Virus record (IMG/VR): IMGVR_UViG_3300017824_001452 | Length of the DNA: 64,000 nucleotides | DNA from: a virus | Direction: 5' to 3' (one strand) | Shown: positions 1-64,000 of the stretch, piece after piece | How positions within the stretch are numbered: the first letter of the stretch is position 1 | Layout of the letters: the number at the start of each line of letters is the position of its first letter | Program-made: the position numbers and the translations under genes | Notes under the pieces: generated by a model | Seen by the model: the letters and a program-made list of their open reading frames with translations, nothing else | Told to the model about the DNA's origin: nothing | The model's database searches: none

Positions 1-698
1 AGAACGTACATATTGTAGCCGCTGGTAACCGTGACTCTGACAAAGGTGTCACATATCGTATGCCGATGCCCCTTGCTAATCGTTTCATTCATTTAGAAAT
101 GCGTCCTGACTTTGCTTCATGGCAAAACTGGGCTATCGAAAATCAAGTGCATGAGGACGTAGTTGGTTACTTGTCATTTGCAAAGCAGGACTTGTATGAT
201 TTCGATGCTAAGTCTTCTTCACGTGCATTTGCTACCCCACGTACATGGACATTTGTGTCTCAATTGCTACAAGAAGAGGATATGGATCCCGATACTCTGT
301 ACAATCTTGTTGCTGGTACTGTTGGTGAGGGTCTTGCTACTAAGTTTGTAGCACATCGTAAGATTGCTAGTAAAATGCCCAACCCATCTGATATCTTGTC
401 AGGCAAAGTCAAAGAACTGTCTGTCAAAGAAATCTCTGCAATGTATTCCTTGACTATCTCAATGTGCTACGAACTTAAAAGTGCCCTTGAGACTGATAAG
501 GTCGATAACAAGAAGTTCCACGAAATGTGCGATAACTTCTTTGGCTATATCATGGCTAACTTTGAAACAGAGTTAGTGGTTATGGGTGCAAAAGTTGCAT
601 TGAAAACTTACAAGTTACCAATCGAACCTTCTCAATTGAAGAACTTTGATGACTTCCATAAACGTTATGGTAACTACATTGTTGAGGCTGGCAACTAA
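1..698 (+). CDS. MoxR/CbbQ-like AAA+ ATPase, 5'-truncated by window edge
   Basis: Frame is open from base 3 (NVHIVAAGNR..); sensor-1 'AAGNR', Arg finger 'LANRF' and 'ATPRTW' motifs; lies directly upstream of a VWA gene, the usual MoxR partner. Confidence 0.85.
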   Translation, partial: NVHIVAAGNRDSDKGVTYRMPMPLANRFIHLEMRPDFASWQNWAIENQVHEDVVGYLSFAKQDLYDFDAKSSSRAFATPRTWTFVSQLLQEEDMDPDTLYNLVAGTVGEGLATKFVAHRKIASKMPNPSDILSGKVKELSVKEISAMYSLTISMCYELKSALETDKVDNKKFHEMCDNFFGYIMANFETELVVMGAKVALKTYKLPIEPSQLKNFDDFHKRYGNYIVEAGN

Positions 699-710
699 AA
701 TTGCTGACCT

Positions 711-758
711 GGGAGAGTGTAAGGTCCGAGACATTCCTTACACTTTCCCGAACTTTTT
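711..758 (+). terminator. Long stem-loop after the AAA gene (intrinsic terminator or processing site)
   Basis: gggagagtgtaagg / ccttacactttccc inverted repeat followed by 'aacttttt'. Confidence 0.65.
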
Positions 759-760
759 GC

Positions 761-789
761 TTGACATGTCTCCCCAAAGGTGCTATAAT
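761..789 (+). promoter_or_regulatory. Consensus sigma70 (early) promoter with extended -10
   Basis: TTGACA(761-766)-17 nt-TATAAT(784-789), with TGn immediately before the -10. Confidence 0.85.
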
Positions 790-821
790 TATTAAATACT
801 TTAGACAACTGGAACTGACAC

Positions 822-2114
822 ATGACTAAGAATTCTTCAACAACTAATAACGACAAAGAAAGCAAACTGGCTCATCTAGTAGGTCCTACAGACCCTCAAG
901 TAGATGCACAAGCCCGTGATCGTCTTATCACTGCCCGTATTGCACTCTTACTCAGACATTCATTCTTTGGTAATCTTGCTACTCGTTTGACACTCATCAA
1001 TGCTGATGAATGGTGTCCAACTGCCGCAACTGATGGCAAGCATTTTTACTACAATGCACGTTTCATTATGATGCTAAAGAAGAAGGAAGTAGAATTTCTT
1101 GTAGCACATGAGGTACTCCACGTAGTTTATGATCACATGGATCGTAGAGGTACTAGAGATCCTCAACTATGGAACATTGCTGATGACTATTGTGTCAACG
1201 CAGATTTGAAAAATCACAACATTGGTGAGTTCATCACTACTGTTCCTTGCTTGTATGACTACAAATATGACCGTATGTCAGCAGAGCAAGTCTATGACAT
1301 TCTGTATGAAAATGCAGAAGTTATTGACATTGACCAGTTGCTTGAGCAATTGCTTGATGAACATTTAGAAGGCGAGGGTGCAGGCGCTGGTGATGGTGAT
1401 GGCGAAGAAGGTGACAAGCCCGGTCCAGTCAAAATGTCTAAGGAAGAAAAGGATGCACTCAAGCAGGAGATGAAGGAAGCAATCATCAATGCGGCTCAAG
1501 GTGCTGAAGCAGGATCATTACCCAAAGGTGTTGAACGTTTAGTTAAAGATTTAACATCTCCTGTAATGCCCTGGGACGACATTATTCAAACTAATCTGAC
1601 CAGCACAATGAACAATGACTATTCTTTTATCAAACCTTCTCGTAGGGGTTGGCATCAGGATGCAATCATGCCAGGTATGACTCCAGGCGAAATGATTGAC
1701 ATTGATGTGTTTTTAGATATGTCAGGGTCTATTGGATCTGAACAAGGAACCTTTTTCCTTTCAGAGATTCAAGGTATTATGGAGACATTTACTAACTACA
1801 AAATTCATGTACATTGTTTTGATACTGAAGTTTACAATCCACAAACATTCGACAGTGACAACTTAGATGAAATCACTGACTACGAAATCTACGGTGGCGG
1901 TGGTACTGACTTTGATTGTATCTTTAACTATCTTAAAAACGAAGGTCGTGTACCCAATCGTCTAATTGTATTCACAGATGGTTACCCGTTTGGTAGTTGG
2001 GGCGATGAAAACTATTGCGACACTACATGGATTATTCATGGTGATCCTGAGCCGAATCCCCCTTTCGGTACTTGGGCAATCTATGATGAGCATAAACATA
2101 AACAAGCCGCATGA
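822..2114 (+). CDS. HExxH metallopeptidase-like domain + VWA domain protein (DUF2201-like)
   Basis: 'PTAATDG', HEVLH zinc motif, MIDAS 'DMSGS', 'GGGGTDF', 'FTDG'. Confidence 0.85.
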   Translation: MTKNSSTTNNDKESKLAHLVGPTDPQVDAQARDRLITARIALLLRHSFFGNLATRLTLINADEWCPTAATDGKHFYYNARFIMMLKKKEVEFLVAHEVLHVVYDHMDRRGTRDPQLWNIADDYCVNADLKNHNIGEFITTVPCLYDYKYDRMSAEQVYDILYENAEVIDIDQLLEQLLDEHLEGEGAGAGDGDGEEGDKPGPVKMSKEEKDALKQEMKEAIINAAQGAEAGSLPKGVERLVKDLTSPVMPWDDIIQTNLTSTMNNDYSFIKPSRRGWHQDAIMPGMTPGEMIDIDVFLDMSGSIGSEQGTFFLSEIQGIMETFTNYKIHVHCFDTEVYNPQTFDSDNLDEITDYEIYGGGGTDFDCIFNYLKNEGRVPNRLIVFTDGYPFGSWGDENYCDTTWIIHGDPEPNPPFGTWAIYDEHKHKQAA

Positions 2115-2404
2115 GCAAAGATCATTTAGAACCTCACAGGCCTGCTAATGCAGGCCCAGAGGATAAGTTCATTTACGAATCACCAGACGGTGGCAACACA
2201 GTGTATGCAAGACCGTTAGGTGTACATGAAATGGCACAAAGAAAAAAGGTTTACGAAAACCCAGAAATGTTAGAAGAAAAGAAATTTTATGAACGATGGC
2301 ACATGTATAGAGATATACTAGAAGTCTCTAAAAACAATCCTGCTCTAAGTAAGTTATTAGAACAAGTAGAGATTGTTTATAATTTAAGTGAGGATAGAAA
2401 GTAA
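2111..2404 (+). CDS. Hypothetical phage protein ('IYESPDGG.TVY' motif)
   Basis: 97-aa ORF, ATGA overlap with the upstream gene. Confidence 0.7.
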   Translation: MSKDHLEPHRPANAGPEDKFIYESPDGGNTVYARPLGVHEMAQRKKVYENPEMLEEKKFYERWHMYRDILEVSKNNPALSKLLEQVEIVYNLSEDRK

Positions 2405-2568
2405 TGGACGGTGTAATATTAGCCGCAGGCATGATGGCAAGTTTGATTGCTATTGTGAGTTTATTATTAAATGAAAGTGGTGGTACTAAGGGTATCACTG
2501 GTGAGTATAAAACCAAAAGCGGTAAAATACACACTGCTAAAAAATCTAGGGAGCAACACATCGTATGA
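2404..2568 (+). CDS. Small membrane protein (54 aa, not in ORF track)
   Basis: MDGVILAAGMMASLIAIVSLLLNESGG...EQHIV*; TAATG and ATGA couplings with both neighbours; N-terminal hydrophobic helix. Confidence 0.7.
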   Translation: MDGVILAAGMMASLIAIVSLLLNESGGTKGITGEYKTKSGKIHTAKKSREQHIV

Positions 2569-2822
2569 AGTTTGAGGACATCAATTTAGATACTTGGTAC
2601 AACAATCGTATGTTGACTGATCAAATCCCTGCTCATTTTACGATAGTAAAAACACGTGCTACCAGAGAAAACATGCAATGGGTATTAGAAAGAATGCATG
2701 GTCGATTTGCTATAGCCAGCAACGTAAACCTCGATAATGATGATTTCATGTCATACTATCAAAAGACATTTGCGTTTGAAGATCCAAAAGAAGCAGTTCA
2801 GTTTGAACTCACTTGGTCGTAG
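2565..2822 (+). CDS. Hypothetical phage protein (C-terminal F.D..EA..F.L.W motif)
   Basis: 85-aa ORF coupled to neighbours. Confidence 0.7.
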   Translation: MKFEDINLDTWYNNRMLTDQIPAHFTIVKTRATRENMQWVLERMHGRFAIASNVNLDNDDFMSYYQKTFAFEDPKEAVQFELTWS

Positions 2823-2981
2823 ATGTTTAAATGTATCTGTCATGCTGTTAGAGAAGGCGAGGTTGACAGATACCATCTTATAGGAACCAAATGCGGTAAA
2901 TGTTTACTACAGCCTTTACCAGAGAAAAAACAAAAGAAGTTTAACAAGAAACATGCCAAGTTGATAAAACGGGCAAATTGA
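2823..2981 (+). CDS. Bfd-like (2Fe-2S) micro-ferredoxin, 52 aa (not in ORF track)
   Basis: MFKCICHAV...IGTKCGKC: C-x-C...G-T-x-C-G-K-C pattern of bacterioferritin-associated ferredoxins. Confidence 0.6.
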   Translation: MFKCICHAVREGEVDRYHLIGTKCGKCLLQPLPEKKQKKFNKKHAKLIKRAN

Positions 2982-3061
2982 ACCTCTAAAAATATTTTCA
3001 TCACTTCAATTCGCATTAAATATTACTGTTAATGTAAAAATCTTACAGGAGAAATTATATA

Positions 3062-3745
3062 ATGAGTTTTTTAAGACACGTAGGAAAACACGGTGATCGT
3101 AAGGTTGCAGTGATTTTCCGTGAAGTACCAAACGAAGAACATATGTGTTTAGTAGCATATACACAATTGTTGAATCAAAATATCCACGATCCATTGATGG
3201 AAACTATTGAAAGTGATATCGGTCAGAATAGTGAAGAACTTGCTGATGCGTTAAACAGACAATATACTAAGTCAGGTGATCGTATCCTTCAAGTATTACA
3301 CTCAGAAGGAATGCTTAAGAAGATTAGAACCGAAGATGTTGTAATGACACCGGGTCCTAATCAATCAATTCGTTTAGATGAATTGAACAAAATCTTAGGC
3401 GAAATGAAAGCAGGCGAAGAAGCAACTCGCAAACTTGCAGAAGCAGATGCATCAGCAGGTCTACAAGACCCAGCAGATGTTAGACGTAGAAAAGAAGGTC
3501 TAATCGGAGAACAAGTAAGACCTGAGCCTACTATGGGAACTAATGTTGTTGATCCTAACATGGCAATAAACGATGATGTACTAGCAAGAGATTTTATGGC
3601 ACAAGCAGAACGCATGGAAGCAGAAGCCAAGGGTCTAATTGCCGAGTCTAAAAGGTTGATGAAAGAAGCAAAAGCAATGATGCCGAAACCAGCAAAGAAG
3701 ACACCTGCGAAAAGAGCAACACGTAAGAAAACAGTCGCAAAATAA
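3062..3745 (+). CDS. Conserved hypothetical phage protein with coiled coil and Lys-rich tail
   Basis: 227-aa ORF, RBS aggag, late-type ATTAAATA at 3015-3022. Confidence 0.75.
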   Translation: MSFLRHVGKHGDRKVAVIFREVPNEEHMCLVAYTQLLNQNIHDPLMETIESDIGQNSEELADALNRQYTKSGDRILQVLHSEGMLKKIRTEDVVMTPGPNQSIRLDELNKILGEMKAGEEATRKLAEADASAGLQDPADVRRRKEGLIGEQVRPEPTMGTNVVDPNMAINDDVLARDFMAQAERMEAEAKGLIAESKRLMKEAKAMMPKPAKKTPAKRATRKKTVAK

Positions 3746-3759
3746 ATAGGAGGTCTCCG

Positions 3760-4062
3760 ATGGGAGATAAATCTCGTTCAATACAGGACTGGGAACGGCT
3801 CCTAGAAGATGTAGAAAAACATAAAATACCTGTAGAATTTTTGCAAAAACTAGTCTTACGAATGACAGGACGTAAGCAAAAAACCATTAACATTGAAAAG
3901 TTCTTAAAACAAGGACTTGACTCAGAAACAGTAGAAATTATAGTTGGTAAACTGTTAGAGGAGTATGAAGATGAAATCTTATCAATAGATTTTATTCTTA
4001 ATATAGAAAGAATTGCAGATGCAGTTCAGCCTGAAACAGATAAACTACTAAGTGGTCTATAA
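3760..4062 (+). CDS. Hypothetical phage protein
   Basis: 100-aa ORF, strong RBS aggagg. Confidence 0.75.
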   Translation: MGDKSRSIQDWERLLEDVEKHKIPVEFLQKLVLRMTGRKQKTINIEKFLKQGLDSETVEIIVGKLLEEYEDEILSIDFILNIERIADAVQPETDKLLSGL

Positions 4063-4079
4063 AATCTCTGTAAACTATA

Positions 4080-4099
4080 GAAGGGACTTCGGTCCCTTC
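4080..4099 (+). terminator. UUCG-tetraloop hairpin (weak terminator or RNA stabiliser)
   Basis: gaagggac-ttcg-gtcccttc; no clear U-tract. Confidence 0.55.
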
Positions 4100-4123
4100 A
4101 CTCTATTATAATAAGGAACAAAC

Positions 4124-4825
4124 TTGAAAGTTAAACTAATTAGTCATTCACAAGCACCGGACTTTAATGAGTCAGCATTAGATTTAGTTGCATACTGTGC
4201 AAGAGTAAGTAATCCTGATAATCAAAACAACAAAGAAACAAGTGAAAAACTTGTAAAGTATTTGATGAAACACAAACATTGGTCACCACTTGAAATGGTA
4301 TCAGCATGTTTAGAGATTGAAACTACACGTGATATTGCTAGACAGATTTTACGTCATAGATCATTTTCCTTTCAGGAGTTCAGTCAACGTTACGCAGACC
4401 CTACAAAAGACTTAGACTTTGAAGTACGTGAAGCAAGACTGCAAGACCCTAAGAATAGACAGAACAGTGTGGTTACTGATGATGTAGAGTTACAAGCAAT
4501 GTGGGAAGACAAGCAACGTAGTGTCATCAATGCTTCACTAGATGCATACAACTGGGCTATCGATAACGGCATTGCTAAAGAACAAGCAAGGGCAGTACTA
4601 CCAGAAGGAAATACTGTAAGTCGAATGTATGTAAATGGTACCTTACGTAGTTGGGTTCATTACATTGAGTTACGTGGCGCCAATGGTACACAACAAGAAC
4701 ACATTGAAATTGCTCATGCAGTAGCAAAAGTTATTTCTGATATATTCCCTATGCATGACATGTTAGGTACTGCACCCCCTCCCCCGGGTATCCCTAAAAT
4801 CAGTGAATATGATGATCGGTTTTGA
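4124..4825 (+). CDS. thyX: FAD-dependent thymidylate synthase ThyX
   Basis: 'HWSPLE' and the ThyX signature RHRSFSFQEFSQRY; 'ARAVLP'; TTG start with RBS aagga. Confidence 0.95.
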   Translation: MKVKLISHSQAPDFNESALDLVAYCARVSNPDNQNNKETSEKLVKYLMKHKHWSPLEMVSACLEIETTRDIARQILRHRSFSFQEFSQRYADPTKDLDFEVREARLQDPKNRQNSVVTDDVELQAMWEDKQRSVINASLDAYNWAIDNGIAKEQARAVLPEGNTVSRMYVNGTLRSWVHYIELRGANGTQQEHIEIAHAVAKVISDIFPMHDMLGTAPPPPGIPKISEYDDRF

Positions 4826-4879
4826 GAAATCTTCCCAATAAGTTTGCAAAATGAGTCTGTATAACGTACACTTATAGAT

Positions 4880-5137
4880 ATGAAAGAAGAATGGGAAGCA
4901 ACTGAAGTAGACGTACATTATATTAATATGGGTGATGTCGAAGATCCGGATCTGATGGTAGCACCTGCTATATATGAATGGCAACAAACAGAAGCCGGCA
5001 AGTATGTTATGGAGAATAGTAACCCAACTGCTAAGTGGGTAAGAAGTATTGACGATAGTTATATGGGACATAAATATACGATAAAGGCATACTTCACAGA
5101 CAAAGAAGTTACATATTGGAAACTAAAATACGAGTAA
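4880..5137 (+). CDS. Hypothetical phage protein
   Basis: 85-aa ORF; C-terminus YFTDKEVTYWKLKYE resembles the motif in 2565..2822. Confidence 0.7.
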   Translation: MKEEWEATEVDVHYINMGDVEDPDLMVAPAIYEWQQTEAGKYVMENSNPTAKWVRSIDDSYMGHKYTIKAYFTDKEVTYWKLKYE

Positions 5138-5140
5138 ATT

Positions 5141-6259
5141 ATGGCACGTAAGAAAAAATTAAACATATGCGTAACAGGTGGATTAGGATTTATCGGTGCC
5201 CATGTTGTAGTTAAATTAATTAACGAAGGACATGATATTGCTATTTTAGATACTAAAACAGATTATGGTATCATAGACCAAGACGAATTGGATGCTGTAA
5301 CAAAAGAAAGATTTTTTGGTATAGCAGGTAGAATGACTGGCGCTACCAATTTAAACATCTACACGATTGATGTTGCTAACCCTGAACTAAAAACTTTATT
5401 TGAAAAAGAAAAGTTTGATGCCGTAATTCATCTTGCAAGTTTCCCTAGACAAAAAGTAGTCAATAACAATCCAACTGCTGGCTCTAAAGTAATGAGTGAA
5501 GGTTTGTTAAACTTATTAGAACTAAGTAGGACAACAGGAGTAGATCGTTTTACATATATCAGTTCTTCAATGGTATACGGAGATTTTTCAGATGGCGTTG
5601 AAGAATGGGAAGACTGCATACCCAAAGGTCAGTATGCAATTATGAAGTATGCTGGAGAGTTGTTAGTGCAAGATTACACTAGGCAATATGGATTAAATCA
5701 TACTATTATTCGTCCTAGTGCTGTGTACGGTCCTTTAGATGTGTGTGATAGAGTTATATCTAAATTCTTTTACAATGCAATCAAAGGTGAAAAAATTGTT
5801 GTTAATGGCAAGATGGAGAAATTAGATTTTACATTTGTAAATGATGTTGCAACTGGTATTGTACAAGCAACAACAAGTGCTAAAGCAAAAAATGAAACAT
5901 ATAATCTTACTAAATCACAGGGTGTAACACTTTATGATGCCGCAACAATGGTTAAACAAATAGTAGGAAAAGGTAATATTGAAGTCAAACAAAAAGATAA
6001 CAATTTCCCTAGCAGAGGCGCATTAAGTATCGAAAAAGCAAAAAACGATTTCAACTTTAATCCAGTTACAAATCTAAATGAAGGCTTAATGGTTTATTAT
6101 AACTGGCTACAAAACTCTGCTTATTGGCAAGAACAATTTAATCCTAAACCTAAACAAGAAGTTAAAGTTGCTCCAGCAAAAGTTACTAATGTTAAGACAA
6201 AGCCAACAAAGCCTAAAACAACAAGAAAACCTAGAGCAAAAGCAAAGCCGAAAAAATGA
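5141..6259 (+). CDS. NAD-dependent nucleotide-sugar epimerase/dehydratase
   Basis: TGGLGFIG Rossmann motif, 'SSSMVYG', catalytic YAIMK (YxxxK), 'RPSAVYGP'. Confidence 0.9.
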   Translation: MARKKKLNICVTGGLGFIGAHVVVKLINEGHDIAILDTKTDYGIIDQDELDAVTKERFFGIAGRMTGATNLNIYTIDVANPELKTLFEKEKFDAVIHLASFPRQKVVNNNPTAGSKVMSEGLLNLLELSRTTGVDRFTYISSSMVYGDFSDGVEEWEDCIPKGQYAIMKYAGELLVQDYTRQYGLNHTIIRPSAVYGPLDVCDRVISKFFYNAIKGEKIVVNGKMEKLDFTFVNDVATGIVQATTSAKAKNETYNLTKSQGVTLYDAATMVKQIVGKGNIEVKQKDNNFPSRGALSIEKAKNDFNFNPVTNLNEGLMVYYNWLQNSAYWQEQFNPKPKQEVKVAPAKVTNVKTKPTKPKTTRKPRAKAKPKK

Positions 6260-7473
6260 CGGAGTCATTTTGTGTTTTACCTTGGGTAAACATTACGGTT
6301 GACCCGGACGGCGCAATCAAGCCTTGTTGTATTTCACACGACTATATTAAAAAAGAAGATGGCACTAAATTTAATTTAGGCTACGATAGTATTGATGACA
6401 TCTATAACAGTCAAAACTTTATAGAGTTAAGACAAAAGATGTTGAACAATGAATATATTTCTGGATGTGATGTTTGCTATCATAATGAAAAGTATGGTCG
6501 TCAAAGTCGCAGACTAATTAACAACGAACAATACAAAGACATCATACCTACTACAACTAAAAGTGATCTTAAAATTAAATTTTTTGATTTACGTTTTGGT
6601 AATCTATGTAATCTAAAATGCAGAAGTTGTAATCCTACAAACAGCAGTCAAATAGAAAAAGAAATTTTAGAAATTAATAATACAGAGTACACTAGATTTT
6701 ATCCGCAGTTTGATGTAGAAAGTAACTACTGGTGGGAGACAGATACGTTTGATGAAAATATTAAAAGTCAAGTAGACAACATAGACACAATTTATATGAC
6801 AGGTGGAGAGCCCACTGTTATCGAAAAAAACTTTGAAATATTACGTGATTTGATTAAAACAGACAAAAGTAAAGATATTACTTTAATTATCAATACAAAT
6901 CTTACAAATACTAATCCAAGATTTTATCAGTATCTACCCAACTTCAAATCAGTTATCTTACAATTAAGTATCGATGGTTACGGAGAAGTACAAGAGTATT
7001 TGAGATATCCTAGCAAGTTTAGTCAAATTGATGAAAGCATACACAAACTTATTAAAATGCACAATGTTAAATTGTGGGCAACACCTGTCATTCAAATAGG
7101 AAATTTAAACAAGATAGTTGATCTGTTTAAATACTTTGAAGACATCAACGTTAAAGAAAACAAGCCGTTAATTGATATTAGACCGATTTTGTTGCAAGAT
7201 CCACAACATTTAAATATCGATTATTTGCCTAAAGACTTTAAACAAAAAGCCTTTGCAAAAATATTTATGTGGATGTTGAATGATTGTAAATGGCAATCAC
7301 AGATTTTTAAAGATACAATAAACGCATTAAAAGAAAAGTGCCAAGAAGAAAGCAAAGACATAAACATGTTACAAGAATATATTAAATTTAATAATTTGTT
7401 AGATGATCATAGAGGACAGAGACTAGCAGATTGTAACTACGATTTGCATACACTGTTAAAAGAATATGATTAA
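6256..7473 (+). CDS. Radical SAM protein with N-terminal SPASM/twitch-like domain
   Basis: CNLKCRSC (CxxxCxxC), 'GGEP', N-terminal 'CVLPW..PCC..C..C'. Confidence 0.88.
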   Translation: MTESFCVLPWVNITVDPDGAIKPCCISHDYIKKEDGTKFNLGYDSIDDIYNSQNFIELRQKMLNNEYISGCDVCYHNEKYGRQSRRLINNEQYKDIIPTTTKSDLKIKFFDLRFGNLCNLKCRSCNPTNSSQIEKEILEINNTEYTRFYPQFDVESNYWWETDTFDENIKSQVDNIDTIYMTGGEPTVIEKNFEILRDLIKTDKSKDITLIINTNLTNTNPRFYQYLPNFKSVILQLSIDGYGEVQEYLRYPSKFSQIDESIHKLIKMHNVKLWATPVIQIGNLNKIVDLFKYFEDINVKENKPLIDIRPILLQDPQHLNIDYLPKDFKQKAFAKIFMWMLNDCKWQSQIFKDTINALKEKCQEESKDINMLQEYIKFNNLLDDHRGQRLADCNYDLHTLLKEYD

Positions 7474-8575
7474 GTATTTTGGATTAGACAGACAATACAA
7501 AAATCTTAAAGATGAATTGCTTGATGCGACTGATTCAGTTCTTTCTAGTGGCGGTCTTAATGACGGTGAGTATTCACAGAAATTTACAGATTGGTTATCA
7601 ATAAAAACAAAGGCTGAATTTGTCATACTGTGTCATAGTGGAACTCAAGCATTAGAAATTATTGCACGTTACGAAAGAGATACGTCTCCGGACCAAGATC
7701 CATTTACTAAATGGGATTACGACCAAGAATCATATCGAACAATTAGAGTTCCTAATCTAACATACCCCGCAACAATGAATGCATTTTTAAGTGCTGGATT
7801 AAATGTAGAATTGGCAGATACAGATTCAAATGGAATCATTCTACCTCAACCAGAAGATCAATTACAAAAAATTGAATGTCATGTTGGTTTATTCGGTGCA
7901 CCAACTGTAGCAGTAGAAAGTGATAATGGTATTGGAGTATTAAACAATAATGTTGCAATTATAGACGGAGCACAACATTGGTTAATTGCAGACGGTAACA
8001 TAGGAACTGCAATGGCAATTAGTTTTGACCCTACTAAAAATTTAAATGCTTCGGGCAATGGTGGAGCCATTGTTACTAATAACCAAGCCTTATATGAATT
8101 TGCTACGCAATGGAGAGACAATGGAAAACCTTATCATTTTTATTCTGGAACAAATTCTAAAATGAGTGAACTAGATTGTTCTCATTTGTTAGTAAGAGCA
8201 AAGTATATAGATGAATGGCAAGAACGTAGAAAACAAATTAGAAAATACTACATAGACAGATTTAAACATATCCAATCATTAAAATGTTTAAGTGAAGGGT
8301 TTGACATACATGCTGATTCAAAGTTTGTAGTTAATGCTAGAGCGGAACGTCAGCATTTAGAAGCATGGTTAAATAGTAAAAATATAGAAACTAAAATACA
8401 TTATAAACAAGCATTAAGTGAACACCCTATTGCAGAAAATTTAGAAAAACCAGACTTGATGGCTACAAGTGTATTACTTACCCGATCATTATTAAGTTTG
8501 CCTATGTATCCTGAATTAACTGATGCAGAAGTCGAAGAAGTTGCAAATCAAGTTTGCATTTTTTATGAGCCTTAA
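7466..8575 (+). CDS. DegT/DnrJ/EryC1/StrS PLP-dependent sugar aminotransferase
   Basis: 'SGTQAL', 'DGAQ', PLP-lysine motif SFDPTKNL, 'GNGGAIVT', 'LSLPMYP'. Confidence 0.9.
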   Translation: MIKYFGLDRQYKNLKDELLDATDSVLSSGGLNDGEYSQKFTDWLSIKTKAEFVILCHSGTQALEIIARYERDTSPDQDPFTKWDYDQESYRTIRVPNLTYPATMNAFLSAGLNVELADTDSNGIILPQPEDQLQKIECHVGLFGAPTVAVESDNGIGVLNNNVAIIDGAQHWLIADGNIGTAMAISFDPTKNLNASGNGGAIVTNNQALYEFATQWRDNGKPYHFYSGTNSKMSELDCSHLLVRAKYIDEWQERRKQIRKYYIDRFKHIQSLKCLSEGFDIHADSKFVVNARAERQHLEAWLNSKNIETKIHYKQALSEHPIAENLEKPDLMATSVLLTRSLLSLPMYPELTDAEVEEVANQVCIFYEP

Positions 8576-8586
8576 TAAATAATGTC

Positions 8587-9963
8587 ATGTCTAAAAAAAT
8601 TGTACCTGCTGATATTGCAGAAGAAATTGTAGAAAAAAGAGAAGGTATCGATATTTCAAAAGATGACAAATCTGATTTGTGGATTTGGGATAAATTACAC
8701 TGGTTTTATTTTCCTGACTTAGTAGAAAGACCTGCATCACAAGACGAACATTTACAAGAACGTATCTTACCTAGTGTAAACTACAACGACCATAAACCAA
8801 CATATGTGTATATGCACAATGGACGTATGGACGAACTAGAAAGTATTAATCATACTCCAAAAGTAGTTGAACACTTAAATGAAACAGATGTAACATTCTA
8901 TCTAAATGAGCCTCTGTGTATGTATGATGCTACAGCAATACCCGAACATACATTGACATTCTATTCAGAATTTAATGGTACAGAAAAATTTAAGGATTTG
9001 AGGGCTGAAGAATTAGATTGCATACGTGACTATATTGTTAGAAACAATCTTACAAATGTCAAAGTAAAAACATGTGATTATAAGTCAGAAGAAGTGTTTC
9101 CTTATTACACTGAATGGATGACAATAACATGTGAAGATACTTTTGTTAAAAATGCACCGTACGTTAATATATTAGATGATTCATACGACAACGCGGATAT
9201 ATTGGGTAAAGCCTCTAAAAATTTTACAAAAAAGTTTATAAATTTAAATTGGAGATGGGCACCACATAGAAATCTTATCGCCGCATATCTTGCGAACAGT
9301 AATGCAGATGTTAGTTTTGTTTTTAAAACTGAACTAGAAAGATTACAGATTTTACCTTGGTTCGATATTAGAAATTGTCCTAAAAAATACAGAAAACGTT
9401 TATATGAGGGTATATATAAAATAGATAATGATGGGCCTTTAAATGTAGATGTAGTTTTTGAAGAATTGCTTGATATAGAAAAGACGCCATACCCGGTCAA
9501 CACTACAATTGATGAACACTTTGATCCTTCTGTAGATGAAGCACTGCATTTGGAAAATGCGGATGTACACCACACTGGTGTATGGCCGATAGAAAAATAT
9601 TATAAAGATATATTTTGTGATGTTGTTACTGAATCCAGATTTGCACAGCCTACCCCAAACTATAGTGAAAAAGTACAACAACCCATGTGGTTCCGTAAAC
9701 CTTTTATTCTTATGGCACCCCCAGGCACATTAAAGTATTTACATGAACACGGTTATAAGACTTTTAGTGACTTTTGGGACGAGTCATATGATGACTGTAC
9801 CGACCATGAAAAACGGTTGTATAAAATATTTGAAATTATAAAATATATCGAAAGTAAAACAATTACTGAATTAAGAGACATCTATAGAGACATGAGACCT
9901 ATACTGGATCATAATCGTATTCACGTAGAGAAAAGCATTTACCAGTGGAGAGGCGATAAATAG
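8587..9963 (+). CDS. Putative glycosyltransferase-like protein
   Basis: C-terminal 'VVTES..SEK..P...KPFI..G.KTFS..WDESYD' motif; located in the sugar gene cluster; paralog at 61109. Confidence 0.55.
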   Translation: MSKKIVPADIAEEIVEKREGIDISKDDKSDLWIWDKLHWFYFPDLVERPASQDEHLQERILPSVNYNDHKPTYVYMHNGRMDELESINHTPKVVEHLNETDVTFYLNEPLCMYDATAIPEHTLTFYSEFNGTEKFKDLRAEELDCIRDYIVRNNLTNVKVKTCDYKSEEVFPYYTEWMTITCEDTFVKNAPYVNILDDSYDNADILGKASKNFTKKFINLNWRWAPHRNLIAAYLANSNADVSFVFKTELERLQILPWFDIRNCPKKYRKRLYEGIYKIDNDGPLNVDVVFEELLDIEKTPYPVNTTIDEHFDPSVDEALHLENADVHHTGVWPIEKYYKDIFCDVVTESRFAQPTPNYSEKVQQPMWFRKPFILMAPPGTLKYLHEHGYKTFSDFWDESYDDCTDHEKRLYKIFEIIKYIESKTITELRDIYRDMRPILDHNRIHVEKSIYQWRGDK

Positions 9964-9988
9964 TAGTATATTATAGAGGAGGTTTCTA

Positions 9989-10411
9989 ATGGGATTAGGA
10001 ATTATTGATTCAGTTATAGGCGCCGCAGGGCCAATATTAGATAAGTTTATCGTAGACAAAGACAAGAAAGCAGAAATGGAACACGAACTTAAAATGGTGT
10101 TACATAATGCTAATCTCCAGCAAAATCAAATCAATTTAGAACAAGCAAAACATCCAAGTATTTTTGTAGCAGGAGCAAGACCTGCAATTATGTGGATATG
10201 TGCATTTGGTTTAGCATGGTCTTATGTCTTAGCACCAATTTTAAATTGGGGAGTTGTTATTAGTGGAGCACAAGTAACACTACCTGTTATTCAAACAGAA
10301 GGTTTGATGACACTTACATTATCTATGTTAGGTTTAGGTGGTATGCGTAGTTTTGAAAAAATGAATGGATTAGCCAGAGAAAATATGAAGGCTACTCCAC
10401 CAAAGCAATAG
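9989..10411 (+). CDS. Holin (GTA 3-TM holin family)
   Basis: 'ILDKFI.DKD.K', 'FVAGARPAIMW', 'LGLGGMRSFEK'; late promoter at 9955-9962. Confidence 0.85.
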   Translation: MGLGIIDSVIGAAGPILDKFIVDKDKKAEMEHELKMVLHNANLQQNQINLEQAKHPSIFVAGARPAIMWICAFGLAWSYVLAPILNWGVVISGAQVTLPVIQTEGLMTLTLSMLGLGGMRSFEKMNGLARENMKATPPKQ

Positions 10412-10462
10412 CATTGTTACTTGCCCAATCGCATAAATACAATATAAGACTGGGATAAAAAT

Positions 10463-11026
10463 ATGGCTACATACGAAATTATTAATATAGGTGCGTTACC
10501 AAATGACGGTTCAGGTGATCCGTTAAGAGTTGCCTTTGATAAGATCAATAACAACTTTGCGAACCTATACTCTACTGCTGTTATATCATCTAATACATAC
10601 ACAACAGGTAATACAGCACAACAAGTCATTTGGGAATACCCAGCAAACGCATTTACATTGGGTTCATTTTTTATTAAAACAAACGACCCCGGCACAATTG
10701 ATCAACAAGATGTTAGATTAGATGCACAATTAAGTGCTAACTCAGCCAATATTAAATTTTCAGCATACTCATCTACACAGTGGGGAAATGTGTTAATAAG
10801 AGGCACCGGATATGATATGGATGTCAATGCTGGTAACGTTAGGATATTAGTTGATCCTGACCCAGCAAACGTATCTGGTTCACAAACACTATTTCATTTT
10901 ATTAATTCTTCAGTCATGTTCCAAGGAGAAGCACCAGCAGGATTGCCAATCGCACTTGATGGCTATGTAGATTCTGAACTTGCAACTGAAGTAGACGATA
11001 CAATTACAACTGAAGAAACACCATAA
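10463..11026 (+). CDS. Baseplate wedge/tail-associated protein (T4 gp9/gp10-like N-terminus)
   Basis: 'INIG..PNDGSGDPLRVAFDKINNNF..LY' motif; late promoter CATAAATA at 10432-10439. Confidence 0.75.
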   Translation: MATYEIINIGALPNDGSGDPLRVAFDKINNNFANLYSTAVISSNTYTTGNTAQQVIWEYPANAFTLGSFFIKTNDPGTIDQQDVRLDAQLSANSANIKFSAYSSTQWGNVLIRGTGYDMDVNAGNVRILVDPDPANVSGSQTLFHFINSSVMFQGEAPAGLPIALDGYVDSELATEVDDTITTEETP

Positions 11027-11409
11027 TGAGAGCAAGAGAATTTATAACTGAAGATAATGCACCTGGCAAACTAACTAAACGTCAACGTTATGGTTCAAGA
11101 GGCATGCATAAGTTCCAAGATGTAGACGGCAGAGATAGAGTCTACGAATTAAATCGTGTAATGATGGCTCTTGCACAAGCAGATGGAGAATCAGATCATC
11201 AAAAGATAGACTTAGATTCAGAAAGTTGGATAGGCACAAGCAACATGGCTGTACCATATACTGAAGTAGAATCTAATATGTTAAAGTCAGCATACAAAGC
11301 AGTGGGCTCTGAATGGGAAGACTTAAACTCAGGTGATATGCGTTCATCTGAATTACCTTCAATTAATAAACAAAGTCCAGTAGAAGGTTTTAAAGGGTAT
11401 GAAAGATAA
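11026..11409 (+). CDS. Putative head internal protein with capsid-targeting-like N-terminus
   Basis: MRAREFITE resembles the T4 internal-protein leader MKTYQEFIAE. Confidence 0.55.
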   Translation: MRAREFITEDNAPGKLTKRQRYGSRGMHKFQDVDGRDRVYELNRVMMALAQADGESDHQKIDLDSESWIGTSNMAVPYTEVESNMLKSAYKAVGSEWEDLNSGDMRSSELPSINKQSPVEGFKGYER

Positions 11410-11963
11410 TGGCAGCCGTCAACGTTCCAGTTAAAGGATTAACAGGATTAATTACTATCTTTACATATGCTGATGATGCGACAACTACTGTCGCAGACGT
11501 ATTAGCATCAATCATAGCATCAGATGGCATAGCCGCAGGCAACTATTATAACTTAGCATTAGTTAGAGATACAAGTATCAACGATAACGACACTCCAACT
11601 GCTACACTTGCTTCAATGAACTTTGTAGGTGCTACAGGCACTGATCCTTTCGCCTCAGGTGCTATTGTTAGTGAGACAATTGATAATGCAACACAAACAA
11701 CGATCCCAGCAACCGATATATTTCTAACAACACCGGCATCTACTGCAAGTGCTCCTGCTACGGCATTACAATTCAGACAAGAATTAAGAGTATCAGAAAT
11801 AGCACAACTAAACAGAAAGGGCGGCGCTACTGGCAATGTTAGTCTACCCGCATATAACGCATTAAACACTGCTGATTTAAACTTACTTCCTGCTAAGTAT
11901 GTTGGAAATACAGCAACACCTACTTCAACAGTTCCATTAGCATCTAGCAGACCTTGGACATAA
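11409..11963 (+). CDS. Putative virion protein with N-terminal ubiquitin-like (beta-grasp) domain
   Basis: VKGLTG / TVADVLASIIASDGI / TLASMNF align by eye with ubiquitin VKTLTG / TIENVKAKIQDKEGI / TLSDYNI; C-terminal 'LPAKY.GN...RPW' motif. Confidence 0.55.
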   Translation: MAAVNVPVKGLTGLITIFTYADDATTTVADVLASIIASDGIAAGNYYNLALVRDTSINDNDTPTATLASMNFVGATGTDPFASGAIVSETIDNATQTTIPATDIFLTTPASTASAPATALQFRQELRVSEIAQLNRKGGATGNVSLPAYNALNTADLNLLPAKYVGNTATPTSTVPLASSRPWT

Positions 11964-12037
11964 AAAATAATTCTTAGACAGTTCCTGTCACTAAATATTA
12001 TCATACTATTTCTTATATCTGCACGAAGGAGCAATGA

Positions 12038-12745
12038 ATGGAAATCCCATATGATATTAATAACACACTTGACTTAATCAAGTTAAAATTTTATAACGAG
12101 TGGCTATATACTGCTCACATTTACGATGAAGGGGACAGCCCATTTCATAAAGACCTAACAAAACAAGTAGTTGAAACCTACATTGATCCACTAGCATTAC
12201 CCAAAGATTCTAAAATTTTAGACTTGGGTTGCGGCCCGGGATATTTCTTAGATGAAATGAAAGAAAGAGGGTTTGAAGATGTGTTAGGAGTTACCTTGTC
12301 TCCTGGAGACATTAAAATCTGTAAAGATAAAGGACATGAAACTAAAGGATATGATTTGTCATTTTTGCCTCAGAAAGATGGTTACTATGACGAAAGTGTA
12401 GATTTTATTTTCTTACGTCATGCATTAGAACATTCCCCTTATCCTATCTTTAGTTTAATGGAATACAACCGTATTTTAAAACAAGGATCAAGGATTTATA
12501 TTGAAGTGCCGGCACCAGATTGTGATAGAAGACATGAGTTTAATTTAAATCACTACAGTATATTTGGACATTCGCAACTAGCGGCTCTATTACAACGTAC
12601 AGGTTTTGAAATCGAACAATTTAATAATTTAGAATTTGACTTATCACAACAAAACCCACAGGATCCTGAAGGAGAACCATTAAAAATGAGAGAACATTAT
12701 TACTGTATCGTAGCAAGGAAAGCAAAAGGTCTTGATATCAAATAA
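12038..12745 (+). CDS. Class I SAM-dependent methyltransferase
   Basis: ILDLGCGPG motif I, 'HALEH', 'RILK.G'. Confidence 0.9.
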   Translation: MEIPYDINNTLDLIKLKFYNEWLYTAHIYDEGDSPFHKDLTKQVVETYIDPLALPKDSKILDLGCGPGYFLDEMKERGFEDVLGVTLSPGDIKICKDKGHETKGYDLSFLPQKDGYYDESVDFIFLRHALEHSPYPIFSLMEYNRILKQGSRIYIEVPAPDCDRRHEFNLNHYSIFGHSQLAALLQRTGFEIEQFNNLEFDLSQQNPQDPEGEPLKMREHYYCIVARKAKGLDIK

Positions 12746-12944
12746 GTTTATTTTTATAAGATACACACTGTCATGGATTAGTCAGCAATTGGCTATTCCG
12801 TTTTGGGCAGTAGGACATTTGCATCTTAGTCTTAAGATGGATGTCTATGAAGATATTCATATGATTATAGCATCATTAGGAATGAATATTTTAGTTGCTA
12901 TTGGTTTCTTTTTAGACTACCAAGATTATAAAAAATCACATTAA
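12732..12944 (+). CDS. Small membrane protein
   Basis: 70 aa, two hydrophobic segments, fills the gap between neighbours. Confidence 0.6.
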   Translation: MISNKFIFIRYTLSWISQQLAIPFWAVGHLHLSLKMDVYEDIHMIIASLGMNILVAIGFFLDYQDYKKSH

Positions 12945-13682
12945 ATGCGTTTAATTACTTTTGGTTGTAGTTTTACACAAGGCATCGGGTTAGACGGTGG
13001 CGGATTTATGGACCATCAATACTATAGATCACCTCAAGATGCTATTCTTTATATTAAGCCTGCAAGTGAACATGCATGGCCTTTTTTGTTAGCCGAAAAG
13101 TTAAATTTAGAATGTATAAATTTAGGTAGGGGAGGCTCTTCACCTAAATTTGTGTTTCAAATGATCAAAGAATTTCAATTTCAACCTAGTGATACAGTAA
13201 TTATTCAATGGCCTAACTCTCATCGCAAAGTCGTTTGGGCCAATGAAAATAATATCGACGGTGGAGGGCCTTGGCAGACTGGAAATTACACACCTCATAA
13301 TCCTAAAATTTATACAGAAATATCACCGCATTACCAAGGCATGGACGATTATTATAGAAAATACAACACTGATTTTGACAATTTATGGGAACTAGGATTA
13401 TTAATCGAAGGTGCTCACAATTATTTAAAAGATATTTGCAAAGTAGTTTATTCTGTGAGTGAGGAAAATGAATTGCGTAACAATGAATTACTACCTAGAT
13501 TTTTTCCTATACTAAAAGAAGTAAAACCCTTTTTTAAAGACCAACCAGAAGATTTAAATATACCTAAATCTGAAATACTTTTAAACAAAGATCAATTAAT
13601 AATATGTAATGATGAGCATCCTGGTAGACAATATCATATAGATTTTGCCGAGGATATGTTTAAAGAACTAAAAAGCCACTAA
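12945..13682 (+). CDS. SGNH/GDSL hydrolase-like protein
   Basis: Block I 'FGCSFTQG', block II 'NLGRGGSS', C-terminal 'DEHPG'. Confidence 0.7.
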   Translation: MRLITFGCSFTQGIGLDGGGFMDHQYYRSPQDAILYIKPASEHAWPFLLAEKLNLECINLGRGGSSPKFVFQMIKEFQFQPSDTVIIQWPNSHRKVVWANENNIDGGGPWQTGNYTPHNPKIYTEISPHYQGMDDYYRKYNTDFDNLWELGLLIEGAHNYLKDICKVVYSVSEENELRNNELLPRFFPILKEVKPFFKDQPEDLNIPKSEILLNKDQLIICNDEHPGRQYHIDFAEDMFKELKSH

Positions 13683-13690
13683 ATACTAGT

Positions 13691-15253
13691 ATGAGCAACT
13701 TTAACGCAAGTGGTACGGGCGAATTAGTCAAGCCAGCATATAAGAAAACGGCATTTAAAAATCAAAAAGAAATTGATGATTTTGTAAAGTGTTGTGATCC
13801 TGATACTGGTTATCTATACTTTATGGATAACTTCTTTTATATTCAGCATCCAACGCAAGGTTCAATTCAATATCATCCTTATGAATACCAAGAACGTTTA
13901 ATCGACACTTATCATAATTATAGATATTCAATTGCTCTTATGCCTAGACAGTCAGGTAAGTCTACATCAGCCGCAGGTTACTTATTATGGTATGCTATGT
14001 TTGTACCTGATGCTACGATTCTAATCGCCGCACATAAGTACACAGGTTCACAAGAGATTATGCAACGTATCAGATATGCATATGAAAACTGTCCTACCCA
14101 TATCAAAGCAGGTGTTGTTACATACAACAAAGGATCGTTAGACTTTGAGAATGGCTCTCGTATTGTGTCAGCAACGACTACAGAGAATACGGGTCGTGGT
14201 ATGTCGATCACACTCTTGTATCTGGATGAGTTTGCATTCGTAAGACCTACAATTGCCGAACAGTTTTGGACTTCTATTACACCAACACTAGCAACAGGTG
14301 GTAAAGCAATCATCACATCTACTCCGAACTCTGATGAAGATCAGTTTGCATTGATTTGGAAACAAGCAAATAAAAATATAGATGCTAACGGAGAAGAAAC
14401 AGAACTAGGTGTTAATGGATTCAAACCTTTTAGATCATACTGGCATGAACAACCCGGACGTGATAATAAGTGGGCAGAAGAAATAAAAGCACAATTAGGA
14501 GACGACAGATTTGCACGTGAAATCGGTTGTGAATTCTTAATAGCAGATGAAACATTAATCAATCCTAATACATTAATCATGTTAGAATCAGTAGAACCTA
14601 CAAATAGAATGGGTCAAGTCAGATGGTTTCAAAAACCCAAGAAAGGCATGGTCTATTGTGTAGGGTTAGATCCGTCATTGGGTACAGGTGGAGATCCAGC
14701 CGCAATACAAATCTTTGAAGCAAACACAACAACACAAATCGGCGAATGGAAAGATAATAAAACAGATATTCCTCAGCAGATTAAATTGTTGGGGCAGATT
14801 ACACAATACATAGCAGAAGAAACAGGTGAACCAAACAACATATATTATTCACTTGAAAACAATTCGATAGGAGAAGCCGCATTGATCTCACTATCAGAAT
14901 ACGGAGAATCAAATATTCAAGGTATATTCTTAAGTGAGAAAGGTAAAAAACGTAGAGGATACAATACAACACACAAAGTTAAACTTGCCGCATGTGCTAA
15001 ATTCAAAACATTGATGGAAAGTAAAAAAATGAATGTAAAAAGCAAAGCATTAATTAGTGAGTTAAAAACATTCGTTGCATCTGGTGGTAGTTATCAAGCA
15101 AAGATTGGGGATAACGATGACTTAGTGATGGCTACATTGCTTGTAGTACGCATATTACAAGACATTACAGACTTTCACAGTGACTTAACTGAACATATGC
15201 GAGACCACGATGAGATGGTTGCACCCTTGCCGTTCTTTGCTGTGATTAACTAA
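13691..15253 (+). CDS. terL: Terminase large subunit (T4 gp17-like)
   Basis: 'YQ' adenine motif, Walker A PRQSGKS, Walker B LYLDEFAF, 'TSTP', nuclease 'GLDPS' and 'NDDLVMA'. Confidence 0.95.
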   Translation: MSNFNASGTGELVKPAYKKTAFKNQKEIDDFVKCCDPDTGYLYFMDNFFYIQHPTQGSIQYHPYEYQERLIDTYHNYRYSIALMPRQSGKSTSAAGYLLWYAMFVPDATILIAAHKYTGSQEIMQRIRYAYENCPTHIKAGVVTYNKGSLDFENGSRIVSATTTENTGRGMSITLLYLDEFAFVRPTIAEQFWTSITPTLATGGKAIITSTPNSDEDQFALIWKQANKNIDANGEETELGVNGFKPFRSYWHEQPGRDNKWAEEIKAQLGDDRFAREIGCEFLIADETLINPNTLIMLESVEPTNRMGQVRWFQKPKKGMVYCVGLDPSLGTGGDPAAIQIFEANTTTQIGEWKDNKTDIPQQIKLLGQITQYIAEETGEPNNIYYSLENNSIGEAALISLSEYGESNIQGIFLSEKGKKRRGYNTTHKVKLAACAKFKTLMESKKMNVKSKALISELKTFVASGGSYQAKIGDNDDLVMATLLVVRILQDITDFHSDLTEHMRDHDEMVAPLPFFAVIN

Positions 15254-15270
15254 AAGAGATAAATAATAGT

Positions 15271-18156
15271 ATGGCAATTGATCAGGAATCCTTTAATAAA
15301 CGACTCTACGATATCTTTAAGACTCGTGGATACAAACCAGCACCCAAAGACTCAAAAAATGAAAGAACAAATCCAGAAACAGCAGATGTTTTTGAGTTTC
15401 AATTTATTAAAGACGGTGAAAATTATGGTAAAGCATGGGCGACCATTGATAAAACATCATCGTTAAATATCTATTATGACGATAATCAAGCAGGTAGTCC
15501 TCCAGGACAAACTAATGGTGTTGAGTATGATGATTCATGGTCTGGATTGTTAAAACATTTAAAGCAATGGGCATTATCAAAACAACTAAACTTTGGATTA
15601 CATGACAGTGATCGTTTAGGTGACGATATGCGTCAAAGGGATTACTATAAAATGAAAGAAAAAATGAATGAAGGTTATCATGCTGTTAATAAAAGAACAT
15701 CATATAACGATAACATACCTAACGTAAAAGTTGTAATTCAGCATGATAGACAGATTGGTGAAGGAGAGCAACGTTGGAGAAACGTACACAAGATTTTTGT
15801 TGAAAATACTGAAGGTGAACGTTTTGCAGTCCCAACTAGAATGCCAGGTATTGCACGTGTATATGGTAGACATGTAGCAGAAGGTGGAACTCCATATGAC
15901 GACAGAGGTAAACACATCACTGCATTAGTAGAAGAATATACTAAAATGGCAGGCTTTGTACGTGCTACTCGTAGAGGAGAATTCAATGAATCTGTAGCAC
16001 AACTCATAGCAGAAGGTGTCAAACATCACAGATCATTAAAAGAAACACTGCAAAAGATGCAAAGTCATAGAGGATACAATCACTATTTTGAGTCATGGAC
16101 TCCTCCTCTTATGGAAGATGATGCTGATCATTCAAGCATTGCAGAAATGTTTTCGCATGAAAGCATCGATCCTAGAATTGAATCAGTATTGCCAATCTTA
16201 AACAAACTTAATAGTAACATCATTAATGAAATCGAAGAAGTTAACGAGTTAGATCAATGGGCAAAGTCTATTACTGAAATGGAACAGATAGACGAAGGAA
16301 AAAGAGACACACATTGTTCAGATAAGTGCTGTGGTGCAGACGTAAAAGCAGAGGACTGCACATGTTCACCAGACTGTCCACATTGCAACTGTAATGCAAA
16401 ATTAAAAGAAGAAAGTGAAAAGCCAGGTGGAATGGGTACTGAAGATGATGATTTAAGAGATGAAGAATCTGGTAAAAACCATGACCCTAAAACAGGCAAA
16501 AGAATCAAACCTCATCCGTTTGATCCAGACGATGATCATTTAAACGAAGGTAAGCATAATCAATTAGTCGTAGATGCTTTAGAAATGAGTGAAAAAGAAT
16601 TTGGTGAAAAACATCCTGCTGTAGCACATAGATATAATGATATTATAGCCGCATTTAGTGAAAAAGACTTAAAAAATAAACTAGAAAAACCTGTGCAACC
16701 TGAATTAGATTTATCTGAGAATACTGATTTCAGAACTTTAGTTAATTTAGACGTACAGAAAATACAACAAGCCTCTTCAAATGCAAAAGCATATGAAGAA
16801 GTAATCAAACAAAGAATTAGGGATCTTAAATTACAAATACCAAAAGAAAGTGATCCGGTAAAACGTAAAGAAATATCATCGCAAATCAGAGAATATGAAA
16901 AGTACAAAAATCAATATGATTTTACTAAAGCCAGTTCAGCAAAAAATGCAAAGGATGCCTCAAGAATTGAAGCAGATAGAATATTAAACAAGAAACCCGA
17001 TCCGTATACAAGACCAGCAGATAAAGTAACTATCGGTACTGCTTTAGCAGGACTGTTAGGTGAAGAGTCAGTTATTGATGAAAAAGATTTTTCAGATAAA
17101 GAAATTAAAATGGCATATGGCATTTTAAATGATCCTAGATATAAAGGTGGCAATCAAACTGGAGCAATCAAAGCAATTGAAGGCATTAAAGCAGGACTAT
17201 CTGAGCATCCAGGAGTTAAAAGAGCAATCTATAAAACACAAAACGAGCCTGATAATTTAGAAGAAGCAAACTTACCAATTGAAAAAATTAAAAGTCCAAT
17301 GACAGGTAAAGAAATCAAATACACAATATTAAATGGAGATGTATTTAACGAATATGGTGGCCCACTTAAATTTGATGATTACTTTGATATCATGGTCGCA
17401 CATAATTATCCTGCAGAAGGCCCTACAATTACTCAAATGTATAGTGATTATAAAGAAGAATACGGAGATATACCAATGAAAGGTTACAACCCAGGTCATC
17501 CTATCAAAGAAGAAGAAATAGGGCAACCCTTAGAAAGTAAAATAAAAAATAAAATACAAGAAATTATTGATGATATAAAACTTGCTAAAAAACAAAGAGC
17601 AGAAATAGAAAAAGACGAAAGGTATCAACAAGCAGATGACAATGAGAAATGGGATATGCTATGGGACGTTAATGGAACCGATACAAATATACAAGACATG
17701 GAAGATATATTAATTTTCTTCAAATCAGTATTAGCAGACCATCAGAAAAACGGCACAACACATTGGTGGCAGTCATTCAATCATGGTGATCACCTAGATA
17801 CTGCTGTTAGAGATCATATTGCATGGCAATTATCAAATATGGGTGCTTGGAAAGGTGATTTAAAAGAAGGCTTAGATGCTAATCAAAAACGTGCAGGACA
17901 ATTAGGACCTGTAGGTGGCCCTGCAAAAGTAGGTGACTTAGTTGGAGCCGAAAGTAAACATGCAGATGATGAAATGTCTATTCATCAAATGTCTGATGAA
18001 GATTTAGCAGACTATCTTAACGTAGATGTTAAGGATGTTAAAGCAGATAGAGAACATGCAGAAGAAGTTGCAAACGACAAATCACATGATCATGCACCTG
18101 ACAATATGTTAGAAGATATCTTACGTTTAAGTGGATATAGTAAATACCAGAAATAA
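15271..18156 (+). CDS. Large head/prohead-associated protein with mosaic C-terminal half
   Basis: Follows terminase under a late promoter; many (L/I)xE sites; Cys-rich insert; C-terminal 'LEDILRLSG'. Confidence 0.6.
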   Translation: MAIDQESFNKRLYDIFKTRGYKPAPKDSKNERTNPETADVFEFQFIKDGENYGKAWATIDKTSSLNIYYDDNQAGSPPGQTNGVEYDDSWSGLLKHLKQWALSKQLNFGLHDSDRLGDDMRQRDYYKMKEKMNEGYHAVNKRTSYNDNIPNVKVVIQHDRQIGEGEQRWRNVHKIFVENTEGERFAVPTRMPGIARVYGRHVAEGGTPYDDRGKHITALVEEYTKMAGFVRATRRGEFNESVAQLIAEGVKHHRSLKETLQKMQSHRGYNHYFESWTPPLMEDDADHSSIAEMFSHESIDPRIESVLPILNKLNSNIINEIEEVNELDQWAKSITEMEQIDEGKRDTHCSDKCCGADVKAEDCTCSPDCPHCNCNAKLKEESEKPGGMGTEDDDLRDEESGKNHDPKTGKRIKPHPFDPDDDHLNEGKHNQLVVDALEMSEKEFGEKHPAVAHRYNDIIAAFSEKDLKNKLEKPVQPELDLSENTDFRTLVNLDVQKIQQASSNAKAYEEVIKQRIRDLKLQIPKESDPVKRKEISSQIREYEKYKNQYDFTKASSAKNAKDASRIEADRILNKKPDPYTRPADKVTIGTALAGLLGEESVIDEKDFSDKEIKMAYGILNDPRYKGGNQTGAIKAIEGIKAGLSEHPGVKRAIYKTQNEPDNLEEANLPIEKIKSPMTGKEIKYTILNGDVFNEYGGPLKFDDYFDIMVAHNYPAEGPTITQMYSDYKEEYGDIPMKGYNPGHPIKEEEIGQPLESKIKNKIQEIIDDIKLAKKQRAEIEKDERYQQADDNEKWDMLWDVNGTDTNIQDMEDILIFFKSVLADHQKNGTTHWWQSFNHGDHLDTAVRDHIAWQLSNMGAWKGDLKEGLDANQKRAGQLGPVGGPAKVGDLVGAESKHADDEMSIHQMSDEDLADYLNVDVKDVKADREHAEEVANDKSHDHAPDNMLEDILRLSGYSKYQK

Positions 18157-18162
18157 TGATAA

Positions 18163-18312
18163 GTGGAAGCAATTTTCATAGGAATACTGATGATGCTACC
18201 GATGATCTGTGGTGGTTTTACCTTTGTAGTAAGTCAACAAGCAGTAGAGGGTAAATTCAATGGCGGACAAGAAAAAGAAACAGTCAAAGATTTATCTGAT
18301 ACCCGAAGGTGA
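18163..18312 (+). CDS. Possible small membrane protein (49 aa, GTG start, not in ORF track)
   Basis: VEAIFIGILMMLPMICGGFTFVVSQQ..., hydrophobic N-terminus; overlaps the rpmG start. Confidence 0.45.
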   Translation: MEAIFIGILMMLPMICGGFTFVVSQQAVEGKFNGGQEKETVKDLSDTRR

Positions 18313-18463
18313 AACTAGAGATCATCATACATATCATTACACTGCTATCAAAACAAAAAATTTAACCGTAAGCAATACTAAGTTAAAACTTAAGAAGTAC
18401 AATCCGGTTAAAAGAAAACATGAGTGGTTTGTAGAAGCAAAACTACCCCCTCATTCAAAATAA
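18260..18463 (+). CDS. rpmG: 50S ribosomal protein bL33 (Cys-free type)
   Basis: KIYL...TYHYT..K.K....KLKLKKYNPVKRKH..F.EAK matches bL33 (E. coli KIKL..GHFYTTTKNK...[21 protein letters not shown]). Confidence 0.85.
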   Translation: MADKKKKQSKIYLIPEGETRDHHTYHYTAIKTKNLTVSNTKLKLKKYNPVKRKHEWFVEAKLPPHSK

Positions 18464-18472
18464 GGATTTGTT

Positions 18473-19162
18473 GTGAGATTTAAAGAGTTCTTTACAGAAG
18501 AAAACGACCTAGAGAAAAAAAGAAATATTCCTCCAATGGATATCAAATCCAGAGATGTCGTATCAAAAGATGACACTGAAGATGCTTTATCTACTGTAGA
18601 TAGAAGTCAGATACAAGGCATGGATGATCGCATGGCTCAACTTGCTCAAAACAAAGACTTAATCTATCAATACACCGATGATGAAATGACTGATCTTGTT
18701 CCTGTTGATGACGAAGAAGAGGAAGAAGGGGCAGATGAAGGTATTTCTGAACCAAATACATTACCACAAGAAATTAGACGAGATTTAAGAACTCACGGTG
18801 ATGTAACTGCAAGATTTCATTCTGTAGAAAACTTACCAGGATACTTAGTCGATGCTATTCGTATGATGGGTCAAAAAGTTTTTTCATCTTTAACAGCAAC
18901 TCCGATTAATGAAATCAATGTACTTGCTAATCTAGGAGATCAAGGACCAAACGAGCAACGAGAACTAAATGCTGTTGCTGGTATGGTTGATACTTATGGG
19001 CAACGAAGAGGAGACTATGAAATGAAATTCGATAGAATCCTCCCCGGATATGAAGCAGATATTCGTGTTTATGAGTATAAAGATCAAATCTTCTGCTTAG
19101 TAAAAGACTTTGCAGGCTCTTACATTTATAGTTGGCCAGCAGAGAATAAAAAACTTAATTAA
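18473..19162 (+). CDS. Putative head internal protein
   Basis: N-terminal MRFKEFFTEE capsid-targeting-like motif; acidic linker. Confidence 0.55.
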   Translation: MRFKEFFTEENDLEKKRNIPPMDIKSRDVVSKDDTEDALSTVDRSQIQGMDDRMAQLAQNKDLIYQYTDDEMTDLVPVDDEEEEEGADEGISEPNTLPQEIRRDLRTHGDVTARFHSVENLPGYLVDAIRMMGQKVFSSLTATPINEINVLANLGDQGPNEQRELNAVAGMVDTYGQRRGDYEMKFDRILPGYEADIRVYEYKDQIFCLVKDFAGSYIYSWPAENKKLN

Positions 19163-19594
19163 TTATTCTACATCATTCAAAGGATTTTCTAAGATCGTTT
19201 GAATTCTTTCTTCTAAGTCTTTCCTCATCTCACGCATTTCTTTGTCTTGCTCTTTGAAACGTTCTTGCATCTCACGTTCCATCTCATAGACATCATCACG
19301 TACTTCACGTTGAGTTTTGGCAGTTTCACTTTCAACTCTACGTGCTAAACGAGCGGCTTCTGTGATTTCTCCTTGCAGATTATCTTTGATAACTTCTGTA
19401 AGTTCAGTCAATCTAATAATTTCTTGTTCGATTGTTTCTGGTTGTAATGCTTCTAGTTTTTCTTCTGCTTCAAGTAGTCTATTGTAGAGTTCAAAGCCTC
19501 CCCATAAACCACCAATTAATGTACCTAATAAGGGTAAAATGAATAGCAGTTTGCTACCACTCATCTTTATGCCTTCATACTCTACACTTGCCAT
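19163..19594 (-). CDS. Single-TM protein with C-terminal coiled coil
   Basis: LLFILPLLGTLIGGLWGGFELY hydrophobic helix followed by an E/R/K-rich heptad region; RBS aggag. Confidence 0.8.
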   Translation of the reverse strand: MASVEYEGIKMSGSKLLFILPLLGTLIGGLWGGFELYNRLLEAEEKLEALQPETIEQEIIRLTELTEVIKDNLQGEITEAARLARRVESETAKTQREVRDDVYEMEREMQERFKEQDKEMREMRKDLEERIQTILENPLNDVE

Positions 19595-19603
19595 ATTATA
19601 CTC

Positions 19604-20011
19604 CTATTGTTTACTGCTAAATGCTTTTCCTGCTTCAGCAATACCAAATGATCCTAATGTGACAACAACAAAAGACGTATAGATAAAGTCTGATATAACT
19701 AAATCAGTGCCGTCTAATCCTGTCACTAAGTCTACGATACCAAACGCAACCATCATAAAGAACGATGCAAATCCAATGATTGATTTCTCATTGATTTTGT
19801 TGTCGTCCATAAATAGATGACTAAATTTGAATTTTTCTTTTGGTTTCACTTCATGGGAAACTTTTCTTAAGTCCTGAGTTAATGCTTCCATCTCTCTGAT
19901 TTTGTCATTAGCCTCGTCTAGTTTTAGAAGTAGATCAGTATATTTGTCTAAATCTAAATTTTGAACGACTCCGTCGCCGCCCTCGATTTCGATGTTTTCT
20001 TTGTCACTCAT
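19604..20011 (-). CDS. Coiled-coil + two-TM membrane protein
   Basis: N-terminal coiled coil; 'INEKSIIGFASF..' and 'FVVVTLGSFGI' helices. Confidence 0.8.
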   Translation of the reverse strand: MSDKENIEIEGGDGVVQNLDLDKYTDLLLKLDEANDKIREMEALTQDLRKVSHEVKPKEKFKFSHLFMDDNKINEKSIIGFASFFMMVAFGIVDLVTGLDGTDLVISDFIYTSFVVVTLGSFGIAEAGKAFSSKQ

Positions 20012-22833
20012 TATTTTTCTCCTGTGTCTTCATCTGGGTTTATTCCATATTGCATAAGAACCATCTTATACAACTTGTCTTGTGTTTGCCCGGCCATACG
20101 ATAGAATCCCATCTTGTTATCATCTATCTTACCGTCAGGCATTTGTTTGCTGTCGTACCATTGATTTTCATTATTAGCATAAACTTGTACACCTGTATAT
20201 GCACTAAAGCCTGCTGTATAACCTATATAAGCAACAGCAACAGTTTGGTCTGCGTATCCGCCATCTTCAGTTGGTCCGCCTTCCTGAATACTTTGTAATT
20301 GCTCTTGTAAGTTTTGTGCGGCAACTTGCGAACCTACTTTGTCTGCTAGACTTTCAACTGCTTGGGTAGTACGTTGTTCTTGGACAGAATTCTGTACTTC
20401 AAACCGTTGAAAGTTTGGTGTTTGTTGACTTAAAAACTCAGTCAATCCTGTACCCGTTGATAATGCTTCAGTTAAATTGTCTCCAAAATCAGCATCGGCT
20501 TGAGTAACACCACTACCGTCGTCAAATGAGTCTATAAATAATGGTTCTTCTTGTAATTGTTCTTGTTGCTGTTCAGCAACTTGGAACGCAGAAGTTTGTA
20601 CGACATCTACAGATGTATTAGCCGCATCGATTGATGTATCAACTTGACCAGTAATCTGTTCAAATTGTTGTTGGCTAGAATCATCTGCAACACCGGTTGA
20701 CTCACTACCTGAGGAACCAGTGCTGTTAAAACTACCATCGTTTTGTTGCATTGCAATACTTTGTGATCCTGAATCAACTTGAACTGATTCAGCACTACCA
20801 TCAGATATTACATTTTCAATAACGTTAGCAGTTTGGGTATCATCAGAAACCTCAGTAAGAACCTGTGCAATAGCAACAGATTGAGATGCTGGTTTCTTAG
20901 ATGATGTTGAAGAACTGCTTTTAGCCTGTGAGGCTTCTTTTTCAACTTTAGCAATTTCTTCTTTAATTTCTTCTTTAATTTCTTCTTGTTCTTCAGCAAC
21001 GATGACTTCTTCGGCTTCTTCTATTACTTCAGTAAGTTCTTCAATAGAGTCTTCTGCTACTAATTCTTCTAATACGTCTTCACTGATTAATTCTGCTAAT
21101 GCCTCGTCTTCTTCTGCTAAAACGTTAAACACTTCTTCCGACTCTACAAATATAGGTTCTTCAGAAACTTCTTCACTTGCTACCCAAACTTCTTCTTCGG
21201 GTGCACCTGCTACATAAAGTTCATAATCAACTGTATTTTCTTCTTGTTGGTATACTGTTGTTTCAACTTCATATGTTTCAACTTCATATGTTTCTATTAA
21301 TGCGATTTCTTGTTCTGTTTGTTGCTGTTGAAATTCTTCAACAGGCATGTTCATTTCTACAATTGGATCAACATTAGAGACAGAGTTTATTACATCTATA
21401 TTAGTATTATCAACCTGAAATATTTCAACTCCTGAATCTATTAACGACTCTTCTCCTGATACTGCAATTGATTCAACCCCTGTTGTTGTAAACATGTTTT
21501 CTGTCATATCTTGTTCAGTATATGAGCCATCATCGGCACCACTGAAATCAGATTCAAAAGTTTCGTTACCGGTCATTGCTCCGTCGTCTGATCCGTCATT
21601 ACTTACAAAACCCAGGTCAGAGCCGTCATCACTATATCCAGTAGATCCATCATTAGTAAATTCACTATATTCGTCATCGTACCCGGTAGATCCATTTGAT
21701 GAAAAACTTCCTGTCGAAGAATCATACTCTGAACCAGATGATTCTGCTAATGCAGTTTGATAGTTAGGACATGAAGGATCACTTAAAGGATTAATATCAC
21801 ATTGATCTACTTCCGGCTCAGGCTCTATGTATCCAGGACATTGAGAATCATATTGAGCATCTAAATTACATTGTTGATCTAAGTATGCTTGTTCATAGCC
21901 AGAACACTCAGTACTGGATAATGGATCATTTGTACAAGGGTCAAGTAAAGATTGTCCATTATTGCCTTCATGGTAATATATGGCTCCGCCGCCCTCTAAG
22001 TATCCGCCGTCAAACTCGTCCCAGGTTGCATTCCCATTTGTCTCGTCATCATAAAATACATATTGAGTATAATTTGAATTATCTTTTTTCTCTCCAATTA
22101 AAACATCATGTTGTACAATATCTAATTCACCATAAGCAAATGTATAATTGTCAGGCATATTAACTTCTGCTCTTTCAGCATCAGTACAACGGTCTTCTCC
22201 GCATTTTGCTAAAGAGTCATTATAATCGTATATGTAAACTTCAAAACTATTATTAGAAGCCCTGTTATATTCCATTAAATTGTACCATCCTAATATAACG
22301 TAGTCATCAAATGTTTTGTATAATAATGCACTATCATTATTCATACCGATCATGTCAGTATAGAAAGGAAAAAGAACATCGTACCATCCCCATTGTCCTC
22401 CAGAAGTTGTGTTTAATTGATCTGGTGTCCAGTCTGAACAATATCTAGGCCCTTCATCTGCTTTAGTTAACATAAAACAACCATTAGTACTCATGTAACC
22501 ACCAGTAAATGAGTCGTTGTGCCACTCCCATGAAAAACCAAATTCTACTTTGGCAGGACATCCACCGTCATCCTGAAAATATCCACTGCTGTTGATATTA
22601 TTGAAATTCCAACAACCCTTAATACCTGTTTCTCCTGCGGCTTGTCTGTCATAAAGATTGTATAAATCTCCAAACGTATTACTAATTTCGTAAACCGTAT
22701 CGGTACCATCGGCATTCGTTTCTAGGGAGTATTGGTATTGGCCTGTCCCTGTTGTCCATGCAGTGCCGTTACCGGCTACTGCAAAGTTAGGTAATGTTAA
22801 TAGTAATAATATTAAGAGTTTAATTCGAACCAT
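20011..22833 (-). CDS. Secreted protein: signal peptide, NIDO-like domain, Cys repeats, acidic stalk
   Basis: MVRIKLLILLLLTLPNFAVA signal; 'FGFSWEWHNDSFTGGYMSTNG' NIDO-like; three C-x6-8-C-x2-Y repeats; long E/D/S/Q-rich region. Confidence 0.75.
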   Translation of the reverse strand: MVRIKLLILLLLTLPNFAVAGNGTAWTTGTGQYQYSLETNADGTDTVYEISNTFGDLYNLYDRQAAGETGIKGCWNFNNINSSGYFQDDGGCPAKVEFGFSWEWHNDSFTGGYMSTNGCFMLTKADEGPRYCSDWTPDQLNTTSGGQWGWYDVLFPFYTDMIGMNNDSALLYKTFDDYVILGWYNLMEYNRASNNSFEVYIYDYNDSLAKCGEDRCTDAERAEVNMPDNYTFAYGELDIVQHDVLIGEKKDNSNYTQYVFYDDETNGNATWDEFDGGYLEGGGAIYYHEGNNGQSLLDPCTNDPLSSTECSGYEQAYLDQQCNLDAQYDSQCPGYIEPEPEVDQCDINPLSDPSCPNYQTALAESSGSEYDSSTGSFSSNGSTGYDDEYSEFTNDGSTGYSDDGSDLGFVSNDGSDDGAMTGNETFESDFSGADDGSYTEQDMTENMFTTTGVESIAVSGEESLIDSGVEIFQVDNTNIDVINSVSNVDPIVEMNMPVEEFQQQQTEQEIALIETYEVETYEVETTVYQQEENTVDYELYVAGAPEEEVWVASEEVSEEPIFVESEEVFNVLAEEDEALAELISEDVLEELVAEDSIEELTEVIEEAEEVIVAEEQEEIKEEIKEEIAKVEKEASQAKSSSSTSSKKPASQSVAIAQVLTEVSDDTQTANVIENVISDGSAESVQVDSGSQSIAMQQNDGSFNSTGSSGSESTGVADDSSQQQFEQITGQVDTSIDAANTSVDVVQTSAFQVAEQQQEQLQEEPLFIDSFDDGSGVTQADADFGDNLTEALSTGTGLTEFLSQQTPNFQRFEVQNSVQEQRTTQAVESLADKVGSQVAAQNLQEQLQSIQEGGPTEDGGYADQTVAVAYIGYTAGFSAYTGVQVYANNENQWYDSKQMPDGKIDDNKMGFYRMAGQTQDKLYKMVLMQYGINPDEDTGEK

Positions 22834-24137
22834 TCTCTCTCACAAGTCCTACTAGATTTACGTCTTCCTTTAAAGTCAGGTCTAGTACATTTTTCGATGA
22901 AAGCGGCTTGATCAGCAGTCACATTAGAAATATTATCTTCTTCTATTTCATCATTGTTCGTAAATAAACCTAAAAACTTGTCTTTAGTAGTTGCACTTGA
23001 GTCAGGTCTTCTTCCTTCATTTTCTTCCCACTGCTCAGAAGCGGCTGGACCAATAGCACCCATATATGGACAAGGTGTACCTGCCATCTCCATTGCTCTA
23101 AACACTCTAGGATCCTGACACATTAATGATACTGCGGCTACTTTCATACCCATATCATATATTGTTTTAGATAGTTTGATCCTTTCACAGTTCATATCTC
23201 TAACAGACTTACCACCTGATATACCAAATACTTGCCCCTGAAACGCACCAGACACACCAGTTGTACATAAATCTTGTGAATAACTTGACCCTATGCTTGG
23301 TGCAATTGCACTAGCAGGTGGCGCCTTTGTAGTGATCTCTTGTTTGATAGTCTGATCAGTTTTGTTTATGTTGGTGTTATTGTTCGTGTTGGTGTTATTG
23401 TTTTCAGACTTGTTGTTAGTCGTAACATTGGACTCACTTGTACTAGTCGAAGTGTTGTTATTGTTATTGGTATTAGTATTATTTGAGGTCGTATTATTAT
23501 TGTTATTATTCGTATTGGTTGACGTAGAATTGCTGTTGCTATTTACGTTCTGGTTAATGTTAGAATTGTTATTGTTAGTATTCGTATTATTGGAAGTACT
23601 ATTCACCGTTGTATTATTGGTGTTGTTATTGGTATTAGTATTGGTATTGTTACTTGTAGTATTATTAGTATTGGTGTTTACATTCGTATTGGTATTGGTG
23701 TTGTTACTTGTGGTATTGTTGGTATTAGTATTGTTATTGGTGTTGGTATTGTTACTAGTACTGGTTGAAGTATTAGTATTCGTATTAGTATTCGTATTAT
23801 TATTGGTATTGTTATTGGTATTTGTTGATGTACTGGTTGAAGTATTAGTATTGGTATTGTTATTAGTGTTATTATTGGTGTTAGTATTGGTATTGGTGTT
23901 GGTATTAGTGTTGGTATTAGTGTTGGTGTTGGTGTTGGTATTGTTACTAGTACTGGTTGAAGTATTAGTATTCGTATTAGTGTTTGTATTGGTATTGGTT
24001 GATGTACTGGTTGTAGTTGATGCCGTACAATTCTCAGTACCGGCTGTACAAGTTCCAGTAGCCTGTGCAAAAATATTTGGGCTGGCAACCCCGACACTAA
24101 ATAAAATTAGTGCGATTTTCAATTGTCTCATATGCAT
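22812..24137 (-). CDS. Secreted Thr/Asn-repeat protein with Cys-rich C-terminal domain
   Basis: Likely start ATG 24137 or 24131 (RBS aaggga); signal peptide ..PNIFA; about 220-aa TN repeat; C-terminal 'APPASAIAPS..DLC..GVSG..NCERIKL..GMKVAAVSLMCQD..AGTPCP'. Confidence 0.8.
   Translation of the reverse strand: MHMRQLKIALILFSVGVASPNIFAQATGTCTAGTENCTASTTTSTSTNTNTNTNTNTNTSTSTSNNTNTNTNTNTNTNTNTNTNTNTNNNTNNNTNTNTSTSTSTNTNNNTNNNTNTNTNTNTSTSTSNNTNTNNNTNTNNTTSNNTNTNTNVNTNTNNTTSNNTNTNTNNNTNNTTVNSTSNNTNTNNNNSNINQNVNSNSNSTSTNTNNNNNNTTSNNTNTNNNNNTSTSTSESNVTTNNKSENNNTNTNNNTNINKTDQTIKQEITTKAPPASAIAPSIGSSYSQDLCTTGVSGAFQGQVFGISGGKSVRDMNCERIKLSKTIYDMGMKVAAVSLMCQDPRVFRAMEMAGTPCPYMGAIGPAASEQWEENEGRRPDSSATTKDKFLGLFTNNDEIEEDNISNVTADQAAFIEKCTRPDFKGRRKSSRTCEREWFELNS
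23362..24020. repeat. Low-complexity coding repeat (Thr-Asn)n with internal block duplications
   Basis: Imperfect hexamer array (gtattg/gtgttg/gtatta); block ttactagtactggttgaagtattagtattcgtattagt occurs near 23752 and 23944. Confidence 0.9.
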
Positions 24138-24176
24138 GGTATGTGATTCCCTTAATCGTAAGTTAGTTCGCACTAG

Positions 24177-24184
24177 TATTTATG
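24177..24184 (-). promoter_or_regulatory. T4-late-like promoter driving the minus-strand cassette
   Basis: CATAAATA on the minus strand about 40 nt upstream of the start of the TN-repeat gene. Confidence 0.6.
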
Positions 24185-24297
24185 ATTCTGGGTCAGAAAT
24201 TTCATATATAGCACATGATACAGAGATTGTTGTTACTCAGGTCCCTAAACTTGGAGATCGCACTTTTTATAAGTTTTTTATAAATGGGTAAATCAGG

Positions 24298-24337
24298 CAT
24301 AAATACTTATTGACATAGGAAGATATTAGTGTATAAT
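24298..24337 (+). promoter_or_regulatory. Tandem late (CATAAATA) and sigma70 promoters for the ssb operon
   Basis: CATAAATA 24298-24305; TTGACA 24310-24315, 16 nt, TATAAT 24332-24337. Confidence 0.75.
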
Positions 24338-24441
24338 AGATTCATGTGTCATGTTTTTAACAAAACTAAACTAGTGAGACTTCGGTCTTGCGACAACACA
24401 TATAAAACTAAACTTAGGCATACATTAAAGGAGAAAACATT

Positions 24442-25437
24442 ATGGCCAGTCTAGCAGACATCCGTGCCCGTCTCGCGGCACAAGAAAATAAATCATCTGG
24501 ATCTAAGTATCCAACATCTGATGGAGCGATCTATCCACATTGGAAAATGGACGAAGGAGCATCTTGCTCACTACGTTTCTTACCCGATGCGGATACTAAC
24601 AATTCGTTCTTTTGGATTGAGAGACAAGTTATTAAACTACCGTTTAATGGCGTGAAAGGTGATCCTAATGTGAGACAAGTAACAGTACAAGTACCGTGCG
24701 TAGAAATGTTCGGTGAAAATTGTCCTGTATTAGCAGAAGTTCGTCCTTGGTACAAAGACGAAACTCTTAAAGAAATGGCAAACAAATACTGGAAGAAAAG
24801 ATCATATATCTTTCAAGGTTTTGTTCGTCAAAATCCAATTGGGGAAGACAGCACCCCTGCGAATCCTATTCGTAGATTTGTTATTTCACCTCAAATCTTT
24901 CAAACTATCAAAAGTTCATTGATGGATCCTGAGATTGAAGAATTGCCAACTGATATGATGCGTGGTCTTGATTTTAATATCAGAAAGACTACAAAAGGTC
25001 AGTATGCTGATTATTCAACATCGTCATGGTCTAGGAAAGAATCTGCACTAACAGATGTAGAACAAGCGGCTATCGAAGCACACGGTCTATTTAATCTAGC
25101 AGACTTCTTACCTAAGAAGCCTTCAGAAGCAGAACTCAGAGTCATTAAAGAAATGTTCGAGGCATCAGTAGATGGTCGTCCATATGACACTGACAAGTTT
25201 GGAGCATACTATCGTCCTTTCGGTATCGATGCACCCGAGACTGCTAAAGTAGATGAATCAACTTCAAGTGCACCAGCACCCGCAGTTGAGACACCTGCCC
25301 CAGTCGCAGAACCAGTAGTAGAAACTGCACCAGCAGTAGAAACTCCTTCAGCGGCCCCAGCAGAAAGTTCTGAACCATCAAGTGATAAAGCACAAGACAT
25401 TCTAGCAATGATCCGTGCAAGACAAAACAATTCTTAA
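24442..25437 (+). CDS. Single-stranded DNA-binding protein (T4 gp32-like)
   Basis: 'LRFLPD', 'VPC.EM....CPV', 'G.DFNI.K..KG.YADYS.S.W'; directly upstream of the uvsX/uvsY genes. Confidence 0.85.
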   Translation: MASLADIRARLAAQENKSSGSKYPTSDGAIYPHWKMDEGASCSLRFLPDADTNNSFFWIERQVIKLPFNGVKGDPNVRQVTVQVPCVEMFGENCPVLAEVRPWYKDETLKEMANKYWKKRSYIFQGFVRQNPIGEDSTPANPIRRFVISPQIFQTIKSSLMDPEIEELPTDMMRGLDFNIRKTTKGQYADYSTSSWSRKESALTDVEQAAIEAHGLFNLADFLPKKPSEAELRVIKEMFEASVDGRPYDTDKFGAYYRPFGIDAPETAKVDESTSSAPAPAVETPAPVAEPVVETAPAVETPSAAPAESSEPSSDKAQDILAMIRARQNNS

Positions 25438-25446
25438 TTGTTAGTC

Positions 25447-25472
25447 TGGGGGAGGCAACTCCCCCATATTTT
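25447..25472 (+). terminator. Intrinsic terminator
   Basis: tgggggag-gcaa-ctccccca (GNRA loop) followed by tatttt. Confidence 0.75.
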
Positions 25473-25488
25473 GTAGGAGAAAATTAAA

Positions 25489-25725
25489 ATGACACTACCA
25501 GACGAAAGATTTAGAGCCCTTAAACAAGGGAAGAAATTATTAGAAGAATTATGCGATCCGGGTAAAACTCCGCGTGTACCAAGTCTTATCAGAGATAGGG
25601 CAAGAGCCGCACTAAGACATTACCCTGCTGATTTCGATTTAGATGATATGGCAGAAGCCTGCCCAGAAATCTTGCAAAAGCCTTCTAACTCTAGTAGAAT
25701 TAACAACAAACAATCTAATCAATAG
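25489..25725 (+). CDS. Small conserved protein (BPSL0761-like)
   Basis: 'MTLPDER.RAL...P.VP..IR..AR..LRHYP'. Confidence 0.6.
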   Translation: MTLPDERFRALKQGKKLLEELCDPGKTPRVPSLIRDRARAALRHYPADFDLDDMAEACPEILQKPSNSSRINNKQSNQ

Positions 25726-25733
25726 GAGTAATT

Positions 25734-26810
25734 GTGGCAAAACCATTTGACGTTTCCAAATTTAGGAAAGACATAACCAAATCCATTGACGGCTTGTCAA
25801 TAGGATTCAATGATCCAACAGACTGGATCTCAACGGGTTCTTATGCACTCAACTATCTTATCTCAGGTGATTTTCACAGAGGTGTTCCTTTAGGTAAGGT
25901 TACTGTATTTGCAGGAGAATCAGGCGCAGGTAAATCATATTTCGCCGCAGGCAACATTGTAAAGTCAGCACAAGATCAGGGCATCTTTGTAGTCTTAATT
26001 GACTCAGAGAATGCACTTGATGAAACTTGGCTACATGCATTGGGTGTCGATACTTCAGAAGAAAAACTTTTGAAGTTGAGCATGAGTATGATTGACGATG
26101 TAGCAAAAACTATCTCAACCTTTATGAAAGATTATAAAGACATGGCAGACGAAGAACGTCCTAAAGTGTTATTTGTAATTGACTCATTGGGTATGTTACT
26201 GACCCCAACTGATGTTGATCAATTTGACAAAGGTGATATGAAAGGTGACATGGGTCGTAAGCCTAAGGCATTGACTGCTTTAGTTAGGAACTCAGTTAAC
26301 ATGTTCGGTAGTTATAACGTTGGACTCGTTGCAACTAATCATACATATGCATCACAAGATATGTTTGACCCAGACGATAAAATCTCTGGTGGTCAAGGCT
26401 TTATCTATGCATCAAGTATCGTAGTTGCTATGAAGAAAATGAAACTAAAAGAAGACGCCGCAGGAAATAAAATCTCTGATGTCAGAGGTATTCGTGCAGG
26501 TTGTAAAGTAATGAAGACTCGTTATGCAAAACCTTTCGAGGGTGTGCAAGTGAAGATTCCTTATGAAACAGGTATGAATCCCTATTCTGGTTTAGTTGAT
26601 TTGTTTGAGAAATCAGGCTTACTAACTAAGCAAGGCAATCGTTTAAAGTATATCACTCAATCTGGTGAAGAAGTTCTCAAGTTTAGAAAGCCTTGGGAAG
26701 CAAATGAAGACGGGTGTTTGGATATGCTTATGTCAGAATACTCTGAAGTTAAAACTGCGTTGGATAATGTAAATAACGAAGAAGACGTATTAGAAACTGT
26801 AGAGGAATAG
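25734..26810 (+). CDS. uvsX: RecA-like recombinase UvsX
   Basis: 'ISTGS..LN', Walker A GESGAGKS, 'IDSE.ALD', 'VIDSL', 'SGG.G..Y..S'. Confidence 0.92.
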   Translation: MAKPFDVSKFRKDITKSIDGLSIGFNDPTDWISTGSYALNYLISGDFHRGVPLGKVTVFAGESGAGKSYFAAGNIVKSAQDQGIFVVLIDSENALDETWLHALGVDTSEEKLLKLSMSMIDDVAKTISTFMKDYKDMADEERPKVLFVIDSLGMLLTPTDVDQFDKGDMKGDMGRKPKALTALVRNSVNMFGSYNVGLVATNHTYASQDMFDPDDKISGGQGFIYASSIVVAMKKMKLKEDAAGNKISDVRGIRAGCKVMKTRYAKPFEGVQVKIPYETGMNPYSGLVDLFEKSGLLTKQGNRLKYITQSGEEVLKFRKPWEANEDGCLDMLMSEYSEVKTALDNVNNEEDVLETVEE

Positions 26811-26813
26811 CAT

Positions 26814-27065
26814 ATGAATTTGAATGATTTAGCCAGAATCTGGGAAATCATCAAACCTTCGATTGAAGATGGTGATATACACGAAGCGGCTGACGTACTC
26901 GTCAATCATTTAATCGATGAAGGCATGACTGCACAAGAAATAAAGAAAGCCTTCAAAGACGATAAAAAGATCAAGGAAGCATTATCTTACTTTTCAGAAG
27001 ACGAAGATGAAGTTTGGGAAGAAGACGATGATGACTATGATGAAGTTGATGATGAGTGGGATTAG
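26814..27065 (+). CDS. Hypothetical acidic protein
   Basis: 83-aa ORF with D/E-rich C-terminus, RBS gagga. Confidence 0.7.
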   Translation: MNLNDLARIWEIIKPSIEDGDIHEAADVLVNHLIDEGMTAQEIKKAFKDDKKIKEALSYFSEDEDEVWEEDDDDYDEVDDEWD

Positions 27066-27074
27066 GGGTATTAC

Positions 27075-27533
27075 TTGAATTGGTATACACGTATTAGCCA
27101 TGACTTGTCAGTAATACCTGACTTCATTGCTCATTACGAATCAGAACTGCTGTCTAGTAAAAAGGATTGCATTGTCAGTGGTTATGTTGAGAAACATATA
27201 TCAGCACTGCCAGGCATAACAGAACATCGTTTCAATCAACTACAAGAGATTGAAGCGGTGCTCAACCTTCTTAATATCAAACTACGTAAGATTCGCAGAA
27301 CACATTTTCAAAAATACTTAGAGAAATATCAACGAGCCTTAACTTCACGTGATGCTGAAAAGTATGTAGATGGAGAAGATGAAGTGATAGACTTTGAGTA
27401 TCTTATCAACGAAGTAGCCCTGCTTAGAAATAAGTATCTGGGCATAATGAAAGGCCTAGACGCAAAACAGTGGCAAATGGGACATATTGTACGTCTCAGA
27501 ACTGCTGGTATGGAAGATATCCAAGTAGATTAA
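27075..27533 (+). CDS. uvsY: Recombination mediator UvsY-like
   Basis: Helical protein 'EKYVDGE.EV...I.K.LD.K.WQ..H'; located just downstream of uvsX. Confidence 0.7.
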   Translation: MNWYTRISHDLSVIPDFIAHYESELLSSKKDCIVSGYVEKHISALPGITEHRFNQLQEIEAVLNLLNIKLRKIRRTHFQKYLEKYQRALTSRDAEKYVDGEDEVIDFEYLINEVALLRNKYLGIMKGLDAKQWQMGHIVRLRTAGMEDIQVD

Positions 27534-27588
27534 TCGTAACTCATTGATTTTACTAGGCGAAATAATGGTAAAATAATGGTAAAAAGGC

Positions 27589-27617
27589 TTGACATTTGGT
27601 ACCTTTTTCCGTATAAT
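27589..27617 (+). promoter_or_regulatory. Consensus sigma70 promoter P1
   Basis: TTGACA-17-TATAAT with an A-rich UP region containing a direct repeat aataatggtaa x2. Confidence 0.85.
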
Positions 27618-27676
27618 AGATAGTATGAAAAGTCAAAAAGCAAACAAAAAAATCTTAAAAAAGTTTGCCCAAAGGC

Positions 27677-27705
27677 TTGACATTACTACCCAAAGGTAGT
27701 ATAAT
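27677..27705 (+). promoter_or_regulatory. Consensus sigma70 promoter P2
   Basis: TTGACA-17-TATAAT; spacer carries the palindrome tactacc-caaa-ggtagta. Confidence 0.85.
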
Positions 27706-27740
27706 TATTGTATAACTTAAACTGACACAACGGAGTTAAT

Positions 27741-28781
27741 ATGACACAGACTATCACAGTAAAGTACGGAGAGTACAGAAATCAACCAATCGTTAATCAA
27801 CAATTTGAGTTGGTTAAGGGTTACGCAACAGGCAAACGCGGTGGATTCGTTACTGTCAAAAATGACGGTAAGTTTCCCCAAGTTCAAATTGCTAATGTTA
27901 AAATCAAAGTTAATAACATTAACGATATCACATGGGGAACTGAGAAACCAATTATGGCTAATCAAGCAGTTGAAGAACTAGCACCCGAGGTGACTGAAAC
28001 AGAAACTGAGGCTATGGACAGAATCAAAACTAGATTCGACATCCTTGATGATATGGCTAAGGCTACTATCGCAGGCGACATTAGAGCAATGATCGTTTCA
28101 GGCCCTCCAGGTGTAGGTAAGTCTTATGGTGTTGAACAACAAATGGAGAAGGCTTCATTGTTTGATCAACTGACTAACAGCAGAACTAGGTATGAAGTTG
28201 TTAAAGGTGCAATGACTGCTCTAGGTCTTTACGCAGTTCTTTACAAGTATTCTGATGCTAAAAACGTTTTAGTGTTTGATGACTGTGACTCTGTTTTTCA
28301 GGACGATCTTGCTCTTAACATTCTTAAGGCAGCCCTTGACTCAGGCAAAAGCAGAAGGATTTGCTGGAACTCTGATTCTAGTCTTCTTAACAGAGAAGGT
28401 ATTCCAAACTCTTTTGAGTTCAAAGGTTCATGTATCTTCATTACTAACTTGAAGTTTGAACACTTGAAGTCTAAGAAGTTGCAGGATCACTTAGAAGCCC
28501 TTCAGTCAAGGTGTCACTTCTTGGATCTGACTATCGACAGTGCTAGAGACAAAATGCTTAGAATCAAGCAGGTTGACAGAGACAGTGACGGTGGTTTGTT
28601 CAAAGACTACGACTTCAACGATGGTCAAGGTCAAGAAATCTTTGACTTCATGGAAGAGAATGCTCACAAACTTAGAGAAATCTCAATGAGAATGGCTCTT
28701 AAGATTGCTGACTTATTCAAAGTGACTGGTGTTAATAACTGGAAAGTGTTAGCAGAGTCAACTTGCATGAAAATCAGATAA
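27741..28781 (+). CDS. Early AAA+ ATPase
   Basis: Walker A GPPGVGKS, Walker B LVFDDCD, 'FITN', 'ALQSR'. Confidence 0.85.
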   Translation: MTQTITVKYGEYRNQPIVNQQFELVKGYATGKRGGFVTVKNDGKFPQVQIANVKIKVNNINDITWGTEKPIMANQAVEELAPEVTETETEAMDRIKTRFDILDDMAKATIAGDIRAMIVSGPPGVGKSYGVEQQMEKASLFDQLTNSRTRYEVVKGAMTALGLYAVLYKYSDAKNVLVFDDCDSVFQDDLALNILKAALDSGKSRRICWNSDSSLLNREGIPNSFEFKGSCIFITNLKFEHLKSKKLQDHLEALQSRCHFLDLTIDSARDKMLRIKQVDRDSDGGLFKDYDFNDGQGQEIFDFMEENAHKLREISMRMALKIADLFKVTGVNNWKVLAESTCMKIR

Positions 28782-28797
28782 CTCTGTGTCAGGAGTT

Positions 28798-28825
28798 GGG
28801 GGCGGCTTAGGTCGCCCCTTTTTTA
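28798..28825 (+). terminator. Intrinsic terminator
   Basis: gggggcggc-ttag-gtcgcccct followed by a T run. Confidence 0.85.
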
Positions 28826-28872
28826 TTACCGTTTTAATAGGTTAAGTGTACAAAAGGAAGTATAATATAAAC

Positions 28873-29994
28873 ATGCAAAAGATTGAATTTACATCTAAAG
28901 AACAAGTGATCTACTTTATGTTGACCACTTCCATTAGTTTGTCTCACTATGATCACAAATTCATATCCAACATGCAATCATTGACCCAAGACAAAAAGCA
29001 GATTACATCTGGTCAAGCAGAGTTGTTTGATAAACTTTTGCACAAGTACAGAAAGCAATTTGCTACTAACGGATATACAGTCGATGAGTTAGAAACCTTA
29101 ACATGGAAGTGTGTAGTTGTACCAAGTCTTCCTAAGTATACAAATGCAAATGTTGATTGGGACGATAGTGTGAATAAAATGGTTATCAGAGTTCCATTCA
29201 AAAAAGAATTTATATCTAACTTCAGAAAGGAAATGACAACCTTTTTTCCTATTGATGATTATGGTCCAATAGATAACTCACAACCTTGGGTATGGAATAG
29301 TGAACGCAAAAGATATGAAGCAGATCCAAGCACATCATCTTTGAAACTAGCATACAATATTTTACCTCAATACTTTACAACAGTGTATCACAATGAAGTA
29401 AAAGACGTAATTGATACATTAGAACAAACCAAAGTAGAATACAAAGATCCAACGTTGGTCTTAACTAATGGACAATATACTGTTGTCAAATCTAATTCAG
29501 TATTAGATGAGTTACTTGCAGGCGTAACTTTAGACAACAGTGCAAAATGTTTATACCGAATGTCACAACTTGGTATAAAAGTAGACAAGGCAATCATCAA
29601 TGATGATCCTAAACTGGAGTTTGCCGCAAACTACATTACAGAAATAGATGTAGATGCGATAAACGATTGTTGTGAATGGCTTGTCGAAATTGGTGTAAGT
29701 GATGTCGTACTAGGGAGGGGAACTCCAGAGTGGAGATCACATGCGTCTAAAGATGAGGCTACTAGAATTGGAGTCTTTAAAGAATGCCGGGAAGCAATTT
29801 CTGAACATTCGTTAAACATGCATAAGAGCGGGGATTTGTTTGATCAACCTGATGATTATACAGAAACAACTGTAAAAAGTTTACCTGTTTTAATGCAATT
29901 TAATTCAATTGTAGAACCCGAACAATGTCATGGAGATAATCAAAATGGCAAAATTATAATTATAACAAATGGGAGACCCATAAATATAAAATGA
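28873..29994 (+). CDS. Hypothetical phage protein
   Basis: Long ORF (track start 28846); likely start ATG 28873, 6 nt after TATAAT. Confidence 0.7.
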   Translation: MQKIEFTSKEQVIYFMLTTSISLSHYDHKFISNMQSLTQDKKQITSGQAELFDKLLHKYRKQFATNGYTVDELETLTWKCVVVPSLPKYTNANVDWDDSVNKMVIRVPFKKEFISNFRKEMTTFFPIDDYGPIDNSQPWVWNSERKRYEADPSTSSLKLAYNILPQYFTTVYHNEVKDVIDTLEQTKVEYKDPTLVLTNGQYTVVKSNSVLDELLAGVTLDNSAKCLYRMSQLGIKVDKAIINDDPKLEFAANYITEIDVDAINDCCEWLVEIGVSDVVLGRGTPEWRSHASKDEATRIGVFKECREAISEHSLNMHKSGDLFDQPDDYTETTVKSLPVLMQFNSIVEPEQCHGDNQNGKIIIITNGRPINIK

Positions 29995-31583
29995 AAGAAG
30001 AAAACAAAAACTTCCACATCAACTTTGCTCCACTTTATGCAGTGGTAGTATTTATGTTACTAATGATAGTAGCAAATGAAGTACAAGCACAGGAGATCGA
30101 AGAAGTAGTAGTCACAGGCGCAACCATATATGAAACAGAATCAGATCCTTCGACTGATGTTAACGTATTAGAATCAATTATACCCGAAGCAACAACTTCA
30201 GGTGGTTATGGTTCTTTTTTAGGTTATACAGAAAGAGGAACACAAACGATTCACACGACTATTTTCAGAAACGGTGTACCTGCTAATGATGCAGGTAGCG
30301 GATGGTATGATTTTGGTCATGACTTTGCTACTGGAAACGAAAATGTAAAAATAGTCAATGGTCCAACTTCAGTCCTATATGGTTCTGGTAGTTTAGGTGG
30401 TGCTATTTTTATTACTGATGATCTTAAAGATGGATCTATTATCAGATATGGTAGTAATACATTTGTAAGTCACACAGGTAGTGGTTTTAATCTAAGTTAC
30501 TTTGATGCAAAGAATGATAGTGTTAGAACAGACAACGATGAAAAGGATAGTTATAACAATTTAACGGTCAAAGGACAGAAAGAATTCGGTGACTGGAAAG
30601 TAAATCTATCAGGTACATCATACGAGTATGACTATGATAACTGCTATACTGCAAGTTTCTCACAGTCAAATGATTGCGTACAATCAGGAGATAAAGGTTC
30701 CTTATCAATAAGGAATGATAACTACACATTCGGTTACTCATTTAACAATGCTAACTATAAAACAGAAAGTGTAGAAACATATAAGAGTGATGCGGAAAGA
30801 TTTTATGCAGATACTAGACATCAAGTTGGAAACACATTACTGGGTGCAACTGCTGAAAATGAAAAGTATGAAGACTTTAGCCAAACTCAATTATCAGTTT
30901 ACTCTTTAACATCATTCGATCTGTTTGATCTAGGTTTTAGATTAAGTGAAGATGCATTTGTATATCGTATAGGTGCAGAATCTAATAATTGGTTTGGTAG
31001 TTTCGGTACATCATATCGTAACCCAACTCTTTATGAACTGAACGGTGATGCTTGGACTTTACCTAATAAAAGTTTAGACCCTGAAGAAGCAGTAGGTGGA
31101 GAGATTGGATACAAGAACTTTACAGTATTCAAATACAAATTTAGTGAAGGTATTGATTATAGTTTTGCAGACTCACAGTTTGTTAACACTGGATCATACG
31201 ACACTGAAGGTGTTAGATATGTAAACAGTTTTGTTGTTGAAAGACTTAATACTACTCTAGTAGGTATTGAGTTAGGATACACAAACTCTGATCAACCACG
31301 TATTCCCGAATACAAAGCAATCATATCATCTACAACTTACTTAGGTGGTTATGATATTTCATTTAGATATACTGGATTGTTTAACAGAACGCCTGGTCCA
31401 TACGATGGTACAGAAATGCTAGATGATGTAAGTTCAATTGACTACAAAATCGAAAGGCAAGTTATTCCTAAATACTTGCTATCATTTACTATAAGAGATA
31501 TACTAGATGATGAATTTGAATTAGTACCTAACTACAGAGCAGGTGGATTAGAATACTTCATAACACTACAATATAGGCCTTAA
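29991..31583 (+). CDS. TonB-dependent outer-membrane receptor (BtuB-like)
   Basis: Signal peptide ending EVQA, TonB box 'EEVVVTG', plug motif 'NGPTSVLYGSGSLGGAI', 'YRNPTLYEL', 'LDPEE', C-terminal amphipathic strand. Confidence 0.85.
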   Translation: MKEENKNFHINFAPLYAVVVFMLLMIVANEVQAQEIEEVVVTGATIYETESDPSTDVNVLESIIPEATTSGGYGSFLGYTERGTQTIHTTIFRNGVPANDAGSGWYDFGHDFATGNENVKIVNGPTSVLYGSGSLGGAIFITDDLKDGSIIRYGSNTFVSHTGSGFNLSYFDAKNDSVRTDNDEKDSYNNLTVKGQKEFGDWKVNLSGTSYEYDYDNCYTASFSQSNDCVQSGDKGSLSIRNDNYTFGYSFNNANYKTESVETYKSDAERFYADTRHQVGNTLLGATAENEKYEDFSQTQLSVYSLTSFDLFDLGFRLSEDAFVYRIGAESNNWFGSFGTSYRNPTLYELNGDAWTLPNKSLDPEEAVGGEIGYKNFTVFKYKFSEGIDYSFADSQFVNTGSYDTEGVRYVNSFVVERLNTTLVGIELGYTNSDQPRIPEYKAIISSTTYLGGYDISFRYTGLFNRTPGPYDGTEMLDDVSSIDYKIERQVIPKYLLSFTIRDILDDEFELVPNYRAGGLEYFITLQYRP

Positions 31584-31586
31584 TCG

Positions 31587-33047
31587 ATGCCAGGAATCGC
31601 AACACTACAAATTAAAGATGAAGTCAATCTAAAGATTGCCGGACTTGAATTAGATGCTAGAAGGGCACTAATGCAAAAGTTTGAGTTTGAGGTTCCAGGC
31701 GCAAGATACATGCCCAGTGTTAAGTTGGGGAGGTGGAACGGCAAGGTTAGTTATTGTAGTCTTGCCGGTTCTACTTATATTAATTTATTGGAAGAAATCA
31801 TTCCAGTATTAGAAGAACTAAACTATTCAATTGAATTGGAAGACATGCGTGAGTATCAAACGCAATTTCAATTTGAAGAAGTTAAGAAAGATTCATTTAA
31901 AGATGTTCTGTGGCCTAAAGGACATGTCTGTGAGGGGCAACCTATTGAACTTAGAGACTATCAAGTTCAAGTTGTTAACGAGTTCTTAAAGAATCCTCAA
32001 TCGATACAAGAAGTGGCTACAGGCGCAGGAAAGACTATTATGACTGCGGCACTAAGTAAGAGTGTAGAATCATATGGTCGAAGTATTGTGATCGTACCTA
32101 ACAAAAGTTTAGTATCACAAACCGAAGAAGATTATATCAACATGGGTTTAGATGTAGGTGTATACTTTGGTGATCGTAAAGAATATTTTAAACAACATAC
32201 TATTTGTACTTGGCAATCTCTAAACATTCTGTTAAAGAATACGAAAAGAGGTGAAGTAGATTGTACTATAGGAGAGTTCATTGAAGGTGTTGTTTGTGTC
32301 ATTGTAGATGAAGTACATATGGCAAAAGCAGATGCATTGAAGCAACTGTTAACAGGTGTAATGGCACATGTTCCCATCAGATGGGGACTAACAGGAACAG
32401 TACCCAAAGCAAAGTATGAATCAATTGCTTTGCAAGTAAGTTTAGGTCCTGTTATTAATAAACTATCTGCAAAAGAATTGCAAGATAAAGGAGTACTTGC
32501 TAAGTGTCACGTGAACATAGTACAGTTACAAGACGAACAGGAGTTCAGTAACTATCAAAGTGAACTAAAGCATTTGCTCAGTGATGAAAAACGATTAGAT
32601 AAGATGGCAAGTCTGATCGATACAATACAAGAGTCGGGTAATACTTTGATTCTTGTTGATCGTATCGCGGCAGGACATGCCCTTGTTGAACGTTTAGATG
32701 ATGCAGTTTTTGTATCAGGAGGCATGAAAGTAAATGACAGAAAAGAAGAATATGATGACGTTGCCATTAGTGATAATAAAATCATTGTTGCTACTTATGG
32801 CGTGGCTTCTACTGGTATCAATATTCCTAGGATTTTTAATCTTGTACTCATTGAGCCAGGTAAGTCTTTTGTTCGTGTCATACAGTCAATCGGTCGTGGC
32901 ATTCGTAAAGCAGAAGATAAAGACTTTGTTCAAATTTGGGACTTAACAAGTTCCTGTCGTTTTGCAAAAAGACATTTAACCCAACGTAAACATTTCTACA
33001 GAGAAGCAAACTATCCGTTTGTTGTAGAAAAATTAAACTACAAATGA
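31587..33047 (+). CDS. uvsW: SF2 DNA helicase UvsW
   Basis: 'LRDYQ', ATGAGKT, DEVH, 'GLTGT', 'QSIGRGIR'. Confidence 0.9.
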   Translation: MPGIATLQIKDEVNLKIAGLELDARRALMQKFEFEVPGARYMPSVKLGRWNGKVSYCSLAGSTYINLLEEIIPVLEELNYSIELEDMREYQTQFQFEEVKKDSFKDVLWPKGHVCEGQPIELRDYQVQVVNEFLKNPQSIQEVATGAGKTIMTAALSKSVESYGRSIVIVPNKSLVSQTEEDYINMGLDVGVYFGDRKEYFKQHTICTWQSLNILLKNTKRGEVDCTIGEFIEGVVCVIVDEVHMAKADALKQLLTGVMAHVPIRWGLTGTVPKAKYESIALQVSLGPVINKLSAKELQDKGVLAKCHVNIVQLQDEQEFSNYQSELKHLLSDEKRLDKMASLIDTIQESGNTLILVDRIAAGHALVERLDDAVFVSGGMKVNDRKEEYDDVAISDNKIIVATYGVASTGINIPRIFNLVLIEPGKSFVRVIQSIGRGIRKAEDKDFVQIWDLTSSCRFAKRHLTQRKHFYREANYPFVVEKLNYK

Positions 33048-33061
33048 TTTTACCGATTAAC

Positions 33062-33090
33062 TTGAATAATTCTGCAAGGAGCAGTATAAT
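33062..33090 (+). promoter_or_regulatory. sigma70 promoter
   Basis: TTGAAT-17-TATAAT; ATG 6 nt downstream. Confidence 0.65.
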
Positions 33091-33096
33091 AACAAA

Positions 33097-33597
33097 ATGA
33101 GAATACTAACATTAGAAGACCAATACTATAATTTAGAAACGTTACCAGAAGAAATCGATGACCTTCGATTTGCAATTTTAGATAATTCTAATCCTACATT
33201 CGTGGATTACTATTACATTCCACTTATCTTTTTAGAGTCATTCAATGCTCCAGCAGTTGTATTGCAAGTTGGTGACAAGCAGATTAAGATGCCAGTTGAT
33301 TGGCAAGTGTTGATCGGTGATGAAGAAGGTGGAGACTTAGAAACACTTCCCCTCTCATCTTTGAATGACAGAGGCTTTTCAGTCTTTTCATTTAATCCGT
33401 TATCGTCATTCTCTCCAGGCTTTCTCCCAATAGAGATTGTAGACATTTATTCAGATGTAACATGGTACGCACCAAGACTACGTAACGGTCAGTTCTTATG
33501 TGTGCCTTTAGATGATGGTCCCAAGCCAAGATGTATCTACTTTGTTAAAGAAATTAGTAGAAATTGTGAAGTTGTAGATTATGCTCAAGTCTTTTGA
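33097..33597 (+). CDS. Conserved phage protein, possible catalytically dead Hint-fold
   Basis: All-beta pattern; 'IEIVDIYSDVTWYAPRLRNGQFLCV' recalls Hint block F; ORF itself is solid. Confidence 0.5.
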   Translation: MRILTLEDQYYNLETLPEEIDDLRFAILDNSNPTFVDYYYIPLIFLESFNAPAVVLQVGDKQIKMPVDWQVLIGDEEGGDLETLPLSSLNDRGFSVFSFNPLSSFSPGFLPIEIVDIYSDVTWYAPRLRNGQFLCVPLDDGPKPRCIYFVKEISRNCEVVDYAQVF

Positions 33598-33736
33598 TCA
33601 TTGGAAGAATGTCTGCAAACTACATTGGAAAGAAATAGTTACACTGTCTATTGCATTGCACTGGATAGTTGATTTGTTTATTATAGCACCCTTATCGATA
33701 GCAATAGGGTGGTTTGCAAGAGGTTACTTTGGCTAG
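33581..33736 (+). CDS. Small membrane protein (51 aa, not in ORF track)
   Basis: MLKSFDHWKNVCKLHWKEIVTLSIALHWIVDLFIIAPLSIAIGWFARGYFG*; fills the gap with short overlaps. Confidence 0.6.
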   Translation: MLKSFDHWKNVCKLHWKEIVTLSIALHWIVDLFIIAPLSIAIGWFARGYFG

Positions 33737-34316
33737 AGCAAAAACTCCAACAGATGAAAAGTTTGAAAAACAAGACTTCAACTTGTTTGAAGCAATAGCG
33801 GCAATCGATAAAAAAGATTATGATTATTACGATAGACTAACTCCTGAACAACAAAAGAAGTTTGTTCCGTTTATGATGCTACATTGGATTAGTGTAGTAA
33901 AAGGTAAACGTGAGTTGTCGCAATACTATTTACAGAGTGTTGACTATCATGCCAACACACATTTGTTTAATGAAAACGTAATGCATCATCCTAAATTACA
34001 ATGGTTGATGTTATGTGCGGCGAGTCCAGGCATTGGTAAACAATTTCATCAATGGATCCCTCACATTAAAGCAGGCGTAAGCAAGTTAAAAGATACTGCA
34101 AAGCCTAAAGATATAAAAGATTACTATAAAAAAGTATATCCTAAACTAACAGCAGGAGAACTCACTGAGATAGCAAAATTGTTTTGTGAACAACACAAAC
34201 GCAAAATGTATCTAGCAGAAAAGTTTCCAGAATTAAAATTTGATGAGGTAGAATTACTTAGTGAACTCGTTACAGATAATGAAATCGAAGAATACGAAAA
34301 AGAACTCGGCAACTAA
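33729..34316 (+). CDS. Possible clamp-loader small subunit (gp62-like)
   Basis: 'YDYY...KFVPFMM..W.S...AN...HPKLQWLML...HQW'; likely TTG start at 33729 after gagg. Confidence 0.45.
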   Translation: MARAKTPTDEKFEKQDFNLFEAIAAIDKKDYDYYDRLTPEQQKKFVPFMMLHWISVVKGKRELSQYYLQSVDYHANTHLFNENVMHHPKLQWLMLCAASPGIGKQFHQWIPHIKAGVSKLKDTAKPKDIKDYYKKVYPKLTAGELTEIAKLFCEQHKRKMYLAEKFPELKFDEVELLSELVTDNEIEEYEKELGN

Positions 34317-34989
34317 AAAGTTTGGTTGCGATTTTTGCGGAAGAAGTTTTGCAAAAGAAAGTACTATTGAAAAACATCTTTGTGAACAGAAACGCAGATA
34401 TGGTGATAGGAACCTTAAAGGTAATCGTATAGGTTTTAATGCATGGTTAAACTTCTATGCACAAAACACTTCTAGCAAAAAACAAAAAACTTATGTGGAC
34501 TTTACTAAAAGTTCTTATTATCTAGCCTTTGTTAAGTTCGGTCATTATTGTGTTAACACAAGATGTATCAATGTGAATCGTTATGCTGATTGGTTGCTTA
34601 GAAATCAAATTAGAATTGACAGTTGGACTAGTGATAAAAACTACACTAAGTTTATTGTTGAATATCTTAGACAAGAAGATCCATTAGATGCAATTGCTCG
34701 TAGCATGGAGACTCTTATCGAAATTTGTAAAGATGATCAGATAGAAAGTAAAGATGCATTTAGATATGGTGCTCCAAATAGAATCTGTTATGAAGTCACA
34801 ACAGGAAGAGTATCGCCTTGGTCGTTGTATCAGAGTGAGTCTGGTGCAGAGTTTCTAAGTAAGTTAGATGAAGTACAACAAAAAATGGTATTAGAATATA
34901 TTGACCCTGAGAAGTGGGCGATTAAATTTAACCGTGATGCAGAAGTTGTAGTTGAAGTAAAAGAGTTATTGAGGCAAGCAGGGTATTGA
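34261..34989 (+). CDS. Conserved phage protein with N-terminal Zn finger
   Basis: CDFC-x12-H-x-C motif. Confidence 0.7.
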   Translation: MNSLQIMKSKNTKKNSATKKFGCDFCGRSFAKESTIEKHLCEQKRRYGDRNLKGNRIGFNAWLNFYAQNTSSKKQKTYVDFTKSSYYLAFVKFGHYCVNTRCINVNRYADWLLRNQIRIDSWTSDKNYTKFIVEYLRQEDPLDAIARSMETLIEICKDDQIESKDAFRYGAPNRICYEVTTGRVSPWSLYQSESGAEFLSKLDEVQQKMVLEYIDPEKWAIKFNRDAEVVVEVKELLRQAGY

Positions 34990-35378
34990 ATACAGTAGAA
35001 GTACATTTACAATTTTATGAACTAGATGGTCGATGGAAAGGACATGACATATTCAAGTGGTGTTGTGTCACTAAAACTCCTCCCAGATATGAACGTTTTC
35101 ATCCTAGACCTTTAGCACATACTGATTTGTCTTCTATTATAAATTTTAATAAAGTACGAGATTGGTGTTGGGATACATGGGGACCTAGTTGTGATATGAA
35201 AGATTACGACAGAGTACATGAATTATCAAACTTTATGAGCCTAGCACAATACAACGACAGTACATACGATACACTAAATGAAAACTGGTGTTGGTCTAAT
35301 GAAGAAGATCATAAGCAACGTAGAATATATCTAGCAGGTGACGAAGAACGTGTGTGGCTAGAAACGAGGTGGCAATGA
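34986..35378 (+). CDS. Hypothetical phage protein
   Basis: 130 aa; 'VRDWCWDTWGP' and C-terminal 'DEE..W...RW'. Confidence 0.7.
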   Translation: MNTVEVHLQFYELDGRWKGHDIFKWCCVTKTPPRYERFHPRPLAHTDLSSIINFNKVRDWCWDTWGPSCDMKDYDRVHELSNFMSLAQYNDSTYDTLNENWCWSNEEDHKQRRIYLAGDEERVWLETRWQ

Positions 35379-36181
35379 GTCAGTGGCACGGCGGAAAAGG
35401 ATCCGCACCTAGAAAGGGTGAAAATCAAAAAGCCTATGCCGCTAACTATGATCGTATCTTCGGTAAAAAAGATATCATTAATGATCAATTATCACATGAA
35501 GGCAGGGGTTTTGATATCATAAATGATATCGTATCAGACGACCTTATTCAACGTATAAACGACAGAAAGGACGAACTCTACCCTGTACGTGCATCCACAC
35601 ATAAGAAGCAGTATGCAGAAGCAGAGGCATGTAAGAAACTATTTGGCATTGCTGTATGGTGGAGTCAACTCACGGATGATTGGGACGAAGTACAAGAGAT
35701 ACATGAACTCATCTATCCTGAAATCAAAAAGCATTTAACTGATGCAACATTTTATGCAAGTGATATCGTAACAATCAATGGTCCAAGCAGATGGGTAGGA
35801 CCTCATATTGATACACCGCACAGATTTAAAAAATATAATAAAAGAGAAAACAATGATGTCTGTGGTATACAAGTTATTATTCCACTTGATGACTTAGACA
35901 AAGACACAGGAGCAACTGGACTTATTCCTTATAGTCATCAACAAGATTGGGATATACAAGATTGCTATGAAGGCGTGCATGATGAATACTTTTTAGAGAA
36001 TGCAGAACAATATGATATGCCAAAAGGTAGTATCTTGTTTTACAATACTCGTTTAATGCATTCTACTATGCCATTACATTTACCCAAAAAACGTTCCATT
36101 TTGTTGATTAATTACCTCAGAAATGATATAATAAAAGAAATAAAAGACGAAGATAACGTATGGAGTTCTAATGGCAAATGA
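35375..36181 (+). CDS. PhyH-like 2OG-Fe(II) dioxygenase with N-terminal GKGS peptide
   Basis: HID...H facial triad, 'IPLDD....GATG.IP.SH', 'KGS.LFY..R..H', distal Arg; likely start ATG 35375. Confidence 0.85.
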   Translation: MSQWHGGKGSAPRKGENQKAYAANYDRIFGKKDIINDQLSHEGRGFDIINDIVSDDLIQRINDRKDELYPVRASTHKKQYAEAEACKKLFGIAVWWSQLTDDWDEVQEIHELIYPEIKKHLTDATFYASDIVTINGPSRWVGPHIDTPHRFKKYNKRENNDVCGIQVIIPLDDLDKDTGATGLIPYSHQQDWDIQDCYEGVHDEYFLENAEQYDMPKGSILFYNTRLMHSTMPLHLPKKRSILLINYLRNDIIKEIKDEDNVWSSNGK

Positions 36182-36713
36182 CGTAATGATAGATATGGAA
36201 ACTCTAAGTACAGATCCTGATTGTGTTATTTTAACAATCGGTGCTGTTCGTTTTGATCCTATGGGTACTGGAGTCGTAGAAAAACTAGAACTACGTCCTG
36301 AGATAGATTCGCAAACAGAAGAATTAAATAGACATATAAACCCTGATACATTAAGGTGGTGGGGAGAACAAAGTGAGGATGCAATTGATGAAGCAATGGG
36401 TGACAGAGATAGGATTCCGTTTAAAGATGCAATGGATCAGTTATACAAGTTCTGCTGGAATCGCAGAGCAGTTTGGTCTAATGGCGCTGGTTTTGATATT
36501 GTTGTTGCAGAGAATGCCTTTAGGCAATTAGAAATGCCGATACCCTGGCCTTTCTACACTATTAGAGACACAAGAACAATATATGATCTTTGCAACGTAT
36601 CTCTTAAAGATGGTCAAGCAGTAACGTCTCACAAGGCTGTAGAAGACGCAGAACACCAAGCAATCGTTGTGCAACGTGCATATCAGAAACTTAAACAAGC
36701 AGGACTTAAATGA
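36171..36713 (+). CDS. DEDDh 3'-5' exonuclease (Rv2179c-like)
   Basis: ExoI DMET, ExoII 'WSNGAGFD', 'RDTRT', ExoIII 'HKAVEDA'. Confidence 0.88.
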   Translation: MANDVMIDMETLSTDPDCVILTIGAVRFDPMGTGVVEKLELRPEIDSQTEELNRHINPDTLRWWGEQSEDAIDEAMGDRDRIPFKDAMDQLYKFCWNRRAVWSNGAGFDIVVAENAFRQLEMPIPWPFYTIRDTRTIYDLCNVSLKDGQAVTSHKAVEDAEHQAIVVQRAYQKLKQAGLK

Positions 36714-37291
36714 GTATACAGTCAGATATTGATATTGACTTTGGAGATAGAGAAAAACTACTCAAGTTGATTAAACATGTACCTGCGGCAATGCGTGATG
36801 TAGAGCCAATAAAGAAACATCCTACTGGTGTATACATAACAGATGTACCCTATGACCCTGTAAATGATATGTGTTCTTTAGATTATAAAGAAGCAGATCA
36901 AAGAGGATACTTTAAGTTAGACCTGTTAAATGTTAACATCTATAAAGCAGTAAAAGATGAATTACATTTAATTAGTCTTATGACTGAGCCTAATTGGGAA
37001 CGATTAAAAGAAAGAAATTTTGTATCTGTGTTGTTGCATCTAAACAAACAATATGATGTTATGCAACAAATGCCAGAGCCTATTAATAGTATTCCAAGAT
37101 TAGCAATGTTCTTGGCTATTATTCGTCCAGCAAAAAGAAATCTTATTGGGAAGACATGGAAAGAGATAAGTAAAACTGTGTGGATTGACAACAATACAGG
37201 ATACACGTTTAAAAAGTCACATGCAGTGGCATATGCACAATTAGTTGTAGTGCATATGAATTTATTAGAGGAGCAAGATGAGTCAATATGA
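36710..37291 (+). CDS. Minimal DNA polymerase III alpha (DnaE)-like nucleotidyltransferase core
   Basis: SDIDIDF, KHPTGV, KLDLL, IIRP and GYTFKKSHAVAY in the same order as DnaE PDFDVDF, HAGGV, KFDFL, RPG and GYGFNKSHSAAY. Confidence 0.8.
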   Translation: MSIQSDIDIDFGDREKLLKLIKHVPAAMRDVEPIKKHPTGVYITDVPYDPVNDMCSLDYKEADQRGYFKLDLLNVNIYKAVKDELHLISLMTEPNWERLKERNFVSVLLHLNKQYDVMQQMPEPINSIPRLAMFLAIIRPAKRNLIGKTWKEISKTVWIDNNTGYTFKKSHAVAYAQLVVVHMNLLEEQDESI

Positions 37292-37550
37292 CGATAGAGT
37301 AGAAAGACAGAGACAAATGTTAGCGGCCGAAGAGTGGTCAAGAGGCGTAAAAGCAATACATGCACATTCATTTACTACTATGCATTACGAAACAAACCCA
37401 GATAGAACAGGTGATGATTTACGTGTATTAGATATAGAATATAATGACGGCACAGTAGAAAGAGAATACATAGTATCAGGTCGAAAAGAAATAATAGGAA
37501 CAAAACTTAAAGGTGAAATGTTATTGTTTGAGTATCAGAGGCACATCTAA
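37278..37550 (+). CDS. Hypothetical phage protein
   Basis: 90-aa ORF, RBS gaggag. Confidence 0.7.
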   Translation: MSQYDDRVERQRQMLAAEEWSRGVKAIHAHSFTTMHYETNPDRTGDDLRVLDIEYNDGTVEREYIVSGRKEIIGTKLKGEMLLFEYQRHI

Positions 37551-38104
37551 TGGAAGAATTGACACTAAACTTAATACCAGAAAACGATCCTAAATTAAAG
37601 GAACCTTGTGAGCCTTGGGACTTTAAACTCGACGGTGATCCAACTGAACTAATTAAAGCAATGACTAAAGTGATGTTTAATCCTAATCATCCTGGCATTG
37701 GTTTAGCCGCACCACAATGTGGCGTAATGAAAAATATATTAATCATGGGCACAGATGAAAAGTTAATGGCTTTTATTAATCCTCAAGTAGATGAACTTAG
37801 AGGAGAAAAAGAATTATTTTTAGAAGGGTGCTTAAGTTATCCTGATCTATGGTTGCATGTTCCAAGACAACCTGAATGCGTAGTCACCTATCAACAAATC
37901 GATGGTGAAGTCGTTAAAGAAAAACATCTTACTGGTATTCAAGCACGTGTATTTTTACATGAATATGATCACCTATTAGGTATCACGTTTGAAGAACGTG
38001 TACAAAGTAAACTTAGTTTAGAATTGGCTAGAAAACGCAGAGCAAAAAAGAAACGCCAAAGTGCTAAACTGGCTAGAAGACTTAAATTCCCTTCTGTTTC
38101 TTAG
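37550..38104 (+). CDS. def: Peptide deformylase
   Basis: All three PDF motifs: GIGLAAPQ, EGCLS, HEYDHL. Confidence 0.95.
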   Translation: MEELTLNLIPENDPKLKEPCEPWDFKLDGDPTELIKAMTKVMFNPNHPGIGLAAPQCGVMKNILIMGTDEKLMAFINPQVDELRGEKELFLEGCLSYPDLWLHVPRQPECVVTYQQIDGEVVKEKHLTGIQARVFLHEYDHLLGITFEERVQSKLSLELARKRRAKKKRQSAKLARRLKFPSVS

Positions 38105-38493
38105 TAAGGTCGTTTTACTAAAGTAATCGATTTTCTTTTAACTCTTTTCTTTTGGAAGTCAGTCATTGACACAATCGGTCCATGCAACAATGTTAATGAC
38201 TTATTATTGAATGTTCTTAAGAAAGGTTTAAACATTGCCCACTCTTGCTTAAGAAATAAATGAATTGGTATTTGACGATTTGATTCCCACCACCAAACAT
38301 CTCCTAATTCTAAAAACTTTAGTCTTTTTTCAGGATCAACTATTGCACCATAGTCATAGATAGTTGTAACAAGATCATCACGGTTTTGAACAATGCCCAC
38401 AAAGTCTTGTCCGGCATATTGTAACACCGAAATAAACGGGTGAGTCTCTGTCAATTTGACAAAAAAGTCGATGGGTTTCTTTGAATCTGTCAT
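38101..38493 (-). CDS. Conserved hypothetical phage protein
   Basis: 130 aa, 'WWWESNRQIPI'; minus-strand ACTAAATA at 38504-38511. Confidence 0.75.
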   Translation of the reverse strand: MTDSKKPIDFFVKLTETHPFISVLQYAGQDFVGIVQNRDDLVTTIYDYGAIVDPEKRLKFLELGDVWWWESNRQIPIHLFLKQEWAMFKPFLRTFNNKSLTLLHGPIVSMTDFQKKRVKRKSITLVKRPY

Positions 38494-38585
38494 GTCTGTA
38501 AAGTATTTAGTACGATGAAAAAAATGGTCAAATTTCTTGGTAAACGCACCTAAAGATAAATATATTCTATAGGAGATTAAAATTT

Positions 38586-39386
38586 GTGTCTTACACTACA
38601 TCAGTATATACTTATACAGTCAGACAAATCGTTGTGGTTTTGTCAGGCACAAGCCCGAGGAAATATATGCCAGTTTATTCAAAACCATTAACCTTAAATA
38701 AAGGTGTCGATAATCAATTACAGTTTCAGTTTCTAAATCAGGAACAAAAGCCTGTTGACTTGTCATATATTGCAACTGAAAGTCAACAAATATCATTTAG
38801 AGCCATCAACTCAGATGGTACCGAAATCCTTTTCAGAAAGGCATTGACACCTGTACTTGATGTCAACGGTATATTTCAATTAAACACAACAGCGGCTGAA
38901 ATTGAAGATATTGAATCGCAAAAATGTTTTTATTCATTAGAATGGCCAAGTGGTAATCTTAATTTACCTGTCTTTGTAGATTCTAAAGCAGGTGCTAGAG
39001 GTGATTTAAATATTGTTGACTCAATACTACCTTCGTTTGTACCATCACAGAACGTAACAATACCAAACGATCAACCATTTCCTAATGCAAATGCTAATGC
39101 AAATTCAGAAGCAGTAACATTTTATTCAAGTATTATCAACACGCAAGATAATCCTGTATTAACTACTTCAATCGACTATGCAAATTATGTAGGCAATGTC
39201 ACTATTCAAGGATCAACTTTAGTTGATGCAAACTTTTATGATATTGAAACACACACATATGGTAATGCAGAAACAGGCGAGAGTGAATCTAGGACTATAG
39301 GTTATACAATCGACGGCTATCATCCATTCGTAAAGGTTAAATTTGAATCTAATGTGGGTAACATAGTTACTATTTTGGCTAGATAA
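38586..39386 (+). CDS. Putative virion structural protein (BppU-like N-terminal domain)
   Basis: 'L.KGVDNQLQFQFLNQEQKPVDL'; beta-rich; late promoter GATAAATA at 38555-38562. Confidence 0.6.
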   Translation: MSYTTSVYTYTVRQIVVVLSGTSPRKYMPVYSKPLTLNKGVDNQLQFQFLNQEQKPVDLSYIATESQQISFRAINSDGTEILFRKALTPVLDVNGIFQLNTTAAEIEDIESQKCFYSLEWPSGNLNLPVFVDSKAGARGDLNIVDSILPSFVPSQNVTIPNDQPFPNANANANSEAVTFYSSIINTQDNPVLTTSIDYANYVGNVTIQGSTLVDANFYDIETHTYGNAETGESESRTIGYTIDGYHPFVKVKFESNVGNIVTILAR

Positions 39387-39400
39387 GTTACCCTGTTTAC

Positions 39401-39429
39401 TTGTTTTAACTCTTATTTTCGTCTATAAT
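39401..39429 (+). promoter_or_regulatory. sigma70 promoter for primase-helicase
   Basis: TTGTTT-17-TATAAT; ATG 7 nt downstream. Confidence 0.6.
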
Positions 39430-39436
39430 ATCAGAT

Positions 39437-40411
39437 ATGTTTGATATACTTACGATTGTCCCAGGCAAAAAGAAGCAGACGCAGAGTGGATGGACTTCAT
39501 TCAATGCGCCTTGTTGCCATCACAATGGACATAACCCTGACAAAAGAATGCGAGGGGGAATTAAAGCAGACGGTGATGATTGGAACTATCATTGTTTTAA
39601 TTGTGGCTTTAAGTGCGGTTTCAAACTAGGCAGAGCAATTAGTAAACGCACACGTAACTTTTTATCATGGTGTAATATGCCAGACCAAGATATTAATAAA
39701 TGGTCGTTGCATTCTATTCAACACAAAGATTTGATAGATTCTATCCTACACAAAAAGAAACAACAGAAGTTACCTACGTTTAAAGAAAAGCCAATGCCAG
39801 AAGGTGAGTTGATTTATACTGCTAATAAAGATCATCAAGTGTACATTGACTACTTGAACAAAAGAGGATTACAACACAACGACTATCCTTTTATGGTTAA
39901 TCCCAATGCAGAGGGAAGACAATCGCAGGGTATAATTATCCCTTACACATATGAAAACAAAGTTGTAGGTAGTACAATAAGATTTATGGACGATAGAAAT
40001 CCTAAGTTCATAAATGATCAACAACAAGGATATGTATTTGGTACTGATTTACAAAAAGATAGTTGGGAAGTCGTATTAGTTTTTGAAGGTATTTTTGATG
40101 CTATCTCAATGAACGGTTTAGCACTGACACATGACACAATTAATGACAATCAAGTTGCTGTCATTAACAAATTGGGTAAACGTGTTATTGTTGTTCCTGA
40201 TCAGGATAAAACAGGTTTAAGTATATGTGAAAGAGCATTAGAACTAGGTTTTGATGTGTCTTTACCTAACTGGTCAGAAGATATTAAAGATGCAAATGAT
40301 GCTGTAATTAAATATGGTCGTCTGAATACTCTACTAAGTATATTAGACTCCGCAACAAACAGCAAAATTAAAGTAGAAGTTATGAGGAATAAAATTGCTA
40401 AAAGAATTTAA
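39437..40411 (+). CDS. DNA primase (gp61-like)
   Basis: Zn ribbon 'PCC..CFNC', 'YL..RG', TOPRIM 'EGIFDA', 'PDQDKTG', 'KDAND'. Confidence 0.88.
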   Translation: MFDILTIVPGKKKQTQSGWTSFNAPCCHHNGHNPDKRMRGGIKADGDDWNYHCFNCGFKCGFKLGRAISKRTRNFLSWCNMPDQDINKWSLHSIQHKDLIDSILHKKKQQKLPTFKEKPMPEGELIYTANKDHQVYIDYLNKRGLQHNDYPFMVNPNAEGRQSQGIIIPYTYENKVVGSTIRFMDDRNPKFINDQQQGYVFGTDLQKDSWEVVLVFEGIFDAISMNGLALTHDTINDNQVAVINKLGKRVIVVPDQDKTGLSICERALELGFDVSLPNWSEDIKDANDAVIKYGRLNTLLSILDSATNSKIKVEVMRNKIAKRI

Positions 40412-41810
40412 CGTAGAAGTACAAGAATTATTCTTGCGAATGATGATAACAAATGCAGAGTTGTTTGTTAGGGTCAATAATATCTTTAACGCAGAAAACT
40501 TTGATAGAAGATTAAGACCTGTCGCAGAGTTTATGAGAGAACATTCAGAGCAATATAAGGTATTGCCTGACTCTACGCAAATCAAAGCAACAACAGGAGA
40601 AACAATCGACACAGTTGATGAATTAGACGATGGTCATTACGAATGGTTTATGACTGAGTTTGAATCGTTTACTCGCAGACAAGAATTAGAAAGAGCAATC
40701 ATGTCATCAGCAGACTTGTTAGAGAAAGGTGATTATGATCCTGTTGAAAAGTTAATTAAAGATGCAGTACAAATATCATTACAAAGAGACTTAGGTATCG
40801 ATTACTTTGAAGATCCTAGGGCTCGTCTTATGCATCTTAAATCTAGCAACGGTCAAGTATCATGTGGTTGGCCCTGCTTAGATCAAAAACTCTATGGTGG
40901 TTTTAATAAAGGTGAACTGCAAATCTTTGCTGGGGGTTCGGGTTCAGGTAAATCATTGTTCATGCAAAATCTATCAGTCAATTGGGTAGAGCAAGGCTTA
41001 TCAGGCGTGTACATCACACTAGAATTGAGTGAAGAACTATCAGCAATGCGTATCGATTCTATGTTGACTGATACAAAGTCTAAGGAAGTATTTAAAGACT
41101 TAGACAATGTTGAAATGAAAGTTAAGATGAAACAAAAAGCCGCAGGTAACTTTAGAATTAAATATATGCCTGCTCAATCTACAGTAAATGATTTGAGAGC
41201 ATATGTCAAAGAATTACAAATACAAACAGGTATGAAACTAGACTTTATGTGCGTTGACTATTTGGATTTGTTAATGCCAGTAAGTGCTAAAGTAAGTCCT
41301 AGTGACTTGTTTGTTAAAGACAAATATGTATCAGAAGAATTACGTAACTTGGCGAAAGAGTTTGATTTAGTATTCGTAACTGCATCACAGTTAAACAGAA
41401 GTTCAGTTGATGAAATTGAATTTGATCACAGTCATATCTCAGGTGGTATATCAAAAATCAATACAGCAGACAATGTGTTTGGTATCTTTACATCACGTAG
41501 CATGAGAGAACGTGGTCAGTATCAAATTCAGTTAATGAAGACAAGATCAAGTTCAGGGGTAGGACAAAAAGTAGAATTAGCATTCGATATAGAAACATTG
41601 CGTATTACAGACCCAGGAACTAATGCACCAACGCATAACACATCACAACCATCTGCACAATCTATCATGGATAAGTTTAAAACAACATCACAAGTAGGGC
41701 AGACTAATGAAATAGTAGAAAATCAAGTAGAGCCCGAGCAAAAACGAGTAAATGGTGATGTACAAAGTACAAAATTAAAATCATTATTGAATACTTTGAA
41801 AGACAAATAA
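40395..41810 (+). CDS. Replicative DnaB-like helicase (gp41-like)
   Basis: GGSGSGKS, 'ITLEL', 'VDYLDL', 'TASQLNR', 'K.R'. Confidence 0.92.
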   Translation: MLKEFNVEVQELFLRMMITNAELFVRVNNIFNAENFDRRLRPVAEFMREHSEQYKVLPDSTQIKATTGETIDTVDELDDGHYEWFMTEFESFTRRQELERAIMSSADLLEKGDYDPVEKLIKDAVQISLQRDLGIDYFEDPRARLMHLKSSNGQVSCGWPCLDQKLYGGFNKGELQIFAGGSGSGKSLFMQNLSVNWVEQGLSGVYITLELSEELSAMRIDSMLTDTKSKEVFKDLDNVEMKVKMKQKAAGNFRIKYMPAQSTVNDLRAYVKELQIQTGMKLDFMCVDYLDLLMPVSAKVSPSDLFVKDKYVSEELRNLAKEFDLVFVTASQLNRSSVDEIEFDHSHISGGISKINTADNVFGIFTSRSMRERGQYQIQLMKTRSSSGVGQKVELAFDIETLRITDPGTNAPTHNTSQPSAQSIMDKFKTTSQVGQTNEIVENQVEPEQKRVNGDVQSTKLKSLLNTLKDK

Positions 41811-41858
41811 TATCCAAAATGGTCACGATTGACTAAATAGTAGTAAGGAATTATACTT

Positions 41859-42101
41859 ATGCAGAAAAAAACTAAAAGCCTTTTAGAAGAACTAGAAAAT
41901 TTTGGTAGCAACCGAGATATCCCACATATTGTAGAGTCTCGTGGCAACAATATTATTACTAGTGCGGTCAATTTAATTGAATTCATTCAACGTAATTACG
42001 ATGATGTTCAGGCTGAACAGTTAGAAAAGAAACTGCTAAGTGCTATCCGAGGTAGAGACAAAACTCGTTTTTCAAAGACGATTAAAAAGTATCAAGGGTA
42101 A
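41859..42101 (+). CDS. Conserved hypothetical late protein
   Basis: 80 aa; ACTAAATA at 41832-41839; RBS aagga. Confidence 0.75.
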   Translation: MQKKTKSLLEELENFGSNRDIPHIVESRGNNIITSAVNLIEFIQRNYDDVQAEQLEKKLLSAIRGRDKTRFSKTIKKYQG

Positions 42102-42107
42102 GTATCA

Positions 42108-43349
42108 ATGAAGTTTGATGAAGTCATTATCAAAGAAAATAAATTAGGCGACTGGATGTTTGGAGACAAACGATACCGCGGTCAGGGCGGCATGGGCGGT
42201 ACAGGAGGCCCTACAGTAAAAGCACCTAGTTTAGGACTTAAAGGTGGACTAACAAAACAAGATAAATTAGCATACAAATTATTTGTAAGAGACTTTGTTA
42301 GTGATGCATTGAGTACAATCGATTCAGGTCTTAGAGCAGGATTAATTAATCCGCCTTTAGGTCCAGGATCAGTCACTGGTGATGATCCAAATAATCCAGA
42401 CTCTCAAGGAAATATGGATCCGGACAACAAACAACGTTTAATGCCTGGCTTCCAAGAAAAAATGAGAAGAATGTTTAATCCTAAAATGAAAGGACATGAA
42501 AAGTACGGTGAGTACAAACCTGATACATCAGATTTCGGTAAAGAAACAGACGGCTTTAACAAGCCTAAAGTACCTACTAAACGTAAAATGAAATGGCAAC
42601 AACACAGTATCAAAGATTTAATTGATAAAGGTTTGACTACACAAGAAATTAGGAGAGCATACCCTGGTTGGAACGGTAATCTTAATGAGTGGGTTAAATT
42701 TGTCGAAATGAATATGATCTTAGAAAGTATCATAGACGAACAAGCACATGAAACAGATGTAGAAGCCGCAGGTGGTAGACTACTTAGTGTTTTTATGAAA
42801 GACTGGTTTGGTCAGTGGATGCAAAATGTTGATTATACCAAAAGTAAAGATGTATTATATCAAATCATTGATAACTTAGAACATGTGTATAACAATTCAA
42901 AGAATCCATCTAAGCCAAACATTGATAGAGATATTTTAACTCAGTTAGCCGACGGTGCTTGGGCGGCAACTTCTACAGTAGGTGTTACACCCGTAGGAGC
43001 AAAGAATGCACAAGGTGCAGAAGTAATACAAAAATCAGTACAAGCCCAAGGTGCAAAAGAACCTGAATTAAAATCAAAAGAAACACCAATGAAGCCCGTA
43101 CAGATACCTGCAGGCATAGCAATTAAAGATGCAGGCGGAACAGAATATTTTTATAACGGAGAACAGTGGACTGATTCTAGTGGTAATGCGTTGTCAGCAG
43201 AAGAACAGCAAAAGTATTCAAAAATGTATGCGATGGATCCTAAAACCTTCTATAAAACAGAACTTGCACCACAAAAGAAATCTGTTAAAGAATCTAAAAC
43301 TCAATCAGCAATTAGAGCAGAAAAAATACCATCACTGAAAACGAGGTAA
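42108..43349 (+). CDS. Putative head internal protein
   Basis: MKFDEVIIKE leader; internal LNE/ILE/VKE sites. Confidence 0.55.
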   Translation: MKFDEVIIKENKLGDWMFGDKRYRGQGGMGGTGGPTVKAPSLGLKGGLTKQDKLAYKLFVRDFVSDALSTIDSGLRAGLINPPLGPGSVTGDDPNNPDSQGNMDPDNKQRLMPGFQEKMRRMFNPKMKGHEKYGEYKPDTSDFGKETDGFNKPKVPTKRKMKWQQHSIKDLIDKGLTTQEIRRAYPGWNGNLNEWVKFVEMNMILESIIDEQAHETDVEAAGGRLLSVFMKDWFGQWMQNVDYTKSKDVLYQIIDNLEHVYNNSKNPSKPNIDRDILTQLADGAWAATSTVGVTPVGAKNAQGAEVIQKSVQAQGAKEPELKSKETPMKPVQIPAGIAIKDAGGTEYFYNGEQWTDSSGNALSAEEQQKYSKMYAMDPKTFYKTELAPQKKSVKESKTQSAIRAEKIPSLKTR

Positions 43350-43351
43350 CA

Positions 43352-44500
43352 ATGAACCTCAGTGAATCATTATCTAATACTTTACGTACATTAGAAAAAA
43401 TCAACTTAGTCGAAGCAAAGGGACACTTAGATCACCCAGAAGATTTAGTGTTCTTAGGCGATGTTGAGGGTGCTAGACAAGCAATTAGTGCAATAGAACA
43501 AACAATCGCACAACCGGGTACAATCACAATTAAGTGGGACGGCTATCCCGCTCTTATCTTTGGACGTAATAAAGAAGGTAGATTCTCTATTATGGACAAA
43601 CATATGTTCAATAAGAAAGACGGTACAGGAAGACAAGTGTTTTCTCCCCAAGAGTTTAGACAGTATGATAAGAATAGAGGTGTTGATCGAGGAGACTTGT
43701 ATCAGTTGATTGATGATATATGGCCTGGATTAGAAAAAGCAGATAGAGGATCATTAGGTTATTATTGGGGAGACTTATTGTTTGCAAAACCATTAGAAGA
43801 CCAAGACGGATACTACTCATTTAAAATGAATCCAAATGGTATTGCATACAAAGTAAAAGCAGATAGTGAAGTTGGTCACATGCTAAAAGGAAAAACAGCA
43901 GGAGTAGGTGTGCATACATTTATTCCAGTTAACGCACAAACTACAGATGAGTCATCATCACTAGACGGTACGATAGGTAACTTACATAACAATAGTGATG
44001 TAGCAATTGTACCTAGCAAGATGCCCATTACACCAAAGATTAAAATGCCCACGAAATTGAAATCACAAGCAGAAGCAGAAATTGCTCAACACGGTGATGC
44101 TGTTCGTATCTTAATGAATTCAGCGCCACAGGCACGTACTGCATTTAATTCTTTGTTTACTGTATTCATTAATAAAAAGATTGTTGCCAAAGACCTGTCA
44201 AATTTGTATAATGATTTTATTCAGTTTGTTGAGCAACGTCCAATGACTGACTCAATGCGTACTAAAATTACTAATCACTTCAATGCTCACAAGGACGGTG
44301 TTATGGGTGCATTTAAGATTTGGATTGCATTGTATAATCTAAAACAGAACATCGTAGATCAATTAGACAAAGCCGCAGAGGCTAGTCCTGTTAAAGGATA
44401 CTTAGATGATGGCAGTGAAACACACGAAGGTTTCGTTGCTAATGGACTCAAGTTTGTCAATAGAATGGGCTTTTCTGCTCAAAATCTCGCCGCAAAGTAA
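43352..44500 (+). CDS. DUF6267-like protein with ligase-type KxDG motif
   Basis: 'HLDHPEDL', 'TIKWDGYPA..FG', C-terminal 'EGFV...K.V.R..FS..N'; N-terminal 'LVE' leader. Confidence 0.65.
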   Translation: MNLSESLSNTLRTLEKINLVEAKGHLDHPEDLVFLGDVEGARQAISAIEQTIAQPGTITIKWDGYPALIFGRNKEGRFSIMDKHMFNKKDGTGRQVFSPQEFRQYDKNRGVDRGDLYQLIDDIWPGLEKADRGSLGYYWGDLLFAKPLEDQDGYYSFKMNPNGIAYKVKADSEVGHMLKGKTAGVGVHTFIPVNAQTTDESSSLDGTIGNLHNNSDVAIVPSKMPITPKIKMPTKLKSQAEAEIAQHGDAVRILMNSAPQARTAFNSLFTVFINKKIVAKDLSNLYNDFIQFVEQRPMTDSMRTKITNHFNAHKDGVMGAFKIWIALYNLKQNIVDQLDKAAEASPVKGYLDDGSETHEGFVANGLKFVNRMGFSAQNLAAK

Positions 44501-44611
44501 TAATATCACCGCATTTTTTCATAATCGGAATAAATAATAGTATGAACCTCACGGTGAGGGACAACAAACTATACAGGCTCGGAACGAGTCTTTAAATTAA
44601 GGAAAAGAAAA

Positions 44612-44983
44612 ATGGCACAATTTACAAGAGCAAATGGTGACTTTTATCCAGTATTACGTTTAGACGCAACTGGATATTCAAACCCGGGTGTTAACGCAGT
44701 TTCAAGCGGTTCAACAGTTCAGCCTCAAGGGCCGAAGTTAGACTTCTTCAACATTGAGTTAGCAGACATCGCGGCAAACACAACTTTAGCAAACATCGCA
44801 ATGTTAACAATTCAGCAGAAAGCAATTGTTTACATTTACGAGTTCACTAACGATGCAACTGATGATCTTTCAATCGCAGTATATCCTACTGGCGCTTGGG
44901 ACGCAACTACTTTAGCATCTGCTATCGATACAGCAACTGGTGGAACATCAACAGTTGTAGCATCAGCAACATTCACTAACTAA
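44612..44983 (+). CDS. Putative abundant small virion protein (decoration-like)
   Basis: Own late promoter (44529-44536), hairpin leader, RBS and terminator; Ala/Thr-rich. Confidence 0.6.
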   Translation: MAQFTRANGDFYPVLRLDATGYSNPGVNAVSSGSTVQPQGPKLDFFNIELADIAANTTLANIAMLTIQQKAIVYIYEFTNDATDDLSIAVYPTGAWDATTLASAIDTATGGTSTVVASATFTN

Positions 44984-45001
44984 GTTTTTAGTTAAAGAAT
45001 T

Positions 45002-45032
45002 AAAAAGCCTCTTTTATTAGAGGCTTTTTTTT
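45002..45032 (+). terminator. Intrinsic (possibly bidirectional) terminator
   Basis: aaaaagcctct-tttatt-agaggc followed by a T run. Confidence 0.85.
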
Positions 45033-45049
45033 GGCTACTAAATACAACT

Positions 45050-45490
45050 ATGAAAACCATAACTTGCTTCACATTGTTTGACATTACTCATACTAATGTT
45101 CTCAACAGATCAAAGCCTGTTGGGGACAACCATACGTTATGGCAAGTTCAAAGAAATTCACAAGCAAACTTTGATACTATATTGCAATGCATAAGTTTGC
45201 GAGGCAACCCAGAAATATTACATTATCCTCATCGTATAGAGGACAACACAGAAAATTCTTCATTTGGATTTTTAATAGACAAAAGCATACAAGATTTTCA
45301 TTATTGGAAATTTGATTTTAAAGTACAAAACAATTCGGTGTTTGATGATGACATAGGACCTTTAGGCTTTCTTGTAAAAGACTGCCATGAAATACCTATG
45401 ATTAAATGCGGTACAGAAAGTGTAGACTTACCTGACTTTTTAGATACTACACCTGAATTGAATAATATATACTTTATGGAGAACGTATGA
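45050..45490 (+). CDS. Conserved hypothetical late protein
   Basis: 'C.TLFDIT.T...R..Q.NF.T..Q.ISLR'; ACTAAATA-N5-ATG. Confidence 0.7.
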   Translation: MKTITCFTLFDITHTNVLNRSKPVGDNHTLWQVQRNSQANFDTILQCISLRGNPEILHYPHRIEDNTENSSFGFLIDKSIQDFHYWKFDFKVQNNSVFDDDIGPLGFLVKDCHEIPMIKCGTESVDLPDFLDTTPELNNIYFMENV

Positions 45491-46047
45491 AAAAGAAGAT
45501 AAATGCAGAAGAAACTCGCAACAAAATTAAACAGATGTTTAAAGGAGAACTAATTAGAGAATTAAAAAATCTTTATATTAGTAACGACAGGTCTGGTATC
45601 AAAGCCTTTGGCAAATACAGAATACGAAAAGATCAAGGCAGTCACTTGTACAAAGTATCATGCAATGATTGGGAAGAATCATATGAATTTATAAATGCAA
45701 GAAATGCAATGGCATACTGCGTATTTTCTCACAATCGTAATACTGAAAGGGCAAAAGAAGTTTATAGCCTAGATGGCAAAATGGCATCCATCAATTTAGA
45801 CATTGCAGTTCATACTAGAGGTTACAAAAGTACAACAAAGGATTTAGATCATAGATTAATACAGTTAACTAAATTACAGGATGATTTAGGTCGCAAGAAA
45901 CAAATTGTGTATAACTTAGAAAGACTAATAAATACATCTAAAGAACAACAACGTAGAATTTTTGAGGAACACAAAAAAAATCGGTTTAAAAAACCCAGAA
46001 ATTCTACGGAACAAGATAAATACAATATATCTACGACAGATTACTAG
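45487..46047 (+). CDS. Hypothetical phage protein
   Basis: 186-aa ORF, ATGA coupling. Confidence 0.7.
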   Translation: MKKKINAEETRNKIKQMFKGELIRELKNLYISNDRSGIKAFGKYRIRKDQGSHLYKVSCNDWEESYEFINARNAMAYCVFSHNRNTERAKEVYSLDGKMASINLDIAVHTRGYKSTTKDLDHRLIQLTKLQDDLGRKKQIVYNLERLINTSKEQQRRIFEEHKKNRFKKPRNSTEQDKYNISTTDY

Positions 46048-46056
46048 GAATTTAAT

Positions 46057-46794
46057 ATGAAACTTAATGATTTAAACACACAAGAAGTTGCAGTCAAGGC
46101 TTTGAAAGAAAACTTTGAAGTTGATTTTAACGTCAAGGGCTTGAACAAAATCCAGACTCAAACTATGCATAATAAAGTAAAGGGTTTAATTGCTGAAGCA
46201 AAAGAATCTCAGAACTTTGGTGCTGAATATCCAGCATATATGAAGTTAGTGTTTGTAGAGCAGGCTCTCAGAGAGCATTACAAAATTGCTCCTGAAGCAC
46301 CTAGAACTAAAATCATTACAGAAAATGAAGAAGTTAATAGATCACAAGTAATCTTAGCCGCACAAGACATGGTTGATTCTGTACAGAAAATGTTAGAAGA
46401 AGTTTCAGATATGTTAGTCAAAGAAATGCCTGCATTAGTAGATTCTGTGCAAACAGAAATCGGTGTTAACGAAGCACAAGCATTTGATCAAACAGCAGGA
46501 CAAGGTCTTGCAGAATTAAATCAGTGTTTAGTATCTGTTAAAGGTCAACTTGATCAAGCATTAGCAGGTATTACAGGTGGAAATGTTGTAGATGCATTTG
46601 ACGGTGACGTAGACTCAGGTTTAGGTGACGGAGAAGTTGGTGTTGACAGTATGGATGTTTCTGATCCTGTAATGAACGTAACAGGTGATGAAGGAACTGA
46701 CGTAGTAGACGTTAATGCTCCAGAAGTCGTCGGCGATGTCGAAGACGTAAACGTAGACGTATCAACAGGACCAGTCGGTAGAGCAAAAAGGTAA
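46057..46794 (+). CDS. Putative prohead core/scaffold-like protein
   Basis: Helical core, LKE/ITE sites, very acidic tail ending 'GRAKR'; GATAAATA at 46015-46022. Confidence 0.5.
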   Translation: MKLNDLNTQEVAVKALKENFEVDFNVKGLNKIQTQTMHNKVKGLIAEAKESQNFGAEYPAYMKLVFVEQALREHYKIAPEAPRTKIITENEEVNRSQVILAAQDMVDSVQKMLEEVSDMLVKEMPALVDSVQTEIGVNEAQAFDQTAGQGLAELNQCLVSVKGQLDQALAGITGGNVVDAFDGDVDSGLGDGEVGVDSMDVSDPVMNVTGDEGTDVVDVNAPEVVGDVEDVNVDVSTGPVGRAKR

Positions 46795-46799
46795 AGCAC

Positions 46800-47171
46800 A
46801 TGAGGCTTTACGAGTTTGTTGATGCTCAGGATAGCAACGCAATGGCAGCCAGTATCGTGGCTGTTTCCAATCAACTAAAACAACATGTAGAAGATGGGTC
46901 CATTGATCCTGATAACTTTACAGTTGATCAACTGCTAGACACATTCCAAGACAATGACATTATACTTGACGTACAAGACTTGTACAAAATGATGGAAAAG
47001 CCTCTTTTAAAAAGTGTCATTTCAAATATTCAGGGAGATAAAGTAGTATTCAAAGGACACGAACCTGTTAACATTGAACCTGGAAAAGACAAAGAATCTG
47101 ATAGTGAAAAAACCGTTGATAAAATGGCAAAGTCTGCTATGAAAAAAGATCGCGGCGCCTTTAAAATATAA
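46800..47171 (+). CDS. Putative head internal protein
   Basis: MRLYEF leader; C-terminal 'V.KMAK.A'. Confidence 0.55.
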   Translation: MRLYEFVDAQDSNAMAASIVAVSNQLKQHVEDGSIDPDNFTVDQLLDTFQDNDIILDVQDLYKMMEKPLLKSVISNIQGDKVVFKGHEPVNIEPGKDKESDSEKTVDKMAKSAMKKDRGAFKI

Positions 47172-47237
47172 ACCCAATCCACTTTACACGTAATATAAAT
47201 TACTTTATAATAACATATTGAGGTGTTAAATACAAGT

Positions 47238-47555
47238 ATGGAAGTTACAGACATTGCAAAAGATAAAATTAAAGCCCATTTAGAAAAACGCGGCAAAGGC
47301 GTTGGTATTCGTATAGGCATAGAAACTACAGGGTGTAGTGGATATGCTTACAAACTTGAATATGCAGATAATATTAACGAAGAAGATATTATCAATGAAT
47401 ATGATGGGTTTTCAATATTAATTGATCCTAAGGCTAACACTATACTTGAAGGAATCACAGTAGACTATCAAAAACAAGGATTAAATGAAGGTTTTGAATT
47501 TATTAATCCGTTAGAAAAGGCACGTTGTGGTTGTGGAGAGAGTTTTACGATTTGA
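47238..47555 (+). CDS. iscA: A-type Fe-S cluster carrier IscA (HesB family)
   Basis: 'GIRIGI.TTGCSGY.Y.L', 'DY...GL.EGF.F.NP', CGCGESF; likely start ATG 47238 (track start 47223). Confidence 0.92.
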   Translation: MEVTDIAKDKIKAHLEKRGKGVGIRIGIETTGCSGYAYKLEYADNINEEDIINEYDGFSILIDPKANTILEGITVDYQKQGLNEGFEFINPLEKARCGCGESFTI

Positions 47556-48439
47556 ATTTAAAAATATCACACTTAGTCGTTAACGGCTGTAGTTATACAT
47601 ATGGACACGGAATAGCAGATCCAATCAATGATTGTTGGGCTTCTATCATTGCAAAACGTTTAGGAGTTCCGCTAGTTAATCTTGCTCTACCCGGACAGGG
47701 AAATCAAGCAGTCTTTCGTAGAACGATGCAATACTTTTACAAAGACCTTTTGCATGACAACAATCCTTTCTATATACATGCATATACTCAATCATCACGT
47801 AGAGAATGTTACTTGGCAGATGCCTATGCCGGCGCGCCTCCCCATCATTTTCATATTGTTGATGGTTACGGAACTCACTCTCAGTTAGAAAAAGAAATAA
47901 TTTTAAACTCTGATGATCACTATTATTGTTTAATGGAACAAGATAAATTACATCGTTGGACAAGTATTAATAGTTTATTAGATACAAACAATATACCTCA
48001 TCTTATGAGTGATTATATGCCAAATACTTCAGCGGTAGTACAAGATTTTATAGAACGTTACGAGACAATTTTGATAAATGAATTAGAATTACACTCTGGC
48101 AAATTAAGAAATTTTAATGAAGTTACACAAGATTTTGACAAGACGCCTTGTTTACATGAAACAGTAGAAGGACATAAACATCTTGCAGATTATGTTTGGA
48201 AAGAAATAGAAAAACGTTATGATGAAATCGAAGTGATTGACTGCAACCATGCTAAGTTACATGATATACTAATACATACTCCAGAAACGGAAAAAGATGT
48301 ACAATATAACCATACTAATACTATAAATTTTTATCCACTTGAATTTTGTAGAAACGTATATTACTTCCATGAATTAGGATTAGATTATTTAAATAAAAAC
48401 TGGGCAGGCAAACCAGAAACAGATCATATGAGGCCATAA
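47552..48439 (+). CDS. SGNH hydrolase-like protein
   Basis: 'NGCSYTYG', 'NLALPGQGN', C-terminal 'LHET..GH'; likely TTG start at 47552. Confidence 0.65.
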   Translation: MNLKISHLVVNGCSYTYGHGIADPINDCWASIIAKRLGVPLVNLALPGQGNQAVFRRTMQYFYKDLLHDNNPFYIHAYTQSSRRECYLADAYAGAPPHHFHIVDGYGTHSQLEKEIILNSDDHYYCLMEQDKLHRWTSINSLLDTNNIPHLMSDYMPNTSAVVQDFIERYETILINELELHSGKLRNFNEVTQDFDKTPCLHETVEGHKHLADYVWKEIEKRYDEIEVIDCNHAKLHDILIHTPETEKDVQYNHTNTINFYPLEFCRNVYYFHELGLDYLNKNWAGKPETDHMRP

Positions 48440-49128
48440 TGATAACACAAAAATATCCATACCAAGAACTAAAAAAGAAAAACTTTGATGGTTCACGTAA
48501 ATATCTTACACCAGACGGAGGTAAACTTCCTAGTGTAACGACTATCTTATCTGCTACACAATCTGAAGAAAAGAAAAAATCATTACAAGAATGGCGTAAC
48601 AGAGTTGGACATAAAAAAGCACAAGAGATCACTACTGAAGCCGCAGGACGCGGAACACGTATGCATAAATGGTTAGAAAACTATGTGTTAAGTGACACTG
48701 GAGACATGGGGCAATACGGATCTAATCCATACAGCAAACAAAGTCATATTATGGCACAAGAAATTGTTGACAAAGGTCTAGTAAACTGTGAAGAATTTTG
48801 GGGAACTGAAGTTACATTATACTATCCTGAAATCTATGCAGGTACAACTGACTTAGTTGGTTTGCATAAAGGTGATGAAGCAATCATGGATCACAAGCAA
48901 ACGAATAGACCCAAGAAACGTGAATGGATTGATGATTATTTTATTCAGTTAGCCGCATATGCAGATGCACACAACATCTTATATGGCACAAAGATTAAGA
49001 AAGGTGTCGTGTTTATGTGTAGCAAAGACTATGAATACCAAGAGTTCATCGTAGAAGGCAATGAGTTCGATAAGTATCATCAACAATGGCTAAAGAAGTT
49101 AGAAGAATACTACACTAAGTACATCTGA
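48439..49128 (+). CDS. PD-(D/E)XK exonuclease (Cas4/RecB-like phage exonuclease)
   Basis: 'LPSVTTIL', 'RGT.MH', 'E..LY...YAGT.D', 'D.K', 'QLAAY'. Confidence 0.85.
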   Translation: MITQKYPYQELKKKNFDGSRKYLTPDGGKLPSVTTILSATQSEEKKKSLQEWRNRVGHKKAQEITTEAAGRGTRMHKWLENYVLSDTGDMGQYGSNPYSKQSHIMAQEIVDKGLVNCEEFWGTEVTLYYPEIYAGTTDLVGLHKGDEAIMDHKQTNRPKKREWIDDYFIQLAAYADAHNILYGTKIKKGVVFMCSKDYEYQEFIVEGNEFDKYHQQWLKKLEEYYTKYI

Positions 49129-49192
49129 TAAAATGCCACATTGATTTAAAATCAATGATAAATAAGTATAATCAAAGGAAAAGATTAGACTT

Positions 49193-52100
49193 ATGAGCAT
49201 TATACAAATCTCTAAAATTCAACAAAGGGCTGGTAACCTAGTTGATTTACCACAATTAGACGAAGCAGAAATCGGTTTTGCCAGTGATGCAAAAAGAGTC
49301 TTTATAGGTAAAACTACTAGTGGATTAGAAAATATTGAAGTTTTAACTTCATACTCTGATATTACATTCAGTCAAATCGACGGATCAGTCGGTAACTTAA
49401 ACATATCAAATAGTACAGTTGCAGACGGACAAGTCTTAGCATTTGACGGCAATAACTGGGTCAATAGAGGCGGAGACGCCGGAGGATTAGTTGATCTAGG
49501 AGAGATTAGTAATGTTGCTATAGACGGCGGCTCAGTTGGCTATACAATCGAAACAGATGGTCTAGGTAATTTATCTTGGACACCTAAAGGAACAATTACA
49601 GCATACATCGAAAATGTATCAAAAGCAAACCCAGGTGAAGTTACTTCAACTGTAGAAAACTTTTTAACAGACGGACAAGAAGTTACAATTACAGATGCTG
49701 TAGGTATGACAGAATTAAACGGCGGCACATATTATGCTAACGTTCAATCTTCAACTACGTTTACATTATACTCTGACACAAATTTATTGACACCAGTAGA
49801 CACTTCTGCATTTACTGAGTATGCTTTTTCAAGTGTTGCATCATCAAATACAGTAACTAAAAGAGTTACAATTGGCGATTCATCAGTATTTTCTGTAAAT
49901 GATCCTGTAAGATTCACTGGTGATATGGATAGTGGATCTACATTAATAAACACTGGAACCACTTATTATATTAATGCAATACCCTCAGGCACAACTATTG
50001 TACTTTCTGATACAATCTATGCAAATGGTGTTGCAGGACCTGAAAAACCTATCGGTACAGCAACAGGTTTAACAGCAAACGTATTCGGTTATGGTGGTAG
50101 AGCAATCGCATCAACAGGTGGCGGTGGCACATCAGCGGCTCAAGGCAGTAACACAAGTGTACAATATAATAACTCGGGTGTTATTGATGGTGACGGAGAT
50201 TTTGTTTGGGATTTTAGTTCAAATAAAACTTTAACTGTTAATGGTAATGCAAATGTAGGGAACTTAAATGCTACAAATTCAGTAGTAGCATCCAGACTAT
50301 TTTCAAACGTAGCAACAGGTACGACACCTATTGTCGTAGACTCTACAACACGTGTAGCAAATTTAAATGTTGATTATGCTAACGTAGCAGACAACAGTGT
50401 AGTAGGCAATCTTACTACAGGAAATTACTTCCCAGCATTAGTATCTACTTCTGCAACAGGTAATAAACCACTGAATGTAAGTGGTAGTTATACATTTGAT
50501 ACTGCTAACGCAAAATTCGTAGCAGGTAATGTTGAAGCAACATATGATGTATCAGGTTCAACATTAACCGGTGTTTTAACAACAGCCGCACAACCAAACG
50601 TTACAAGTGTTGGTACTCTTACAAGTTTAGAAGTAGCAGGAGACATTACTCCTGATGCAAACATAGCATATGATTTAGGAAACAATACAAATAGATTTAG
50701 AGATTTATATCTATCAGGATCGTCTATCACATTAGGCTTCCAAGAAATTACATCAAACGCAACTCATACAACATTTACTAATAGAATAGCGGCAGAAACA
50801 TTCGTAGGTAACGTTGTTGGTATTTTATCAGGTGATGCAGGCAACATTTCAAATGTTCAAGGTGCAAACGTTGCAGGTGAAGTTAACTTTGCCGCAACTG
50901 CTAATACTGTTGCCGGAGCAAACGTAACAGGTACAGTACCTTTAGCCGCAATCGCAAGTACAGTTTCAGGTGCAGTACAATCAAACATTACTAGTGTTGG
51001 TACTTTAACATCATTAGATGTTTCAGGTAATTTAAGTGCTGGTAATATAACAGCAACTGGTGGAACGTTATCTGGTATTGCAGGTAATTTAACTACACTC
51101 ACAGTTTCAGGTGCATCTGATTTAGGTGATGTAAGCAATGTACAAATAGACGGCGGTACTGCAAATTATATTCTTAAAACAGACGGAGCAGGTAACTTAA
51201 GTTGGACTAACCCAGACGGTGGTTATTTCTTACATGAACAGACTGTAGCCGCAACTGTTTGGAATGTTAATCATGGTCTCAACAGAAGATATGTGGGTGT
51301 CGAAGCAATCGATGGCAGTGGCATTTCATACAACGGTCGTTATAACTATCCAACGATAGAATATGTAGATGCTAATAACCTTACAATGACATGGGACACT
51401 GCTTTGTCAGGTTATGCGGCAATTACAGGTGGTGGCACTAACATTAACAGTGTAATGGTTGCGCCAGCAACTACCCCAGCAGGTGTTGACACACAAGTTC
51501 AATTTAACGATGCTGGATCATTAGCAGGCAACAATGGTCTCACATTTGATAAGTCTACAGGTACATTAACTGCAACTGTATTAGAAGGCCCTCTAGCAAC
51601 AGCATCACAACCAAACATTACTAGTGTTGGCACACTTAATGGTTTAGAAGTATCAGGCAACATTACTCCTGATGCTAATGTTACATACGACTTAGGTAAT
51701 AACACAAATAGATTTAATGATTTATATTTGTCTGGAACTACAATTTATGTTGGTGATCAGCAAATTACATCTAATGCTTCTGGCATATCATTTACTGGAG
51801 AGACAACATCATCTAATATTAGATTGACTGGTAATATCCAAGCCGCAACTAGTAATTTGTTTGTAACAGGTGAGCAAGGTGGTGCAAACGGTTACGTACA
51901 CCACGATTTTGTTAACAACAAACATTCATTCGTAGGTATTAACAGTGGTTTAGGACCAGTAAGTGCAACGGTAGAAACAGAATACTTTGATGCACTGATA
52001 GATACTGATGGTATTGTACCGGGTATGCCTGGTAAGATGCGTTTAAAAATGGATGGTCTACAAAGTTATGATTTAGATGGCACTACAGAAAACGCATACC

Positions 52101-53353
52101 TTAAATTAAATCAGTCAAGTAGTAATTTACTTACTCCGGGACCCACATGGACTGCTAGTCACCCATCATCAACACCTACTCATATCGTAGCAACAGGTAA
52201 TATTGTTGGTAATTATGGTCATTTTGAACAAGACATGTCAGCAGAAAGTATTTCGGCTACCTATGCAAATATTGACGGTGGAACAGATATCACTGGTAAC
52301 TTAAATGCTGGAAACATTACTACTGCAAATATTGTTACTCAAGCCGCAACTATTAATGGCAACGCAACTGTAGTTGCAAACTTAAGAGTCGATGGCACTA
52401 TTATTGTTGAAAATGATATTAATCTTGGTGTCGATAATCTTACTCAATTTACAGGTAATCTTGTAGGTCTTGATACACCGGGTACTGCAACTGTTGACCT
52501 CAATGTTACGGGCGGCGCATCACCAGGCTCAAGTATTACGTTAGTCGGAGGAACGTCTGGTGGTATAGTAGGAGATACAGAATTTAAAGCAACTGGTGGT
52601 AAATTTACAGCAACTTGGAACAATAGTTATTCCCCTGCTGTAGGCACTCCAACTCTTACAGAGTTAACAAGTCTAGGACTACAAGGCTCAGCAGGACCCG
52701 CTAATGTATATGATGCTTTCCAATTAAATAATCAAGCAACATCAAATACTACTCCCGGTAATGTTTGGTCTGCATTTCAAAAAGGTGGCACAGAAGAAGT
52801 ACATATTTCTGCAACAGGTAACATAGTAGGTGCAGGCGGTATATTCAATGAAGTATTCACTGGAGAATTACATGCTGGAAATGACCCGGCAACATCTGAT
52901 GAAAATACAACCGCTTATATCAAAGGTAATTGGTTATTAAGTGGCGGTTCACGTTTACAAGCAACTTATGCTGACTTAGCAGAATACTACGAAGGTGAAG
53001 AAGTATACGAAGCAGGTACTGTTGTATCGTTTGGTGGCACTAAAGAAGTACACATTTCTAATGAAGTAGGTAGCAAACGAGTAGCAGGTGTCGTATCAAC
53101 TAATCCTGCATATATTATGAATGCAGAATGTCCTGGAGACAAAGTTGCTATTGCACTACAAGGTCGAGTACCATGTAAGGTTACAGGTACATGTGAAAAA
53201 GGTGACATAATGGTGGCAAATGGAGAAGGCGGTGCAACTGCTTGGTATCATGTTGTTACTATAATGCATCCTGGAATGACTATAGGTAAGGCTATCGAAG
53301 ACAAAGAAACTAATGAAGTATCTGTTATTGAGATAGCAGTCGGCCGTCTCTAA
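49193..53353 (+). CDS. Long tail fibre / receptor-binding protein
   Basis: Mtd-N-like 'IQ.R.G...LPQL..AEIG...D..RVFIG'; Gly/Asn/Thr-rich repeats (QPNxTSVGTL); C-terminal 'ADLAEYY..VAGVVSTNPA..ALQGRVPCKV' chaperone-like domain; late promoter at 49157-49164. Confidence 0.85.
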   Translation: MSIIQISKIQQRAGNLVDLPQLDEAEIGFASDAKRVFIGKTTSGLENIEVLTSYSDITFSQIDGSVGNLNISNSTVADGQVLAFDGNNWVNRGGDAGGLVDLGEISNVAIDGGSVGYTIETDGLGNLSWTPKGTITAYIENVSKANPGEVTSTVENFLTDGQEVTITDAVGMTELNGGTYYANVQSSTTFTLYSDTNLLTPVDTSAFTEYAFSSVASSNTVTKRVTIGDSSVFSVNDPVRFTGDMDSGSTLINTGTTYYINAIPSGTTIVLSDTIYANGVAGPEKPIGTATGLTANVFGYGGRAIASTGGGGTSAAQGSNTSVQYNNSGVIDGDGDFVWDFSSNKTLTVNGNANVGNLNATNSVVASRLFSNVATGTTPIVVDSTTRVANLNVDYANVADNSVVGNLTTGNYFPALVSTSATGNKPLNVSGSYTFDTANAKFVAGNVEATYDVSGSTLTGVLTTAAQPNVTSVGTLTSLEVAGDITPDANIAYDLGNNTNRFRDLYLSGSSITLGFQEITSNATHTTFTNRIAAETFVGNVVGILSGDAGNISNVQGANVAGEVNFAATANTVAGANVTGTVPLAAIASTVSGAVQSNITSVGTLTSLDVSGNLSAGNITATGGTLSGIAGNLTTLTVSGASDLGDVSNVQIDGGTANYILKTDGAGNLSWTNPDGGYFLHEQTVAATVWNVNHGLNRRYVGVEAIDGSGISYNGRYNYPTIEYVDANNLTMTWDTALSGYAAITGGGTNINSVMVAPATTPAGVDTQVQFNDAGSLAGNNGLTFDKSTGTLTATVLEGPLATASQPNITSVGTLNGLEVSGNITPDANVTYDLGNNTNRFNDLYLSGTTIYVGDQQITSNASGISFTGETTSSNIRLTGNIQAATSNLFVTGEQGGANGYVHHDFVNNKHSFVGINSGLGPVSATVETEYFDALIDTDGIVPGMPGKMRLKMDGLQSYDLDGTTENAYLKLNQSSSNLLTPGPTWTASHPSSTPTHIVATGNIVGNYGHFEQDMSAESISATYANIDGGTDITGNLNAGNITTANIVTQAATINGNATVVANLRVDGTIIVENDINLGVDNLTQFTGNLVGLDTPGTATVDLNVTGGASPGSSITLVGGTSGGIVGDTEFKATGGKFTATWNNSYSPAVGTPTLTELTSLGLQGSAGPANVYDAFQLNNQATSNTTPGNVWSAFQKGGTEEVHISATGNIVGAGGIFNEVFTGELHAGNDPATSDENTTAYIKGNWLLSGGSRLQATYADLAEYYEGEEVYEAGTVVSFGGTKEVHISNEVGSKRVAGVVSTNPAYIMNAECPGDKVAIALQGRVPCKVTGTCEKGDIMVANGEGGATAWYHVVTIMHPGMTIGKAIEDKETNEVSVIEIAVGRL

Positions 53354-53375
53354 TCCAACGTTTTTACGCAAAAAC

Positions 53376-53383
53376 TATAAATA
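53376..53383 (+). promoter_or_regulatory. Perfect T4 late promoter TATAAATA
   Basis: Exact match, in an intergenic region upstream of a structural-type gene. Confidence 0.75.
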
Positions 53384-53390
53384 CATATGA

Positions 53391-53460
53391 ATGTTCTTGT
53401 TTTGTAAGATAACATCAAACGAGACTTATGCGGTGCCCGCCGCGTAGACCTAGAACGTCA
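53391..53460 (+). ncRNA. Candidate structured 5' leader RNA
   Basis: GC-rich island; hairpin ttatgcgg-tgcccg-ccgcgtag; gttct/agaac and tcttgttt/aaacgaga complementarities. Confidence 0.45.
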
Positions 53461-53487
53461 CTCACTAATATTAAAGGAGATCAAAAA

Positions 53488-53940
53488 ATGGGACGACCAA
53501 TGAAAACATCGAAAAATTCTGATGTTGATACCACTTATAACAACCCGGCAGGTTTATCAAACACTTACCGTATTGTTGCTGGTAACACAACTCAGACAGG
53601 GCCTCAAACTGTATGTAGATGCAAAGTAGGCTCTAACATAGAAGGCGACGGCTTTATTATCAGACAAAAAGGTGCTAGAAAGTATCTTGTTGATGATGGT
53701 TCCGGAAACCAAGGTATTTGTACTTTAGCGGATTCGGCTGATGGTGCATTAGCAGACAACACTATGACTGTTACTGTAACTTTAGACGATCTAAGTACTG
53801 TAAGATTAGAAAGAATTAAAGGATCAGGACGTGCATTAGACTTTTCTGGCAACCCTTACATCATATCTTTCAATACAGCATATCCTGCAGATACATACGG
53901 TGGTCAACCTTACCCGATTGTAACAGTTGAATCTTTATAA
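53488..53940 (+). CDS. Conserved 'MGRP' virion-type protein
   Basis: Likely start ATG 53488 after aaggaga (track start 53428); 'G.IIRQKG.RKYLV.D' motif. Confidence 0.65.
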   Translation: MGRPMKTSKNSDVDTTYNNPAGLSNTYRIVAGNTTQTGPQTVCRCKVGSNIEGDGFIIRQKGARKYLVDDGSGNQGICTLADSADGALADNTMTVTVTLDDLSTVRLERIKGSGRALDFSGNPYIISFNTAYPADTYGGQPYPIVTVESL

Positions 53941-53956
53941 TCTGAGGGGTTTATAA

Positions 53957-54286
53957 ATGGCACAGAGTAACGCACAAAAGCAATTACAACAGTACGACAC
54001 TGATATTGCGGTTCTCAAAGTCGAATTTAAAAACTTGGATGAAAAGTTTGATACTGCATTAAATGATGTTAAACATGATATTAAAGAATGTGAAACATTA
54101 ATTAAAGAAGGCACGGCATCAACTCACAAACTCTTAACTGACTTCCAAAAGTCAAACCAAGAGTCACACGACAATATGGCGCAAAAAATTACTGCGTTAG
54201 AACGTTGGAGATGGATGCTTATCGGAGCAGGTATGGTGGCAGGAACTCTAGGCTATTCAGTCATTGAGTTTTGGATGTCGCACTAA
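53957..54286 (+). CDS. Coiled-coil protein with C-terminal TM helix (XhlA/holin-like)
   Basis: Heptad region followed by 'LERWRWMLIGAGMVAGTLG'. Confidence 0.65.
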   Translation: MAQSNAQKQLQQYDTDIAVLKVEFKNLDEKFDTALNDVKHDIKECETLIKEGTASTHKLLTDFQKSNQESHDNMAQKITALERWRWMLIGAGMVAGTLGYSVIEFWMSH

Positions 54287-54303
54287 ATTTTAGTTATTTA
54301 GGT

Positions 54304-54333
54304 AAGAAAGGGTGCTAGTCGCCCTTTCTTTTT
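54304..54333 (+). terminator. Intrinsic terminator
   Basis: aagaaagggtg-ctagt-cgccctttctt-ttt. Confidence 0.8.
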
Positions 54334-54454
54334 GGGTATGTAGCCTTCAGGCTACATAAAACCGCATAACGTAGCCTGTGAGCAACGTTATTTGAAGACA
54401 TCTAAAGACACTACTATATGTTTTGTGGCGTCTTAGAACGTCTCTGAGGGCTTT

Positions 54455-54871
54455 CTATAAGTTCTTTAGACTAGATAACTTGTCTACTACGTTATCGATA
54501 TTGATTGTAGAGAATAATCCGGGGTGTAGAGGTTTTGGGTATTTGTCACCACCTACCCAAGCATACCCACAATGTTCGTCATTAAGAATTGGGGAAAATT
54601 CTTTTTCAATCTCACAAAAAAAGGTGTGATATGCAAATGTATTATTGACGAATTTTTGGATAGGAACTAATTTAAAATCATCGTCCCAATGTGAGATTTC
54701 TTCTAAACATTCTCTTTTTAATCCTGCTAATAAAGTTTCATTCTTTTCAATCTTGCCCCCTGGTATAGACCATGTAGGGTTTTTAGATTCATTTCTTAAA
54801 AGATATAGAGATCGTTTGGTAGATTTACAATAAAAGAAAATACCAGCAGATTGATTTATAATAATCGCCAT
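54455..54871 (-). CDS. NUDIX hydrolase
   Basis: Nudix box 'PGGKIEKNET..AGLKRECLEEI'; 'EH..YAW'. Confidence 0.88.
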   Translation of the reverse strand: MAIIINQSAGIFFYCKSTKRSLYLLRNESKNPTWSIPGGKIEKNETLLAGLKRECLEEISHWDDDFKLVPIQKFVNNTFAYHTFFCEIEKEFSPILNDEHCGYAWVGGDKYPKPLHPGLFSTINIDNVVDKLSSLKNL

Positions 54872-54901
54872 ACAATTATTTAGTAGGTGACAAGGTACCT
54901 C

Positions 54902-56497
54902 TTAAATAACTATACTGTAATCGCCTTCGTTGTAATAACCTTCGTAAGACTTCATCCATTGTGCAGGCAAACCGGGCTGAGTTGAATCAGAAGGTGTAGC
55001 CGCCCAACGATATTGAATTTCTGTAGTTAAGTTAGTTACATATTCAAGTTCATCTTCATTGATGACAGAATCAAACGCAACAAACCAAGTCATAATGTCT
55101 GCGTTAAATTGTATAATGTCATTTGCTTTTGCTTCTACTACAGTGTATACAGTACCTGTGCCTTCTGGTTGTACATTATTCATTGTGAACTGGGTGCCTA
55201 TATTATTATTCGGAGCACCATAGTATCTAAAATCAGTTGTACCTATAGTAGCAATTTGATACAGTGTACCAGGGGTCATTGTTGTTGCAACTTGAGATTC
55301 AGGTAACGTTGATGTACCTGTCTGACTACCTATAATTGTTCCCCATGATGAAGTTTGATAACCTATGTCTTGTGTTAACAAATATCTCACATTAGGAATA
55401 GGCCCGGGGAGTCCGTTGTTTGGTCCTGATACTTGAGGATTAATAACTGATGTTACAGGGTCTAATGTATTCTGTGGTAATGTATCTTCATCGACATTAT
55501 AAATTAGATAACGATCATCAAGAGGATCAATAACAATTGTACCCATAATCTCTGTATCCATATATGGATTTTGTAATGCAACTTGTGAAATACCTCCTCG
55601 GTATGCACCATACATGTTTAAGATAGATGACCAATACAAGTCAGTGTCTGGATTAACTGGCTTATCTAATGAGAAGTTAGAAGGTTGATCTGGTTGATCT
55701 TGCGGTAATAACTGTAATGAATTACCTATGAATAATACTTGATAACCATATGGAGATATCTTTTGTCTTGTACCTAATAACAGGTCATCATCTTTCATAT
55801 CTTCTTGTGTTTTACCTTCAAAGATAGAAGTGATAATCTTGTTAATAACACCATACTTTTTAAGTTTGGCAGATGTCGTTAACCACATGGGTAAGTAGAA
55901 TTTCCATGACATAACATCAATAGGATTACCTGTACCTTGTGGTATAGTACGAGATGAGAATGTAAGTCCATCCTGATATACAACTGTTAAAGATGTCCAG
56001 TCAATAAAGTTATCAGTATTTTGAATTTCTAATGACGGATTGAATAATGTTCCTAATTGTTCAATCAATTCTAATTTTTGTTGATAGTTAGTCGTCCAAA
56101 AGTCTACTTGTAATCTAAGTGTGTATGGAACTGGCATTAACTTTTCAACAGTAAATGCTTGACCCTGTGTCTCTCCGTAAGCGGCTGTAGTAGGATCATA
56201 ATCTCTTTGACGTACATTTTGTTTCTCTACAAAGTAAGGCTCTTGTGTACGTCTTTGATCATACTCTAATCCATTAATAAAATAAGTTATCAAAGGTGCA
56301 GAAGGTAAATTACTTGCAGAGTTGTTTGCAATAATTGTTGATGCTTGTCTACTTGCATCTCCATATTGGATAGGTACTCTAACGAGTATAGGATTGCCGT
56401 TAGGATCAGTACCTGAAGTCACATACCAGTTGCTAAAAATTTTAGCAAACTGTAGTAAAAATCTTCTTATTTGATTGTCGTAAAAATATTGTGCCAT
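54902..56497 (-). CDS. Tail completion/sheath stabiliser (gp15-like) with C-terminal extension
   Basis: 'YFYD.QIRR.L.QF..IFSN..VPIQYG', 'PVPYTL...DFWT..QQKLELIEQ...FNPS'. Confidence 0.75.
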   Translation of the reverse strand: MAQYFYDNQIRRFLLQFAKIFSNWYVTSGTDPNGNPILVRVPIQYGDASRQASTIIANNSASNLPSAPLITYFINGLEYDQRRTQEPYFVEKQNVRQRDYDPTTAAYGETQGQAFTVEKLMPVPYTLRLQVDFWTTNYQQKLELIEQLGTLFNPSLEIQNTDNFIDWTSLTVVYQDGLTFSSRTIPQGTGNPIDVMSWKFYLPMWLTTSAKLKKYGVINKIITSIFEGKTQEDMKDDDLLLGTRQKISPYGYQVLFIGNSLQLLPQDQPDQPSNFSLDKPVNPDTDLYWSSILNMYGAYRGGISQVALQNPYMDTEIMGTIVIDPLDDRYLIYNVDEDTLPQNTLDPVTSVINPQVSGPNNGLPGPIPNVRYLLTQDIGYQTSSWGTIIGSQTGTSTLPESQVATTMTPGTLYQIATIGTTDFRYYGAPNNNIGTQFTMNNVQPEGTGTVYTVVEAKANDIIQFNADIMTWFVAFDSVINEDELEYVTNLTTEIQYRWAATPSDSTQPGLPAQWMKSYEGYYNEGDYSIVI

Positions 56498-58254
56498 TAT
56501 GTTCCGTCACTTGGTGGATTGTCATCTGGTTCCAAATCTAAGATACCACTTAGTCCTTGAGCAGATGGTACGTTTGCTTCATCGTTGTTACTATATATCG
56601 TATCATCATTATTAATGAATCCAGATAATTGTGATGTGTCATCACTAGTAAAGCCTGTAGACGTTCTTACATCTTCACTGACTCTTAACCATAAAGTACC
56701 GTTCCAACGATATAACACATTAGGTGTATAATCTATACGTAAGAAATAATCTCCAACTTGTGGACTTTGCGGGAACGAAATACCTGCACCTGCTGGGAGT
56801 CCATTAGGGGGAGCACCTTCTCCTGTTAAGTAACCTGATGTATAACCAAAGTCACGAGGAGTATATCTTGCTATGTATTGAAAACGAGGATCACAATCAG
56901 CACGATAGTCCATTGTATTTGGACCATATGGTTCTGTACCTGTAAAGCCTGGTTGAGTAGGATCCTGATCTGCTGTTGCGTAAGTGTTATCAGCAGTACC
57001 ATATGGACCTGTTACAGGACCACTTATATTAACTGTTAATAATTTTGTGCCTTCCATCTGACCTGAGCCAGTTGATGACATTTCTGGTGCTTCAACTGCA
57101 ATGGATAAGTTTGCTTGTACAAACTTTGCTATCATTGCTTCTAAGTCTATATCTTGTTCACCATGTTTGGCTTGCATTACGTCAATGACTTCTTTTGGTA
57201 TTCTTATACCAGTAGATTCATATTTGTATTTGTCACTTTTCATAGTAATGACTTCACCAGTAGCAGTTAATGGGCTATTACCGGGCATCCATGAACGTAC
57301 ATCGACAGGAGGTGCGGGTTGATTTTCTTTGTCAGATGGTACACCGTTTGCTTCAAAGATACCATAGCCAGGTACGACATATAAATTAGATGTATCATAC
57401 CCGGCCTTCGGTACAATACGTGCGGCTTCTTTTAAATTAGCATCATTGATTCTAATATTTTCATTATATCGACCTAGAACATCTTTAAGTGTTTTACCTG
57501 TATCCAGTTCCCAGTACGGATCCGGATCAGTATCACCGGGTTTTGTTCCTGCAGGTACTTCTTGTAATGCAATATAATTTTTGTCACCAAATGTCATTGT
57601 ATACCCTGCAGGGTATGTTTTGTTTTTATCCCAATCACCTAAGTAATTGTCTTTGTCAGTTGGTTGACGCAAGATATCCTGAAACTCTTGGCTATCTACT
57701 AATTTTTCACATTTGATACGCCATAGATGAGGGTACCATGTTTGTGAAAAACCTTCACTGCCATAGTTAGCATCTGTAACTTGATAAAATCTTTTTAGTG
57801 CTACTGGAAATTCTGTAGCATCATCGTTTAATGGATTGTAATCTAGTAAGTGAGGTAATTCGATAACATCACCTACCATTAACTTTCTGCCTATGATATC
57901 GATCATGTCATTGTAATGAACATTAATAAAAATAGTATCATTACTTAAAAATAAACCAAACTGACTAAGATCAAAGTCTAAGTTTTGTACGTTATAATGG
58001 CCCCGTAATCGATAAATATCCTTTTCATATTTTCTGTCTCTGTTCTCTAAAAACAACAAATCTTGTATATTTGTTGGGTCTAAAGAACTATATTGAGGTT
58101 GTGTAAAATCAGCAGAAGGTCCTTGATCCATCGGGCCTGCATACTTATGGACATAGAGATCAGTACCGCCAACAGTCAACTGCTCAGAAATACTTCTGTC
58201 TAAAAAACGGTAATCGTTTTGTTTCTGTTCCCGGTATAAACTTAATCTTGGCAT
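56497..58254 (-). CDS. Neck/head-closure protein (gp14-like) with insertions
   Basis: 'DLSQFGLFL..DT.FI','GRKLMVGDVIELP'; co-transcribed with the gp15-like gene; GATAAATA-N5-ATG. Confidence 0.6.
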   Translation of the reverse strand: MPRLSLYREQKQNDYRFLDRSISEQLTVGGTDLYVHKYAGPMDQGPSADFTQPQYSSLDPTNIQDLLFLENRDRKYEKDIYRLRGHYNVQNLDFDLSQFGLFLSNDTIFINVHYNDMIDIIGRKLMVGDVIELPHLLDYNPLNDDATEFPVALKRFYQVTDANYGSEGFSQTWYPHLWRIKCEKLVDSQEFQDILRQPTDKDNYLGDWDKNKTYPAGYTMTFGDKNYIALQEVPAGTKPGDTDPDPYWELDTGKTLKDVLGRYNENIRINDANLKEAARIVPKAGYDTSNLYVVPGYGIFEANGVPSDKENQPAPPVDVRSWMPGNSPLTATGEVITMKSDKYKYESTGIRIPKEVIDVMQAKHGEQDIDLEAMIAKFVQANLSIAVEAPEMSSTGSGQMEGTKLLTVNISGPVTGPYGTADNTYATADQDPTQPGFTGTEPYGPNTMDYRADCDPRFQYIARYTPRDFGYTSGYLTGEGAPPNGLPAGAGISFPQSPQVGDYFLRIDYTPNVLYRWNGTLWLRVSEDVRTSTGFTSDDTSQLSGFINNDDTIYSNNDEANVPSAQGLSGILDLEPDDNPPSDGT

Positions 58255-58304
58255 ATATATATTTATCTCAACACAATGAGACGCAGAATTTGGGTAAATA
58301 GAGG

Positions 58305-58333
58305 TTGAATTAAAAAATTATTTGATGTACAAT
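58305..58333 (+). promoter_or_regulatory. sigma70 promoter
   Basis: TTGAAT-17-TACAAT. Confidence 0.55.
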
Positions 58334-58374
58334 GCGAACACTAAGTATGAACATTCATTTCATTAAGGGACAAA

Positions 58375-59517
58375 ATGGCTAGACGTAAGCAAAAAACAGT
58401 TTATCTGACCCCTGAGCCAGACTGGGAAAAACACAAAAACATCGAAGACCCCGAAGGCCAGGCAAAAGCATACCAAGACTGCCAGTACTTTATTCGTACA
58501 GAAATCAGTGATAAGAAAAGACTAACTGAATTTAAGACTTGGCTTAAAAAAGAATCTGGCTACACCGAAGAAGAAATCGAAATTATTCTTAGGAACCCAG
58601 ACTGGAACTTTAATTCTACAGGTACATCAGTCTATTTTTTAAATAGAGTTGGTTACATGCCAGAAGGGCATATAAATCATATTGCCAAACTCAAAGAAGA
58701 ATGGTTAGAGAAAGGTAAAAAGATTGCTCAAGTAAAAGAAGAAAAAGCAAAAGACAAACCCAATCGTCCTTCTATACAAGAAATCATGCTTGGCAAGTTA
58801 ATGGAAGCAGGTGGAGAGATCGATGGCATTATGGATCAACTGTTTGAAGATGAAATAAAAGTTGATGCTAAATTTAATACTGCTATTCTAAGAATATTAA
58901 ACACATACAATCCTTTACCAAATCATATCCCTCAACTAGTCGAAAGTTATACATTTGAACAAAAAGAATTTAAAGAAGTTATTGAAGGGAAAGATGAACA
59001 ATTAATTGAAGCATATAGTCATTTTAATAAAAGAAAAATTAAAAGTATTATCAGCGCCTATGATGCAATGATTGGAGTATTAAATTCATATCAAGCCCTT
59101 AAAATTAAAAATAGGGCTAAACGTAAAACTAAACCTATCACTCCTGAAAAAGCAACTAGAAGTTTAAAATATCAGAAAAGGTTTGAATGCGAAACAACTA
59201 ACTTAAAATTAGAAAGCATTAGACCCACAGAGTTGCATCTGTCTAAAGAAGCATGGTGCTATGATACTGCTAAAAGAAAACTTCATCACTATATCGCAGA
59301 CGATCTTGGTGGAGAAATGTTTGTTAAAGGAAACACTTTGTATGGATTTGACAAGTCTAAGAGTGCAATTAAGACATTACGTAAACCCAAAGAACAATTA
59401 AAAGAAATTATGGGCAGTAAGCCCGCGGCACGTAAATTCTTTGATGATATTAAAGCAGTCGGTGTTCAACCGAAGGGTCGTTTTAACGATTCAATGATTA
59501 TTTTAAAGGCGTTTTAA
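58375..59517 (+). CDS. Conserved hypothetical phage protein (basic)
   Basis: 380 aa; C-terminal 'KTLRKP.EQL...GRFN...IILK'. Confidence 0.75.
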   Translation: MARRKQKTVYLTPEPDWEKHKNIEDPEGQAKAYQDCQYFIRTEISDKKRLTEFKTWLKKESGYTEEEIEIILRNPDWNFNSTGTSVYFLNRVGYMPEGHINHIAKLKEEWLEKGKKIAQVKEEKAKDKPNRPSIQEIMLGKLMEAGGEIDGIMDQLFEDEIKVDAKFNTAILRILNTYNPLPNHIPQLVESYTFEQKEFKEVIEGKDEQLIEAYSHFNKRKIKSIISAYDAMIGVLNSYQALKIKNRAKRKTKPITPEKATRSLKYQKRFECETTNLKLESIRPTELHLSKEAWCYDTAKRKLHHYIADDLGGEMFVKGNTLYGFDKSKSAIKTLRKPKEQLKEIMGSKPAARKFFDDIKAVGVQPKGRFNDSMIILKAF

Positions 59518-59521
59518 TTAT

Positions 59522-60280
59522 ATGGCAAATTATATGTTGATTGCGGGGTGTAGTCATGCCGCTGGTTCGGAAATAGATGGGAACTTATCAAGCCCAGAAA
59601 ATCGTCAAGCAAGTTTTGGTAACCAATTAGCAAAAATGATGGATCATGTTCCCATCAATATTGCAAGGAACGGTTCTTCTAATGGTGCTATACATCGTAG
59701 TGTACTAAATTGGTTTACACTTAACCAAGATTTAGTGTCAAATAAAGCAAACAACCTTTTTGTTTTAGTCAATTGGGCAGAGAGTTGTAGAATAGAAGCA
59801 CCTGTTCCACACGATGTAGGTATTGACCAAGATACTTGTGCTGATTGGGCAGACCCATCATTTTTAAGTTCAGTTCAAGTAAATGCAATGACAGATCCAC
59901 ATCATGTTGCTCCGCAAGAAAAAGAACAGTTTTTAACAGCACAAAGATTTTTGGTATATTCAGAAATTTATACTGAATGTCTGACTGCCAAGGATGCTTT
60001 ATCATTGCAATATTTTTTCAAAGCAGAAAATATCAGATATCTAATGACAAATTCTGGTATTGCTTTTAACAATAGAAATATGAAATGGTTAAGACCTTAT
60101 TTGTCAAAAATTGATGCCAAACGTTATTACATGTATAGAGACAATAAGTATGGTTTCTATGAAAAATATAAAGAAGCAGGAATGATTAACCCAAATGCCA
60201 AATATGGCCATCATGGAGCAGACGCACATCTATCCAGAGCCACTGATTTGTTTAATTATATAAAACAGAAAAACATTTAG
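59522..60280 (+). CDS. SGNH hydrolase-like protein
   Basis: 'AGCSHAAG', 'NIARNGSSN', C-terminal 'GHHG..AH'. Confidence 0.65.
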   Translation: MANYMLIAGCSHAAGSEIDGNLSSPENRQASFGNQLAKMMDHVPINIARNGSSNGAIHRSVLNWFTLNQDLVSNKANNLFVLVNWAESCRIEAPVPHDVGIDQDTCADWADPSFLSSVQVNAMTDPHHVAPQEKEQFLTAQRFLVYSEIYTECLTAKDALSLQYFFKAENIRYLMTNSGIAFNNRNMKWLRPYLSKIDAKRYYMYRDNKYGFYEKYKEAGMINPNAKYGHHGADAHLSRATDLFNYIKQKNI

Positions 60281-60313
60281 ACTGATAAATACTAGAAATA
60301 GGAATTTATCAAT

Positions 60314-61099
60314 ATGTCATCAGAACAACTAGCAGTACCAAACGGAGAAAACCTCGAGCAGTTAAAAGAAAATATGTTCGACAACATCCGTTATAGGTTG
60401 GGCGACGGTATTGTAGACTTAGAATTAGATCCAGAACATTATGAAGCCGCATATAACTATTGCATTAAAACATATAGACAACGTGCAGAGAATTCAGTAC
60501 AAGAATCTTATACTTTATTGACAATAGAAAAAGATATTGATACATACACACTTCCTACTGAATTTATTAATGTAAGGCAATGTTTCAGACGTACAATCGG
60601 TCTTGAAACTGGTCCAGCCGCATCATCATTCGATCCATTCTCATCTGCTATTCTAAACACTTACTTGTTAAACTATAATTATGCAGGTGGATTAGCAACA
60701 TATGACTTCTATGCAGGGTATGTAGAACTTGCCGCTAGAATGTTTGGTGGATTTGTTATCTATACTTTTGATCCAGTAACTAAAACAATTAGATTTGTTA
60801 GAGACTTCAAAGGATCAGGTGAACAAGTTCTTATTTGGGCTGACATCCAACGCCCAGAAACATCTTTATTGCAAGATCCGGGCATTGCACCTTGGATTGA
60901 AGATTTTACATTAGCAACTGTAACTATTTCTATTGGCCAAGCACGTGAAAAATTCTCAACTATTGCAGGCCCTGCAGGTGGCACTGCTCTTAATGGAGCG
61001 GCAATGAAGGCTGAAGGATTAGCAGGGCAAGAAAAATGTCTTAAAGACTTGCGTGATTACGTAGATTACTCACAACCTCTTACTTGGATACAGGGCTAA
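60314..61099 (+). CDS. Neck protein (gp13-like)
   Basis: 'I..RLG...VDLELD','IGQAREKF..I.GP.GG..LNG'; late promoter at 60284-60291. Confidence 0.8.
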   Translation: MSSEQLAVPNGENLEQLKENMFDNIRYRLGDGIVDLELDPEHYEAAYNYCIKTYRQRAENSVQESYTLLTIEKDIDTYTLPTEFINVRQCFRRTIGLETGPAASSFDPFSSAILNTYLLNYNYAGGLATYDFYAGYVELAARMFGGFVIYTFDPVTKTIRFVRDFKGSGEQVLIWADIQRPETSLLQDPGIAPWIEDFTLATVTISIGQAREKFSTIAGPAGGTALNGAAMKAEGLAGQEKCLKDLRDYVDYSQPLTWIQG

Positions 61100-61108
61100 T
61101 CACATTGC

Positions 61109-62428
61109 ATGACGATTCATAGTTGTCAACTTACAGAATCAATTTGGTGTCTTAATGTAGAATGCGGACATGATCGCAATATACCATTCAATGGACACAT
61201 CGATTCTGCTGAACCATATGACACTCAACAAATCGAACATTTAATTATTGGTTTTATGTTGTATGAGCCACAATGTGGCTGGGATTATACAAAATGGACA
61301 AAGCAGACTTTAGAATATTTACACACAAGTCAAATGTTCCCCAAGTTAACACATGTGTATTTACTACATGAAGGAACTAGAGTTAACATAAATGAATTGC
61401 CTGATCACTATATGGTCTTTGGACACAACACTCGATATTTTTTACTAAGGTCCGAAGGAACAGAAGAAAGAAGTTATGGATTAGATAATAACAATAGTTG
61501 GTTAGATACTTTTCAGAATAAAGATCGTAAAGCACTTTGGTTAATTGGAGACATTTCAGGTAGACCCCACAAACTACCTTTGTTGTATAAATTTTTAAAA
61601 GAAAATACACTTGAACATTTAGATTATTCTTTAACAAATACACTAAACAATTATGAAAACCCTTTTAAAGATTTCGATACACAAGATTATCAACCAATAT
61701 TAGATGCTATCGATGAAAATTTAACATTAGACGACTTAGTAAAAATTTATAATCAACTTAAAAAAACATTGCCCGGAGATAGATTCACTGAAGTGACAGA
61801 AAAAGGTTTAGTAAATAGTTTTGACCTTGCTAACTATCTTTTTCCCGATGAATGGAATGATGCATCATTAATTGTTATGCCTGAGACATGGTTTGATAAT
61901 CCTAATCCTCCTCACTGGCAATATTATACTGAAGAAGTAAATGAAGAAATGGAAGTTCGTCCTTTTTGGGAACATAACATTTATGCTACTACAGAAAAAA
62001 CTTGGAAACCTATTGTAACTAAGAAACCTTTTATAGGAATTAGTAAAAATGATTTACAAGAAAAAACATTAGAAGGGTTAGGGTTTAAAACATTTAGAAA
62101 ATATACATCTGAACCTGATCTAATAGTAGACCGTGGTTATGGAGAGCCTTCATTAGAAACAAAAACATATATTGACATTGCACATAAAAGAATAATTTCT
62201 TTTTTAGAATATATGGAAGGCTATAAGTACGGTATAATGGAAGATATCGAATATAATTACAAACATTGGAAATATGTGTTAGACCAAGAATGGCAATTAT
62301 TATACCGATTTTGTCCTCCATTAAAACATGTCCCCAAACAGAAAATCTTACGAATGTTTATAACACCCTATGACCACAACATATACACAAACACGATTGA
62401 CAAATATTCTGGGAAAATTGTTCAATAA
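61109..62428 (+). CDS. Putative glycosyltransferase-like protein (paralog of 8587..9963)
   Basis: 'IVMPET...TEKTWKPI..KKPFI...LGFKTF'. Confidence 0.55.
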   Translation: MTIHSCQLTESIWCLNVECGHDRNIPFNGHIDSAEPYDTQQIEHLIIGFMLYEPQCGWDYTKWTKQTLEYLHTSQMFPKLTHVYLLHEGTRVNINELPDHYMVFGHNTRYFLLRSEGTEERSYGLDNNNSWLDTFQNKDRKALWLIGDISGRPHKLPLLYKFLKENTLEHLDYSLTNTLNNYENPFKDFDTQDYQPILDAIDENLTLDDLVKIYNQLKKTLPGDRFTEVTEKGLVNSFDLANYLFPDEWNDASLIVMPETWFDNPNPPHWQYYTEEVNEEMEVRPFWEHNIYATTEKTWKPIVTKKPFIGISKNDLQEKTLEGLGFKTFRKYTSEPDLIVDRGYGEPSLETKTYIDIAHKRIISFLEYMEGYKYGIMEDIEYNYKHWKYVLDQEWQLLYRFCPPLKHVPKQKILRMFITPYDHNIYTNTIDKYSGKIVQ

Positions 62429-62433
62429 AATAC

Positions 62434-62462
62434 TTGACACTCTTTTATAAATCCTGTATAAT
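62434..62462 (+). promoter_or_regulatory. Consensus sigma70 promoter
   Basis: TTGACA-17-TATAAT. Confidence 0.8.
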
Positions 62463-62491
62463 ATTATTACTTTACTACAGGACTATCCAAT

Positions 62492-63112
62492 ATGATTATA
62501 GGTATTACAGGACTTATCGGCAGTGGCAAAGACACTGCGGCTGACTATCTTATCAGATTTCATGGTTTTAGAAAACTCAGTTATGCAGGTCCTCTAAAAG
62601 ATTGCGTATCTGCTATCTTTGGCTGGGACAGAGAAATGCTAGAAGGTACAACTCAATCTAGTAGAGAGTGGCGAGAAGAAGTTGACGAGTGGTGGGCAAA
62701 CCGATTAGACATGCCTCATTTAACTCCTCGTTGGGTATTACAGTATTGGGGAACTGAAGTAGGTAGACGATCATTTCATAATGATATTTGGGTATCGTCT
62801 ATCGAAAATCAATTACGTAAAATAGAAGATAACGTAGTTATTACTGATTGTAGATTTAAAAATGAGGTACAAGCAATTAAAAATGCAGGTGGAACTACAG
62901 TCAGAGTCAATCGAGGCGAACAACCTACATGGTTAAATGATGCAGTCGATTATAATTATTACGAAAACCCTCAAGCACTAGCAAGGTTAGTTGATTTAGG
63001 AGTTCATGCTAGTGAGTATAGTAGTGTCGGATTAGATTATGATTATCAAGTTGACAATAATGGTACAATCGATGAATTGCACAAACATATGGAGTTAATA
63101 GTCAACAGTTAA
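62492..63112 (+). CDS. Deoxynucleoside monophosphate kinase (T4 gp1-like)
   Basis: 'IIGITGLIGSGKDT', 'TPR..LQ.WGTE.GR', 'ITDCRF.NE', 'HASE'. Confidence 0.92.
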   Translation: MIIGITGLIGSGKDTAADYLIRFHGFRKLSYAGPLKDCVSAIFGWDREMLEGTTQSSREWREEVDEWWANRLDMPHLTPRWVLQYWGTEVGRRSFHNDIWVSSIENQLRKIEDNVVITDCRFKNEVQAIKNAGGTTVRVNRGEQPTWLNDAVDYNYYENPQALARLVDLGVHASEYSSVGLDYDYQVDNNGTIDELHKHMELIVNS

Positions 63113-63445
63113 ATCTCCCCTGTGCCACATTACATGTTTTCTTTTTACAACTTCAATACAATTTAAACATATCGTTCTTAAATTTGTAAAATCTGTATTT
63201 TGAGGTCTTCCGTCTATATGATACACTACCATTTGTGTAGAATATAAACTTTTAAATCCACATAAAAAACAATTATCTTGTTTTTCATATCCTGCTCTTT
63301 GCCAAAGATATATGGGCTTTCTTGTTTTGTTTACTTTACCGCATTGATTGCACATACTTCTATAATGTCGTTTGCCGTTCTTAATATAGTTTACGGCACA
63401 AACTTTTCTGTTGCAAATCTTACATATTGGTCTAGGTAAACTCAT
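63095..63445 (-). CDS. Zn-finger / HNH-like protein
   Basis: Four CxxC pairs; 'VYHIDG...N....NL.TIC.NC' (final His absent); TATAAATA-N5-ATG. Confidence 0.7.
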   Translation of the reverse strand: MSLPRPICKICNRKVCAVNYIKNGKRHYRSMCNQCGKVNKTRKPIYLWQRAGYEKQDNCFLCGFKSLYSTQMVVYHIDGRPQNTDFTNLRTICLNCIEVVKRKHVMWHRGDLTVDY

Positions 63446-63570
63446 AACTGTATTTATAAAAATGCCTTCGAAGGTATGTTAAACCATAAATTTTTGTGCA
63501 ACAAGATAAATAATAGTATGAAAAAACAATCAGGGTGTAACCCTCAAAATCATACAAAAGGAATATTATT

Positions 63571-64000
63571 ATGGCACTAACATCACCAGGCGTAGAAGTA
63601 AGCATCATTGATGAAAGTCAATACTTGCCAGGCGCAACAGCATCGATTCCCTTCTTCTTGTTAGCAACAGCACAAGATAAAGCGGATCCAACATCAACAG
63701 CAACTGCGGCAGCCACAACAGCCGCAAACGCAGGTAAATTATACAGAGTAACTTCTCAACGTGATCTAGTTACTTTATATGGTAACCCATTCTTTTACAC
63801 AGCATCAAACGGTACTCCGTTGCAAGGCTATGAGTTAAATGAATATGGACTATTAGCGGCTTACTCAGCACTTGGTATTTCAAATCAAGTATTTGTATTA
63901 AGAGCAGACGTTGATCTAGCAAGTTTAGTAGGATCAACAGGTCGTCCAACAGGGGCACCACAAAACGGTTCGTTTTGGTTAAACACAACTTCTTCTACAT
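63571..64000 (+). CDS. Tail sheath protein (gp18-like), 3'-truncated, not in ORF track
   Basis: MALTSPGVEVSIIDESQY..., 'TSQRDL...YG.P', 'NEYGLLAAYS.L'; RBS aagga; late promoter at 63505-63512. Confidence 0.9.
   Translation, partial: MALTSPGVEVSIIDESQYLPGATASIPFFLLATAQDKADPTSTATAAATTAANAGKLYRVTSQRDLVTLYGNPFFYTASNGTPLQGYELNEYGLLAAYSALGISNQVFVLRADVDLASLVGSTGRPTGAPQNGSFWLNTTSST

Follow-up and report, generated by a model that had tools for sequence, protein, structure and literature searches.

Two-component spanins such as lambda Rz/Rz1 (PHROGs 739 and 812) are among the closest described systems to the gene trio analyzed here, which we call A-B-D. They follow a late, envelope-spanning logic and are often encoded beside holin/endolysin genes. 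The trio resembles them in these respects, and its gene D shares their N-terminal transmembrane (TM) segment and coiled coil. However, the trio has neither a lipoprotein partner nor a spanin family match, it includes an additional large exported protein whose head is swappable, and it is often accompanied by canonical spanins. The unimolecular spanin T1 gp11 carries an N-terminal lipoylated cysteine and a C-terminal TM, whereas A has no lipobox and A of the present locus has no C-terminal TM.

Pelagiphages encode complete curli secretion modules (PMC9599517), and no clumping was seen with the curli-encoding phage Melnitz (PMC9004378). These type VIII modules (CsgG, CsgF, and CsgA/B) are, like the trio, marine multi-gene units that moved across phage families (PMC9599517, PMC9004378). 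Their pore, formed from hairpins of many subunits, may serve as a model for A, and in both systems an exported protein bears a polar, low-complexity tract. However, no Csg family or fold match was found for A, B, or D, the tract and the putative anchor of A form one polypeptide, and the trio includes an inner-membrane coiled-coil partner. CsgG (PF03783) had no match in the contig, which is approximately 25% complete, A had no CsgG match in Pfam and none among the fold-search matches listed, and no curlin Pfam match was obtained with the four proteins of the locus (A-D). By analogy, phage-encoded curli may be regarded as a precedent for structures on the surface of infected SAR11 cells, although the lack of clumping with Melnitz counts against display.

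A third comparison is with OmpA/OprF proteins carrying PF00691 (OmpA_C). A homologue from Novosphingobium humi consists of the A domain, a proline linker, and the peptidoglycan-binding OmpA domain (E 1.5e-17), with the A domain located where the barrel would be. However, A has only two strands per chain, and phage A lacks OmpA_C. Proteins with the NIDO domain (PF06119) are a further comparison: only some phage groups use a NIDO-like head in B, and 8 of 61 aligned B heads matched the family (best E 1.5e-4). The same three families occur in the same order as A-B-D in the hypothetical proteins HTVC023P gp45/46/48, HTVC202P gp24-26, HTVC115P gp54/53/49, HTVC033P gp46-44, and Mosig 202-200 (A: PHROG 20531). 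These pelagiphage proteins differ by a shorter A tract and other B heads, and their records assign no function.

Locus, late promoter, and distribution

The stretch analyzed (the window, 64,000 nucleotides) comes from a linear virus record of 89.4 kb that belongs to a T4-like phage. Four genes are encoded on its minus strand: A (22812..24137, 441 aa), B (20011..22833, 940 aa), C (19604..20011, 135 aa), and D (19163..19594, 143 aa). A and B overlap by 22 nt, B and C overlap by 1 nt (TAATG), and C and D are separated by 9 nt. The four tightly coupled genes of the original prediction were all confirmed in place. A T4-type late promoter, CATAAATA (24177..24184, minus strand), is located 46 nt upstream of the ATG of A. 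In the whole contig, 24 of the 33 ATAAATA sites were located no more than 110 nt upstream of a start (chance expectation, 5.7%), and the starts preceded by this motif included sheath- and tube-like genes. The motif was also present upstream of A in 49 related loci, nearly all in three locus groups, while approximately 8 were expected. We regard the late promoter predicted before A as credible. RNA-library contigs from salt-marsh runs were identical to parts of A and B; such contigs are not able to reveal transcription or strand.

The genes on either side of the cassette are on the plus strand, and the GC skew reverses across 19-23 kb. The window also encodes a terminase (13691-15253) and gp32 (24442-25437), with UvsX and UvsY coming next. 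The inverted orientation emphasized previously was found in the window, but not as a general feature: the head-to-head position opposite gp32 is common only to close kin, and outside this group the trio is co-oriented with the neighboring genes. In three loci (L031, L114, and L115), D was on the opposite strand, facing B.

The A-B-D order was kept in approximately 200 loci of unrelated phages. D was downstream of A in 201 of the 207 loci that had 4.2 kb or more of room, and the profile of the B C terminus matched in 178 of these. In 446 loci obtained with seven queries, a long gene followed A almost wherever room allowed, and 218 A-B-D triples with a D ending in NPL were collected; these locus counts are from the top matches of the seven queries and from profiles built from the same loci, and the samples are not independent. 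The trio was present in six cultured pelagiphages (HTVC115P, 202P, 023P, 033P, Baldr, and Mosig) and two roseophages (CRP-207 and CRP-810). Sixteen "genome" loci appeared to be phage contigs within MAGs. True cellular copies were rare, with 2 further copies in 400 genomes and 0 in 399 genomes.

C behaved differently. Its architecture was as proposed, a coiled coil followed by two TM segments (hydrophobic segments at 78 and 104), and it belongs to a family widespread in T4-like phages. However, only 14 of 80 C loci carried the trio, all of them close kin, and C was present in only 2 of the 446 loci; its slot is also used by other small genes. The concept of a four-gene system was abandoned: C forms a separate 2-TM phage family, most members of which are found without A, B, or D. 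The conserved unit is A-B-D, and C is a passenger. A lysis gene was nearby in 22 of the 80 C loci, and C is perhaps a small holin.

Signal peptides were judged by a hydropathy rule (an N-terminal hydrophobic core). Such a core was found in 185/190 A, 188/205 B, and 200/202 D homologues, against 649 of 2,403 other ORFs (27%), which supports the signal peptides of A and B across their families. The hydrophobic segments of the window proteins are at residues 6 (A), 1 (B), and 16 (D). The central proposal of a conserved, envelope-targeted phage module under a late promoter survived, with A, B, and D homologues co-located in the same order across phage families. No published description of the trio was found in literature searches.

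Architecture of A, B, and D

A consists of a signal peptide, an N/T/S tract (23352..24017, minus strand; aa 41-262, 94% N/T/S), a PPxAxAP linker, a hairpin closed by Cys291-Cys317 (23187..23267, minus strand), and a helical domain with Cys340-Cys356. The TN repeat and Cys-rich domain noted originally were both recovered. Among PHROGs, the A domain matched only PHROG 20531, and its homologues form 1,863 clusters at 50% identity. A had no Pfam, NCBIfam, or known-fold match and no match in a PDB sequence search. Fold searches with A returned a best Z of 2.9 and otherwise only uncharacterised viral clusters, which is not proof of a new fold.

The tract varies in length within the family (whole A, 147-528 aa). 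It is short, nearly absent, or replaced in many homologues, and G/S/N-rich tracts take its place in distant ones. In the standalone bacterial copies, the A domain always follows a small-polar tract, which suggests that the N/T repeat acts as a stalk or passenger of variable makeup. Ice binding or amyloid formation by the tract was not retained as a core function, since most homologues have a short tract or another sequence in its place.

In the AF2 model of A (pLDDT 68; hairpin approximately 53), a two-strand hairpin (E31-39/E44-52) is closed by invariant cysteines and followed by helices. Hydrophobic residues alternate with tiny polar residues along the hairpin, and the tip is hydrophobic. 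Residues 290-309 were almost uncharged across 140 homologues, with 12 of 1,235 positions charged in 65 distant ones. This pattern is as expected for a membrane-inserting hairpin, and we predict that it inserts into the outer membrane. However, the model is of middling quality, and its strands comprise 9 residues, which is short for a full membrane crossing; both points count against A as an anchor for display. A C-terminal TM was found in 93 of 190 A homologues, whereas A of the window has a charged tail instead. The GlyGly-CTERM sorting signal (NCBIfam) had no match in 10 tail-bearing homologues, the tails of which end in hydrophobic residues. What appears to be new here is a predicted core of an uncharged disulfide-closed beta-hairpin and helices, with a membrane tail in half of the homologues.

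The OmpA peptidoglycan-binding domain acts in the periplasm. In the N. humi fusion, the C-terminal side of A would then be periplasmic, with the A domain standing in place of the OmpA barrel. Since each A chain has only two strands, a barrel role would require an oligomer. These features point to A as an outer-membrane anchor with a periplasmic C terminus. Standalone A was found in Comamonas, Burkholderia, Novosphingobium, and a few alphaproteobacteria (two of the latter among the loci L533 6734-7684; L534 4551-6047; L535 4419-5687; L537; and L538), and B and D were not found beside it in the three loci tested. Standalone A of Comamonas is labeled as a histidine kinase at NCBI, and no such domain was evident. 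In the roseophage CRP-810, gp53 is labeled as OmpA family; it is an A homologue without an OmpA domain. The CRP-810 genes with misleading labels, gp51 (a D homologue, see below) and gp53, are at L106 6165-6587 and 4779-5534.

B consists of a signal peptide, a beta-sandwich head, three short Cys repeats (300/310, 322/332, and 345/355), an acidic stalk, and a conserved C-terminal region of approximately 90 aa. The stalk (residues 366-800) contains 25% D/E and just 7 K/R. The Cys repeats and acidic stalk described originally were retained; the NIDO-like nature of the head was weakly supported, and B of the window had no Pfam match, with PF06119 below the threshold. Fold searches with the head returned general beta-sandwiches (best Z 5.2) and no clear fold. 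The head varies between phage groups, while the C-terminal region is kept: pelagiphage heads are of other beta-rich types, with a weak CBM_4_9 match, and B of freshwater phages has the Cys repeats alone. With its fixed base, long acidic stalk, and exchangeable head, B resembles a surface adhesin in plan, and an acidic stalk of more than 400 residues seems longer than a role in the periplasm would need. However, B of the roseophages CRP-207 and CRP-810 has a helical head without the beta-sandwich. Moreover, no usher, secretin, or other exporter for the 940-aa B was evident, and its crossing of the outer membrane is therefore unexplained. Both observations count against display.

D consists of an N-terminal TM (16-34), a coiled coil, and an invariant C-terminal NPL motif, in agreement with the predicted arrangement of one TM and a coiled coil. 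The conserved end suggests a docking motif. D had no match to Rz PHROG profiles at E 0.1. Prediction of a complex of the A domain with the C termini of D and B scored 0.00, with the fold of the partners uncertain, and speaks neither for nor against a complex. In a coevolution analysis of the 218 triples (effective number 91, too shallow), a few A-helix/D-tail pairs ranked high and were not trusted. CRP-207 gp73 (L105 3292-3873) and CRP-810 gp51 are called lysozyme in their records and are D homologues. Two small families (25 and 23 matches) recur beside B and D (L033 9699-10154; L105 3870-4226); one has an AAI-x-AA helix start and a TM end, and the other has EF-hand-like repeats and two TM segments.

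Proposed surface display and competing explanations

Among the three roles proposed originally (lysis, shielding of the cell surface, and aggregation), surface display for aggregation or shielding now fits best. The reading that we consider most likely, with a probability of approximately 45%, is that A-B-D is a phage-built trans-envelope anchor by which an infected Gram-negative cell displays B at a late stage of infection. The late promoter, recognized by its motif, would drive transcription of A-B-(C)-D. Sec would export A and B, and D would remain in the inner membrane, its coiled coil extending into the periplasm, a topology consistent with the hydropathy of the families. The uncharged hairpins of several A chains may then enter the outer membrane and together form an oligomeric barrel or anchor, with the helical domain and C terminus facing the periplasm. 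A would be tied inward by its own membrane tail, by the NPL end of D, or, in the bacterial homologue, by the OmpA domain. B would dock through its conserved C terminus and project its swappable head on the acidic stalk, and the N/T tract of A may also pass outward. By analogy with phage-encoded curli, the doomed cell might be stuck to neighboring hosts or particles before the burst, or be shielded.

In 33 of 48 loci of one phage group, three further exported genes, E, F, and G, were inserted between B and D. E resembles fimbrial subunits in its terminal strand pattern and its end-to-end cysteines, a likeness in sequence pattern only, and we take it to be pilin-like. F is a small beta (Ig-like) protein, and G is another Cys-closed hairpin with a coiled coil. 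None of the three had a Pfam, NCBIfam, or PDB-sequence match, and homology between A and G was not detectable (probability 0.2%). G has at least 4,694 relatives, and G of Vibrio aquimaris is also fused to OmpA. Similar sets without A-B-D were found in phages of Vibrio and Erwinia, and on plasmids of Vibrio and Mesorhizobium, where EAL genes adjoin them. The E-F-G loci L395 4706-6031, L447 5282-7369, L448 4534-5885, L449 3526-4788, and L451 3169-4306 represent marine phages, cultured Vibrio and Erwinia phages, and bacterial plasmids. No usher-sized gene was present in the inspected E-F-G loci, and an usher-less pilus is possible. The entry of a module resembling a surface fiber into the operon favors a display role. 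A bolder form of this proposal is that A founds a new class of outer-membrane anchors or pores, oligomeric and with two strands per chain, and that A-B-D, with the optional usher-less pilin module, performs a display through which viruses that rank among the most abundant in the ocean stick infected cells to the next host; we consider this doubtful.

The trio is very common (A alone, 1,863 clusters) in ocean viruses, including cultured phages of the most abundant marine bacterium. Its presence in cultured SAR11 phages makes it experimentally testable now. No pelagiphage virion proteome was found in literature searches. Display of adhesins, if true, would give phages a means of raising host encounters or of aggregating cells in dilute seawater, which would affect infection rates and carbon export.

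An aid to lysis is unlikely, but deserves consideration. D would act as an i-spanin-like protein, the hairpin of A would be a fusion loop or outer-membrane grip, and the complex would pull the membranes together after peptidoglycan removal. The i-spanin architecture of D and the late promoter are consistent with this role, and A with a hairpin and a C-terminal TM recalls one-piece spanin topology. Also in its favor, 74 of 144 long loci had lysis genes close to the trio, with 9/10 and 9/12 in two small-phage groups. Against it, such genes were nearby in only 2/32 loci of one large-phage group. The expectation that genomes with the cassette lack Rz/Rz1 was contradicted. Rz/Rz1 pairs were found in 37 trio loci, often straight downstream of D; the genes that immediately follow D in L020 and L026 matched Rz (phrog_739, E 1e-11) and Rz1 (phrog_812, E 1e-13 to 1e-15). 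Adjacent o-spanins, where present, have their own Rz partner, and Rz1 was located elsewhere in two near-complete trio genomes of 170 and 166 kb (G001 and G002). Spanin replacement as a general role was therefore discarded. Searches for Rz/Rz1 in the window's own, approximately 25% complete contig were blank. No match was obtained to phrog_739 in five pelagiphage isolates or to phrog_812 in two, which leaves replacement in some hosts conceivable. The trio has no lipoprotein, with a lipobox in only 1/190 A, 2/205 B, and 0/202 D. A variable adhesin-like head on a long stalk has no obvious purpose in fusion, and standalone A in bacterial chromosomes also argues against this role. A lysis role, if true, would bear on how the outer membrane is breached by phages with no recognizable spanins. 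Under either role, A seems to represent a type of outer-membrane protein not described before, and some bacteria carry it by itself.

We attach a low likelihood to an envelope tether or lysis timer, in which A, in the manner of OmpA, Lpp, and Pal, connects the outer membrane with either the wall or the inner membrane, while B and D brace or sense the periplasm and the cell stays intact until the progeny are complete. The OmpA_C fusion, the membrane tails in half of the A family, the coexisting spanins, the close holin/endolysin genes, and the late timing are in accordance with this reading. However, the swappable B head and the inserted pilin-like module would be left unexplained, and no match to a known antiholin or tether family was found. 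Envelope targeting and a variable head also characterize exclusion proteins such as Cor or Imm. However, exclusion genes are usually early or lysogenic, whereas the trio has a late promoter and is located with lysis and structural genes, and superinfection exclusion or receptor masking in the periplasm or outer membrane appears improbable. That the three are ordinary virion parts (fiber or decoration proteins) is very improbable: the late promoter, the structural genes adjoining the trio in several podoviruses, and weak fold-search rows to a phage tail fiber entry (E 0.0096) are outweighed by the N-terminal hydrophobic cores (A, 97%; B, 92%; D, 99%; other ORFs, 27%), by the presence of the same trio in both myo- and podo-type phages, and by the bacterial standalone homologues.

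Other genes in and near the window

A GTA-type 3TM holin (9989-10411, plus strand; PF11351, E 7.7e-14) is encoded under a late motif, and an M15-like endolysin is located outside the window at approximately 78272-78796 in window numbering. A 961-aa protein of no known family (15271-18156, plus strand; 886 to 1,093 aa in kin) comes right after the terminase and has a late motif. A ribosomal protein L33-like gene (18260-18463, plus strand; PF00471, E 9.5e-5, 23.1 bits, just below the cut-off) is conserved beside the cassette in kin. Late-region genes at 11026, 18473, 42108, 43352, 46057, and 46800 start with similar M-R/K-x-x-E/D motifs, reminiscent of T4 capsid-targeting leaders. By motif, the genes at 37550-38104 and 47238-47555 (both plus strand) are presumably peptide deformylase-like and IscA/HesB-like, respectively. 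The window also encodes a TonB-dependent receptor-like phage gene (29991-31583, plus strand; Plug domain, E 8.7e-9), with the late promoter CATAAATA 11 nt upstream.

Follow-up and report, generated by a model that had tools for sequence, protein, structure and literature searches.

The 193-residue protein encoded at positions 36710..37291 is identified, from its sequence and predicted fold, as the C-terminal subunit of a two-gene minimal DNA polymerase III (Pol III) alpha of the kind found in group 2.2 jumbo phages, its N-terminal partner being encoded by a distant gene. We propose, with a probability of about 0.72, that the heterodimer would act as a template-directed, dNTP-selective and distributive short-patch polymerase serving a family B polymerase (PolB). 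The window, i.e. the whole stretch of 64,000 nucleotides analysed (IMG/VR record IMGVR_UViG_3300017824_001452), is part of an 89-kb contig that extends 25 kb past the window end. Proteins of the window are letter-for-letter identical on a 334,823-bp contig, a size above the 200 kb that marks a jumbo phage; the source is therefore an uncultured, aquatic jumbo phage of ~335 kb, of which the record holds about one quarter. The T4-like replication set of group 2.2 jumbo phages (DnaB, DnaG, SSB, UvsX/Y/W, RFC) is present as well. The main features are the following, in window positions except for the last.

34261..34989, plus strand: 242-aa C2H2 zinc-finger and helical protein (phrog_11058), an upstream neighbour kept in most isolates
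35354-36181, plus strand: PhyH-type 2OG-Fe(II) oxygenase, a clade-restricted insert on one flank of the exonuclease-polymerase pair
36171..36713, plus strand: DEDDh 3'-5' exonuclease of the Rv2179c/RNase AS-DexA family, 180 aa
36710..37291, plus strand: intact ORF of 193 aa, predicted to be the C-terminal (metal-/template-binding) subunit of a split minimal Pol III alpha
37550-38104, plus strand: peptide deformylase, a clade-restricted insert on the other flank of the pair
38101..38493, minus strand: convergent 130-aa gene (phrog_11637), retained beside the C-subunit gene more widely than any other neighbour, fused lineage included
39437-40411, plus strand: DnaG-type primase
40395-41810, plus strand: DnaB helicase
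G000:C1:5119-5625 (= L001:5122-5625 = P0001), minus strand in that numbering: N-terminal GS-motif subunit, 168 aa, with the motif WGVGRGSS

A 193-residue part of a family C polymerase core

The polymerase ORF begins within the ATGA at 36710-36713, which combines the TGA of the exonuclease ORF with its own ATG. The protein carries, in DnaE order, the motifs SDIDIDF (residues 5-11), KHPTG (36-40), KLDLL (69-73), IRPAK (138-142) and GYTFKKSHAVAY (164-175). A pattern of motif order and spacing picked out this ORF and no other on the 89-kb contig, and had no match in 200,000 shuffles; this is a weak test, as the pattern was built from the ORF itself. The intact ORF, the ordered DnaE motifs and the ATGA overlap with a DEDDh exonuclease had been reported in a preliminary description made from the sequence, and all are confirmed. 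That description also spoke of all five DnaE landmark motifs; the five are indeed present, but the GS motif was left off its list and sits on the second gene.

The 193-residue protein matches PHROG 11778 ('DNA polymerase') with an E-value of 6e-55, and a profile of 94 diverse homologues retrieved only DnaE chains from the PDB (best E 2e-5); Pfam and PDB searches with the sequence alone gave no match. The AlphaFold model (pLDDT 94), whose comparison with DnaE had been suggested earlier, aligns over 187-189 of the 193 residues with family C polymerases only (Z 6.2-9.6, the next unrelated match being at Z 3.6). The aligned span on E. coli DnaE is 398-781, and ~187 residues superimpose at 3.1-4.0 Å on the DnaE/PolC structures 2HPI, 5M1S and 3F2B. 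With Foldseek all E-values were above 0.001, and the top 12 matches were all Pol III/PolC. Its length lies within the ~190-200 residues of C subunits homologous to the DnaE catalytic and template-binding core. The thumb, long fingers, clamp-binding region, PHP and OB domains are absent, so that the make-up of a replicative DnaE holoenzyme (PHP, thumb, clamp-binding fingers, OB) is not found here. The dNTP-binding GS motif of DnaE (GRGS, R362-S364) is likewise absent from the ORF, which starts at the DxD strand.

The median dN/dS of the gene against its relatives is 0.084, which points to purifying selection, and the three catalytic Asp residues noted as intact at the outset (D6, D8 and D71) are invariant in 94 of 94 diverse sequences, as the suggested check among homologues had called for. 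A pseudogene or a sequencing artefact was considered for this ORF and rejected, as were an intein-split gene, the extra terminal segments being missing, and an ordinary DnaE in pieces, no PHP gene having been found in our partial contig or in five relatives, nor a separate fingers gene in these five.

The partner gene and the shared active site

The N-subunit gene is found past the window end, ~46.5 kb downstream of the 193-aa gene, with which it shares contig and strand. Its 168-residue product matches PHROG 11127 (E 2e-40) and corresponds to residues 319-393 of E. coli DnaE (profile, E 4e-11), its end falling a few residues short of where the 193-aa protein starts. A separate and distant N-subunit gene of this kind is part of the split minimal Pol III alpha of group 2.2 jumbo phages, which Iyer et al. 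2021 (PMC7824862) described from sequence; its pattern is one of two distant genes, the core nucleotidyltransferase alone and PolB alongside. A literature search for experimental work on this split enzyme found none. Among isolate phage records 96 contain the C subunit, with a coverage of at least 80% in all of them, and 89 contain the N subunit, the counts per genus agreeing between the two; both were present in the three isolates checked singly. Clustered at 90% identity, the family comprises at least 7,984 clusters, and the C subunits of Atu_ph07, PA5oct/Paride, PBECO4 and XacN1 are 36-48% identical to the 193-aa protein. Within the group 2.2 family, the present clade is set apart as uncultured and aquatic, with a DexA-like exonuclease gene overlapping the polymerase start. 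Slickus01 (W01) keeps both mini Pol III genes in a genome of only 141.6 kb. Directly upstream of the N-subunit gene stands a 189-aa gene without PHROG match (L001:5674-6240, minus strand), as also in a 332-kb relative.

Since the GS loop sits on the partner gene, the stand-alone minimal nucleotidyltransferase first envisaged is not supported. The other early suggestion, one subunit of a split C-family replicase, holds for the split subunit but probably not for the replicase, PolB being present (see below).

N and C homologues also occur joined in frame, in DnaE order and through a 9-residue linker, as proteins of 375-376 aa that form three 90% clusters (P0257, P0350 and P0351/P0417/P0418, from assemblies in ENA and Logan), different clusters being 77-81% alike. 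Two loci are given as examples.

L193:1066-2193: fused form P0257
L253:10001-11131: fused form P0418

These natural fusions, which surfaced only through a word-free search, support the view that N and C act as one enzyme. In a quick, midpoint-drawn tree the fused forms are one group (support 100) nested among stand-alone C subunits (support 94), and tentatively the fused lineage is probably secondarily re-fused. No exonuclease of the DexA-like family stands beside the fused gene, which is followed by the convergent 130-aa homologue; a search for longer forms with a split subunit found none. The fusion is not mentioned in the consulted parts of Iyer et al. 2021 (PMC7824862). The present analysis adds the fused lineage, the conservation of template contacts and steric gate, and an invariant Glu at the position of R390, the latter two described below.

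E. coli Pol III alpha has 1160 residues in one chain, whereas the mini polymerase has 361 in two. It shares with bacterial DnaE/PolC the Pol-beta-type palm, the catalytic triad, K553, the RP motif and the Y754/F756/H760 pocket, and lacks the PHP domain, thumb, most of the fingers, clamp motif, OB domain and tau-binding domain of DnaE. D6, D8 and D71 correspond to D401, D403 and D555 of E. coli, and these metal ligands are invariant also in 165-168 close homologues. K69 (K553) and R139-P140 (R639-P640) are conserved in 94 of the 94 diverse sequences, Y165 (Y754) in 74, F167 (F756) in 81 and H171 (H760) in 92. The GS motif is conserved in 26/26 N subunits, and the catalytic Asp residues and GS motif of a family C polymerase are thereby found across the two subunits jointly. 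Residues contacting dGTP or template have been mapped in the E. coli ternary complex (bioRxiv 10.64898/2026.06.29.735100), and H760 has been put forward as the steric gate against ribonucleotides (PMC8485763). From the conserved pocket residues we infer family C activity, that is template-directed dNTP incorporation.

The triphosphate site is remodelled, which is the main caveat on this predicted activity. The R390A substitution lowers the efficiency of the E. coli enzyme 27-fold (bioRxiv 10.64898/2026.06.29.735100), and the position of R390 is a Glu in 26/26 N subunits, three residues ahead of a Lys/Arg at or near the chain end. Moreover, the segment with R709, K714 and K715 of DnaE is deleted, and the thumb is also lost. 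As a conjecture, the chain-end Lys/Arg of the N subunit together with K142 may compensate for the lost triphosphate contacts.

With this remodelled site, a Pol-beta-type palm without thumb and the loss of the DNA-gripping domains, the enzyme might be imagined as a template-independent nucleotidyltransferase for end tailing or the synthesis of oligonucleotides or signalling nucleotides, or as an RNA primase. We consider this improbable. The equivalents of the template-contacting R639-P640 and of the primer-contacting K553 are invariant and the steric-gate His is nearly so, and because these are kept, templated dNTP synthesis is favoured over the tailing or signal chemistry proposed in the preliminary description. 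Furthermore, a separate DnaG primase is encoded next door, and the gene is distributed as a core gene of the replication cluster, whereas counter-defence genes would be expected to be patchy.

The upstream exonuclease and the gene neighbourhood

The 180-residue exonuclease scores 118.5 bits against PF16473 (cut-off 27), which places it in the DexA/RNase AS family; it matches phrog_255 with an E-value of 4e-44, and its best PDB match is T4 DexA (8KEL, E 0.003). Like T4 DexA and RNase AS (PF16473) it is a stand-alone DEDDh domain; T4 DexA is longer (227 aa), and the coupling to the mini polymerase is seen in this clade only. Residues D8, E10, D109, H154 and D159 are invariant, and dN/dS is 0.105. 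RNA-library contigs overlap parts of both genes, one of them spanning the exonuclease-polymerase junction, although such contigs cannot show transcription.

It could be asked whether this enzyme is an epsilon-like editor of the mini polymerase. Indeed, the active site of DexA matches that of epsilon, the DEDDh residues are intact, and among the 84 distinct C subunits of the clade (at least 64% identity) the exonuclease gene shows the direct stop/start overlap in 56 and lies 0.1-2.2 kb upstream in 18 more, being missing in 10, of which 8 by contig end. In more distant relatives, however, the adjacency was found in 0 of 13, three of these loci having just 1-1.5 kb of upstream sequence, and the family is absent from 6/8 complete isolates and otherwise located 39-113 kb away. 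It spans 794 phage records of unrelated types, its closest solved relative, T4 DexA, is a host-DNA-scavenging and homing nuclease, and short gene overlaps are common across the whole cluster. Moreover, the docking site of epsilon is the PHP domain, and editing depends on a wedge in the thumb, Y453-F455 (bioRxiv 10.64898/2026.06.29.735100), both deleted here; neither obligate co-occurrence nor a PHP/thumb docking site was found. When the exonuclease was included as a partner in a three-chain complex prediction, the score was 0.00 ('no answer'), and the result was counted neither way. The dedicated proofreading exonuclease of the preliminary description is thus not supported, and we regard such a pair as quite improbable. 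The exonuclease is a lineage-specific neighbour and no required part of the polymerase, and their coupling is old within the clade but does not define the polymerase family. A different lineage has an exonuclease of the DexA-like family, 33-36% identical, encoded downstream of its N-subunit gene at a distance of ~1.4 kb (L228:6630-7163, L233:11973-12509, L236:11948-12481).

The oxygenase and deformylase genes that flank the pair are both clade-restricted inserts, so the exonuclease-polymerase spot appears to take up genes. The C-subunit gene itself is grouped with primase, helicase, UvsW and clamp-loader genes; primase and helicase lie ~1.3-4.1 kb downstream of it in 6/8 isolates, and the helicase alone in a seventh. 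In nearly all relatives the 130-aa gene converges on the C-subunit gene; its dN/dS is 0.05, and its product has a WWWESNR motif, a basic C-terminal tail and, weakly (Z at most 5), the fold of a small Sm/Hfq/SH3-like barrel. The 242-aa upstream neighbour may resemble a gp59-type helicase loader.

Other genes of the window include a 166-aa core gene (phrog_11279; 33097-33597, plus strand) with a dN/dS of 0.04, Hint-domain-like by eye; a 530-aa TonB-dependent-receptor-like gene (29991-31583, plus strand) directly ahead of uvsW, with a weak Plug match in a 99% relative; a stand-alone 382-aa DUF6267 protein (43352-44500, plus strand); and a block on the opposite strand (19163-24173, minus) whose ORFs include one of 940 aa and one of 453 aa, the latter secreted-looking and bearing long TN repeats. 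The sole match in species genomes is L192 (CAYVBV010000107.1), a 6-kb contig in a Polynucleobacter MAG; it is probably a binned phage fragment and is no evidence of host.

A proposed role beside the family B polymerase

PolB was found in 8/8 isolates tested, and in Slickus01 (W01), Paride (W03) and Atu_ph07 (W08) it is spread over two open frames. In records ~85% identical in DNA, PolB lies 38-40 kb downstream of the N gene, and in close relatives its exonuclease and polymerase motifs are intact where checked. In one 332-kb record the N gene is accompanied by a clamp loader of the same 90% cluster as that of our contig and, 36 kb further on, by a 904-aa PolB. PolB was not seen on our 89-kb contig (25% complete), and the position it takes in relatives (36-40 kb downstream of the N gene) falls beyond the contig end; ~17 kb walked beyond this end did not reach it. 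Nor was it seen in 15 IMG/VR fragments, which are uninformative as they are only 7-26% complete.

Because the close relatives and all 8 isolates carry PolB, the split enzyme is probably not the replicase. A main replicase, for example of the lagging strand, made processive by extra subunits such as the 242-aa and 130-aa neighbours, would fit the wide occurrence in the group, the strong selection, the presence of a clamp loader and the two conserved neighbours as candidate subunits. Against it, PolB is present in every complete genome tested and, in searches run, neither neighbour resembles a DnaE domain. Furthermore, no PHP domain was found in our partial contig or in five relatives, and no separate fingers gene in these five, finger-domain matches falling only within the C subunit itself. 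This option is therefore highly improbable. The remaining DnaE pieces that the preliminary description proposed to look for, and which could have rebuilt an ordinary polymerase, were not found, and neither of the results it named as refuting, loss of the Asp residues or missing domains encoded elsewhere, was obtained; the non-replicative or accessory role it put forward is plausible. It is scarcely credible that the protein is a remnant of DnaE that is decaying or has lost catalysis, or a module that binds DNA in a structural role: most of DnaE is gone and the arginine of catalytic efficiency is charge-reversed, but the metal ligands are invariant in close and diverse homologues alike, dN/dS is 0.08 and all 96 isolate records cover at least 80% of the subunit.

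As a short-patch polymerase, the 168-aa and 193-aa subunits would together rebuild a bare family C palm and nascent-base-pair pocket. The heterodimer would bind primer-template weakly, select dNTPs, add a few nucleotides and then release, synthesis being presumably distributive as there is no thumb, long fingers or clamp motif, and it would work beside the PolB replicase.

In Bacillus subtilis, DnaE elongates RNA primers and then yields to PolC. With this precedent and with primase and helicase adjoining, our first guess for the job, put forward tentatively and at rather less than even odds, is the DNA extension of the primase's RNA primers before hand-over to PolB. Gap filling or the extension of recombination ends comes second and is somewhat doubtful; gene order cannot separate primer extension from repair. 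A bolder and still more tentative version of the first guess is that the two-chain enzyme of 361 residues (376 when fused) is an active thumbless family C polymerase dedicated to RNA-primer-to-DNA hand-over, in which chain-terminal basic groups replace the triphosphate-binding arginines.

The fused protein of 375-376 aa could be assayed directly as a single chain and, should it prove active, would represent a very small working family C polymerase. The 193-aa gene itself is unexceptional within its published family, which, as a core gene, is very widespread among large phages. If the mini polymerase is a primer-extending helper of PolB, these phages would divide labour between two polymerases in parallel with Pol alpha/delta and with Bacillus DnaE/PolC; if the hand-over reading is true, the enzyme would serve a family B replicase as the counterpart, with a bacterial fold, of Pol alpha in eukaryotes.
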